Counted from the stretch's first letter, positions 1 to 64,000 are shown. The stretch: DNA of 64,000 nucleotides from Macrostomum lignano (GCA_002269645.1 NIVC01001262.1:62969-126968); one strand, 5' to 3'. Program-made: numbers and translations. Notes: generated from the sequence alone by a model not told the origin.

Positions 1-1209
1 ACCAAGGCTACAGAGTCGGCGCCGGCGGTGGCATCAGCAGCAAAGCGTGCCTGTTCTCGCTGCATGGTAGAGTGCCTGCAGCGCCAGCAGCAGCCTCCTG
101 TACCTGTTCTGGTGCAGGAGTACGATTCCTAGCTCACGGCGGATGAAGTGATCTGCCAGCTGGAGTCGCCGATAAATCAATTCGACGGCGACAGAATTCG
201 GCGTGCGCGGCGACAGAATGCCGCTATGGTGACCCGCTCGTCGTGGATCTTGAAGGGGGCACAGCATGCCAGTGTGAGCCGTGTCAGCTGGCTGCCTGAG
301 CGAACCTGAGCAAGCGGGACGATCTTAACTACCACCTGGAAAGCTGCCCTCACAGACGAAGTTTTCGCAGAGCATCTGCTCTTCCATCCGTATCGGCATG
401 CAAATATTGAAATGAACAAAACTTCTAATGCTGTAAGTTAATTTGCAATTACCGAGTCTTTTCAGTTACGTTTTGAACTTTTTGATCTGCTCGAAGGAAA
501 CTTTTAAGCAAGATTTCTAAAGGAACAAGTGCTGAAAGTCAACATGACACACCTTGGTACTTGACTTGACTGACTCTCACTTGACGCTAAGCGTAAATGA
601 AGGCGTTTATTTTAGATTTAATAAGATTTGAATATGCTTTCTATTTTATATTTGACTCGATAATAATTAGTAAATCAATTTTTATTGCATGGTAATTTTA
701 AAATGATTATATGTTGATTGCTTCAATAGGTTAGGATGTAAAAGTACATCATGTGCAGCTCGCCCTGCACAGCATGTGCAAAATGGGAAATGAGAGGCCG
801 CAATGGAAAAGCACTGCAGCTAGTTGTGGCCTAAGATATTCTGTGGACAAAATCCGATTCGAATTCGCGCCAAAGTAATTGATGGCATCATTGATCGAGC
901 TACTCTCGGGGGGATCAGGTGGAATCGCAGTCATTGTGGCTATTCAAAGGCAGAGAAAATATAGTTTGCTAAAAGTAAAAACTGAGCATAAAGACATCTT
1001 AAAAGTGTTGCGAAGAAATCAACCCATAATTTACAGTTGCTGGGACCTGATTGCTGATTAGACGAGCATACGGTGGTTCGAAGCGGTAGTTTGAAATGTT
1101 TGAATTTGAAAGATATTTTCATCGCTTTCACTAGAGCCTTAGCCAACTCAGCTCTGCATTCGCTATTGGAAACGGAATAATTATTTGAGCTCGCTGATGT
1201 CCAGTCCGA

Positions 1210-1474
1210 TCAGCACTTTTTCTTCTCGGCGCGGCCGTCGCTGTCGCCCTCCTTGGCATTCAGCCTGGCAGTGTGCGAGTCGATGGCCTCGAAGACCTCC
1301 GTGGCGGTGCGGAGGAGCCGCGGGCCGCTGCGCTTCGGCGAGCGCTTCAAAGCTGGTGCGCTCTGCTGCCGGCTCATGCTGCCGCGCTTCAGCCGCACCC
1401 GGGGCTGCTCGCCCAGCAGCTGCAAGATGCCGTCCACGGTGCTGAACAGCCGGCGCTCGAAGGTCTCCATGCGG
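1210..1474 (-). CDS. KCNH2: ERG terminal exon (coiled coil [20 protein letters not shown]...KKC stop)
   Basis: ccccgcag acceptor in phase 2; the joined peptide resembles the ERG tetramerising coiled coil (LNRLETRLSADMATVLQLL type). Confidence 0.8.
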
Positions 1475-4400
1475 CTGCGGGGTGGTCACGAAATAAAAAC
1501 AGGTCTGAACAGTGTTCACTTGATTTGAGCAATCTTTGACCAAATTCCTTTCAGTAGAAACACTCGGGCCACTCTTCTATTATTAGCCTATTAGCCTAAA
1601 CTAGCCTAAATTTCAATCATCTCCGTTCCAGTCGGATGGTAAGCAGTGCTTACCATAGACTATTTGGCTTCTGACTGAGCCATAGATATATTTTCTCTGT
1701 TCTGGTCGGCATGGTAAGCAATGCTTATCAATAGGCATTCAGCCGGCTAGTGTAGAAAAAAAGGCATAACTGTATATTTAAGTTGCCTGTTTCTAGACTG
1801 AAAGCACACTATGGTCCCTGTACAAGAGGGATGGGCAACACGAACAGTATAAGAAACGTGCTTTTTCCTAGCCCCAGTCAGTTCAAACAGAGAAGCTGAT
1901 CTGTCTCCTCACTCGTCTAGCTTCTTTAACAGCTTATACAGTCGCGCTTTATATTACTGTGGCTTTTGGACTCTATCAAGTTTTTGTTTCCTATACTTTA
2001 TTCGTCTCAGTCTGGTTTGAGTCGAATGCTAAAACCAGTTCTCAAAGAGCTTGAAACGGTCTAAGCGGACGAAGTGTCTGAACTCATGACATCGGACGAC
2101 ATCAGGTGATTCTTCTGGTGAGTCAGATGTTCGGGACAGTGTTGATGAGGACGTAGCTGATGAATTGTCATGGCGGCCTGCTATCGTTGGGAGCGACGCA
2201 TCGAGTTTTTCGGAACACTTGGCCTGAATCCTGGAATAATAGTGCCTGCCGGTGTTGAGCACTCAACTTCCTTCTTCTTAGGTTTATTCCTGTCTGATTC
2301 GTTGTTTGAAAACCTAGCTATGTGGACTAACCGTAGAGCTTGGGCAGCAATTCATTCCTTGGATGCTGATGACCTACCTTTGAGTTTGTCACAGTGGACC
2401 GAATGTAGGAAGTCAAGAAGTACATGGGAAGCAACAAGAAGACTGAGATGAATGACTACTGGAGTACTGACAGCTACTACTTGACACCATACTTTCAAGC
2501 ACCTGAGGCGCTCTCTAGAGACCGCTTCAAGCAATTGCTCGGCTTTCTTCGCTTTTACGATTGCCTTGAGGATCCCACACCTGGTGATCAGTTATACAAG
2601 ATTCCTCCATTTTTGAACAATTTGCGTGACACCTGCGTGAACATCTACAGACCTGACGAAGAAATGAGTGTTGACGAGTCGTTAGTTCTTTACAAAGGAC
2701 GACTAGGCTTCAAGCAGTACATTCCAACTAAGCGCGCCAGGTACGGCATCAAGCTGTACTGTGCTTGTGTGTCTGAAACAGGCTACTTGTTCAACTTTCG
2801 AGTTCATGCTACTCCGGAGGAGAATCGTAGATTTGTTTTAGATCCACAAAGTGAACACCTGTCATTCAGAGAAAAAATTGTTGTCGAGCTTTGCCAAGAT
2901 CTGTTGGACCAAGGCTACCGCATTTTTGTCGACAAATGCTTTGGTTCTTATCGGTTGGCCAAGTACCTTCTGGATCGAGATACTCATTTGACTTGCACCA
3001 AGTCAGCCAAGACCAACTACGCGGTGTCGCGTCTGCTACCGAGCTGAAAGAATCAAACGAATAATCTACTGCTGCCCTGCGTGTCCAGGTGAACCAGGAC
3101 TGTGTCTGGAGACCTGCTTTCTGCAGCAATGGCATTCTTGAATTCTTGACAGTTTTTGGTTCCCGGTGCACGCATGCAGCAGGCAAAATAAGCATGCAGC
3201 AGCCTTCTATCAGGGAAGATATCGTTCTAAAAGTTCTGCTTACCATAGCCGACCGGAACGGAGTGTGTATTTTACCATAGATTATATTTGATTTGAATCC
3301 ATCTGACTTCTGCCTAGACTGAAACTAGGGTGTGCGCATGGTAAGCAGTGCTTCCATCAGACTTTTGGAGGTTTTAAAGCTACTTTCCATTGGGCGTCTG
3401 TTTGGAGTCTTGCGGTTAGATTTGAGCTGCAAGTAAAATTGATAATCAACGTGCACTAGATTGACCTCGGGACTAGGCTGTGTACGATTTCAATTTCCTC
3501 CTTCACTTTTTATTGGCTAAAATTTATCGATTTCCAGTCCTACCCCGGCCTGGTTCTACCCGTCCCTAATTTATTGCTCTCCTCAGCCATGTACATTTTT
3601 AGTGGCACTCGCTAATGTACATCACACCTGACTGCACTAATTACGAGTTGTTTTCGCTTTGTGCTTTGGGCTTTGTGCCACTTTAACTGCCTTTATTTGT
3701 AAAGTCTAAAATAGTTTAGAAAGTCATGCGCATACATATGCCGAAAAGTAAGTAGGCTAAGTGCACTTTGCAAGAAAATTTAGCGAGGTGTTAAAAGGAA
3801 CTCTGAAACCTCTAAAAAATCCGCACCACTTAGCGCTGTTCAGTCCACATCCTATGCGCCCCTGCTCACGTGTTCAGAGTGTCCACTCGGTGAGTAATAT
3901 TCTCAACCGACTTGTCCCCAGGCGCCCGAGTCTCCTGACTCCTGATTCCACCGCCGCCGCCTCCGCTGCTGCCGCCTGACTTCCACTTGGAAAGGGTGAC
4001 CGCGACAGCGCTGTAGCTTTTCTGCATGTGCGGATGTCCGGGATGCGCGTTACTCACTTCCGAGGCCTGCCGGGTCATACCGGGAGTGTCTGCCAAGTGG
4101 AGGGTTGCGAAGGTATGGATGGTGTACTTTTGCGAAAGCACTCTTGGTATTGATGGTGTACTTTTGCGAAAGCACTCTCCGTATGGATGGTGTACTTTTG
4201 CTCTTTGTATGGATTAAAACAGTCTCGTCAACTGTTTTAAAAAAGCGTGTACTTTTTAACCAAGACTGTAGGTACATTTTAAGGTCAATTCTTTTTTTTA
4301 CCGACAAATCTGCAAAACTTCAAACCGCATCTGCTCAAAGCTTTACAAGCTGCAAACTGCATCACTCACTCGGCCCCGAGGAGGTGATGCTCCGAGCCTT

Positions 4401-7400
4401 CTTGGTCTGCAGCAGCGGCTTCTTCTGCCGGATGAAGCGCAGCGTCTCGTCGTCCATGGAGCAGCTGAGCGCCTGCTGGTCGGACTCCGTCAGGTTGAAC
4501 GTCACTTTGAAATTCTGCTTGAAAATCGGCGCCCACTCGTTGTAAACGTTGAGAATCTCTTTCAGGTCGCCGACGCTGATCTTGTTGAGGTCCACGTAGC
4601 TGAGAGCGCGGCAGGTGTACAGCGACTGGCCGACGTGGCCGCGGACGGCGCGCATCGCCTCGTCGCCGAAGATGTCATCGCGGCCGAGTATGGCCATCAC
4701 GGTGTCGTCCTGGGAGATTTCAACTGAGCCGCGGACCACGAAGTAGATGTTCTCCAGGATGTCGCCCGGGTGGACCAGGGTGTCGCCTTGGCGGGCAGTT
4801 TGGTTCAATCGAGATCGGTTACTCATACATTTGTAATTGTGAGAAATGGAATTCACTTCGGGGAAAGCTGATTCGCGATAGTGCAAGGAGCGATATAAAA
4901 AGTGCTCAAAGAACTTTAACTGCATCTTTCACAAGCCAATCGTGCTCGTAAAACTCACCCGGTGGCACGTGGGTTGTCCTGAACTTCATGCTGAATGCCC
5001 TGAGGCATCCCGGACTGGCTCCTTTGAACGCTGGGCAATTATTCAGCAGGTTCCGGTTCATGTGCAGGCAGATGTCGGCCTGCAGACACTCAGGGAATGT
5101 CTTCAGCACCACGTTTGTGTCCAGGCCGTTAGTGTAGTTCCAGGAGTTCTGCAACAGGTGGGCCGGTGTGCACTCTCTCACCGGTGTGCACTCTCTATCT
5201 CTCTCCCTGGTGTGCACTCTATCTCACAGATGTGCACTCTCTCACCGGTGTGCAATTTCACTGGTGTGCACTCTCTCACCGGTGTGCACTCTCTATCTCT
5301 CTCCCTGGTGTGCACTCTATCTCACAGATGTGCACTCTCTCACCGGTGTGCACTTTCACTGGTGTGCACTCTCTCACCGTTGTGCACTCTCTCACCGGTG
5401 TGCACTCTCTCACCGGTGTGCACTCTCTCACCGGTGTGCACTCTCTATCTGTCTCAGCAGTGTGCACTCTCTCACCAGTGTGCACTCTATCTCACAGGTG
5501 TGCACTCTATCTCACAGGTGTGCACTCTCTCACCAGTGTGCACTCTATCTCACAGGTGTGCACTCTATCTCACAGGTGTGCACTCTCTCACCGGTGTGCA
5601 CTCTCTCACCGGTGTGCACTCTCTCTCACCGGTGCGCACTCTCTCACCGGTGTGCACTCTCTCACCGGTGTGCACTCTCTCACCGTAGTGCACTCTCTCA
5701 CCGGTGTGCACTCTCTCACCGGTGTGCACTCTCTCACCGGTGTGCACTCTCTCACCGGTGTGCACTCTCTCACCGGTGTGAACTCTCTCTCACCGGTGCG
5801 CACTCTCTCACCGGTTCACAGAACCAATAGCTCACAGCTCACCTGGAAACTCTCCTGCAACCTGTGAGCCAGGTTTTTGGGTATCTTGTGAAACTTGATA
5901 AACTCTTTAATGCTGGTCTTCTTCTCGTGGAACTCTTCAGAGCCCTGATAGATCCGCAGCATGATGCTGCTGACGTTGCCGAAGATGGCGGCGGACATCA
6001 GCGAGCCGATCAGCATGCCGAATATCGTGAAGATCTTCTCGGCGTTTGTGTTCGGGCTGACGTTACCGAACCCGATGCTGGTGAGGCAGGTGAAGGTGAA
6101 GTACAGCGCGGTGATGTACTTGCTCTGAATGTCGGGCCCTCCGGTCACTATGCCGGTGGTCGAGTTCTCCAGGAACGGCTTGTTGAATGTCTTCGCCAGG
6201 TGGTCCAGCCAGCCAACCTGCGACGTGGGAAAAGCATGAGTCATTAACCTGTCGATCTTCGAAATTCTCAAATTGGAATCCCTCTTTTAGGAACCCTCAG
6301 ACTCGCCGGTCACTTCCCTTGATCCTCTGACTCGCCTGTCACTTCCCCTGATCCTCTGACTCGCCTGTCACTTCCCCTGATCCTCTGACTCGCCTGTCAC
6401 TTCCCCTGATCCTCTGACTCGCCTGTCACTTCCCTTGATCCTCTAACTCGCCTGTCACTTCCCCTGATCCTCTGACTCGCCTGTTACTTCCCCTGATCCT
6501 CAAGCTTAACTGTCATTTCCCTGATCTTCTTGTTCCCGCCCAAGATTTATGATTCAAGATTCACGTTTAATCCCCCCATAGTTGATTATGGCGCAGCATC
6601 CCCAGATCTCCCAACAACTGCCTCATCAAACCTTGGCGGGTAGGCCGTCCCGCTCTACATAGGCGATGGCGTAGAAGATGCAGGCGAACCAGTGCGCCAC
6701 CAGGGTGAAGGTGGCCATCAGCAGCAGCATCACGGCCGCTCCGTATTCGCTGTACTGGTCGATTCGGCGGGCCACTCGGAGCAGCCGCAGCAGACGGGCG
6801 GTCTTGAGCACCCCGGTGATGGTCATCGTGTCCGTGGCGCCGCCGCTGCCGAACAGCAGCAGGTCGAATGGGATGGCGGCGATGGCGTCCAAGAGGAACC
6901 AGCCTGGAAATGGGACACCAGGTGCCATCAGCCCCAGCTCCAGCCTCATCCCCAGCTCCAGCTTCATCCCAAACTTGAGCCTCATCCCCAGCTCCTGATT
7001 CATCCTCAACTTGAGCCTCATCCCCAGCTCCTGCTTCATAACCAGCTCCAGCTTCATCCCAAACTTGAGCCTCATCCCCAGCTCCTGCTTCATAACCAGC
7101 TCCAGCTTCATCCCAAACTTGAGCCTCATCCCCAGCTCCTGCTTCATAACCAGCTCCAGCTTCATCCCAAACTTGAGCCTCATCCCCAGCTCCTGCTTCA
7201 TAACCAGCTCCAGCTTCATCCCAAACTTGAGCCTCATCCCCAGCTCCTGCTTCATAACCAGCTCCAGCTTCATCCCAAACTTGAGCCTCATCCCCAGCTC
7301 CTGCTTCATCTTCAACTTGAGCCTCATCCCCAGCTTCTGCTTCATCCTCAACTTGAGCCTCATCTCCAGCTTCTGCTTCATCCTCAACTTGAGCCTCATC

Positions 7401-10400
7401 TCCAGCTTTAGCTGCAGCTCCAGCCTTTCTCATCTTCCTTGGTAATCGAACACAGGACCCCTCTGTCCCAAAAAGGTGAACTTCGCCTTGATTAATAGCT
7501 TCCCGCTATGGGGAGCTTTTTCTTTTCCAGCTGAAAACAGCATCTCTAGTTAAAACTGAGCTGAGTGCGCCCGGCCCTGATTGCCCCGCCCCCTTGATCT
7601 CCGGGCAAGCGTCGCACTCTGCCCCCGTCCCCCTTGTCTCAAGGCTTCGAGTTTGCAGGGAGAGGCAGAGCGGCAAAAGGTAACTCAAATCCCCCGGGGG
7701 TTCCTCCACCCCTCCACCTGTGAGGACTTTGGTTGCCATTTGTCCCGCAGTTCGCCCTCTTCCTCCTAATGGCCACGGGCGCCATGCTGCCTCTGTGCGC
7801 CGGCCCTGGAGGAACCAGAGGCAAAGGACCGGCCGACCGACTTCCAACCCCCCCCCCCTGTGCCCAAGAGCAGCCCCCGGCTAGGATCCGCAGCTCCAAT
7901 TATCCCGCAGTGCTGCATTTTACCTACACTTTTTCAAGGGGACATTCTGGTTATTTTACATCCGCTAAATTAAATTTCTCCTCATCTGAATTTCCCACCT
8001 CCGAGGCCAAACCCAGGCTTAACTTCGTTTCCGCCTCGCGCCTAGCAACCGGGCGTGGGAGAGAGGGGAGCGAAACTCACACCGGATTAATTGGGGAAGG
8101 GAAGTGAGGGCATAGCTCCCACTGCAGGGAAACTTTTCCCTGCGTGATGTAGCACAGGGAGGACTCTTGTCGCAGGCGCCCTGTCTGTCTGTCAGCCTGC
8201 AGGAGCTGCTAATGAGTGGCGCGACACTCGATGACCATCGGACTGCGGCCCCCTCCCTGGCTCACTTTCCACTGGCCGCGGGCATCATTAAGGACTGCAG
8301 GCACTCATCTGCTGGCTCTGCCGTGTTGTTGAACACCCTGCAGCACACCTGCTTTCATATACAGTTCACACTAATGCTTTAATTACTCAAAGCGATTTAC
8401 TTCTCGCGCAGGTAATTGGGGATCGGGGCTGAGTTGGAAGCCCCCTCAGCATTGTTTCGGCTGAGCCCTCAGCTGGCTGCTGCGCGATTGCACTGTTACT
8501 TACTGTGGATCCGAAATGCGCTGCTGCGGCCCGCGTTGCTTGAAAATAATAGAAAGTTTCTTCTTGAAGAGGCCTGGCTCAGCCTCCACCCCCTCACCCC
8601 AAGGAGCACTCTTCCCTTCTTTGACTCGAACCTGGCAAAGTTTATCCCCTGACAAATCCCCCATCTCTAAACTCTGGAGAGGCTCAGGAGGCCCGTCATG
8701 CCGCCTCTCCGCAGCTCGGGATTACCGGGGGCGGGGAGAAGTGCGAAACGAACTCCGAGAGCTCGGCAGGGGGATTTGCTCAGCTCAAAATGGGTTCTAA
8801 CCGACTAGGAGGAAGGGGAGAGGGAGTGGTGAGCTTCAAACCAGGCTGGAGGGGGCTGCAGTTTGAATACTTCTGGCCCGGCGCCAACAACAGTTTTCAT
8901 ATGAAGTCATCCTGAGGCGCCAATATTGATCAGCGCAGCGAGGGGTCGGCCGCTCCAGTCAATTAGCTGATAATCGGGTCGGACCGAACTCGCCGCCCGC
9001 CCCCCCTCTGTTGCTGGCCAGAGGGAAAAGAGATCTGAGTGAGTGAGAGAAAGAGAGAGAGAGCTTGCACAAAGCAATTCAGAGCACTGAGCATCTGCAT
9101 AGCGTGCCGACTCTCTCATGCTCCGGGTTCAGTGCAGTTTGGACAGATAGAAGGTTGGAATAATGAGTTTGAGGAGGCATCGGGGACCGAATGATTAAGG
9201 AGATGGTGAGGGATCTGATGGGGAGAGATCTGATGGGGAGGGATCTGAGGGATGGGGAGGGATCTGAGGGATGGGGAGGGATCTGATGGGGAGAGATCTG
9301 AGGGATGGGGAGGGATCAGAGGATGGGGAGGGATCTGATGGGGAGAGATATGATGGGGAGGGATCAGAGGATGGGGAGGGATCTGATGGGGAGAGATATG
9401 ATGGGGAGGGATCAGAGGATGGGGAGGGATCTGATGGGGAGGGATCTGAGGGATGGGGAGGGATCTGAGGGATGGGGAGGGATCTGAGGGATGGGGAGGG
9501 ATCTGAGGGATGGGGAGGGATCTGATGGGGAGAGATCTGAGGGATGGGGAGGGATCAGAGGATGGGGAGGGATCTGATGGGGAGAGATATGATGGGGAGG
9601 GATCAGAGGATGGGGAGGGATCTGATGGGAGGGATCTGAGGGATGGGGAGGGATCTGAGGGATGGGGAGGGATCTGAGGGATGGGGAGGGATCTGAGGGA
9701 TGGGGAGGGATCTGATGGGGAGAGATCTGAGGGATGGGGAGGGATCAGAGGATGGGGAGGGATCTGATGGGGAGAGATATGATGGGGAGGGATCTAAGGG
9801 ATGGGGAGGGATCTGGGGATGGGAGGGATCTGAGGGATGGGGAGGGATCTGAGGGATGGGGAGAGATCTGAGGGATGGGGAGGGATCTGAGGGATGGGGA
9901 TGGATCTGATGGGGAGAGATCTGAGGGATGGGGAGGGATCAGAGGATGGGGAGGGATCTGATGGGGAGAGATATGATGGGGAGGGATCTGAGGGATGGGG
10001 AGGGATCTGGGGATGGGGAGGGATCTGAGGGATGGGGAGGGATCTGAGGGATGGGGAGGGATCTGAGGGATGGGGATGGATCTGAGATGAGGAGAGGGAT
10101 CTGAGGGATATGAGAGGGGTCTGAGATGGGGAGGGATCAGAGATGGAGAGGAATCATAGATGGGGGATCAGAGATGGAGAAGGATCAGAGAGGCTGATTA
10201 AAGGCTGAATCAAAGATACGCAGTGAGTTCCGCATTTGCAAAAGTGTTGCTACATATTTTCGCATGCTGAGGCAGAGTCGTATTTTGTTTCTCTTCCGCG
10301 TTTAACAGGCGGGGCGCTCTAAGGAGACGCCGCTCGTTTCTCCCGGCTGATCTCACAAAGCCGCTACATCAGGACAAAGGAGGCTCAAAGCCCCGGCCGG

Positions 10401-13400
10401 TCTGCCCGCAGCTTCTGCTGCTTCACCCCCCTCCCTCCCCGAGAGTCGGGATTCGATTGCGAGACCTCGCGCCACGAAAATGCAGCCGCCTTTCCACCGC
10501 GCACTCTTTTTTTGCGTCGTTTAAATAAAAATAAATTTGGGGACGCCAATGAAAGAAGGCCGCAGGAAGCTGGGCGGATGAGGCGCCTTTATCGCCTCAC
10601 CCTCGTTGAGCAGCTTCCTAATGAGCGCCTTCCGTCCCGAGCTTTACACAGCTGGGCGGGGGCGGCCCGCGAGCTTTGCCAGCTTGATGGGGAGGTGAGG
10701 AAGCTGAGCCGCTAGGGCTGGCTGGGCTTATGCCTGCATCTAAGGTTCCCCGCCTCCGCTCGGCATCACTCTGGCCCTGCTTCGGCACGCGCCAGACTAG
10801 TTGGGGATGCAGGTGGGGAGCCCAGCTGCAGCAAGCCCGGCTACTCCGCTCTCTCGCCCTCTCACCCGAAAACTCGCCTTTCAAGCCGATTCGAGGCCTC
10901 GGGGGGCAGCCGCCCCATCAGCACCACCTTGCTGCCTCATCTCATCAGACTCTCGAGCTTAGCATCCTATTCACTGAGCCAGGCTGGCACGTGAAGAAAC
11001 AAAGGTAGAAAAAAAGACTGCAAGCTCCCTCACCAGCTCACAATCCCCCCCCCCTGGAGTCGTTTGCAGTTCGCGCCCGCAGGGGACGGGACTGAAGCGA
11101 GCGAAGCTGTTGGGGAGGAGTTTCGCAGCAGCGCCCGTTTTCTACTACAAATCGGCCGGGTCGATGGCCGGGTCGATGGCCGGGTCGATGACCGGCGCTG
11201 CCTCAGCTCTCCTGCCCGCGCTCGTGTTTCTTTTGGGCTGCGAGAGAGAAACCCGGGGGGGGGGCAGAAGGGGGCAGCAGAAGAAGACAATTTTCAAGCA
11301 AAGCTCAAAACACGCAGCTTTCCAGTGCAACATTTCATTCCCTCAGGACCAGCTGTTTCTGTTCGAGAAATTCGAACCCCCGACCGTCAGCTCACCTTTC
11401 ATGTAGTTCAGGGCGATCTTCTGCGGGTCGCTGATCACCTCGCCATTGTGCACGTAGGTTGTCCTGAAGTTGATGAGGATGTCCGCGATGAAGGTGACGT
11501 CCACGATGAGATCAATGATCACCAGAGGATCCGGGTGGTTTGACTGCGACACGGAGGAGCGAGTCTTCGAGTCCTGGAAGTGGGTTGGGTTGATCAGCTG
11601 TCTGGGACTGATCTATCAGCTGTCTGGGACTGATCTATCAGCTGTCTGGGACTGATCTATAAGCTGTCTGGGACTGATCCATCAGCTGTCTGGGACTGAT
11701 CTATCAGCTGTCTGGGACTGATCCATCAGCTGTCTGGGACTGATCTATCAGCTGTCTGGGACTGAGGACTGATCTATCAGCTGTCTGGGACTGATCTATC
11801 AGCTGTCTGGGACTGATCCATCAGCTGTCTGGGACTGATCCATCAGCTGTCTGGGACTGATCTATCAGCTGTCTGGGACTGATCCATCAGCTGTCTGGGA
11901 CTGATCCATCAGCTGTCTGGGACTGATCCATCAGCTGTCTGGGACTGATCTATCAGCTGTCTGGGACTGATCTATCAGCTGTCTGGGACTGATCTATCAG
12001 CTGTCTGGGACTGATCTATCAGCTGTCTGGGACTGATCTATCAGCTGTCTAGAACTGATCTATCAGCTGTCTAGGACTGATCTATCCGCTATCTACACTA
12101 TCTGAAACTGAAATCTTTCAATTCAAAACCCGCACCTCATTCAGTTTCATCTTGGTCTTGTCCTCGTTGAGCAAGAATGCCGCCGTGTACGGAGTGAACA
12201 CCGCGGTGTACAGCACCAGCATGAGGATCACCCAGTCCCACACTGCTTTGAACGGAGAGTAGTGGAGAATCACGAACCTGAAATGCCGAAGTTTTGGCTC
12301 TTTTTGCAGTGGATTCCACGATCAGTGCTCTGATCTCATTTTATTTTGGCTTCATTTTGGATTCACTCACTCACTCACTCACTCACTCACTCACTCACTC
12401 ACTCACTCACTCACTCACTCACTCACTCACTCACTCACTCACTCACTCACTCACTCACTCAATAATTCAGTCAGTCAGTCAGTCAGTCAGTCAGTCAGTC
12501 AGTCAGTCAGTCAGTCAGTCAGTCAGTCAGTCAGTCAGTCAGTCAGTCAGTCAGTCAGTCAGTCAGTCAGTCAGTCAGTCAGTCAGTCAGTCAGTCAGTC
12601 AGTCAGTCAGTCAGTCAGTCAGTCAGTCAGTCAGTCAGTCAGTCAGTCAGTCAGTCAGTCAGTCAGTCAGTCAGTCAGTCAGTCAGTCAGTCAGTCAGTC
12701 AGTCACTCAATGATTTACCTAGTCGCTCCTACCTGGGAAAAGTCTGTCTGGCCTGGTACTGCGCCTGCGCCAGGACATTCTCGTGCTCATCCGACTGCAT
12801 CGAACCACCCACCACCGCGGCCGCCGCTGCTAGAGCAGCCGCCTCTGACGATGACGCCTTCGGGTCGCCTTCGCTTTGACCGTCGCTGCCGCTGTCTTCG
12901 CTGTCGTCTCGACGATCCCGCTGGCGCTGGTGCTGCAGACGAGGCCCCGAGTCCGGCATGGGGGACTCGTCTCGGACGAAGAAGTTGGCACCTCTGAAGT
13001 CGGCGGGGGAGTCAAACTGAGCGATTGGGCGTTTGATGCATGCGTGCAGACTGGCCTCTGAGTGCTGAATCCGCCTGTCCCTGTCTGTCCCTGTCTGTCC
13101 CTGTCTGTCCCTGCCTGTCCCTGTCTGTCCCTGCCTGTCCCTGTCTGTCCCTGTCTGTCCCTGTCTGTCCCTGTCTGTCCCTGTCTGTCCCTGTCTGTCC
13201 CTGTCTGTCCCTGCCTGTCCCTGTCTGTCCCTGTCTGTCCCTGTCTGCCCCTGTCTGTCCCTGTCTGTCCCTGTCTGTCCCTGTCTGTCCCTGTCTGTCC
13301 CTGCCTGTCCCTGTCTGTCCCTGTCCCTGTCTGTCCCTGTCTGTCCCTGCCTGTCCCTGTCTGTCCCTGCCTGTCCCTGTCTGTCCCTGTCTGTCCCTGT

Positions 13401-16054
13401 CTGTCCCTGTCTGTCCCTGTCTGTCCCTGCCTGTCCCTGTCTGTCCCTGCCTGTCCCTGTCTGTCCCTGTCTGTCCCTGTCTGCCCCTGTCTGTCCCTGT
13501 CTGTCCCTGTCTGTCCCTGTCTGTCCCTGTCTGTCCCTGCCTGTCCCTGTCTGTCCCTGTCCCTGTCTGTCCCTGTCTGTTGCCTGTCCCAGTCTGTCTT
13601 GCCTGTCTCTGCCTGTCTCTGTTTGTCTGTGTCTCTCCCCGTCTGTCTGTGTCTCTTACTGTCTGTCCCTGTCTGTCCCTGTCTGTCCCTGTCTGTCTCT
13701 GTTTGTCCCTATCTGTCCGTGACTCTCCCTGTCTCTCCCTTGTCTCTCCCTGTCTCTCCCTTATCTCTCCCTGTCTTTCCCTGTCTCTTCCTGTCTCTCC
13801 CTGTCAAACACCTGCCTCAGCAGTTCCCACACTGGAGACAATTGCAGCTTTATTTACAATGCAATGAAACCCCGAGTCACCTGCGCTGAGGCTGCTGTGG
13901 CCATTCTGTGGGCTGGCTGCTGATCCAGACATCTGGCCTGGGAATGCATACGGGGCAGTTTAGTTATTTGACAAAGCAAAGAGCCGGCCAACGTGCCGCT
14001 CACAGGCGGTACAGTACAATGGGCTGCAATCAGGTAATTGTTCTCACAGGGTCACAGTCTGGCTGAGTAGCCGGGCGTCATGATTAGCGAGCAATAAAGC
14101 AATTAGCTGATTGTAAATTGCAAATGTAAATTAACATTGATTGGAGGTGACATTGATTGAGGGAGGTAAAATTATTTTATTAGTTGGCGTTGTTACACTT
14201 CTATTAAAACTGTGCGGTAGCAGACAAGAAAGCATTCCAGAGCCTTAAGATTGCATGAAATCTCTGTTGCGTCTCCTTTGGTCCAGCTACTACAGCCCAA
14301 AATTAGCTCAAAATAGCGCTTTTCATTTAGGATTCTCACTTTTTAACTTTTGGCCATAGACTACCTGACTAGCCTCCCGGCCTTAGACTACCTGACTAGC
14401 CTTCCGGCCATAGACTACCTGACTAGCCTCCCGGCCTTAGACTACCCGACTAGCCTCCCGGCCATAGACTACCTGACTAGCCTCCCGGCCTTAGACTACC
14501 TGACTAGCCTTCCGGCCATAGACTACCTGACTAGCCTCCCGGCCTTAGACTACCCGACTAGCCTCCCGGCCATAGACTACCTGACTAGCCTCCCGGCCTT
14601 AGACTACCTGACTAGCCTTCCGGCTATAGACTACCTGACTAGCCTCCCGGCCATAGACTACCTGACTAGCCTCGCGGCCATAGACTACCTGACTAGCCTC
14701 CCGGCCTTAGACTACCTGACTAGCCTCCCGGCCATAGACTACCTGACTAGCCTCCCGGCCTTAGACTACCTGACTAGCCTCCCGGCCTTAGACTACCTGA
14801 CTAGCCTTCCGGCCATAGACTACTTGACTAGCCTCCCGGCCATAGACTACCTGACTAGCCTCCCGGCCATAGACTACCTGACTAGCCTCCCGGCCATAGA
14901 CTACCTGACTAGCCTCCCGGCCATAGACTACCCGACTAGCCTCCCGGCCATAGACTACCCGACTAGCCTCCCGGCCTTAGACTACCCGACTAGCCTCCCG
15001 GCCATAGACTACCCGACTAGCCTCCCGGCCATAGACTACCTGACTAGCCTCCCGGCCTTAGACTACCTCACTAGCCTCCCAGCCATAGACTACCTCACTA
15101 GCCTCCCAGCCATAGACTACCTGACTAGCCTCCCGGCCTTAGACTACCTGACTTGCCTCCCGGCCTTAGACTACCTCACTAGCCTCCCAGCCATAGACTA
15201 CCTGACTAGCCTCCCGGCCATAGTCTACTTGACTAGCTCCCGGCCATAGCTTTCAGCTTAAAACTGTGGGAGCAGAGAGGATCAGAGAGCAGGCAAACAA
15301 CACGGCATAACGATCATTAAGTTGAGCCACATGTACTTTTAAGGGAAAGATCGTGTTCTGACGTTTGTAGATTTTCTGACGACAAGCGTCCGTTTAAATG
15401 TACATAGGAGGCAGAATGCCCACGAGGTTGCCGCGTGATTCTATGGCCAGAAAGTCTGCAGACCTTAGAACAGTCGGCTTTTCTCTGAAAGTACATCCGA
15501 CGTAATTTCTTTCTAGCTTTGCCGTATTGCTTGTCAGCTCGCTTCTCTCTGGATGGAAAGTTCAAGGCGAGGGACTCTGGTAGGACGTCTACCAGGTACT
15601 GAGGTAAGTTCAAGTTCACATGCACCTTTCAATGTCAGTTCTTGTTTTTGTTTTGTGTTATCGAACTAAAAACTCCGCGCCGATTTAAACAAAGAACAAC
15701 CCACCTGACGTAGTCGCCTGCCACCGACTTGAGCGGCAGCGGCTGCAGCGAGTGGTGCGGCTGCTGTCCGGACGTCCCGGACGTGGACGGGCCGCCGCCG
15801 CTGCCGCCACCGCCGCCGCCGCCGGTCGCCGCCTGCAGGCTGGACATCGGGAAGGCGGTCTGTCCGGCCCTCGCCCGCAGCATCAGCACTCGGCTGCCCT
15901 TGTGGACGAGGGTGGCCGGGGTGCCGGCCTCGGCCGGGTGAACCACAACGCCCGGGGTGACGAGTTCAGGCGCTGCCGGCTTGCGCTGCGGCAGCTGCCC
16001 GCCGGCCGAGGATTTCTGAGCCAGCGGGCTGCCCGACCAGCCGGGATTCTCCAT
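1210..16054 (-). CDS. KCNH2: ERG (ether-a-go-go-related, KCNH2/6/7 family) voltage-gated K+ channel; 10-exon model, about 906 aa
   Basis: Exons 15705-16054, 12733-13074, 12136-12277, 11396-11543, 6632-6903, 5843-6217, 4959-5148, 4370-4786, 3870-4089 and 1210-1474 join in frame at GT-AG sites (2721 nt). ERG-diagnostic motifs: [64 protein letters not shown], plus CNBHD and C-terminal coiled coil. Best read as a co-ortholog of KCNH2/6/7. Confidence 0.95.
1621..3263 (+). mobile_element. Defective piggyBac-like DNA transposon (PGBD4/DDE_Tnp_1_7 type) in the last ERG intron
   Basis: Imperfect TIRs CTCCGTTCCAGTCGGATGGTAAGCA (1621-1645) and TGCTTACCATAGCCGACCGGAACGGAG (3237-3263) flank transposase fragments. 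No clean TTAA TSD seen. Confidence 0.8.
2170..3047 (+). pseudogene. piggyBac transposase remnant, frameshifted and C-terminally truncated
   Basis: [20 protein letters not shown], then in another frame DYWS...[15 protein letters not shown]...[32 protein letters not shown]...IFVDK. The third catalytic Asp region and the Cys-rich domain are missing. Confidence 0.9.
3870..4089 (-). CDS. KCNH2: ERG exon 9 (C-terminal linker, start of coiled coil [12 protein letters not shown])
   Basis: 220 nt, phase 1 to 2, matching both neighbouring exons. Confidence 0.75.
4370..4786 (-). CDS. KCNH2: ERG exon 8 (cyclic-nucleotide-binding homology domain)
   Basis: [40 protein letters not shown]...[12 protein letters not shown]...VTFNL; aag acceptor, gtgagt donor. 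Confidence 0.97.
4959..5148 (-). CDS. KCNH2: ERG exon 7 (C-linker)
   Basis: [35 protein letters not shown]...TTHVPPG; gtgagt donor. Confidence 0.97.
5162..5815. repeat. Intronic minisatellite, ~18-nt unit CCGGTGTGCACTCTCTCA
   Basis: Visible tandem array filling the ERG intron 5149-5842. Confidence 0.95.
5843..6217 (-). CDS. KCNH2: ERG exon 6 (turret, pore helix, GFG filter, S6, start of C-linker)
   Basis: [31 protein letters not shown]; 375 nt, phase 0 to 0. Confidence 0.97.
6295..6500. repeat. Intronic minisatellite, 29-nt unit TCGCCTGTCACTTCCCCTGATCCTCTGAC
   Basis: About 7 tandem copies. Confidence 0.95.
6632..6903 (-). CDS. KCNH2: ERG exon 5 (S3-S4-S5)
   Basis: [16 protein letters not shown]...[26 protein letters not shown]...[11 protein letters not shown]; phase 1 to 0. 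Confidence 0.97.
6930..7430. repeat. Intronic minisatellite, 54-nt unit built from 18-nt subunits (CCCCAGCTCCAGCTTCAT-like)
   Basis: Tandem array starting about 25 nt from the acceptor of exon 5. Confidence 0.95.
9208..10190. repeat. Purine-rich minisatellite, ~19-nt unit GATCTGAGGGATGGGGAGG
   Basis: Visible tandem array. Confidence 0.95.
11396..11543 (-). CDS. KCNH2: ERG exon 4 (S2: [21 protein letters not shown])
   Basis: Canonical S2 motif; phase 0 to 1; gtgagc donor. Confidence 0.95.
11592..12085. repeat. Intronic minisatellite, 22-nt unit GATCTATCAGCTGTCTGGGACT
   Basis: Fills most of intron 11544-12135. Confidence 0.95.
12136..12277 (-). CDS. KCNH2: ERG exon 3 (S1: [30 protein letters not shown])
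   Basis: Canonical KCNH S1 motif; cag acceptor and gtgcgg donor. Confidence 0.95.
12362..12706. repeat. Compound microsatellite (ACTC)n-(AGTC)n
   Basis: Fills intron 12278-12732. Confidence 0.97.
12733..13074 (-). CDS. KCNH2: ERG exon 2 (proximal N-terminus ...[10 protein letters not shown])
   Basis: 342 nt, phase 2 to 2, donor gtagga; joins FVILHYSPF in frame. Confidence 0.8.
13075..13805. repeat. 10-nt minisatellite (CTGTCCCTGT)n abutting and supplying the exon 2 acceptor
   Basis: Array begins at the splice junction and decays toward 13800. Confidence 0.95.
14350..15247. repeat. 27-nt minisatellite GGCCATAGACTACCTGACTAGCCTCCC
   Basis: About 33 copies; source of the spurious [12 protein letters not shown]. 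Confidence 0.97.
15705..16054 (-). CDS. KCNH2: ERG exon 1 (putative start MENPGWSG..., low-complexity N-terminus)
   Basis: Open frame from ATG at 16054 to a phase-2 donor (ag|gtgggt) that matches the next exon. The true start could lie in an upstream exon (ctccag acceptor nearby). Confidence 0.65.
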
Positions 16055-16116
16055 GGCAACGAGGGCTCGCGGCCTGGAGTTGCAGGGGTGACTAATTAGC
16101 TCAGAAACCGGACGTA

Positions 16117-16765
16117 AAGGTAGCATCAGGGACATCCGGAGGGTAGCATCAGGGACATCCGGAGGATAGCATCAGGGACATCCGGAGGGTAGCATCAGGG
16201 ACATCCGGAGGGTAGCATCAGGGACATCCGAAGGGTAGCATCAGGGACATCCGGAGCGTAGCATCAGGGAATTCCAGAGGGTAGCATCAGGGACATCCGG
16301 AGGGTAGCATCAGGGACATCCGGAGGGTAGCATCAGGGACATCCGGAGGGTAGCATCAGGGACATCCGGAGGGTAGCATCAGGGACATCCGGAGGGTAGC
16401 ATCAGGGACATCCGGAGGGTAGCATCAGGGACATCCGGAGGGTAGCATCAGGGACATCCAGAGGGTAGCATCAGGGACATCCGGAGCGTAGCATCAGGGA
16501 ATTCCAGAGGGTAGCATCAGGGACATCCGGAGGGTAGCATCAGGGAATTCCAGAGGGTAGCATCAGGGACATCCGGAGGGTAGCATCAGGGACATCCGGA
16601 GGGTAGCATCAGGGACATCCGGAGGGTAGCATCAGGGACATCCGGAGGGTAGCATCAGGGACATCCGGAGGGTAGCATCAGGGAATTCCAGAGGGTAGCA
16701 TCAGGGACATCCGGAGGGTAGCATCAGACACCCGGAGGGTAGCATCAGACACCCGGAGGATAGCA
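16117..16765. repeat. 23-nt minisatellite GGTAGCATCAGGGACATCCGGAG
   Basis: Visible tandem array just upstream of ERG exon 1. Confidence 0.97.
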
Positions 16766-16947
16766 TCAAACGGATCGCTAGCCCAAGAAGGTTATTGAAT
16801 ACACACACAGCCAGCACTACAAGTTGAGCAGAAACGGCTGCGGTTAGTGCACAGCAACTAGACTTGGCAGCAACAGTAAAAGAGTAGAAAAGGAAGCTGA
16901 GCTCCAATTTACCCCGCTGTGATGGGGCAGCAGTCAGTCGGCTGAAC

Positions 16948-17288
16948 CATCTAGCATGAGCAATGAGCATGAGAGAACCATCTAGCATGAGCAATGAGCA
17001 TGAGAGAACCATCTAGCATGAGCAATGAGCATGAGAGAACCTTCTAGCATGAGCAATGAGCATGAGAGAACCTTCTAGCATGAGCAATGAGCATGAGAGA
17101 ACCTTCTAGCATGAGCAATGAGCATGAGAGAACCTTCTAGCATGAGCAATGAGCATGAGAGAACCTTCTAGCATGAGCAATGAGCATGAGAGAACCATCC
17201 AGCATGAGCAATGAGCATGAGAGAACCTTCTAGCATGAGCAATGAGCATGAGAGAACCATCCAGCATGAGCAATGAGCATGAGAGAGC
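16948..17288. repeat. 31-nt minisatellite CTAGCATGAGCAATGAGCATGAGAGAACCTT
   Basis: About 11 copies. Confidence 0.95.
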
Positions 17289-17769
17289 CATTTAGTAGAC
17301 TAACAAAAAAAGCGAAAGCAGGCAAGCCAAAAGCTAGAATGTTTTCTGTTTCGCATCAGTCGGCTTGAAAACCGCAGCTTTCAATGCAGCCTCCCAGTCT
17401 CGCGTGACACAGCAGATCTGACTGATTGACAACTTGCGATTCTGTGTTTCTCGAAGTTTGAAGATGCCTCAGCCTGTCAGCTGGACTGCCCGACCCCGGA
17501 TGCCTGCCTGTCGCTTACACTTTCATGCCGACACACCAAGGCCGTGCGCTCATCTTCCACCTGTCTCCTGCCTGTCGCTCATTCCAATTCTTCTATTACG
17601 AGATTTGATGTCGAGCTAGTGAAGACAGCGCTTCCCCGCGTCTCTCTCCCCGCTGTCCTCCCTCACCTTAAGTTCCCCTCCCTCTCTCCTATCTCCTATC
17701 TTACCCTTCATGTCGCTCTCCTATATCACACCCTCCATCACTCTAATCCCAGCACCTCTTCTATCACTC

Positions 17770-18180
17770 CAATCTCACCCTCTCCTATCTCACCCCTCTC
17801 TTACCTCACCCCTCTCTTACCTCACCCCTCTCCTATCTCACTCCTCTCTTACCTCACCCCTCTCCTATCTCACTCCTCTCTTACCTCACCCCTCTCCTAT
17901 CTCACCCCTCTCTTATCTCACTCCTCTCCTATCTCACTCCTCTCTTACCTCACCCCTCTCCTATCTCACCCATCTCCTATCTCACCCCTCTCCTATCTCA
18001 TCCCTCTCCTATTTCACCCCTCTCCTATCTCACCCCTCTCCTATCTCACCCCTCTCCTATCTCATCCCTCTCCTATTTCACCCCTCTCCTATCTCATCCC
18101 TTTCCTATCTCACCCCTCTCCTATCTCACCCCTCTCTTATCTCACCCCTCTCCTATCTCACCCCTCTCCTATCTCATCCT
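17770..18180. repeat. 16-nt pyrimidine-rich minisatellite CTCCTATCTCACCCCT
   Basis: Visible tandem array. Confidence 0.92.
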
Positions 18181-18871
18181 CTCTCCCTCACTCTGCCCTC
18201 TCTCCCAGCCCGCTGTGTGGCAGCAGTGAGCAGGGACCTCTGCAGAGGCCGCAAGCCGATTAATCACCCGCCATGTTAATCACATTTCTCTGGCGCACAC
18301 TCCGGTTTTCGCCGGAGGACTCTGGGGGGGGGGGGCGGGAAACTCATTCGACCGCCGCCCCAGCTCTGCGCCATGGCGATGTCGGGAAGGCGGAGTCGTG
18401 AATTGCCTCTCCTGCCACAAGCAGACGGCGGGGCGACGCCCTTTTTTAGCACAGACGGCTCCAAGCAAAAGATCTTCTTCTTTCCTTCTTGAAGGAGAGC
18501 CGTCACCTCCGCTTTTAGCTTTCTGCCTCATCTTTTCTCATTGAAGCTTCAATTATGCCACTCAAAGCCCCGCGAGCAGCGGCAAATTTTGCTGATTGAG
18601 GAAATTTTCCCCAGTCAAAGCTGAGCGGCATGATTTAAAAAAGCATTCATTTTTCTTTAACAAAAGTTCAAGCAATTTGAATTTTTTTAGGGGCGGCCTT
18701 GTACGGAGTGGGGGCCTGCGTGGGAGCGGCAACAGGTGATCCCGTGATTCCCCTATAGAAAGGTCTGCAGCAAATTGGTGCCGCGATTTTTAAGAACTCA
18801 ACTGCAATGACGAGAGAACAAGTATTGATTAGTGAATGAGTTGGAGCCTGAATATCACATGGGTTAGTATT

Positions 18872-20574
18872 GGGATCGGGATCGGGATCGGGATTGGGAT
18901 CGGGATCGGGATCGGGATCGGGATCGGGATTGGGATCGAGATCCCGATTGGGATTGGGATCGGGATTGGGATCGGGATCGGGATCGCGATTGAGATCGGG
19001 ATTGGGATCGAGATCGGGATCGGGATTGGGATCGGGATCGGGATCGGGATCGGGATCGGGATCGGGATCGGGATTGAGATCGGGATCGGGATCGGGATTG
19101 GGATTGGGATCGGGATTGGGATTGGGATTGGGATTGGGATCGGGATTGGGATCGGGATTGGGATTGGGATTGGGATCGAGATCGGGATTGGGATTGGGAT
19201 CGGGATTGGGATCGGGATCGGGATTGGGATTGAGATCGGGATTGGGATCGGGATCGAGATCGGGATTGGGATTGGGATCGGGATTGGGATCGGGATCGAG
19301 ATCGGGATCGGGATTGGGATCGCGATTGGGATCGGGATCGGGATCGGGATTGGGATTGGGATCGGGATTGGGATCGGGATCGGGATCGGGATTGGGATTG
19401 GGATCGGGATCGAGATCGGGATTGGGATTGGGATCGGGATTGGGATCGGGATCGAGATCGGGATTGGGATTGGGATCGGGATTGGGATCGGGATCGAGAT
19501 CGGGATTGGGATTGGGATCGGGATTGGGATCGGGATCGGGATCGCGATTGAGATCGGGATTGGGATCGAGATCGGGATCGGGATTGGGATCGGGATCGGG
19601 ATCGGGATCGGGATCGGGATCGGGATCGGGATTGAGATCGGGATCGGGATCGGGATTGGGATTGGGATCGGGATTGGGATTGGGATCGGGATTGGGATCG
19701 GGATCGGGATCGGGATCGGGATTGGGATCGGGATTGGGATCGGGATTGGGATTGGGATTGGGATCGAGATCGGGATTGGGATTGGGATCGGGATTGGGAT
19801 CGGGATCGGGATTGGGATTGAGATCGGGATTGGGATCGGGATCGAGATCGGGATTGGGATTGGGATCGGGATTGGGATCGGGATCGAGATCGGGATTGGG
19901 ATTGGGATCGGGATTGGGATCGGGATCGGGATCGGGATCGCGATTGAGATCGGGATTGGGATCGAGATCGGGATCGGGATTGGGATCGGGATCGGGATCG
20001 GGATCGGGATCGGGATCGGGATCGGGATTGAGATCGGGATCGGGATCGGGATCGGGATTGGGATCGGGATTGGGATCGGGATCGGGATCGGGATCGGGAT
20101 TGGGATCGGGATTGGGATTGGGATCGGGATTGGGATCGAGATCGGGATTGGGATTGGGATCGGGATTGGGATCGAGATCGGGATCGGGATCGGGATTGGG
20201 ATCGGGATCGGGATCGGGATCGGGATTGGGATCGAGATCGGGATCGGGATCGAGATCGGGATCGGGATCGGGATCGGGATTGGGATCGAGATCGGGATCG
20301 GGATTGGGATCGGGATCGGGATCGCGATTGAGATCGGGATTGGGATCGAGATCGGGATCGGGATTGGGATCGGGATCGGGATCGGGATCGGGATCGGGAT
20401 CGGGATCGGGATTGAGATCGGGATTGGGATCGGGATCGGGATCGGGATTGGGATCGGGATTGGGATCAGGATTGGGATCGGGATCGGGATCGGGATCGGG
20501 ATTGAGATCGGGATTAGGATCGGGATCGGGAAAGGGATCAGGATCGGGATTGAGATCGGGATTGGGATCGGGAT
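18872..20574. repeat. Hexamer satellite (GGGATC/GGGATT)n, telomere-like and G-quadruplex-prone
   Basis: About 1.7 kb of GGGATY, with GAGATC/GCGATT variants recurring in larger blocks. Confidence 0.97.
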
Positions 20575-21283
20575 TTGGAAATCAAACCATGCTCACCATG
20601 CCGAGCGTCATGCGGAGATCAGTAGACTATCGAATTGCTTACAGAAGCAGCAGTATGAACAAAGCACAATCTTCTTCACCTTTACGAACCGGAGGAAACC
20701 AACAGAAAGATGTCCAAAGCAGACAGACGGGAGCTGTGAGCAGCAATGATGGAGTCTGGCTGAGTAGGCCAGAGAGTGGGTAAAATACGGCTGGGGCTGT
20801 CAGAGCCCCCTGCTTTCTATTGGCCAGCAGCTGCCCAGATGCTGTTTATTATAAAATCTACTTGGGTTTGCGGGATGCCCGAAAAACTTCTAATTTTATA
20901 CTTTGGAGTTTCCGCCTTCACCAATTTCTTCTGTCACACTGCGGGCCTGCAGCTGCTCGGCCTCCGGCGCGCGCCTCCCCCTCGTTGGGACTCAAAGACA
21001 GACTCCAAGGATCTGGCCCCGAAAATCTTATAATCCAAGCAGCCTTGTGTGCTCTGGCATCACAATGCGCTGTCCAACTAGAGGCTCAGAGGGCTCATTG
21101 TTTGCTGAAATTTCCCAGCAGGAAATGAGAGAGGGGCCCGCTTGACTCTCTTTTTCTTCCTTCCTCACCGCTGGCGTTTCCCAGCCTCCACTCAGTGCAG
21201 CTGGACCGCCATTGTGCCAGCCACCACTCTTCAGTGGTCAGGCGGTGAAATTCACTGAAGATGCACTTGGCCTGCCTGCTTAT

Positions 21284-21912
<629 letters not shown>

Positions 21913-22611
21913 TAAACAACTACAGTACTGAGAGTAGCAACTATCGCAAACATTTAGGCATTTGCAAACAAAATTATCCTCAATCGCATCTACTGATTCA
22001 GGAACCAAGCGGTCAGGAAAAACTTTGAGTCTCACAAATACTCGGCGCAAACAAGACAGCCTCCTCGATTTTCTTCAAGCGGCCCTCCGGCGGCAGCATC
22101 AGCAGCAGCTGCATCATCCCGCGGCGGTTCCGCAACACGGAAAACGCTTTAGGCTTTGTCTCAGCGGCTGCTGAGCCGCCCTCAAATGGGGAGCAAAGAA
22201 GCGCCGGGCCCGGGGAAGCCGCAGCAGTTTTTCGAAGCTCGCTGCAGCCGCTGAGGCGGAGCGGGAGGGTGGCGCCGCCGCACTGCACTGTATTGATTCC
22301 CCAGCTGTAGAATTAAAACAATGCTCGCATGGGCTGCTCCGCCTCCCACGGCTTCCCGTCACCCGTCCAGCATCTGCGCTGCATCTCCGCGTTAGACTAG
22401 CCATACCCATCCTGCGGCTCTGGCTGCCTGCATAGCTGTGCCGCCCTACCCGCCACGCGCAATTCAGGAAATGCCTGCTGAATTCCCAGCAACCGCCCCC
22501 TCCTGAGACGGGCGTCAAGAGCTCAGCCGATCCTGAGTTACTCAGTCACACCTGAATCACGCACTGTAGCTTGCAAGCACAGCTGGCTTTATATGACCGG
22601 AATTCGAGCTC

Positions 22612-23870
<1,259 letters not shown>

Positions 23871-24502
23871 GCTCCTCCCCCACAGCTGCATCCCAAAATG
23901 CCCTTTTAAAGCTGCTGATGCAGGAAGTAATAATTCGGTTGCGAGCCAGCAGAGCACGGCATCCCAGAGGCCATTATGCTAATTATCATAATGGCGCGAG
24001 TCCATGAAAGTTCGCAGCGAAGCAGCGGCCTCTCAGAACTCTTTGAGGGGGGGGGGCGGTTTCAAAAAGAAACAGCCGTCCCATGGGCGCCGACCCCACC
24101 GGACACTCAACATGCAAATGAGCGGCCCAGAGACAGCAAAATCAATCGGGCAGCGGATCAATCAATTTTATTAGGGCCGGGGCGCCTCCAAGGGACAAAT
24201 TCCAGCGCGGGAGACGAACCGGAGCTGGGCAGAAATATGTCCGAATCGGGTCCTCTACCAGATGCGACGGAATTTCAAGTGAGTTAAAAACTGGGGGATT
24301 TCTTCCCGAGCCGTCTCCATCTTCTCAGGGATGCGAGGAGGATCAGTCATAACCAGATCGATAAGTTGCAGGCGTCTCTTGGCCCGGAATGACAAAAGCG
24401 GGTGGATGCTCGGCTGACTGGCTCGGCGCAAATCTGATGAGGATTTCTTCTGGATTAATTCGTGCGCCTACAAGTCTGGGATTCGCTTCCAGAGCCTGTC
24501 TG

Positions 24503-25973
24503 GAGCCTGTGCCTGTTTCAGTGCCTGTCTCAGTGCCTGTGTCAGTGCCTGTCTCAGTGCCTGTCTCAGTGCCTGTCTCAGTGCCTGTCTCAGTGCCTGT
24601 CTCAGTGCCTGTCTCAGTGCCTGTCTCAGTGCCTGTCTCAGTGCCTGTCTCAGTGCCTGTCTCAGTGCCTGTCTCAGTGCCTGTTTCAGTGCCTGTCTCA
24701 GTGCCTGTGTCAGTGCCTGTCTCAGTGCCTGTCTCAGTGCCTGTCTCAGTGCCTGTCTCAGTGCCTGTCTCAGTGCCTGTGTCAGTGCCTGTCTCAGTGC
24801 CTGTCTCAGTGCCTGTCTCAGTGCCTGTCTCAGTGCCTGTCTCAGTGCCTGTCTCAGTGCCTGTGTCAGTGCCTGTCTCAGTGCCTGTCTCAGTGCCTGT
24901 CTCAGTGCCTGTTTCAGTGCCTGTCTCAGTGCCTGTGTCAGTGCCTGTCTCAGTGCCTGTTTCAGTGCCTGTCTCAGTGCCTGTCTCAGTGCCTGTCTCA
25001 GTGCCTGTCTCAGTGCCTGTCTCAGTGCCTGTCTCAGTGCCTGTCTCAGTGCCTGTCTCAGTGCCTGTCTCAGTGCCTGTCTCAGTGCCTGTTTCAGTGC
25101 CTGTCTCAGTACCTGTCTCAGTGCCTGTCTCAGTGCCTGTCTCAGTGCCTGTCTCAGTGCCTGTCTCAGTGCCTGTTTCAGTGCCTGTTTCAGTGCCTGT
25201 GTCAGTGCCTGTCTCAGTGCCTGTCTCAGTGCCTGTCTCAGTGCCTGTCTCAGTGCCTGTCTCAGTGCCTGTCTCAGTGCCTGTGTCAGTGCCTGTGTCA
25301 GTGCCTGTCTCAGTGCCTGTGTCAGTGCCTGTGTCAGTGCCTGTCTCAGTGCCTGTCTCAGTGCCTGTTTCAGTGCCTGTCTCAGTGCCTGTCTCAGTGC
25401 CTGTCTCAGTGCCTGTCTCAGTGCCTGTCTCAGTGCCTGTCTCAGTGCCTGTCTCAGTGCCTGTCTCAGTGCCTGTCTCAGTGCCTGTCTCAGTGCCTGT
25501 CTCAGTGCCTGTGTCAGTGCCTGTCTCAGTGCCTGTGTCAGTGCCTGTCTCAGTGCCTGTGTCAGTGCCTGTCTCAGTGCCTGTCTCAGTGCCTGTCTCA
25601 GTGCCTGTCTCAGTGCCTGTCTCAGTGCCTGTCTGAGTGCCTGTCTCAGTGCCTGTCTCAGTGCCTGTCTCAGTGCCTGTCTCAGTGCCTGTCTCAGTGC
25701 CTGTCTCAGTGCCTGTCTCAGTGCCTGTCTCAGTACCTGTCTCAGTGCCTGTTTCAGTGCCTGTCTCAGTGCCTGTCTCAGTGCCTGTCTCAGTGCCTGT
25801 CTCAGTGCCTGTCTCAGTGCCTGTCTCAGTGCCTGTCTCAGTGCCTGTCTCAGTGCCTGTCTCAGTGCCTGTCTCAGTGCCTGTCTCAGTGCCTGTCTCA
25901 ATGCCTGTCTCAGTGCCTGACTCAGTGCCTGTCTCAGTGCCTGACTCAGTGCCTGTCTCAGTGCCTGCCTCAG

Positions 25974-26043
<70 letters not shown>

Positions 26044-26050
26044 CCTGTCT
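24503..26050. repeat. 12-nt minisatellite (CAGTGCCTGTCT)n grading into (CTGT)n
   Basis: About 120 copies followed by a short CTGT run. Confidence 0.97.
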
Positions 26051-26677
26051 GCTTTAATTTTGTTAACCCTGGGCGTCTTCTGCATTAGTATACTATATAC
26101 TTTTACCTTCTCCATTCGCTCCCCTCTCTGCATCTCCTTCCCGTTCCCCATGGCTGTCTCGCATGGCCCGTTGTCTCTGCATTGTTCCTCTCATCCCAGC
26201 CGTCACACTTACCTGGCCACTCATTTGCAGCCCCCTCTCGCAGCGCTTGCCTGTCAAGCATGAATATTTAAACCTCTGGCTTTCTGGCAGCAATTTTCGT
26301 GTTTCATGAATTCTTGGAAACGGCAGGTGCGGCGCGGAGGAGGCGGCGCAGGCGGCCGGGTGGGCTGAGACTGGCCTCAGACTTTCCCTCTCGTTTTTCT
26401 TGAGCAATTTCAGCGCTCATTTTTTCTTGTTCATTTTTGCTCCTGGACTGTCTGAGATGGGATGGGAAGGGGAGGCGGGGCACGAGGGGCGATGGGGCAG
26501 CCCCGCCTCAAACGTAGTCGATGAAATGTCAGACGGCGGGCCCGCGGATGCAGTCCTATCCATATTAGATTTTGCACGTGCTGTGGCATCATCAAGATGC
26601 GGATTTTGAATTTATGTAGCTTTAAAATACAATTTTAGAAAAGGAAAAAATTGCAACTTCATAATGGAGAATTGCAA

Positions 26678-27770
26678 AGAGAGAAGGAGAGTAGCAGAGA
26701 GAGAAGGAGAGTAGCAGAGAGTGAGGGAGAGTAGCAGAGAGTGAGGGAGAGTAGCAGAGAGTGAGGGAGAGTAGCAGAGAGTGAGGGAGAGTAGCAGAGA
26801 GTGAGGGAGAGTAGTAGAGAGTGAGGGAGAGTAGCAGAGAGTGAGGGAGAGTAGCAGAGAGTGAGGGGGAGTAGTAGAGAGTGAGGGAGAGTAGCAGAGA
26901 GTGAGGGAGAGTAGCAGAGAGTGAGGGGAGTAGCAGAGAGTGAGGGAGAGTAGCAGAGAGTGAGGGAGAGTAGCAGAGAGTGAGGGAGAGTAGCAGAGAG
27001 TGAGGGAGAGTAGCAGAGAGTGAGGGAGAGTAGCAGAGAGTGATGGAGAGTAGCAGAGAGTGAGGGAGAGTAGCAGAGAGTGAGGGGGAGTAGTAGAGAG
27101 TGAGGGAGAGTAGCAGAGAGTGAGGGAGAGTAGCAGAGAGTGAGGGAGAGTAGCAGAGAGTGAGGGAGAGTAGCAGAGAGTGAGGGGGAGTAGCAGAGAG
27201 TGAGGGAGAGTAGCAGAGAGTGAGGGAGAGTAGCAGAGAGTGAGGGAGAGTAGCAGAGAGTGATGGAGAGTAGCAGAGAGTGAGGGAGAGTAGCAGAGAG
27301 TGATGGAGAGTAGCAGAGAGTGAGGGAGAGTAGCAGAGAGTGAGGGGGAGTAGTAGAGAGTGAGGGAGAGTAGCAGAGAGTGAGGGAGAGTAGCAGAGAG
27401 TGAGGGAGAGTAGCAGAGAGTGAGGGAGAGTAGCAGAGAGTGAGGGAGAGTAGCAGAGAGTGAGGGAGAGTAGTAGAGAGTGAGGGAGAGTAGTAGAGAG
27501 TGAGGGAGAGTAGCAGAGAGTGAGGGAGAGTAGCAGAGAGTGAGGGAGAGTAGCAGAGAGTGAGGGAGAGTAGCAGAGAGTGAGGGAGAGTAGCAGAGAG
27601 TGAGGGGGAGTAGTAGAGAGTGAGGGAGAGTAGCAGAGAGTGAGGGAGAGTAGCAGAGAGTGAGGGAGAGTAGCAGAGAGTGAGGGAGAGTAGCAGAGAG
27701 TGAGGGAGAGTAGCAGAGAGTGAGGGAGAGTAGCAGAGAGTGAGGGAGAGTAGCAGAGAGTGAGGGAGAG
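26678..27770. repeat. 20-nt purine-rich minisatellite GAGAGTGAGGGAGAGTAGCA
   Basis: About 54 copies. Confidence 0.97.
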
Positions 27771-28912
27771 GCAGTAGTATTAAAAATGGAAATTGAAATG
27801 ATGCAGCAAGCCTGCAGCATCCCGGAGACTCCCAGCCAGGTGAGCAGGCACAGGATCATAACGGAGACAAAAGCAGACAGAAAAGGGCACGCGAGGCTGC
27901 GAGCTGCCGCGCATTCAAGAAGGCATCGCTGAAAGCGGGGCTGATTGCAGGTGAGAGATTGAAAGCTCAAAAAGCGGAGCAGCTGGAAGAAGCTGGGTGA
28001 ATTGATGAAGCCAGCATTAGGAGGGAATCAAAGGCGTAGAGAGAGGGGGGAGAGACTGTAGCTGATGCGGGTCGCGGGAAACTGAGCCGGAGATTTTGTG
28101 CGAGGCCGCCTCGTGTGTTTTAGCGAGCGGCTAATAAGTAGGCGGCGGCTGAGGGAGGCCGGGGTCGGCGCAGGGGAGGAAAGCCGACACCCGGCCGGTG
28201 AGCGCTAATGAGGCGGGCCCGGCCCCTTCCAGTCAGCATGCATATGACTGCATTGGCGGCACTTAGGCACTGTGGACTGGGAACTTAGTGACAATAAGAT
28301 GACTGCCTGACTGACAGCTCGAAGCCAAGTGCCCGTCTGTTCGCCTTCTGTTCGCCTTCTGTTCGCCCTCTGTTCGCCGTGCCCACGTATTCGGCGAGAG
28401 GCGTGCTAAAAACTCAAAGCAAAATTGCAGGCCTTGTCAGTGTAAGATTGGGATTCCCAGCCTCTCCGATCCCCCGCAGCTCGCTGTCAGGGAATAGTGC
28501 ACAGAAGGGGATACGGAGGAACAAAGGTGAGATTAAGACCGGACGGGAGGGCTCAGACAGGTCGGGTGGGGCGGAAACTCAAAGGCGAGAGCGGCGCCTT
28601 CCGCCCCTCCCCATCTCTGGCCCTGGTTGTCGCACAGAGGCCTCGCGCGCGGCCACTGCCTAACCATGCAGGGGATTTTTTCCCAAGAGATGATTGATTT
28701 GAGGCCTCTGGCGGGGTACTTTGTCCCCGCGTCGCGAGAACAATGACCGGCCTGACCGGGGGAGTAGCTGAATGGCGACCGTGGGGTCTGGCTGATGAAG
28801 GACTGCCGGAGGCTGGACGCCGGCTAACGAGGATGAGTGAAGGGGGGTGAAAGATGGGACACCATCCATTGTTGAGGGCAGGTCTCGCGCCCCATCTATT
28901 TCTGTCCACTTA

Positions 28913-29094
28913 GCATGCCTGCAATCATGCCTGCAATCATGCCTGCAATCATGCCTGCAATCATGCCTGCAATCATGCCTGCAATCATGCCTGCAATCAT
29001 GCCTGCAATCATGCCTGCAATCATGCCTGCAATCATGCCTTCAATCATGCCTGCAATCATGCCTGCAATCATGCCTGCAATCATGCCTGCAATC
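28913..29094. repeat. 12-nt minisatellite (ATGCCTGCAATC)n
   Basis: About 15 copies. Confidence 0.95.
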
Positions 29095-29639
29095 ATTCAA
29101 ATTCGGTGGAGTAAATGCCAGTTTTCTGTAGCATTTCCTGGAAAATAACTCGAATAGCTCACAGGTACATCTGGATTTGCTACAGGAAAATTATTCAAGT
29201 TATTGCTTGTAGAGCAGCTCACCGCAGGTGTCCCAGCTCAGCTCGGAGTTTAACAACCTGAACCTCCGATGGTCCTGAGTGTACCTGGCGCTTGGCTGCC
29301 GTCTGCAGAACGGTGCCGCATGTCCCTGTGCTCACTCTCCGCTTGACAGGGAAATAAAAAACCGATAAGTCAGTTGGTTGCCAAGGCCGGGTATTGGGGA
29401 GCCCCTCCGCGTGTTCCGCTGCTTTCCCCTGTTTTAGTTATCTTGTCTTCTGGTGTGGCGCTCAAGCCGCAAGGCGCAGCGCTGGTTGGCTGGGGCTGCC
29501 CAGCAAGCTGGAGCGGTTCGCTCAGCCAAGGAGACCCTGAAGCAGAAACTGGACTGCCAACTCACGATGACGCGAACTGTAGCATCCAACTTTTATGCCT
29601 CAAGGGCCAGATAGAAATCCAGCTCATGGCTGCAGGCCA

Positions 29640-30530
29640 GATGAGAGAGGAAAGGAGAGAAGAGGGGAGGGCGAAAGAAGAGATGATAGGAAAGGAGAGA
29701 GAAGAGGGGAGGGCGAAAGAAGAGATGATAGGAAAGGAGAGAGAAGAGGGGAGGGCGAAAGAAGAGATGATAGGAAAGGAGAGAGAAGAGGGAGGGCGAA
29801 AGAAGAGATGATAGGAAAGGAGAGAGAAGAGGGGAGGGCGAAAGAAGAGATGATAGGAAAGGAGAGAGAAGAGGGGAGAGGCGGAAGAGGAGATGAGAGG
29901 AAAGGAGAGAGAAGAGGGGAGGGTGAAAGAAGAGATGATAGGAAAGGAGAGAGAAGAGGGGAGGGCGAAAGAAGAGATGATAGGAAAGGAGAGAGAAGAG
30001 GGGAGGGCGAAAGAAGAGATGATAGGAAAGGAGAGAGAAGAGGGGAGGGTGAAAGAAGAGATGATAGGAAAGGAGAGAGAAGAGGGGAGGGCGAAAGAAG
30101 AGATGATAGGAAAGGAGAGAGAAGAGGGGAGGGCGAAAGAAGAGATGATAGGAAAGGAGAGAGAAGAGGGGAGAGGCGGAAGAGGAGATGAGAGGAGAGG
30201 AGAGCTGAGATGAGAGGAAAGGAGAGAGAAGAGAGGAGAGGCGAAAGAGGAGATGAGATGAGAGGAGAGCTGAGATGAGAGAGAGGAAAGGAGAAAGAAG
30301 AGATGAGAGGCGAAAGAGGAGATGAGATGAGAGGAGAGCTGAGATGAGAGATAGGAAAGGAGAGAGAAGAGATGAGAGGCGAAAGAGGAGATGAGATGAG
30401 AGGAGAGCTGAGATGAGAGAGGAAAGGAGAGAGAAGAGATGAGAGGCGAAAGAGGAGATGAGATGAGAGCTGAGATGAGAGCTGAGATGAGAGGAGCGCT
30501 GAGATGAGAGGAATAGAGAAGACAGGAGAG
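29640..30530. repeat. Purine-rich 42-nt minisatellite followed by a related GAGATGAGAG variant array
   Basis: Visible. Confidence 0.92.
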
Positions 30531-31337
30531 AAGAGAGTTGAGAAGAGACACAAGACTCGATCGGGAAAGATTGCTATTGTGAACCTTCAATTGACCCGAT
30601 GACCGGACTGAGATGCTTCGCTGGCCGGAGTTAGCCGAACCCCGCTGCAGATGTCCGGTTCGAACGGACAGGTGGCCGGTTTCTGCGCCATATTTTACAG
30701 AATCCGTTCGGCTGCATCAAGTTTTTTGTTCGCGTTTTAAGGTGAATTCTCCGTATCTCTGCACTGTTGGCGCTCCAGATGGCAGCCCAGGGTCTCCGTG
30801 ACTCAGGTGACTCAGCGGTCATTCACTGTGTGGCAACTGGGCCGATCCGGAGAGCGGCTCCGGGACGCCACTCGGTTCGCTCGATTGGCTTCAAATCCAC
30901 AAGGCTTATGGAATTCGGACACGGCGAAGGTGGGCGGCTTCGGTCAGCAGATTTGAGCCGCTCCGCTGAACTTCAAAGCCTCGGTCGGTCGGGCAGGTCG
31001 GGCGCGTTTGAGGCCAGGATTTCTATTCCCGTTTTATCATCGTTTTAGCAGTGCAAATGTGGGAAGTCTCCGAATGAATTTGTCAAGTAAAACACACCGT
31101 GTTACACTGTGTGAAAGACTGGGGCATCGGATTGGAAAATGAAACGCAAAAGTTTTGTCTTCTGTAAAGTGGCAGAGGGGGGAAGGGTGAAAGATCAAAT
31201 AGGCTTATTTATACATAACGACAGAAACTTCTGATTTAGTAACAGCCTGGTAACAATGCGGACTATTGTACTCAACGAATGTTTCTACTTATATCGGAAT
31301 GCACTACTATAAGTCAACGATTTGATCAATTTCGAGA

Positions 31338-32475
<1,138 letters not shown>

Positions 32476-32959
32476 AGAATGTAGCGCTGCAAGACGTCTG
32501 CCTTCGTTTTCGCTGAAATTACTGGCATTTAGTCCTAAAGAAGTGCTTAAAACGGAATAAAAAATTAACATTGACATATTGGCAATGGCAAATTATTTTT
32601 AGGAGACGTTTTCCCACTGCGCTACTTGAACTAGGCTATACAGCAAATATGTGGCAAACGGAAAAATCTGACAAAATCTTTTTTTTGATTTTTGCAGCCC
32701 GAGCCAGCTGGGAACATCGGGGCTCGTCAACAGAAAGTTGCTCATCGTTTATTTTGCTTGGTATCCGCAGTGACTGGCGAACAGCATTTGGGATGGATTT
32801 TAAGCTCAGAAGAAGAGGGATATTAAAATCGGGTTGGGAGGCAAAACTGTCTTCTCTGAGCGGGCATCAGGGCTCATCAGTTCAGTCTGGCTGGTTCTCT
32901 AGTTTTCATCACCCGTGGAACTCGCTGATCAGTTCTTGATGGTCCATGCTCAGGGCAAT

Positions 32960-34568
32960 TCATTCGTCACCTTCGTCACGCCAGTCCTCGAAAGCAGCTT
33001 CGTCATGATCGGAATGGCTGTCTTCGTCCATCAGATATTCGTCGTCGTAATTGCCGTTGCGCTTTCCTAGAAATCCGCGGGCGCGCTTTCCTAGAAAACC
33101 TCTGGAACGTTTTCCAAGAAAACCACGCGCCCTCTTGCCTAGGAAGCCTCGTGCTCGCTTTCCAAGAAAACCACGGGCTCGCTTTCCGAGAAATCCCCGA
33201 GCTCGCTTTCCTAGAAAACCGCGTGCTCGCTTTCCTAGAAAACCGCGTGCTCGCTTTCCTAGAAAACCACGTGCTCGCTTTCCTAGAAAACCGCGTGCTC
33301 GCTTTCCTAGAAAACCACGTGCTCGCTTTCCTAGAAAACCGCGTGCCCGTTTCTCCTCAGCCTCGAGCAGATGAGCATCGGACGCATCGGGGGCTCCGCG
33401 CTCGCCCACCGCAAGGGAGTCGACGTGAGCGATGTCGCTGGAGACGGCTGAAACACGGCGAAAAAGGTAGCTTTAGGCTTCCATTGGTAAATCAATTCTT
33501 TTTTCTTTGAAAATAGATTCTACTATACTAAATAAGGTTTGTCTCTATATATCTAGGTATGTGTGAAATATTAAAAAAACAGCTTAACCGATTTTTATCA
33601 GACTTGCACGATTCGATCTGACAATACCAGACAGACACAGTGTCAGAAACAATAACAAACAGGCACAGTGACAGACACGGGGACGGACACAATACCAGAC
33701 GGACACAGTGACGGACACAGTGACGGACACAATACCAGACGGACACAGTGACGGACACAGTGACGGACACAATACCAGACGGACACAATACCAGACGGAC
33801 ACAGTGACGGACACAGTGACGGACACAATACCAGATGGACACAGTAACGGACACAATACCAGACGGACACAGTAACGGACACAGTGATTGACACAATGAA
33901 GGACACAATACCAGACGGACACAGTGACGGACACAATACCAGACGGACACAGTGATGGACACAGTGACGGACACAGTGCTGGACACAGTGACAGACACAG
34001 TGACAGACACAGTGACAGACACAGGACACAGTGAGAGACACAGTGACAGAAACAGTGACAGACACAGTGACAGACACAGTGACAGACACGGTGATAGACA
34101 CAGTGACAGACAAGTGACAGACACGGTGACAGACAAGTGACAGACACGGTGACAGACACAGTGACGGACACAATACCAGACGGACACAGTGCTGGACACA
34201 GTGACAGACACAGTGACAGACACAGGACACAGTGACAGACACGGTAACAGACACAGTGACAGACACAATACCTGACGGACACAGTGATTGACACAATGAC
34301 GGACACAATACCAGACGGACACAGTGACGGACACAATACCAGACGGACACAGTGACGGACACAATACCTGACGGACACAGTGACGGACACAATACCTGAC
34401 GGACACAGTGACGCACACAATAGCAGGCGGACACAGTGACAGACACAATACCAGACAGACACAGTGACAGACACAATACCAGACGGACTCACGCGCGCTG
34501 TCGGAGGCCCCCAGGATGGCGGCCAGCAGCAGGAGCAGCAAACTCGGCAAGCAGATTGCGGACTTCAT
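32960..34568 (-). CDS. Secreted neuropeptide precursor, 187 aa: signal peptide, acidic spacer, 11x ARGFL-amide and 1x SRGFL-amide, acidic tail
   Basis: Exon 1 (34493-34568) MKSAICLPSLLLLLLAAILGASDSA with gtgagt donor, phase 1. Exon 2 (32960-33447) tttcag acceptor, in frame. Twelve xRGFL-G-KR units with dibasic cleavage sites and Gly amidation donors; synonymous variation among copies. Confidence 0.93.
33620..34487. repeat. Intronic GACAC-based minisatellite (GGACACAGTGAC / GGACACAATACCAGAC) in the neuropeptide intron
   Basis: Starts immediately after the donor and fills most of intron 33448-34492. Confidence 0.93.
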
Positions 34569-35544
34569 CTTGCGTTTCCCTTTGCTTGGCGCAATTCCTC
34601 TGTTTGAGCTTCACCTGAAGGGGAGGCGGAATGCAGCGGCGCGCCTGGGTCAGGTTGTTACTAATCTGCAACATCAATCCAGCTGTCCCAGCCTCCCGCC
34701 CCGCCCCATTCGGCTTTGATTGATGGGGGCTGCCTGGCACCCCAGCAGTCTGGTTGGCAACCGCCAGCGCCGTCTCCACTTCGTCTCCCCATCGCTTTGA
34801 TCCCCTGCTACTCAAAAAGTTGCTTGCAGGCCGCGGGGGGCTGGCGGGAAAGAAGGAGAACCGAGGGGGGGATTCCCTTTCTATTGCACAGAGAGGACAA
34901 ACACACAGATGACCGGTGGGTCTGGAGAAACAGTTCAGGTGGAATCCCTGCAGCTGGGCATCCCAGGACCTTCCGTTCAGCTGGTGAGCTCGGAAACCGG
35001 ACACGGAAGCCGCGGAGCTGCCAATTTACCCGCCGCTGAGGGTTGAATTTCAGGTCAGCCTCCTCTGCCCTTCATCTGCTAATTTGCTTGCAATCAAGGT
35101 GATCTTGTGTTGCTTTCTTGTTTTCCCTCCGACCTGCTAAGTGGGATGGACGGTCACGCTTCCAGTGGATCGCTTTTCTGAGGGAGGGGTCGCTTCGATT
35201 GGGCAGAAACACGGATTGGGCAGTCCTGAAGCCTCCCATGAGGAAATAATTGTCCAAAGCAGTGTCAAATGGCACATGAAAAAGCAGATAAAAAGAAATG
35301 GAAAAATATTTGTCGATTAGTAACAAAAACGCATGCAATCGATTGAGTTGAGGAAAGTTATAAATGTACCAATTGGCTCGTAAACTTGCAAGATCTGCAA
35401 AAGAATTGCAGATTTTGCTAGGACAATTATTTCCCCCTGCCCGGGCTCCAACGAGCTTCCAAAATAGTGCAAACTTTATGCTCTTGGTTCCTTGATGCGT
35501 TACTCAATCACCGATGATATTGCTCAACTTCCATGCTGCGTTCG

Positions 35545-36182
35545 GGCGAGAGTCAGAGAGTGTCTGGAGGGCGAGAGTCAGAGAGTGTTTGGAGGGCGAG
35601 AATCAGAGAGTGTTTCGAGGTGTTTCGAGGGCGAGAATCAGAGAGTGTTTGGAGGGCGAGAGTCAGGGAGTGTTTGGAGGGCGAGAGTCAGAGAGTGTTT
35701 GGAGGGAGAGAATCAGAGAGTGTTTCGAGGTGTTTCGAGGGCGAGAATCAGAGAGTGTTTGGAGGGCGAGAATCAGAGAGTGTTTGGAGGGCGAGAGTCA
35801 GGGAGTATTTGGAGGTGCTTGGAGGGCGAGAGTCAGAGAGTGTTAAGAGGGCGAGAGTCAGAGAGTGTTTGGAGGGCGAAAGTCGGAGAGTGTTTGGAGG
35901 GCGAGAAGCAGAGAGTGTTTGGAGATGTTTGGAGGGCGAGAGTCAGTGAGTGTTTGGAGGTGTTGGGAGGGCGAGAGTCAGTGAGTGTTTGGAGGTATCT
36001 GGAGGGCGAGAGTCAGGGAGTGTTTGGAGGTGTTTGGAGGGCGAGAGTCCAAGTGTTTGGAGGTGTTTGGAGGGCGAGAGTCAGGAAGTGTTTGGAGGTG
36101 TTTGGAGCGCGAGAGTCAGGAAGTGTTTGGAGGTGCTTGGAGGGCGAGAGTCAGGAAGTGTTTGGAGGTGCTTGGAGGGCGA
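35545..36182. repeat. ~25-nt minisatellite GGAGGGCGAGAGTCAGAGAGTGTTT
   Basis: Visible, degenerate. Confidence 0.92.
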
Positions 36183-38837
36183 GGACCCGATGGGCGAGCA
36201 GGTCCTCAAGCACTTCAAAGTTGAAGGCAGAAAAGCTCGCGGCTCCTCTCCGCGATGCCACATGCACTTCTTTGTCAAATTTGCCGTAGCGTGACAAGCA
36301 AGCCCAGCCGTGGGGGTATCGTTGCTCAGAGAGAGCGCACTGATCCGAATCATTGATGATGAGGCAGTGAAGGTGAGCAGCAGCTTCTCAATGAGCTTCT
36401 CATGCAGCTATTTAACCACGGAGTTGACATAAAAATGCGATTCTTCCTAACCACCCGAACCATGGCTGCACCGATGCCCAGAGTGTGTGCAACTCTCCAG
36501 GAGAAACTGCCAAGTAGCTGAGAGCAGCGGAATAGCTCACGGCCACACAAGAGACCTCAGGAGGTTTCCTCTGACCTTCTTCAGCTTGGGCCATAAAACC
36601 GAGCGGGAGAGATGGGGCTCTGCCCCCCCTCCATTTGTCACCCGATTGGTGACATCGATTTTTTTAACTTTGAAATCGGTCAGCTTCGAGTTTTCTGCAA
36701 AAACTGTCAGCGCTAAGTTTCCCGCTTCGGGATCTGGGGAACTCCAGCCTCTCTTCGTCATCAGTCTTCTCACACGGGCTTCCTCCTGAACTGGCTGGCC
36801 ACTTTGATTTTCGTGCTTCACCGATCGCCGAGATAGGGGAGGGGGGAGGGGCGGACAGACAGGGGGAGGGGGCGGAAAGTAGCGGAGGCAGCCAGCAACA
36901 CCGAACTGCAGCATGAAAACTGGAGCCCCCGGATCCCATTCGCTTTGCCGCCTGGCTGCCCCGGCCACCTTCGAGTCATTGATCATCTGAGCAGCCATTT
37001 GTCCCGCTTTCCTCCCATGCCCGCCCCCGCCCGGCTCCCTCTTCATCGGGGCGGGCGCCACTTGACTGTGATTTACGAACCAGTCGGATGGGGAGAAGTC
37101 GGGGAAAAACTTCCCTCACACCTTCCACTCGGGAAAGAGCTGCTTGAGGAACTGAAAGATTAGTGAGGCCACTTTGTCGCTAAACTCGAGCATCAAGGAG
37201 CAGCCGGGAGCAGAAAATGTTCCGCTCGCAATTGAATATTCATCGAAGCAGGCAAGAAATGGCGAACAAGAAAAAACTTTGTGTGCTGTGCGAGTGGCTC
37301 TGGGTGGCCAGAGCAAACAGGTGGTAATTACCTCCTTCTCCGGCATGTTGACCGACTCAAGAAATTATTGCCCTGCCGCAGTCGGCCTCGGAGATCCGGC
37401 GGGCAGCCGGGCTCGTGGAAGCGAATTCCGCTGTCCGGTTCCCCAGTTTTACATTGCCAATCGCGTTGCCGGGCAGAGGAAGAAAGCAATTATCCCCACT
37501 CCCCGCCCACCTGCCCGGGACTCGCTGGTCGTGGCAGCGTGGGAAGCGGCATTCAGCATTCGCCGAGCAGCGCGAGCACAATGCAAGCAATCGAACCGAG
37601 GGCTGATCGATGGCAAAGCCGCTGCTCCATTCAGTCTCTTCTCTCATCTTCTAAATAGGAAAATTTTGGACAGCTGCTGCAAAAACGGGCCGCCCGAGAC
37701 ATCCGAAAGCTGGGCACAAGGGGGGGAATCATGGTTCTGACGTGGAGAGCAGCTCCACTTGCTCCTCTTGAGGAGGGCTTGCGTCTGACGCGCTGGTTCT
37801 GCCTGTCAGAATGTGGCGAAGTAGCAGCAGATCGGCAGGCAGGGACTGCAGCTCTGCGGCTCCTTCCTTCCCCGCATCCAGGCAGTTTGGTTTCGAGGCC
37901 CAATGCGAGCTATCAGCAATTGTTGCAAGTGTTTTGTTGCTCTGCCATTCAACAATGCCCATGAAGCAGCCGGCACTCAAGTACTCCCTCCCACTGCAGT
38001 TGAGCTGCACTGCCCGAGTCCAACTCCCAGCCAACTCAGCTCTGTGAGACAAAGGAGAGCTGAGGACTCGCCACTGCTGACTCTCAGAGGAAGTTAAAGA
38101 GTTCAGATAGCGAGAAGTTGCAGCAGAAACAACAAGGACTTTTTCAGCAGCCACCCTCTGCTGGGTCCAAAGTGAGAAGGTGGGAGAATGCGCCGCACTG
38201 AGCAGCAATCTTGAGAGGATCAGAACAGTTTCCAGCCCCCCACCTAGAGTGTGGCAAATAAGCGAAAGTTGCGATGGTGAAACTCACAGACTAGACTCAG
38301 AAAATTATCCTGAAGAATTTTCCTCACTTTGAACAGTCGGTAGTGGAAGCTGATCTTCCTCTCTTGGCGTCGGTGGCGGAGTCGGCAGGTGCGCGCAGGC
38401 TTCTGGGCGACCGCCTCGCCCCAATAAGTAGCCGCCGGGCCCTGCGCCGGGGGAGCCGCGGGGCGCTCGGATGCGAGGCCGGTGATTGGCTCTAATGGGG
38501 CAGGCGGGCATTTTCCTATTTACTGGAATCTCCTATTTTAGAAAACAATTGGCCAGCCAAGCGAGCCGTTGACGTGGCCGGAGGGGCGAGTAAATTGGGG
38601 GGCTGGGGGCGGCGGTTGCGACGAGGCGCCACGGCAATTTCATTGCGCAGTCTCAGCCCGCTTGCGGCAATGCAATCTTCATAGACTTGATCGGGGAACT
38701 GAGAACTGGGTCAGGAAGCGGACCAGGACCGGCTTGCTGCCGAAGAGTTTCCTGGCTCTGGAATTGACTTCTTTGAAGCAGAGGAATGCGCTGTGTGGGG
38801 GCGCTTGATGGTTCTTGAGCTGAACTTGAGCAAGCCA

Positions 38838-39165
<328 letters not shown>

Positions 39166-39621
39166 TCTTTCTCGCTACTTTCCGTGTCGAGTAGTATGAA
39201 AGGCAAACTATAAGGATAGATAATTTATTTTAGTCACATTCTAAAAGTTTGAAAAATGTTGGAGCACACAGAATGGAGACCTTGGTACGCGGTGGAACTA
39301 CTTCAACTTTGCTGGTCTCCATTGGGTATTTTAAATCTATTAAAATCGATAGATTAAAATCGATTTTCTTCCGTCCCGTCCCGGAACAAAAGCATACTCG
39401 CCTCAATGGTGCCAGTTTAGTGCTAAAAATTGGAACATTTCATTCCCAATATCGCAATGTTTTAAACTGAAGTTGGCATGTTATGCTAGAAAATCATTTC
39501 ATCAATATTACACCAACTTCTGTGTGAGAGAGGGAACGGGGGGCATCAAAAACCCGAAAAATCACAACTCCGAAAGCATTTCCCATCATAAACCCGATGT
39601 AGCACATTAATGTTGTGCTAC

Positions 39622-39740
39622 AGGCCGGATCACTACCCTGACTATCACAGATAGTCGGATCACTACCCTGACTATCACAGATAGCCGGATCACTACCCTG
39701 ACTATCACAGATAGCCGGATCACTACCCTGACTATCACAG
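39622..39740. repeat. 30-nt tandem repeat GCCGGATCACTACCCTGACTATCACAGATA x4
   Basis: Visible. Confidence 0.9.
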
Positions 39741-41039
39741 TGAACGAGCCGAAGATGGCGTCAGTCAACTGGCCAGACTGACTTCGGACTCTGAGCGGGG
39801 GATCGCGTCAGGAGACTTAATCAGCCCGTCCCTATTGCACAGATTAATTCGCGCCAGTCCCTCAAATAAGAAAGACACGCGACTCACTCTGTTTCTTCGG
39901 GTAACAGCGGTGGCGGCAGCAGGGGTGGCTTCTCTCAATGTTCTCTCTTCAGTCTATGGAATAGACAGGTATCTAGATTGCAGTATTAGACTTATGGCTG
40001 TGACTTGCACAATTCAACCCAAGGACGAAGCCTCCCCTACTGCCGCTCCTGCATATATTTATATTTGTGCTAGCTGGTTAAGCCCTGGGGTATCGCTACC
40101 CCAGGCCCAGCTGGCCAAAATTACGATCGTCTTATCCAACACGGAAAAATTTACAAGCCGGGGTCGCGATTGGAGGGGAGAGGAAACAAACCGATTGGCT
40201 GGACCACCAGCCAATCGCAGGGCGAGAGAGGGGGGCACTGGGGCCGCAGCCAGCCAAAGCCGGCTGGCCTAACAGGCAGTGGGGTGGGTGCAACTGGAGG
40301 GGGTTGACGCAGACAGAATGGGGGGTTGGCTCAGGCACGCGGCCGGGGGGGGGGTGGGAGTGCAGTGCCGGGCACACTTGACTAAGAGCCAGAGATTGCT
40401 CATCGGTGCAAGTGCACCCGGGCACAACAATAATAAACCCGAAATATCAGAACTCCGAAAAACAAATGATGGCGACCTGAACGGAACCGACTCCAGCCTG
40501 CCAGCGATGCCATTGAACAGGCAGTGCAGCCAATCAGCATACAGTTTGCTCGGTAATAAATGTCTGTATATCAAAGAGCCAGAAGCGGAACCTGCCGTCT
40601 CACCCAGTCGAAAGTCCAAGGATGTTCCACCATCTGCTTCTGAGCTTCTGGCTGCTAGCATCGCTCGAAGTTCACGACTCGGCTGCTGAAAGCGCTCTGT
40701 GGCTGGAAACGGACGGTCAATGCGGAGCTGCTGAGCTGGTTGTGAGCAGCCGCAGCGTCCTGCTGTGCCTGTACCAGTGCTCGCTCCTGAGGTGGTGCGC
40801 CTGTGCTCGGTTCGCCGACTCCAAGTGCCACCTGATGCTGCCTGGTGACGCTGCGGTTTCACCAGCGGCTCGGCCCGTGTACAGCCGGCGGGGCTATACA
40901 AGTAAGCTGGCACTGCGAGCTGTCGGACCAAAGGCTTCTTGGGCTAATACTAATACTAATGATTGATTACACCTGCCCCAATTGGGCCAGATGTGCAACT
41001 GACAGCTCAGCCGCAGCTATTGCGCAGCGCATCTGAAGG

Positions 41040-41219
41040 CTGCGTACGGCTGTTCAGTGCAAGGACTGGGGGGTCGCCACACACAGCCTCAATTACCCCA
41101 GTTGCAGAGCAGAGTTAAATGTCTTCTCAAGGACACAATTTTTTCCAGTGGGATCGGAAATCGAACCCCCAACCTTCAATTCGTGAGTCCGACGCCCCAA
41201 CCACTAGGCTGCAAGCCCC
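41040..41219 (-). mobile_element. tRNA-derived SINE fragment with a CORE-like segment
   Basis: Minus strand GGGGCTTGCAGCCTAGTGGTT...GGTTCGATTTCC (A/B boxes), followed by TGTGTCCTTGAGAAGACATTTAACTCT, which resembles the MIR/CORE motif. 3' end not defined. Confidence 0.6.
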
Positions 41220-41871
41220 TAAACCTGGGGTTTGTCGAGCAACCCCCGCTCACGAGTGTCCCCAAATCACGGAGGGGGCAAGCCTGACGATGACAAAAAT
41301 AATAGAAAGTCGGGGCCGCTGTACACTGGGTGTTTGTGCCCGAGTTCGTATCTGTGTGAGTCTGTGTGTGCTCAGTGGCTTGCCTACTTGCTTATTGTCT
41401 TAATTTGTGACAAAGTCCAACCCGACAAAAACAGCTGGGATGCAGCACTGCCGTTGCTACGGGCTAAGGAAACGCATATTCACCATTTCTTAGTTCCCGC
41501 CAGCTAGTAATACATGCATTGGCCACTCAAAAACTGAGACTTAAAAGACTTAAAAGATCATTTGAGCCCTTGATTTCATGGGGGGGGGGCAGAGCAGTAG
41601 AAATGAATGGATGTTGTCAGAGCTTTTGTGAGAGGAACTCTTAATTCCCCGAGTCGGGGTCTCAAGCAACAGATTTTCGAAGCCATATGCCCGCTGTGCG
41701 GTTGGGGTGCTGGGTGCTAAAGTTAAAATGAATTCCTGCCAATGAGTGATAGGTTGGGAATTATTAGTCATTCTTTACTTCATCACTATGCTATAGTAAA
41801 TGATGGCAGAACTGTTGAGAGAACTGATCAAATATACGGATATGCGGCGGGGGGATTTAGATACGGCCTTA

Positions 41872-42245
41872 ATTTTTTATTATTTTTTTTTTTTTAGAGG
41901 CAGGGGGGTTGTGTGCACCTTGGCGCAATTTAAGCGTCATTGGCACACAACCGGCGAGAGGCATTACTGCCCATTCCGCCGACTCCCCTGAGCAGGCATA
42001 CAAGCGCGCGGATACGTTACGCAGGCACACACTCACACAGGAGTGTACAGCGGCCCTAACTTTATCAATTGTTAGGCATGTACACTTCACTGCGCCTTGG
42101 GGGGGTTGGCTCTCAAGGCCGTTAATTGCACAAGCGAGCCAAGCGAAGATTCCAATCCAGCCCCAAATTAATGTGGCTGCACTTGGAATCGAGCCTGGGT
42201 CGCGGCACACCAGAGCAGCTGCGCTACCGCTGGGCTACGGCCCCC
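41872..42245 (-). mobile_element. Full-length tRNA-derived SINE with poly(A) tail and 14-bp TSD
   Basis: Head GGGGGCCGTAGCCCAGCGGTAGCGC...GGCTCGATTCC; A-rich tail at 41872-41894 (T-run on the plus strand); TSD TAGATACGGCCTTA at 41858-41871 and 42246-42259. Confidence 0.85.
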
Positions 42246-42279
42246 TAGATACGGCCTTAGATATGGACTAGCAATCTAC

Positions 42280-42915
42280 GCCCCCCGTTGGGGAGCCCAA
42301 GAAATGCAATACGTTTTTTTAATAAGCTGCATGTAGCCTTGAAATCTTAAAAAATCCCCTGTCAAACTTCTAACCCTTAACTCTAACCATAACCCTAAAT
42401 TTAATATTTTGTCCATGAGTTTTTGCATGATGCTTCCATTTTTTGCATGACGCTTCCATGATTTTTGCATGACGCTTCCATGATTTTTACATGACGCTTC
42501 CATGATTTTTGCATGACGCTTCCATGATTTTTACATGACGCTTCCATGATTTTTACATGACGCTTCCATGATTTTTGCATGACGCTTCCATGATTTTTAC
42601 ATGACGCTTCCATGATTTTTACATGACGCTTCCATGATTTTTACATGACGCTTCCATGATTTTTGCATGACGCTTCCATGATTTTTGCATGACGCTTCTA
42701 TGATAAACATTTTTAATAAGCTACATGAGCTAAGTTATAAGCTACCCTAACCCTAGCCCTAACTCGAATCTTACCGCTATAACCCTGAACCTAACCCTAA
42801 ACCTTAACCCTAACACCAACCCTACAGCCTGACATCTGCATAAGTTTGTGAAGCGCTAGTAGTATTTTTTAGCTTAGTATCTTAGCGTTGGGGAGCCAAA
42901 AATGCAGTACAAGTT
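42280..42915. mobile_element. Possible non-autonomous Helentron/DINE-like element with degenerate (CCCTAA) tracts and an internal 22-nt tandem array
   Basis: CGTTGGGGAGCC(C)AA(G)AAATGCA motif at both ends, CCCTAA-like runs, and a CATGACGCTTCCATGATTTTTG array at 42425-42700. Superfamily assignment is tentative. Confidence 0.35.
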
Positions 42916-43131
42916 TTGTAATAAACTACATGTAGCATCTCTTTGCAATATACCTCAGCAGCCTTGGATATGGAGATACGGGAAAAATTGGTTGCAGTGG
43001 AGCTAAAATCACCCCAGACTGACGCTCCCGAGTTTCTCTTGACATTTGCAGCCTCGCCGCTCAAACTGCCGTTGTCCCGCTGCGAGCAGAGCTCCTTCTA
43101 CTCTCCTTGGAACAACCTGTGCAGCGATGCC

Positions 43132-43316
43132 TGTAATGAAGTCAATTCGCTTATTCTGGAGTAAACTCAGTTGAGGCAAAACCCTCCACGCTCTGTATAT
43201 TTTATAGGCCAAGGGGCACGGTGGCCCGCGCATGTACATTACCGTACGTACTGCTAGCTAGGCTTACTAAACAAGCTCCACCCCTACCACGCGGCCCCAC
43301 CCCATAAGTCATGACA
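43132..43316 (-). repeat. 3' LTR
   Basis: 185 bp, TG...CA ends. Confidence 0.97.
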
Positions 43317-43348
43317 CTTTTCCCCTCTCAGAAGAAGTCCGCTTCCTA

Positions 43349-46300
43349 TCAATCACAGCTCCCGAGTTTCGAGTAGGTCAGCTTCTCAGGTGGCCGTCGC
43401 CGGCGTGCAGGCTGCAGTCCGCAGGGCGTCTCTGGCGGCTCCGGCTCCGGGTGCTCCGCGCCGGTCCCGGTCGAGTCCGCAGCTTCAGCTGGCTCGGTCC
43501 CGGCTGCCGGACCGTCAGGTTTGTCGCTCTCAACTCGCCGGCCCCGCAGTTGGTCGGCATGACGGCGCCAGGTCAGGCCGTCGCTCGTTTCGACTCGGAA
43601 GCTCAGCGGCCCAGTCTGCTCGAGAACTTTTGCTGGTTGCCAGGCCGCCGCATTAGGCCGGTAGTCCCTGGCCCAGGCCTCCGACCACGGCTCCTCCGGC
43701 AGCTCCCGCGACCGCCGGTCGTGCTGTCGTTTCTGGGCAGATTGCTCCCGCAGTACTCGATCCCGGGCTGACGGCCGCAGCAAGTCCATTCGAGTCCGGA
43801 GCTGCCGCTTCAGGAAGAGCTCCGCTGGTGTCCGACCGGTCGTTGGGTGCGGGCTAGCTCGGTAGCCCAGCAGCCAGTTGCACAGGCGGATGTCGAGGTC
43901 CGGCTGACTGCTCCGTGACGCCTCCATGGCCATCTTGAACGACTTCACCAGCCGTTCCACCAGTCCGTTGGTCTTGGCGTGATATGGACTGCTTCTTGTG
44001 TGGCGAATTCCATTTGCTTTGCAGAAATCGCTAAATCCTTGACTGATGAATGCTGGACCATTGTCCGATACCAGTTCTCTCGGCAGGCCCCATTGTGCAA
44101 ACAACACTCGCAGCTTGCGAACCAGCTCGGCCGATTCGAGTGTTGACACGGCCTCCACATGCGGCCACTTTGAGTGCGCGTCGACTACGAGGAGAAACTG
44201 GCGGCCTCGAACCGGCCCGGCAAAGTCAACGTGGATGCGGTCCCAGGGCTGGTCTGGCCACACCCAGGGGTGCAGTGGAGCCAGCACCGGATGCAGCTTA
44301 ACGGATTGGCAGGCTTGGCAGCTGCTGGCAACCGACTCGATGTCAGAATCCATTCCTGGCCACCAGACGAAGGTTCTGGCGACACTTTTCATCCGGGCCA
44401 TGCCGAAATGTTCCACGTGTAACTCGCGCAGAACTCCAGGTCGCAACGCTTCCGGAACCAGCACGCGAGTTCCCCAGATCACGCAGCCGTCTTCCACGCT
44501 TAGTTCTAGTCGACGACGAAAGTAGGGCTCGAGCCGCGGCGGAACCGACTCTGGCCAGCCAGTCATTATCATCCGGAGAACATCTCGGAGCTCGTCATCC
44601 CGCTTCGTTGCTGCCGCTACATCCGCCGCCGTCAATGGAAACTCGCCCGTCAGCTGACAGACCCGATCGTCGTCGTCTGGGCTGTCGTCCTTCATCTGCA
44701 GGGGCAAGCGAGACAGGCCGTCTGCGTTGCTGTGCTGAGCAGTCTTGCGGAACCGGATGCTGTAGCTGTACCCTGACAGCAGCAGTGCCCATCTCTGAAG
44801 TCGCCCTGCTGCAGTCGGCGAGATGCCAACCTTCGGTCCGAAAATCGTCGTCAACGGCTGATGATCCGTAATTATCGTGAAGCTCCGGCCGAACAGGTAC
44901 TGGTGGAACCACTTGATGGCGAACACGATAACGAGGGCTTCTTTCTCAATTTGCGAGTAATTTCGCTCCGCTGCTGACAGCGTCCTTGAAGCAAAAGTCA
45001 CCGGCCGTTCCGAGCCGTCCTCCATCGTGTGGGACAGCACCGCGCCGATGCCGACCGATGAAGCATCCGCGGCCACCACCACTGGAAGCTGCTCGTTGAA
45101 ATGCGTCAGCACGCTGTCCGAACTCAGTTCTTGCTTAAGATGGTCCCAGGCTCGGTCCTCCGTCTCAGCCCACCGCCAGTCCGTCTCCTTCCTCAACAGT
45201 TGATACAGAGGAGCAGCGATCGTGGAGAAGTCCTTGACATGTCGAGCATAGTAGTTTGCGAGGCCCAAGAATGATCGCAGCTCTGATACTGTCGCTGGCT
45301 TCGGGCTGTTGACTATTGCTTCCACCTTCTGAGGCAGCTTCTTGACTCCGTCCTTGCTCAGCAACGAGCCCAGGTATTCGACTTCTTCTTGCAGAAATTT
45401 GCACTTGATTCGCTTCAGCCGCAAGCCCGCCGCTCTCAGCCTGGTCAGTACCTCTCGAAGCGCTGCTAGGTGCTCACTCATTGACGGACCGGAGACCAGG
45501 ATGTCATCAATGCGACAACAGACTCCCGGCACGCCCTTCAAAAGTGTTTCCATCAGCCTCTGGCAAATCGCAGGAGCCGAACTGACGCCAAATGGCAACC
45601 GGAGGTACTCGAAAAGCCCTTTATGCGTGTTGATGGTCGTCAGCTTGCAGCTCTCTTCGTCGAGTGGAAACTGAAGATAACATTGTGACAGATCGAGTTT
45701 TGAGAACAGCTGACCCCGTCCCATCTGCTCGTAAAGCTCTTCAGGCGTAGGCAGCGGGTACTGGTCGATGTGGAGCTGAGGGTTCAACGTCAGTTTATAG
45801 TCGCCGCACAGTCGGACTGAGCCGTCCGCCTTGAGTACCGGAACCACTGGCGTAGTCCACTCACTGTAGGTCACCGGGCGGATGATCCCTTTGTTGAGCA
45901 TGTCCTGGAGCTCGAGCTCAAGCTTGTCCCGCACTGCGAATGGCACGGGTCTGGCCTTGCAGAATCGAGGCTGTGCGTCACTTTTAAGTCTCAGTGCGAC
46001 TGTCTGATCCTTCAACTGCCCCAGGCTCTCGTCGAAAACATCAGCGAACTCCTCCAGCATCTGGTCGAGAGGCCCGCTGTTCTGCGCCGGCGCCTGGCTG
46101 ATCTGGTTGGCAAACAACTGAGTCCAGTTGAGTCGCACTTTTTCCAGCCAATTGCGTCCTAGCAATGGGCAGGCTCCGGTCTGACTGGTGACCACCAGCG
46201 GCAGCTTATCATGCTGTCTTCCGTCGTAGTTGACCCTGACCTCGGCTGTTCCCTTGACTTGTATTGGCTCGCCCGTCCAGGTCCGGAGTCGCAGGCGTGT

Positions 46301-47227
46301 TGGTGTCAGCGGAGGTCGGCCGAGCTGCTTCCACACCGACTCCGGTACGAGGCTGACGCAGGCACCGGTGTCCAGCTGCATGGTGAGGGGCTGGTCATTC
46401 ACCAGCAGGCTTACGCTGATCTTCTTGGCCGAAGCAGTGACTTGCGAAATCCAGCCAGTTGCTGCTTCCTCCTCCTCTTCCGTTTGCATTGCGTGCGCTG
46501 GTCCGTTCTCTGGCCGTCCGGCTTTCGTTGTTCTGGAGGCTTTCTTGGCTGAGCGGCAAACTTTCTGCAGGTGTCCAACTTTCCCGCAGTTGTGGCACTT
46601 TGCGGTCCTGAAGTGGCAGGCTGCCGACAGGTGGCCTTTCAATCCGCACCTGTAGCACGCCTTCGAGTCTGGCGCTACCTGCTGGACTGAGCTGACGTCT
46701 GAGCTCGATTTCCACTGCTCCGTTTCCGACTTAGCAATCTCCGCCGCGAGGGCAATTTTCTTGGCCGCATCCAGCGTGAGCTTCTCCTCCATCAGGAGTC
46801 GCTGCTGGGTCCGCTGGTCCCGAAGACCGCAGACGAAACAGTCTCGGAGAGCTTCTTCTCGAAACCCCCCGAACTCGCACGAATCGGCCAGATTCCGCAG
46901 CGCAGCCAGAAATTGAGCAGCCGTCTCTCCGTCCTTTTGTGCTCGCTTGTAGAACTTGAACCGTTCAGCGATTACTGGCTTCTTCGGTTTGAAGTACTTT
47001 TGAAGGTGCTCGGTGAGGGCGCTGTATTGCAGATCTGTTGGCTTGGTCGGACTGCAGAGATCCCGCAGGACTGCGTAGCATCGTTCGCCAATCAATGTCA
47101 GAAACACTGCCTTCTTCTTGTCGTCGCCTTCTATGCCGTTTGCAAGCATGTAAGAGTCCATTCGCTCTTGATAGGCGTCCCAATCTTTGCCTTCCTCGTA
47201 AGGCTCTAGTTGTCCAACTGAAGCCAT
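43349..47227 (-). CDS. Gag-Pol polyprotein, 1292 aa (2 CCHC knuckles, aspartic protease, RT, RNase H, integrase)
   Basis: CYRCGLKGHLSAAC and CHNCGKVGHLQKVC; LDTGA; RLCGDYK...RIDDILV; AADAS/EKEAL/TDHQPL/NADGLSRL; HHCC, VDFAG, SDNG, NGLVER. No stops. Confidence 0.97.
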   Translation of the reverse strand: MASVGQLEPYEEGKDWDAYQERMDSYMLANGIEGDDKKKAVFLTLIGERCYAVLRDLCSPTKPTDLQYSALTEHLQKYFKPKKPVIAERFKFYKRAQKDGETAAQFLAALRNLADSCEFGGFREEALRDCFVCGLRDQRTQQRLLMEEKLTLDAAKKIALAAEIAKSETEQWKSSSDVSSVQQVAPDSKACYRCGLKGHLSAACHFRTAKCHNCGKVGHLQKVCRSAKKASRTTKAGRPENGPAHAMQTEEEEEAATGWISQVTASAKKISVSLLVNDQPLTMQLDTGACVSLVPESVWKQLGRPPLTPTRLRLRTWTGEPIQVKGTAEVRVNYDGRQHDKLPLVVTSQTGACPLLGRNWLEKVRLNWTQLFANQISQAPAQNSGPLDQMLEEFADVFDESLGQLKDQTVALRLKSDAQPRFCKARPVPFAVRDKLELELQDMLNKGIIRPVTYSEWTTPVVPVLKADGSVRLCGDYKLTLNPQLHIDQYPLPTPEELYEQMGRGQLFSKLDLSQCYLQFPLDEESCKLTTINTHKGLFEYLRLPFGVSSAPAICQRLMETLLKGVPGVCCRIDDILVSGPSMSEHLAALREVLTRLRAAGLRLKRIKCKFLQEEVEYLGSLLSKDGVKKLPQKVEAIVNSPKPATVSELRSFLGLANYYARHVKDFSTIAAPLYQLLRKETDWRWAETEDRAWDHLKQELSSDSVLTHFNEQLPVVVAADASSVGIGAVLSHTMEDGSERPVTFASRTLSAAERNYSQIEKEALVIVFAIKWFHQYLFGRSFTIITDHQPLTTIFGPKVGISPTAAGRLQRWALLLSGYSYSIRFRKTAQHSNADGLSRLPLQMKDDSPDDDDRVCQLTGEFPLTAADVAAATKRDDELRDVLRMIMTGWPESVPPRLEPYFRRRLELSVEDGCVIWGTRVLVPEALRPGVLRELHVEHFGMARMKSVARTFVWWPGMDSDIESVASSCQACQSVKLHPVLAPLHPWVWPDQPWDRIHVDFAGPVRGRQFLLVVDAHSKWPHVEAVSTLESAELVRKLRVLFAQWGLPRELVSDNGPAFISQGFSDFCKANGIRHTRSSPYHAKTNGLVERLVKSFKMAMEASRSSQPDLDIRLCNWLLGYRASPHPTTGRTPAELFLKRQLRTRMDLLRPSARDRVLREQSAQKRQHDRRSRELPEEPWSEAWARDYRPNAAAWQPAKVLEQTGPLSFRVETSDGLTWRRHADQLRGRRVESDKPDGPAAGTEPAEAADSTGTGAEHPEPEPPETPCGLQPARRRRPPEKLTYSKLGSCD

Positions 47228-47240
47228 TCTCGTCGCCAAT

Positions 47241-47425
47241 TGTAATGAAGTCAAGTCGCTTATTCTGGAGTAAACTCAGTTGAGGCAAAACCCTCCACGC
47301 TCTGTATATTTTATAGGCCAAGGGGCACGGTGGCCCGCGCATGTACATTACCGTACGTACTGCTAGCTAGGCTTACTAAACAAGCTCCACCCCTACCACG
47401 CGGCCCCACCCCATAAGTCATGACA
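47241..47425 (-). repeat. 5' LTR
   Basis: 185 bp; one T/G difference from the other LTR. Confidence 0.97.
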
Positions 47426-47939
47426 ATGCCATCGACGGCAACCTCGTGCAGACTTTCCCGACCTGCTTCTGCAGCGCCGAAGGGGCCAACCAGTGGTGGG
47501 AGCTGCTGGCACAGCCGATGAGGTCTTCATCACTGAGGTGACGCTGTACAACCGCGGCGACTGCTGCCCGGAGCGACTCAACAACTTCGTCATCTCCGTG
47601 GACGGCGTCGCCTGTGTGGACTTCGTCACCTCAACCGCCTTCTTGGTGCGGAACTTCAGCTGCAACAGGCGCGGCCGCAGCCGGCTAAATGAATTCTTCA
47701 CCATCTGCGAGGTGGTCGCCTACGGCTAAATGTGACCGACAGCTCGGAATGAATCGAGGAAAACTTTATAACACGACGGTTCACGAAGTTTTGACTAATA
47801 AACAAGATCTACCAGGCTCTGAAGACATTGATATCAAAATGGTATCGAAATATTATTCACGCACTGTCTTGTCTTGTTGGAAAAATCGATAATACGTGTA
47901 GCGTAGCAAATCTGATGAGAAATGGGCTGGGTAGCGCTA

Positions 47940-49465
47940 TTCTTGCGAAACTACTCAAACTATGGGCTAGTCTGGGTGCCGCTATTCCTGCCTACCTACT
48001 CAAACTATGGTGCTGGGCTGGGTGCCGCTATTCCTGCCAACCTACTCAAACTACATGTATAAGCTAGTCTGGGTGCCGCTATTCCTGCCAACCTACTCAA
48101 ACTATGGTGCTGGGCTGGGTGCCGCTATTCCTGCCAACCTACTCAAACTATGGGCTAGTCTGGGTGCCGCTATTCCTGTCAACCTACTCAAACTATGGGC
48201 TAGTCTGGGTGCCGCTATTCCTGTCAACCTACTCAAACTATGGGCTAGTCTGGGTGCCGCTATTCCTGTCAACCTACTCAAACTATGGGCTAGTCTGGGT
48301 GCCGCTATTCCTGCCTACCTACTCAAACTATGGTGCTGGGCTGGGTGCCGCTATTCCTGCCAACCTACTCAAACTACATGTATAAGCTAGTCTGGGTGCC
48401 GCTATTCCTGCCAACCTACTCAAACTATGGTGCTGGGCTGGGTGCCGCTATTCCTGCCAACCTACTCAAACTATGGGCTAGTCTGGGTCATACATGCGCA
48501 ACCTCTAAAATTCGGTCGGCCATGCGACTTAGTTTTAACAAAAATGCGACGTAGTTTTTGGCCAAAAATGCGACTTACATGTAAAAAAAACGTAATGCAA
48601 AATTAACGCAACTTTGGGTAAACGGCAGGAGTAACTATGACTGTCTTATTGAGTCAAATTGCCTCGTCAGCTACTTAGTACTACTACTTAGGTATTTTTT
48701 CGGGTGGGCATTTTTGCGACTTCCTTGGTTGGCCGCCAAATCGGTCGGCCGGATCGGCCGACTCGGCCAACTGTTGCGCATGTATGGTCTGGGTGCCGCT
48801 ATTCCTGTCAACCTACTCAAACTATGGGCTAGTCTGGGTGCCGCTATTCCTGTCAACCTACTCAAACTATGGGCTAGTCTGGGTGCCGCTATTCCTGTCA
48901 ACCTACTCAAACTATGGGCTAGTCTGGGTGCCGCTATTCCTGCCTACCTACTCAAACTATGGTGCTGGGCTGGGTGCCGCTATTCCTGCCAACCTACTCA
49001 AACTATGGGCTAGTCTGGGTGCCGCTATTCCTGTCAACCTACTCAAACTATGGGCTAGTCTGGGTGCCGCTATTCCTGTCAACCTACTCAAACTATGGGC
49101 TAGTCTGGGTGCCGCTATTCCTGTCAACCTACTCAAACTATGGGCTAGTCTGGGTGCCGCTATTCCTGCCTACCTACTCAAACTATGGTGCTGGGCTGGG
49201 TGCCGCTATTCCTGCCAACCTACTCAAACTACATGTATAAGCTAGTCTGGGTGCCGCTATTCCTGCCTACCTACTCAAACTATGGTGCTGGGCTGGGTGC
49301 CGCTATTGCTGCCAACCTACTGAAACTACGAGCGTATGGTGCTGGGCTGGGTGCCGCTATTCCTGCCTACCTACTCAAACTATGGTGCTGGGCTGGTTGC
49401 CGCTATTCCTGCCAACCTACTCAAACTATGGTGCTGGGCTGGGTGCCGCTATTCCTTCCTACCTA
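47940..49465. repeat. ~45-nt minisatellite CTATGGGCTAGTCTGGGTGCCGCTATTCCTGTCAACCTACTCAAA, interrupted by a MITE
   Basis: Unit variants recur in higher-order blocks (48104-48385 matches 48959-49240). Confidence 0.95.
48489..48786. mobile_element. hAT-type MITE, 298 bp
   Basis: 14-bp TIRs CATACATGCGCAAC / GTTGCGCATGTATG; 8-bp TSD GTCTGGGT (48481-48488 and 48787-48794). Confidence 0.9.
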
Positions 49466-50084
49466 CTCAAATGATTGCTTCTGTCCTGGCATGCATAATG
49501 AGAACTCGCAGCCAGCCTGCGCCCTGCGTCCAAGTAACCACGGAGTTCTACGAGTAAAAATTGCAGCAGAAGTGGAGGCTGGGCAAAACTTCGTGACGAA
49601 TTTATCAGATGAGGCTAGGGAAAGAAGTGCGAAATCCTATGTTTTTGCCTGCATGTAACTCTTTGTGCTTATCAAAGCATGCTTCCCTTGTTTTCGGCTT
49701 TTAGTTTTCAAAAAAGTGGAACCAAAGCGAGTTGTACAGTGGTTTAATTACACCATAGACACCACACAAGGACACAGCCGGACTATGCAATTCCCATTTT
49801 GCATTGTTCCTCTTAGCCCGAAGAAAGCAGTTATCCTTCGGTCTTCCTAGGCTTAGAAGAAGCCTTCTACTTCGTAATAGCGCTAAAAGGAAGCCATTAG
49901 ACAACTGAACGCAGCCATTGTTGGCGCCCGGTAACTAGGATAAACAAACAGACAACGCATCAAATGAGCGTTGTCGCTAATTAAATTGCATTAAATCATT
50001 ACATATAAATTCAATGATGCGTAACGCTTTTTCTCTGCATTTTGATTGCTTTAAATGCTTTAAGTGGCTTGAGGGACTGAGGGA

Positions 50085-50552
50085 GTGGAGAGGCAGATTC
50101 AGAGGGAGCGGAGAGGCGCGGAGAGGTGGAGGGAGGGGAGAGTCGGAGGGAGTGGAGATTCAGAGGGAGCGGAGTCAGAGGGAGGGGGGAGGCGGGGGGA
50201 GCGGAGAGGCGGGGGGAGCGGAGAGGCGGGGGGAGCGGAGGTTCAGAGGGAGCGGAGTCAGAGGGAGTGGAGAGTCGGAGGGAGTGGAGATTCAGAGGGA
50301 GCGGAGTCAGAGGGAGGGGAGAGGCGGGGGGAGCGGAGGTTCAGAGGGAGCGGAGTCAGAGGGAGTGGAGAGTCGGAGGGAGCGGAGATTCAGAGGGAGG
50401 GGAGAGTCGGAGGGAGCGGAGAGGCGGGGGAGGGGAGAGGCGGGGGAGCGGAGAGGCGGGGGAGCGGAGATGCGGGGGAGCGAAGAGGCGGGGGAGCGAA
50501 GATTCAGAGGGAGGGGAGAGTCGGAGGGAGCGGAGAGGCGGGGGAGCGGAGA
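50085..50552. repeat. G/A-rich low-complexity tandem repeat (GGAGAGGCGGGGGAGC / CAGAGGGAG)
   Basis: Visible. Confidence 0.9.
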
Positions 50553-51253
50553 GGAATAATTTCTTTAAGAAAATAAATTAAAAACGAAATGAATACGACT
50601 TGACAAAAATGTGCGCCAACACAGAAGATTCAGACAGAGTGCTGTAACTATGGAGACTGGGTGTAACAGAAAAAGCTGTATGCAATTCAACATTTTGTAT
50701 TTCATTGACTCGCTAAGTTGCCTGACTAACACTTAGGCTACAGAGTAATTACTGGGAAACTACCAGCTGAACATCAGAGGGGGAAGCATTTTTTTTAACA
50801 AAAGAGCGCATTATCGAAGGGAACAAAATGACTGACAAAGACTGTTTTTGACTTAAAGACTACCATCTTCTAGAAAACAGCGAAGCAACTGAGATTGCTC
50901 AAGCGGCTAAACTTAGAAAAACTGTTTTTCCCATCAACTGTAGCATTTTTCTAAATTCAAAATTAAGAAAAAAACACAAATACGCCTACTGATTTGAGTA
51001 GTTGCACACTAAAATCTAAAAAAAGATGAACCCGACAGCTTCACTGAAGCAATTAGTGGGACAGAGCGATTCTAACTAGCAATGAACGACACTGTAAATC
51101 ACTAATTTTAATAGATAATTATGGAGACAACACTGACTAAAGCGGAGGGGGGGGGGCAATCCGAGCTCACTGGTGCAGAGTTCAACAAACAGGTCTCACA
51201 CTAGAAACTGTACTGTGTGCAGTTCGCACTGATTTGTACTCTTAGTTCCCGGC

Positions 51254-52961
51254 TCAGTTGTCGTAGGCGGCCTTGATCATGCGGCCGCCCAGGATCACGG
51301 TGTTCAGCAGCAGGGTGAACAGGCCGATGTAGCCGAAGGCGCCGCGCATTCGCTTCTTCGGGTCGCCGGTTGAGTAGCCCTGGGCGTACACTACTCGGCC
51401 GGCCAGGTAGATGGCGGCGCAGGCGGCCGAGCACCTGGGGGAGGGGTTAGGGGATTTATTTGCTAAGCTGTCCTCTGTTGAGATCGGGCAGATTCCCCAC
51501 AAAATGTTGGCAGTAGAATTAATCAGCCCCAGTTAGTTTTACATGGACTTGCTTTACACATAGGAGCTGCCATCTTAGCTGCTGCAAATTCGACTCGGCT
51601 CTTGCGCTTGCAGCACCACACCGAAATTACAACACCGGAACCTCACAACACCGGTACCTTACAACACCGGTACCTTACAGCACCGGAACCTCACAACACC
51701 GGAACCTCACAACACCGGAACCTTACAACACCGGAACCTCACAACACCGGTACCTTACAACACCGGAACCTCACAACACCAGAACCTCACAACACCGGTA
51801 CCTTACAGCACCGGAACCTCACAACACCGGAACCTCACAACACCGGAACCTTACAACACCGGAACCTCACAACACCGGTACCTTACAACACCGGAACCTC
51901 ACAACACTGGAACCTTACAACACCGGAACCTCACAACACCGGTACCTTACAACACCGGTACCTTACAACACCGGTACCTTACAAAACCGGAACCTCACAA
52001 CACCGGTACCTTACAACACCGGTACCTTACAACACCGGTACCTTACAACACCGGTACCTTACAACACCAGTACCTTACAACACCGGTACCTTACAAAACC
52101 GGAACCTCACAACACCGGTACCTTACAACACCGGTACCTTACAACACCGGTACCTTACAACACCGGTACCTTACAACACCGGAACCTCACAACACCGGTA
52201 CCTTACAACACCGGTACCTTACAACACCGGTACCTTACAAAACCGGAACCTCACAACACCGGTACCTTACAACACCGGTACCTTACAACACCGGTACCTT
52301 ACAACACCGGTACCTTACAACACCGGTACCTTACAACACCGGTACCTTACAACACCGGTACCTTACAACACCGGTACCTTACAACACCGGAACCTCAGAA
52401 CACCAGAACCTCACAACACCGGTACCTTACAGCACCGGAACCTCACAACACTGGAACCTCACAACACCGGTACCTTACAGTACCGGAACCTCACAACACC
52501 GGAACCTTACAACACCGGAACCTCACAACACCGGTACCTTACAACACCGGAACCTCACAACACTGGAACCTTACAACACCGGAACCTCACAACACCGGTA
52601 CCTTACGACACGGAATTTCAAACCGGAACCTTTTAACACCGGAACCTCACAACACCGGAAGTTATCGCGCCGCTCACCTGGGAGCCTGCAGGCCGCCAAA
52701 CACCAGCATGAAGTAGAAGAACGGCATCGACTCCAGGTAGTTCTGGTGCGAACGTTGCACGCAGTTGAACTCCTTGCTATCCTTGCTGTACATGTCCGGG
52801 TATTCCACTCCGAACTTCTTGCGGGCCTGCATGACCCGGCCAGCCAGGTAATAGTTGACAAAGAACCCGCCAGAGCCGGCCAGAACCACCCAGCCGTAGT
52901 GGCGGGGCAGGCCCTGCTGCAGGTGCGGGTTCACAGTCTTGATGGCGTTCATCAGATGCAT
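51254..52961 (-). CDS. MGST3: Microsomal glutathione S-transferase 3 (MAPEG family), 2 exons (52678-52961, 51254-51434), about 154 aa
   Basis: YGWVVL...VMQARKKFGVEYPDMYS...FNCVQRSHQNYLE...GGLQAPR|CSAA...GRVVYAQGYSTGDPKKRMRGAFGYIG; phase-2 GT-AG junction. Confidence 0.95.
51625..52657. repeat. 16-nt minisatellite ACAACACCGGTACCTT / ACAACACCGGAACCTC in the MGST3 intron
   Basis: Ends about 20 nt from the donor. Confidence 0.97.
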
Positions 52962-53084
52962 GACTGCGTCTGCGATTCAAGCATGCAGTGGATCGGGTGG
53001 CAGATGGCATTGAATTCAGCACAGCACTGACAGGTAAATGTCTCTTCGAAACAGGATTCTACAGAGATTCCTCGAAATGGAATT

Positions 53085-53362
53085 TCTACAGTGATTCCTA
53101 GAAATGGGACTCCTACAGCGATTCCTAGAAATATGACTCAAAGCGATTCCTAGGACTCCTACAGCGATTCCTAGAAATGGGACTCTAGTATAGCGATTCC
53201 TAGAAATGGGACTCCTAGTACAGCGATTCCTAGAAATAGGACTCCTACAGCGATTCCTAGAAATAGGACTCCTACAGCGATTCCTAGAAATAGGACTCCT
53301 ACAGCGATTCCTAGAAATAGGACTCCTACAGCGATTCCTAGAAATAGGACTCCTACAGCGAT
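53085..53362. repeat. 27-nt minisatellite TTCCTAGAAATAGGACTCCTACAGCGA
   Basis: Visible. Confidence 0.92.
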
Positions 53363-53846
53363 TCCGAGAAATGGGATTTTAACAGCTATTCGTGCAAATG
53401 GGATTCTTAAAGCATTTCAAAAATTAATAATGTTAAATCGGTGGGTTAAACGTATTACGACTGAGTATCGCGAAAATCTTAGTTGATTAAAGTCCAAAAA
53501 ACAGCAAAAATCGGCTCTAATTTAACAAAAATGGCAGCACCAGCGCCGTGTATATTTAATATTCATGATTATGACTAAATCGCAGATACAAGCCGACTAC
53601 AACCCGGCCTTCGATAAAATGCTGTCACACCAGTACGACTTGAACATCTTTCCGTCTCAGAAAATTATCACTCAAGAAAAATGAACGCTAAAGACAGAAA
53701 GACCCGGCACCAAATGGAGGAAAGAAACGCAATTATAAGTTCTTGGTTCAAAGGATGTCAATAAAAATAATTTAAATTTATAAATACAGTGCCACACCTC
53801 CGATAATAAAGCTTTTTTGTGCCCAGTAATAAGTTTGAGCACCAAC

Positions 53847-54090
53847 TCTGATTGGTCAGGGTGGGTCAGACACATTCAGGCTGGAACAACTCTGACTGGT
53901 CAGGGTGGGTTAGACACATTCAGGCTGGAACAACTCTGATTGGTCAGGGTGGGTCAGACACATTCAGGCTGGAACAACTCTGATTGGTCAGGGTGGGTCA
54001 GACACATTCAGGCTGGAACAACTCTGATTGGTCAGGGTGGGTCAGACACATTCAGGCTGGAACAACTCTGATTGGTCAGGGTGGGTCAGA
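53847..54090. repeat. 44-nt minisatellite TGGTCAGGGTGGGTCAGACACATTCAGGCTGGAACAACTCTGAT
   Basis: About 5.5 copies. Confidence 0.93.
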
Positions 54091-54262
54091 CAGTCGCATT
54101 GCAGCAAGGCTCATTATAAAGCATGAAACAGTTGCAGCAAAAAGATGTCGAAAAGCAAAGCAGCTGAGTTTGAAAGAATGAAGAAGTTGGTCAATGTAAA
54201 AATAATTTCATAAAAGCGCCTTTTTGTGCTAGTTTTTTGCTTCTAAAAGTACACAAAAAGAA

Positions 54263-57200
54263 CTAATCGTAGCCACTAACGGCAATGCTGTCACCCTCTT
54301 GCTTTTCCCTCTGCTGCTGTTCTGGCTCCGACTTGTTCATGTGCTGCTGCGGCTTTATTAAGACATTCCATTTTGAAGTATTTTCCTCTGAAATAGACAA
54401 TCGAATGGATATTTTAAGTCAGCGAGCATGGGTTAAAGGATTTTAGGTCAAGTGGACATGGGTCGAAGGATTTTAGGTCGGGGAGCATGGGTCGAAGGAT
54501 TTTGGGTCGGGGAGCATGGGTCGAAGGATTTTGGGTCGGGGAGCATGGGTCGAAGGATTTTGGGTCGATTGGACATGGGTCTAAGGATTTAGGGTCGAGT
54601 AGACATGGGTCGAAGGATTTTGGGTCGGGGAGCATGGGTCGAAGGATTTTGGGTCGGGGAGCATGGGTCAAAAGATTTTGGGTCGGGGGACATGGGTCGA
54701 AGGATTTTGGGTCGGGGAGCATGGGTCGAATGATTTTGGGTCGGGGAGCATGGGTCGAAGGATTTTGGGTCGGGGAGCATGGGTCAAAGGATTCTGAGTC
54801 GCGCGTATGGGTGAAAGGATTCTGGGATAATCTACAAAACCCTGAATAAAAATGATGACAGGATAAGACAAAACAGTTCAATTTCCATGGGTCAAAGACC
54901 AAGTACCCACCTTTTGTCTTATTTTGCTTGGCCAGCAGCACGGTGATCCGAGCCAGAGTGCTCAGCAGAGCTCGCTCCTCTGCACCAGTTGACTCAGCCA
55001 CCGCGGGGACAGCAGTTGTCGATTTCCGCTGCTGAGGAGGACTCGAACCGTTGTGCACTTTTTTGCCGTTCCGTCGCAACTCAAACAGCAGGCGTTGGCG
55101 CTTCCGCTCCAGCGCGGCCAGCTCCTGCATGTCCAGGATGGCCCGGTCCCGAGCCAGCGTCTCCTGCACCAGCTGCTGGCCAAGCGAATTGGCGGCTGGG
55201 GAGCCGGCCGGCGTCTGCCGATCGCTGCGCAGGCGCTTCTTTGGTGGCAGCTGCGTCTGCAACAAAATCAAAGACTTGTCTTTCACCTTTGCCTGGGCTA
55301 CCGGCTACAGGCAGTTCCCCTGTGCCACTGATCCCCAGTCACTAAGTCACAGATCCCTTAGTCACTAAGTCACAGATCCCTCAGTCACTAAGTCACTGAT
55401 CCCCAGTCACTAAGTCACAGATCCCTCAGTCACTAAGTCACAGATCCCTCAGTCACTAAGTCACTGATCCCCAGTCACTAAGTCACTGATCCCTCAGTCA
55501 TTAAGTCACTGATCCCTCAGTCACTAAGTCACTGATCCCCAGTCATTAAGTCACTGATCCCCAGTCACTAAGTCACTAATCTTTAGTCATTAAGTCACTG
55601 ATCCCCAGTCACTAAGTCACTGATCCCCAGTCATTAAGTCACTGATCCCCAGTCACTAAGTCACTGATCCCCAGTCACTAAGTCACTGCACTGTGTGCCG
55701 CTGATTTCCAGCCAATAATTCCCTATCCTCAACACCTAGCCACTAGATTTCAAACTCGCAGGTACCCCTCCCCACTGGATGCAGTTAAATTGCAAAGTTT
55801 ATCAAATTAGTTCCTACCTCATCAAACTGCCTGGTTGTGCGCTCAGTTCCGGGCATCCGGACCAGATTGGCTGGAAGCAAAGAATATCCAAGATGGATGA
55901 ATTATTTGGGTTAAGAATTAAGCTGTGAAAAGGAGCTCATCTTAGCCTATACATCTCTATAGATTTTTCCAGGAGCCCAATCTTCTCCACTTGAGTTAAA
56001 TAAGAGCTATTTACAGAGTACAACAGAATAAAGCAATTACAAGCTAAAAATAGCTTATGAAACTAAGAAACTTCCAAAGCCCAGCCAATATGCTGATCAA
56101 TTTATTAGTATCGACAAAGCTACTTGAAGTAGTTTGGAATTTAACAAATGCACTCAGTTTGAAATACGACAGCCTTACACACAGAGGGATAACAAAAAAC
56201 TTTATAACCAATCAATTCAAATCCCTATTCGGGATATTATAAGCAAACTAGAGTGAAAAATAGAGAGATTTCGACAACGGGGCTACTCGGCCTCGTTGTG
56301 GCACTTTTTCTTCTGCTTCTTCTCGGCCTGATTGTCGTCCGCATTGGGCGGCTCGGTCTGCGGCTTCTCCTTGCCGGACTTGGGCCGCTTCTTGGCCGAC
56401 TTCCGCCCGGCCTCCACGCTGCCGCTGGCGTCCTGCGGCGGCGCTGGCTGACCGGCGGCCGAGAGATTAACGGAAGCGGACGTGGTGGCTGAGCCGGTGG
56501 CTGCTGCGGTTTCTTCAGCGGCATCGCTGAGGTCCAGGTCAATGAATGGAGCGTCTGTCAAAGCAGAATTTCAAGCGCTTGCACCGTATGCTATTGCATA
56601 GGGACCGATTTCCCCTGTTAATTAAGGCTTGGGATCGATTTCCCCTGTTAATTAGGGCTTGGGATCGATTTCCCCTGTTAATTAGGGCTTGGGGACCGAT
56701 TTCCCCTGTTAATTAGGGCTTGGGGACCGATTTCCCCTGTTAATTAGGGCTTGGGGATCGATTTCCCCTGTTAATTAGGGCTTAGGATCGATTTCCCCTG
56801 TTAATTAGGGCTTGGGGACCGATTTCCCCTGTTAATTAGGGCTTGGGGATCGATTTCCCCTGTTAATTAGGGCTTAGGACCGATTTCCCCTGTTAATTAG
56901 GGCTTGGGGACCGATTTCCCCTGTTAATTAGGGCTTGGGGACCGATTTCCCCTGTTAATTAGGGCTTGGGGACCGATTTCCCCTGTTAATTAGGGCTTAG
57001 GATCGATTTACCCTGTTAATTAGGGCTTGGGGATCGATTTCCCCTGTTAATTAGGGCTTAGGATCGATTTCCCCTGTTAATTAGGGCTTGGGGACCGATT
57101 TCCCCTGTTAATTAGGGCTTAGGATCGATTTACCCTGTTAATTAGGGCTTAGGATAGATTTCCCGTGTTAATTAGGCTTTGGGATCGATTGAGGATCGAT

Positions 57201-58446
57201 ATATTGAGAAGGGCATCAAGTCAGGATTGATTTCGCTCACCCAAAGTGGTTTCCAAATCTTGATTCTCCACATCTTCATCGCCGTCCGCGTCGGTCTCTG
57301 CCGCAGTCAGCAGCCGCCTGAAGTCGTCCGGCTGCACCGATTTCCAGCTGGTGTGCGGCGGCCGGTCCTCGATGACGCAGGCGGCCATGGCGGCCAGACG
57401 CAGCAGGAGGTCCCTGGTCGGCGCGGGCGTGCCCGGCATTCTGGCATAGCCAATCAGCTGGCGCAGCAAGCTGGCATAGTTGACGCGGTGAGCCAAGAAG
57501 CCGTGCTTGGTGAGGGCGAGGCCGATGTCGGCGCCAGTGAGCCGGGCTGGGTTGCCGCTGCTCAGCTCCGTGCGAATCTTACTCAGCGGATAGTACTGGC
57601 AGTAGTAGTGCTCGAATACGCACCTAACAACGTGCTCGGACAGTGGCGAACCGGCGGGCAGGCCGGCCACCAGACGGACAAAAAGGTCAGCGAAGGCCGG
57701 ATGAAGTCCCTTGACGTAGGCGAACCGGCCCACGTACTCGTGCAGCAGCGTGACCAGCAGGCAGCGGAACTCCAGCGCCGAGTCGCTGCAGGCACGGAGA
57801 GAAGAGTGAAACCAGTGTGCGCTGGCGTACGAATGGCAGTGCAGTGACCTCTCTACATCACTACCCCTATCTTAAGGCACTTCCAGCACCCTTATTTTAT
57901 TAAAACCCTGTCAATTGGCCGAGAATCGAACCTGTCCTCCTCGAATCCAGCAGGGCAGTCAGTGCCGCCGAGCAGAAGGCCGTCCACCCAGAGGTCGCCG
58001 AGGCGGCCAACTCTCTTAGCAACAGTCGCTGCAGTCGCGTCAACTTCGCTCGGCTGTTTCTGCCGGCGCCGTTTGCGGCGTTGCCCGGAGCAGCAGATCC
58101 AGTAGAGGCTGCAGCTGACTGCCAGTTCCAGCAGCACGCTGGAGCGCTCGCGCCACGAGTTGGCGCGGCTCGGCCAGGCGGACGCCAGCTGAACGAATCC
58201 GGCGCGCAGAAACTGGAACTGGCGGCGGCCCTTGGCGGCCACCCGCTTGATGGTCGCGGCGGCCGAATCCAGGGCGCGAGTTCGCTGCTGACCGGCCTGA
58301 GCTGACAGCTCGGCAAAGGCGGAGATGAAGCCAGACCAGGAGGCGGCCAGCTCCGCTTCCGATGGCAGCTCAGTGGGCTGGGCGTCCCGAAAGCCAGCGA
58401 GCCGCCGCTGGCACTCGGCCAGGGATGCCAGACGGGCGTCCAGAGA
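54263..58446 (-). CDS. Uncharacterised multi-exon protein (helical N-part, acidic/basic low-complexity C-part); 5' end not located
   Basis: Phase-compatible exons 57932-58446, 57241-57785, 56453-56554 (or read-through to a stop at 56283), 55818-55870, 54911-55256 and 54263-54387. GC-rich coding-like sequence; no recognised domain. Confidence 0.65.
54422..54790. repeat. 29-nt intronic minisatellite GGGAGCATGGGTCGAAGGATTTTGGGTCG
   Basis: Visible. Confidence 0.93.
55325..55687. repeat. 22-nt intronic minisatellite CAGTCACTAAGTCACTGATCCC
   Basis: Visible. Confidence 0.93.
56600..57185. repeat. 31-nt intronic minisatellite CGATTTCCCCTGTTAATTAGGGCTTGGGGAC
   Basis: Fills intron 56555-57240. Confidence 0.95.
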
Positions 58447-58574
58447 CTGAAGTCAGCGAGGATTTGGATTGCCGCTATTGGAAACAGGAGAAGCAGGAGT
58501 TCTGTATCATACTAGTGATGCCTCTTTGAGTCAGCAGTACATTGCACTGAGTATTAGGAACCCCTGACACCCTT

Positions 58575-59600
58575 TAGTCTTGCACTACAGTAGCCTGAGC
58601 ACCCCTTAGTTCTGCACTACAGTAGCCTGAGCACTCCTTAGTTCTGCACTACAGTAGCCTGAGCACCCCTTAGTTCTGCACTACAGTAGCCTGAGCACCC
58701 CTTAGTCTTGCACTACAGTAGCCTGAGCACCCCTTAGTCTTGCACTACAGTAGCCTGAGCACCCCTAGTCTTGCACTACAGTAGCCTGAGCACCCCCTAG
58801 TCTTACACTACAGTAGCCTGAGCACCCCTAGTCTTGCACTACAGTAGCCTGAGCACCCCTTAGTCTTGCACTACAGTAGCCTGAGCACCCCTTAGTCTTG
58901 CACTACAGTAGCCTGAGCACCCCTTAGTCTTGCGCTACAGTAGCCTGAGCACCCCTTAGTCTTGCACTACAGTAGCCTGAACACCCCTTAGTCTTGCACT
59001 ACAGTAGCCTGAGCACCCCTTAGTCTTGCGCTACAGTAGCCTGAGCACCCTTAGTCTTGCACTACAGTAGCCTGAGCACCCCTTAGTTCTGCACTACAGT
59101 AGCCTGAGCACCCCTTAGTCTTGCACTACAGTAGCCTGAGCACCCCTTAGTCTTGCGCTACAGTAGCCTGAGCACCCCTTAGTCTTGCACTACAGTAGCC
59201 TGAGCACCCCTTAGTCTTGCACTACAGTAGCCTGAGCACCCCTTAGTCTTGCGCTACAGTAGCCTGAGCACCCCTTAGTCTTGCACTACAGTAGCCTGAG
59301 CACCCCTTAGTTCTGCACTACAGTAGCCTGAGCACCCCTTAGTCTTGCGCTACAGTAGCCTGAGCACCCCTTAGTCTTGCACTACAGTAGCCTGAGCACC
59401 CTTAGTCTTGCACTACAGTAGCCTGAGCACCCCTTAGTTCTGCACTACAGTAGCCTGAGCACCCCTTAGTTCTGCACTACAGTAGCCTGAGCACCCCTTA
59501 GTCTTGCACTACAGTAGCCTGAGCACCCCTTAGTTCTGCACTACAGTAGCCTGAGCACCCCTTAGTTCTAGCCTGAGCACCCCTTAGTCTTGCACTACAA
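58575..59600. repeat. 32-nt minisatellite TAGTCTTGCACTACAGTAGCCTGAGCACCCCT
   Basis: About 32 copies. Confidence 0.96.
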
Positions 59601-60374
59601 TAGCACCCGCCCAAATACTCAATTTACCTTACGATAAAGAAATAATTCACAATAAGGAAATGAAGACCAGACTCCTTATTACTCAGTCACTGCGATCGCA
59701 TATCAGTTCCGTAGTCACGCCAGTCCAGTCCATAAAAATGATTAATTATGACAATGAAGCTGGGAACAGGTGTGAAACAAAGCACAATAATAAAATGCTC
59801 AAACGGCTAAGGCTGCAAACATACGGCCAAAATATAAGCAAGTGTGCACTCGCACTGATTCTGTTGGCATACTAGAAATCGAACAACAAGTCAATAGAAT
59901 TAGATAATAAATTAAAAAGCAGAACATAACCAGTTTATAAGTGTCAGTGCAGCATGGCGGATGGTTTAGGGCGCACGTACAATATGGCTAAACTACAATA
60001 TCAGCAGAGAATGCCCGCAGGGAGTTTAGATAGCAGATTGATAAACTCGCGCATTGTCTAAACTACTATGAGTAATATTATAAAATAAAGCAATGAAACC
60101 TTAATTTAATAATAAGTGTAAATTAGGCATTTACAATAGTCTGCGAAAAAACATAGGCATTTCAGGCTACGAAGAACAAGAGATAGAAGGAAGCTGGTCA
60201 ATCTCGAAGAGCGGAACGCAGTTGGCCTCATCATAAATGCCGAAATATTACATTCCCAGCTCGCCAGGTAGCCAAGCGAACTGTTGAATTTCAATCTGAA
60301 AAAATGTTCGTCTTTTATTGAAAGATTATACTTTGAATTCATGAAATAAGAGCACAAGTGAAAGTATTGCTTGG

Positions 60375-60650
60375 CATATCTGCACTTCAGTATGTGCCAG
60401 CGGCCCAGGTGCCGTCACATTACTTTAGGCTAAATTGGAAGTCCGCCTTGTGTCTTCTCGTTCAATTAACGTTCTTGAGGACCAATCCGCAAGGCGCAGT
60501 GAAGTGTACATGCCTACCGATACATAAAGTTTAGGGCCGCTGTACACTCCTGTGTGAGTGTGTGCCTGTGCGTATGACTGCGTACGTATCCGCGCGCTTG
60601 TGTGACATGCTCAAGGGAATCGGCGGAATGGGCAGCTCCCTGCCTCTAAT
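60375..60650 (+). mobile_element. Diverged copy of the 41872-42245 SINE
   Basis: CAAGGCGCAGTGAAGTGTACATGCCTA...GGGCCGCTGTACACTCCTGTGTGAGTGTGTGCCTG...GGCGGAATGGGCAG matches the reverse complement of 41970-42095. Confidence 0.8.
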
Positions 60651-60831
60651 TAGAACTAACTGAACTTTTAAATAACATGCTGTAGCATGGGATGACAGTT
60701 GATATTTCTGATGGCAGATAAAAGGCTGAAACCAAGCATGTGAGCAGCAGAATTCACTCACCTCATTCCCCAACCGTATGCTGCCACAGAAAGTCCCGCA
60801 GCGCTGCAGACAGGCCACACACCGACTCGGG

Positions 60832-62713
60832 TCAAACGCGATTCTGCGGCGACTTCTTGGAGGCCGGCGACTTCTTGGAGCCTGGCGACTTCTTGGAGCC
60901 TGGCGAGCGCAGCCTCAGCGAGGAGCCCAAGCCACTCGACTTCTTCAAAATCGACCGCTCCGGCGTTTTATCGTCACCCGAAGCCGTCGGCGTAACAACC
61001 CGGTCCTTCTTGTTGAATCGCTTGCGAAATATCTTGCCAAATGTTACGGAACGATTCTGTTTTCCCTCGCTGTCGCAGTCAGCACTCTGGGGCGTGGACA
61101 GAAGCAGCTGCTGCTTCGGCGTTGCGGACTGCGATGCCGGGGTGACGCTGCAGTCCGCTGACACTGCGGGCGACATGCGCGCGCGCTTAGCTGATGGCGG
61201 CGTACTGCTGCCCGCACCGGGAGCCGTCAAAGGCGACAAAGACGGCTGCTTGCGCTTGCCACCGGCTGGGGACTCCGGCTTGACAGAGTCCTTGGGAGAC
61301 TTCGAGGTGGCGGGCGATTTCTCTTTGGCCAAGCCCTGAGGTGATTTTTTATTATTTGAGACCTGGGGCGATTGCTGGACAGCAGGCGATTTTTCTTTGG
61401 CTTTGGCCGGGGCTGGGCCTTTTGGCGATTTTTTTATGACAGGCGACTTCTCTTTGGCTGAAACTTCAGGCGCTCCTTGGATGGCGGGCGATTTCTCATT
61501 GGATTTTGGCGACTGCCCAGACTGCTTGGCAGTTCTTGGGCTTTGGGGGGACTTGGCCACTCCAGGCTGCGCTTCAATGCTGGCACCCTGAGGTGAAGCG
61601 CCAGCAGCAATGGCTTTCTTTTTGCCAAAGCCAATGAAGACTTGGCGCCTCCAACAGTCTGCTTTTGCTTGGCCAAAGCTTTCGGGGTCTTGACCTTGGC
61701 CAGCTTAGCGCCTGACGCTGGTGCACTGGGCTGCGTATTCGAACTCCCTGCTTGGCCGTCCTCAACTAGACGTTTTGCTTTCTTTTTTTTTCTCCGCTTG
61801 TTCTCCTGTTTAATGAGGCGGGCAACCGCCGCTGTGATTTCCTCCTTGCCCAGGGTCGGTCCGGCGGGCACCAGGCCCTCCGGTCCAACATTGCCGCTCA
61901 GAATATTTCTAAACGTCTTGTACCAGTGAAACAGTCGCTTTCGATTGGGGCTTTTCACGCTGGGATCTGATCCCAGGGCAAAGAGGCACTTGCACAGCTC
62001 CTCCATGTCGATGTCAACTAAGCAGACTTCCGACTCAACCGAGTCCTGCTGCGCGGACTCCGCCTGGTAGAGTGCCTGATCGGCCAGATACTGCAGCACC
62101 GCCTGCTCAACCTTGTCCACCACGTGGTGCTTGTGCATCCCGGACGCCACAATATCGATGAAGGGTCGCAAAATTGCCAGCACAGCATCTGGACCGGCGG
62201 TGGTGATGCTGAGCTCCTCGCAAACAATGTCAGCCAAGTGCAGCTTCAGGCCGTTGCTAGGCTGGTTGAAATCGGCATTAACAACGCTGTCCCTGAGGAT
62301 TTGAACGAACTGGCTGACCAGTTCGCTGCTCCATTCGTTGGACTGCAAAAACGCCAGGGAGGCTTTGAGGAAGCGACGCACGAGCATCATGAACTTGTCC
62401 GCGCGCCAGAAGTCGATTGAAGACCATTCTCTGGCTTCTGTCTCGAATAGCGCTTTAATAAAGTTCAACTTGTTCTTTGGACTGGATATCGCACCCAGAA
62501 GAGAGCAGATCATGTCTACAATGTCCTCGTGCTTAATTGGCTGGTCCTGCATCCACAGCATGTAGTGCAGGCCTTTCATTATGAGCATCATGTTATCAAA
62601 TGATACTGCCTCTGCACCAGAAAGAAGCTTCTTTGCCCTAAGAAGCCCTTGATTCGGACTGGCTCCTCACTAGCAGCCAGCTTCTTGCAGACCAATTTAA
62701 TCTGCTCAAGCAT
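60832..62713 (-). CDS. RRP1: RRP1/Nop52-family nucleolar protein (RRP1B-like), with two apparent 1-nt frameshifts (~62643 and ~61620)
   Basis: KKLAASEE...MKGLHYMLWMQDQP...ETEAREWSSIDFWRADKFMMLVRR (Nop52 domain), then a Lys/Ser-Pro-rich tail with RSVTF and SILK motifs. ATG at 62713 follows a cag acceptor. Confidence 0.88.
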
Positions 62714-63838
62714 CTGCAGCAAAAAGAAAAATAAATATATTTTTATAGTGGAGTGACAGACATTAATATCCAAATATTATTGTTTACATTTAAATTTTGA
62801 AATCAACATTCATAAGCACAAAAACCTTAGTATATATAACAAAAATTCAGAAACAATTAAAATATAAGATAAATTGGTTATATTGTCTTGTTTCAAAATG
62901 AAAAGCTACAAACTAGTCATAAAGATAGCAATAATATTTTAGAAAATTATCAGAAATACTTTTCTTTATACTAACTTTATACTTAAAATTTAGGTAACAA
63001 ATTCTTTATGATAAAACACATATTATTCTATAGTTTAGATTTCAATCATTTAATGTTTGACAATAGGTTTTAGGTTGATTAAAATTAAGGATACTTATGA
63101 GCTAAAAGAAACAACCTCATTAGAAAATCATAAATCTTAAGAATATTACTGTTTTTTTACTAATAGGCAATAATGGACCTCTAGTATTATTTATTATTAG
63201 CAAATGTATTAGCCAATATGCTATTTTATGCTTTAGGGTATATAGCTACCATAACTAAATCACTTTGCTTAAATATGATTTATCTAACACTTTAAAGTAT
63301 CTACAATAAAACATTTTGCCTAAATTTTTTTATTCATTTAATATAATAATAGATTTCAAAAAAATATTGGAATAAACTTTATAAAAGACAATATAAGCTT
63401 TTTAGGTAAGACAAAAGTCTATAAGCATTAAATAGAAACCACTATTTATAATGGAAAATTTTTAACTTGAATGTTAACTAATTAGTACAACTAGAAACTT
63501 ATTCTAAAAAGCTAATAAATATTAAAAAGGGTAAAAATACTAAAGAGTTAAAAAAAGGCTTAAAAATGCTTATTATAATAGCTTATTTCTATAGCTAATC
63601 TATGTCACTAAATAAATCAAAACTAGTTTTTCCTTTTTTATAAAAAATATTCAGGTCAAAGATTATATATAAGCTATCTTGAATTGAAACTAAACCTAGG
63701 TCTTAAATATGATTTCATATCCTACTTTTAGTCAACCATATTCTATGGCCTAAAAAGAAAAAACTATAATGAATAATAATAATATTATTATATATACAGG
63801 GTGCCCACATATTTTGAGAAAGTAAAATAAAGGAGACT

Positions 63839-64000
63839 CACACATGCGCAACAGTTGGCCGAGTTGGCCGATCCGGCTGACCAATTTGGTGGCCAACCAA
63901 GGAAGTTGCAAAAAATGACCACCCGAAAAATACCAGTGTAGTAGTACTAAGTAGCTGACAAGGCATTTTGACTTAATAAGACAGTTATAGTTATTCCTGC
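63839..64000. mobile_element. Second, decayed copy of the hAT MITE (truncated by the window end)
   Basis: Matches the reverse complement of ~48625-48786, starting CACACATGCGCAAC. Confidence 0.9.

What the first reader, a model, noticed from the sequence alone, without database searches (positions are those of the whole stretch)
32960..34568. Multi-copy ARGFLamide neuropeptide precursor hidden among non-coding repeats
A complete prohormone: signal peptide, acidic spacer ending EEKR, twelve xRGFL-G-KR cassettes (11 ARGFL, 1 SRGFL) and an acidic tail. PC1/2 cleavage plus PAM amidation would release ARGFL-NH2 pentapeptides. From memory these resemble flatworm npp-2-type RG(L/M/F)(I/M)amides, but I do not recognise this exact peptide, and the copy number is high. 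In this repeat-dense window it would easily be masked as a tandem repeat.
Basis: partly seen in the sequence, partly recalled or inferred. Interest (0 to 1): 0.7.

Follow-up and report, generated by a model that had tools for sequence, protein, structure and literature searches.

The report
Flatworm FLamide-type neuropeptide precursor gene
This is a real two-exon gene of the flatworm Macrostomum lignano that encodes a secreted precursor carrying twelve copies of a small amidated peptide (ARGFL-NH2), a new member of the known spiralian FLamide / flatworm npp-2 neuropeptide family, which public annotations list only as an uncharacterised protein with too few copies.

Summary
On the minus strand, exon 1 (34568-34493) encodes a signal peptide. 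A 1045-nt GT-AG intron filled with a minisatellite follows. Exon 2 (33447-32960) encodes an acidic spacer ending in EEKR, twelve contiguous (A/S)RGFL-G-KR cassettes and a 32-residue acidic tail.

The cassettes are under selection for the peptide. Of 28 substitutions against the consensus, only one changes an amino acid; random placement gives a mean of 17.8 and never fewer than 10.

The window is Macrostomum lignano. GenBank PAA87360.1 ("hypothetical protein") uses the same splice junction. It lists 7 cassettes, although its own genomic span is base-for-base identical to the window and encodes 12. The exact 187-aa product is absent from a 15-billion-protein collection.

The nearest relatives are annelid, mollusc and nemertean FLamide and FVamide precursors (AKYFLa, ARPFLa, ARYFLa).

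Most likely mechanism, inferred rather than shown: convertase cleavage at KR, basic-residue trimming and Gly amidation give 11 ARGFL-NH2 and 1 SRGFL-NH2.

Verdict: a genuine gene and a new member of a known kind. The main practical gain is a corrected gene model. Interest is modest. An earlier description in McVeigh et al. 2009, which I could not read, cannot be excluded.

The parts
34493..34568 (-). Exon 1 coding part. ATG at 34568-34566. Encodes MKSAICLPSLLLLLLAAILGASDSA plus the first base of codon 26, that is, the signal peptide. A phase-1 intron follows.
   Evidence: The hydropathy core spans residues 4-19, and -3/-1 rule cleavage candidates lie after residues 20-22.
33448..34492 (-). Intron of 1045 nt, from donor GTGAGT to acceptor TTTCAG. 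About 860 nt of it is a degenerate 12/28/40-nt minisatellite (33630-34488).
   Evidence: All three sense frames stay open through the minisatellite (ORFs of 346, 302 and 277 aa), so the read-through ORF is a repeat artefact.
33347..33447 (-). Start of exon 2: the acidic spacer propeptide (..VSSDIAHVDSLAVGERGAPDASDAHLLEAEEKR), ending in the first dibasic site.
   Evidence: Net charge of the spacer is -6.
33059..33346 (-). Twelve contiguous 24-nt cassettes encoding ARGFLGKR (11 copies) and SRGFLGKR (cassette 11, 33083-33106). Cassettes 1-6 are near-identical DNA; cassettes 7-12 each have distinct DNA.
   Evidence: Pairwise codon differences are 211 synonymous against 11 non-synonymous.
32960..33058 (-). 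Acidic C-terminal tail NGNYDDEYLMDEDSHSDHDEAAFEDWRDEGDE (32963-33058) and stop codon TGA (32960-32962).
   Evidence: Net charge of the tail is -14.
32748..32753 (-). AATAAA polyadenylation signal, 206 nt downstream of the stop codon.
   Evidence: Function is inferred only.
34569..34614 (-). Candidate 5' UTR, 46 nt long, beginning just after a CCCCTTCAG acceptor-like site (AG at 34616-34615). This could be a cis- or spliced-leader trans-splice acceptor.
   Evidence: Sequence. 38.8% of M. lignano genes are trans-spliced (PMC5730564). Not tested here.

Best explanation
This is a two-exon Macrostomum lignano gene for a secreted multi-copy neuropeptide precursor of the spiralian FLamide / flatworm npp-2 kind.

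Shown by the sequence: the exon-intron structure, the signal-peptide-like N-terminus, 12 contiguous (A/S)RGFL-G-KR cassettes, and selection acting on the peptide sequence.

Inferred from the established prohormone pathway:
- Signal peptidase removes about 20-22 residues.
- A PC2-type convertase cuts after each KR.
- A carboxypeptidase trims the K and R.
- Peptidylglycine alpha-amidating monooxygenase converts the C-terminal Gly into an amide.
- The products are 11 ARGFL-NH2 and 1 SRGFL-NH2, plus acidic spacer and tail peptides.

The peptides would act on a G-protein-coupled receptor that has not been identified. By analogy with Platynereis FLamide (in a ciliomotor neuron) and Smed-npp-2 (in the central nervous system and penis papilla), a neuromodulatory role in ciliary or muscular locomotion or in reproductive organs is plausible but untested.
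For: - Structure and unique in-frame GT-AG junction.
- Same junction in two independent public models.
- Hydrophobic N-terminus with -3/-1 cleavage candidates.
- Selection on the peptide: 1 of 28 substitutions is non-synonymous against a null mean of 17.8, and Arg is encoded by 5 different codons.
- Best non-self hits are named FLamide precursors (Urechis, Platynereis F8UKT4), a Pecten 'PRQFV-amide-like' protein, and FLamide-type precursors that are unnamed or annotated only as hypothetical (for example Paralvinella and Lamellibrachia).
- The exhaustive search finds FLamide and FVamide precursors as the real relatives.
- Smed-npp-2 has the same contiguous RGxxGKR build.
- A PC2 homologue is expressed in the M. 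lignano nervous system and is essential (PMC4490696).
- An AATAAA signal lies 206 nt after the stop codon.
Against: - No transcript reads, peptidomics or expression data could be examined here, so processing and amidation are inferred.
- No SignalP-type predictor was available.
- Family assignment rests on a 5-8-residue motif, which can arise by convergence.
- The Cys-rich prodomain found in Smed-npp-2 and many annelid FLamide precursors is absent here.
- Orthologues of the Platynereis FLamide receptor were reported only in annelids and brachiopods (PMC8557429), so the receptor in flatworms is unknown.
- KRAR could itself be a cleavage site and give GFL-NH2 instead.
Confidence: 0.85

Rival explanations
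1. It is a real amidated-peptide precursor, but a lineage-specific invention. On this view its likeness to FLamide and npp-2 precursors is convergence on a short hydrophobic amidated C-terminus with standard GKR processing sites, not common descent.
For: Similarity outside the cassettes is nil. The spacer and tail find nothing, and the Cys-rich prodomain is missing. The homology scores are driven by the repeated xFLGKR words. Some high-scoring hits are plainly unrelated low-complexity repeats.
Against: Four of five peptide residues plus the G-K-R match the commonest annelid forms (ARPFL, ARYFL, ARHFL, ARQFL). Some annotated FLamide precursors also lack the Cys domain (Urechis P0004). Flatworm npp-2 prodomains resemble annelid FLamide prodomains once the cassettes are removed (hhalign 88%, E 3e-6), which puts the family in flatworms.
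Confidence: 0.2
2. The precursor is cut after KRAR (a basic residue at P4, P3 and P1), so the released peptide is the tripeptide GFL-NH2 or a mixture, not ARGFL-NH2.
For: Every cassette junction reads G-K-R-(A/S)-R-G, giving K/R at P4 and P3 and R at P1. Smed-npp-2 has the analogous KRR-GLIG, and its small peptide was not among the peptides listed in the peptidomic tables I searched; only the C-terminal peptide was listed.
Against: Related annelid peptides keep A-K/R as part of the mature peptide; AKYFLamide is the named Platynereis peptide (PMC3503879). The Ala is conserved in 11 of 12 cassettes across four different codons, which fits a residue of the mature peptide. Classic furin-type sites prefer Arg at P4 (general knowledge).
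Confidence: 0.12
3. It is a non-coding tandem repeat that happens to lie in an open frame, or a dead gene copy.
For: The window is 36% tandem repeats. Such arrays leave many frames open: there are antisense ORFs of 107 and 119 aa over the same array, and other arrays give spurious Pfam hits.
Against: The substitution pattern is synonymous only in this frame. There are no indels in the array. The start codon, signal peptide, canonical splice sites, stop codon and AATAAA are all intact. Transcriptome-based GenBank annotation exists for the identical locus.
Confidence: 0.02
4. It is a secreted repetitive protein that is not processed into peptides, for example a gland or adhesive product.
For: There is a signal peptide and a repetitive, charged body. 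M. lignano has secretory adhesive organs (mentioned in PMC10396302).
Against: Every repeat ends in the G-K-R amidation and cleavage signature. The repeat unit is only 8 residues, and the nearest relatives are all peptide precursors.
Confidence: 0.02

Closest known systems
Annelid/spiralian FLamide precursors (Platynereis dumerilii FLamide, UniProt F8UKT4, AKYFLamide; Urechis unicinctus FLamide; ARPFLamide and ARYFLamide forms in other annelids)
   Same: Signal peptide followed by multiple A-[KR]-x-F-L-G-K-R cassettes, 5-13 copies, with acidic spacers or a tail. These are the best non-self hits (E 1e-15 to 1e-28).
   Different: Position 3 is Gly (ARGFL), which among the proteins retrieved here occurs as a cassette only in M. 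lignano entries. The cassettes are contiguous, with no acidic spacers between them. There is no Cys-rich prodomain and no conserved PRNNFLamide-type second peptide.
Flatworm npp-2 (Smed-npp-2, UniProt E3CTL0: 6-7 copies of RGLIamide; P0050: RGMIamide and RGLIamide)
   Same: Flatworm origin. Contiguous cassettes with no spacers. R-G followed by two hydrophobic residues, then G-K-R. A short non-repeated C-terminal tail.
   Different: The peptide ends in -FL rather than -LI or -MI and carries an extra N-terminal Ala. The C-x2-C...CC...C prodomain is absent.
Mollusc/annelid FVamide and PRQFVamide (fulicin-related) precursors
   Same: The same xRxF[VLI]-G-KR cassette logic. High-scoring in the exhaustive search (ARMFV, PRQFV, LRDFV). 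Conzelmann et al. 2013 group FLamide and FVamide with fulicins as one lophotrochozoan family (PMC3890597).
   Different: C-terminal Val rather than Leu. These precursors are usually much longer, with 13-23 copies separated by acidic spacers.

Membership tests
Amidated multi-copy neuropeptide/prohormone precursor | N-terminal signal peptide | tested here: met
   Basic n-region (MK), hydrophobic core at residues 4-19, small residues at -3/-1 (cleavage candidates after 20-22), and a phase-1 intron straight after it. Tested by hydropathy and rule only; no SignalP.
Amidated multi-copy neuropeptide/prohormone precursor | Peptide copies flanked by dibasic (KR) cleavage sites, with a C-terminal Gly as amide donor | tested here: met
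   EEKR followed by 12 copies of xRGFL-G-KR.
Amidated multi-copy neuropeptide/prohormone precursor | Selection on the peptide sequence rather than on the DNA repeat | tested here: met
   1 non-synonymous change among 28 substitutions; null mean 17.8 and minimum 10 in 20,000 permutations; the other five frames fail.
Amidated multi-copy neuropeptide/prohormone precursor | Processing enzymes present in the organism | not tested
   Literature only. A PC2 homologue (RNA815_2403.2) is expressed in the nervous system and essential in M. lignano (PMC4490696). The amidating enzyme was not looked for.
Amidated multi-copy neuropeptide/prohormone precursor | Mature amidated peptide detected; expression in neurons or endocrine cells | not testable with these tools
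   No peptidomic or expression data were reachable.
Spiralian FLamide family | Repeated peptides ending in -FLamide with the A-[KR]-x-F-L-G-[KR]-R pattern | tested here: met
   ARGFLGKR compared with AKYFLGKR, ARPFLGKR, ARYFLGKR and ARHFLGKR.
Spiralian FLamide family | Closest database relatives are FLamide precursors | tested here: met
   Caveat: the scores are driven by the repeated cassette.
Spiralian FLamide family | Cys-rich prodomain C-x2-C-x(4-14)-CC-x(6-10)-C | tested here: not met
   Absent from the protein and from the whole window. It is not universal, however. 23 distinct FLamide-type precursors have it, while the annotated Urechis FLamide and several AKYFLamide precursors do not.
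Spiralian FLamide family | Cognate receptor of the Platynereis FLamide-receptor type (rhodopsin-gamma GPCR) | not testable with these tools
   Orthologues are reported only from annelids and brachiopods (PMC8557429). The M. lignano receptor set could not be searched here.
Flatworm npp-2 | Contiguous R-G-(hydrophobic)-(hydrophobic)-G-K-R cassettes after one prodomain | tested here: met
   BLASTP against Smed-npp-2 aligns cassette to cassette with E 5e-15. Sequences.
Flatworm npp-2 | Peptide ends in -[LM]Iamide; Cys-rich prodomain present | tested here: not met
   The peptide ends in -FL, and no Cys domain is present.

The most novel reading that the evidence does not exclude
ARGFLamide may be the intermediate form that links the flatworm npp-2 peptides (RG[LM]Iamide) with annelid/mollusc FLamides (A[KR]xFLamide) as one ancient spiralian peptide system. 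Supporting this, the npp-2 prodomain resembles the annelid FLamide prodomain (hhalign 88%). M. lignano would have lost the prodomain and expanded the array to 12 copies. Canonical FLamide-receptor orthologues are reported only from annelids and brachiopods, so this transgenic, RNAi-amenable flatworm would be a good place to find the unidentified receptor.
Probability: 0.4. Interest if true: 0.45.

Novelty: new member of a known kind. Interest (0 to 1): 0.3.

Why it matters
The practical gain is a corrected gene model for a model flatworm. The genome encodes 12 peptide copies. GenBank PAA87360.1 shows 7, UniProt A0A1I8ISS2 is a 572-aa fusion labelled 'Transmembrane protein', and A0A1I8IRI5 is a frame-shifted fragment labelled 'RRP7 domain-containing'. 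None is annotated as a neuropeptide.

It also places an FLamide-type peptide in an early-branching flatworm, and it suggests that the npp-2 peptides of planarians and their relatives belong to the same spiralian family. That gives a defined ligand for receptor deorphanisation and RNAi in an animal that moves by cilia.

It does not reveal a new kind of system.

Tried and rejected
- Literature searches for ARGFL, RGFLamide and RGFLGKR strings and for the gene and protein accessions found nothing relevant in open full texts.
- McVeigh et al. 2009, the likely place of any earlier Macrostomum FLamide description, is not held. The figure in PMC3503879 that lists Macrostomum peptides cannot be read.
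- The supplements of Conzelmann et al. 2013 hold no Macrostomum entry in the parts stored.
I used the exon-2 ORF instead.
- The read-through reading of the 346-aa Cys/Val-rich ORF from the same ATG (33528-34568) was rejected. All three frames are open across the minisatellite, and both public models splice it out.
- I looked for a second locus or a Cys-domain exon in the window and found none.
- There is no Pfam family above cut-off for this protein, for Platynereis FLamide or for Smed-npp-2.
- Several strong hits in the exhaustive search are unrelated low-complexity repeats (RGFAGS, RGISGS and similar) and were discarded.

Full report
**1. The observation**

Read on the minus strand, the region holds an ATG at 34568. 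It is followed by 25 codons for MKSAICLPSLLLLLLAAILGASDSA and then a consensus donor, GTGAGT. About 1 kb downstream a pyrimidine-rich stretch ends in TTTCAG, just before 33447.

I joined every donor position from 34488 to 34498 to every acceptor position from 33443 to 33451. Only 34493/33447 is both GT..AG and in frame.

The spliced CDS is 564 nt and gives a 187-aa product:
- a hydrophobic N-terminus;
- the spacer DSAPVSSDIAHVDSLAVGERGAPDASDAHLLEAEEKR (net charge -6);
- twelve contiguous 8-residue cassettes (11 ARGFLGKR and 1 SRGFLGKR, at 33346-33059);
- the tail NGNYDDEYLMDEDSHSDHDEAAFEDWRDEGDE (net charge -14);
- a TGA stop at 32962-32960.

An AATAAA signal lies 206 nt after the stop codon.

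**2. Is it more than a repeat that happens to be open?**

The window is full of tandem arrays. There are 33 arrays with a TRF score of at least 300, covering about 36% of the 64 kb. Such arrays leave many frames open. Two antisense ORFs overlie this very array, and three sense ORFs run through the intronic minisatellite. Openness alone is therefore worthless as evidence.

The substitution pattern is decisive:
- The 12 cassettes comprise 8 different DNA sequences but only 2 peptides.
- The 11 variable columns are all third codon positions or CGN/AGR first positions, apart from the single Ala-to-Ser change.
- Pairwise codon differences are 211 synonymous against 11 non-synonymous.
- I redistributed the 28 substitutions at random over the cassette. 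This gives a mean of 17.8 non-synonymous codons and never fewer than 10 in 20,000 trials. The observed number is 1.
- In the other five frames, four are almost wholly non-synonymous; the fifth (antisense frame 1) shows 141 synonymous against 58 non-synonymous differences.
- The array has 84% matches and no indels.

This is purifying selection on the peptide.

**3. Whose gene is it?**

The best hit of the spliced protein is P0001. This is GenBank PAA87360.1 / UniProt A0A267GMX5, 'hypothetical protein BOX15_Mlig001753g3' of Macrostomum lignano. It is identical to the window's product throughout, except that it has 7 cassettes instead of 12.

Its locus is NIVC01000236.1:243119-264727 in assembly GCA_002269645.1, fetched as L001. 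The gene span there is 1609 bp and is base-for-base identical to window 32960-34568. That genomic copy therefore also encodes 12 cassettes.

The number 7 equals the six cassettes with unique DNA (cassettes 7-12) plus one. This is what a short-read transcript assembly would give if it collapsed the six near-identical cassettes 1-6 into a single copy. The GenBank annotation was built from mapped transcript assemblies, and transcripts overlapping repeat annotations were filtered out (PMC5730564). The collapse itself is my inference.

Two other public models are also wrong:
- P0040 (A0A1I8ISS2, 572 aa, 'Transmembrane protein') is a fusion with upstream sequence. It holds a variant copy with 5 cassettes, then ARKR, then 1 more cassette, and an NGDY tail.
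- P0021 (A0A1I8IRI5, 'RRP7 domain-containing') reads the 5' UTR and exon 1 out of frame.

P0001 and P0040 both carry the ...SDSAPVSSD... junction. The exact 187-aa product is not among about 15 billion catalogued proteins.

The window is not the same contig stretch as L001. The flanks are about 97.6% identical with indels. This fits the known redundancy of that assembly (PMC5730564).

**4. Relatives**

After the M. lignano entries, the word-indexed search returns these:
- FLamide precursors: Urechis 'FLamide' and Platynereis 'FLamide neuropeptide' F8UKT4 (AKYFLamide);
- Paralvinella, with ARPFLamide;
- Lamellibrachia, with RGPFLamide;
- a nemertean (Tubulanus) with xREFLamide;
- Pecten 'PRQFV-amide-like', with ARYFLamide and RRFFLamide.

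The exhaustive HMMER scan of 1.84 billion representatives gave 491 hits at E <= 1e-3. The real relatives were FLamide and FVamide/PRQFVamide precursors. Some unrelated low-complexity repeats also scored well.

Among everything retrieved, ARGFL occurs as a cassette only in the M. lignano entries. Copy numbers in the family run from 5-13 for FLamide to about 23 for FVamide, so 12 is ordinary.

The literature treats FLamide and FVamide as a lophotrochozoan family related to fulicins (PMC3890597). It also says such peptides are ubiquitous in lophotrochozoans (PMC8557429).

**5. The flatworm connection**

The supplement of Collins et al. 2010 gives Smed-npp-2 as a signal peptide, a Cys-rich prodomain and 6 RGLIGKR cassettes plus a short tail. 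The database copy, P0048, has 7 cassettes. A further relative, P0050, has RGMIamide and RGLIamide.

The npp-2 prodomain carries C-x2-C...CC-x8-C. The same pattern occurs in 23 distinct annelid-type FLamide precursors. With the cassettes removed, a profile-profile comparison of the two prodomain sets gives 88% probability and E 3e-6. There is a caveat: the domain is short and Cys-driven, and I picked the annelid set using that Cys pattern.

M. lignano lacks this prodomain, and no exon for it exists in the window. So do the annotated Urechis FLamide and several AKYFLamide precursors. Its absence therefore does not exclude membership.

ARGFL shares A-R-x-F-L with the annelid peptides and R-G-hydrophobic-hydrophobic with npp-2. 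Its contiguous, spacer-free array is also the npp-2 build.

**6. Mechanism**

What is shown: the gene structure, the cassette grammar and selection on the peptide.

What is inferred from the standard secretory-peptide pathway:
- removal of the signal peptide (candidate sites after residues 20-22);
- convertase cleavage after KR;
- carboxypeptidase trimming;
- amidation of the exposed Gly.

The expected products are 11 ARGFL-NH2 and 1 SRGFL-NH2.

M. lignano has a PC2 homologue that is expressed in the nervous system and is essential (PMC4490696).

One uncertainty concerns the N-terminus. Every junction reads K-R-(A/S)-R|G, which could also be cleaved to give GFL-NH2. I rate this at about 0.12, because Ala is conserved through four different codons and related annelid peptides keep A-K/R in the mature form.

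The receptor is unknown. The Platynereis FLamide receptor is a rhodopsin-gamma GPCR whose orthologues were found only in annelids and brachiopods (PMC8557429).

On function, I can offer only analogies. FLamide marks a ciliomotor neuron in Platynereis larvae (PMC5531833). Smed-npp-2 is expressed broadly in the central nervous system and in the penis papilla (PMC2953531).

**7. Novelty and limits**

No open full text holds the peptide string or the gene identifiers. [quoted passage not shown] 2009. I could not read that paper, so prior description of this peptide from ESTs is possible.

There is no Pfam family for any of these precursors.

I file this as a new member of a known kind. The concrete gains are a corrected 12-copy gene model and a plausible bridge between npp-2 and FLamide. 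Interest is 0.3.

Noticed in passing
window 32565-34833 compared with L001 (NIVC01000236.1): A 2,267-bp block covering the whole gene, including its 860-nt intronic minisatellite and its UTRs, has zero differences between the window and the second genomic copy. The flanks differ by about 1-2% with many indels, so about 20-40 differences would be expected by chance. Gene conversion, a very recent duplication or an assembly patchwork could explain it.
   Followed up: partly
L001 10001-11609; proteins P0001, P0040, P0021: All three public models of this gene are wrong in different ways. PAA87360.1 has 7 of the 12 cassettes, although its own DNA encodes 12. A0A1I8ISS2 is a 572-aa fusion named 'Transmembrane protein'. 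A0A1I8IRI5 is an out-of-frame fragment named 'RRP7 domain-containing'.
   Followed up: yes
proteins P0048 and P0050 compared with annelid FLamide precursors: The Cys-rich prodomain of flatworm npp-2 (C-x2-C...CC-x8-C) matches the prodomain of many annelid FLamide precursors once the peptide cassettes are removed (hhalign 88%, E 3e-6). This suggests npp-2 and FLamide are one family. I do not know whether this has been stated in print.
   Followed up: partly
window 43349-47254 (-): A 1301-aa open reading frame has protease, reverse transcriptase, RNase H and integrase domains. This is a Ty3/gypsy-type LTR retrotransposon pol. LTR elements make up 21% of this genome according to PMC5730564. The element's ends were not mapped.
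   Followed up: no
window 61434-62591 (-): An ORF has a strong Nop52 (nucleolar protein) domain, E 1e-45, and is probably an exon of a housekeeping gene.
   Followed up: no
whole window, e.g. 18872-20579, 14352-15249, 51627-52658: 33 tandem arrays cover about 36% of the window. Several stay open in multiple frames and give spurious Pfam hits (KRTAP, Med31, AvrPto) that should not be read as genes.
   Followed up: partly
window 34614-34620 (-): An acceptor-like CCCCTTCAG|G lies 46 nt upstream of the ATG. It could be a spliced-leader trans-splice site or the 3' end of a 5'-UTR intron. 38.8% of M. lignano genes are trans-spliced.
   Followed up: no
window 31338-32476: A 1.1-kb (AGAC)n microsatellite starts about 270 nt beyond the gene's AATAAA signal. 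Its length differs between the window and L001.
   Followed up: no
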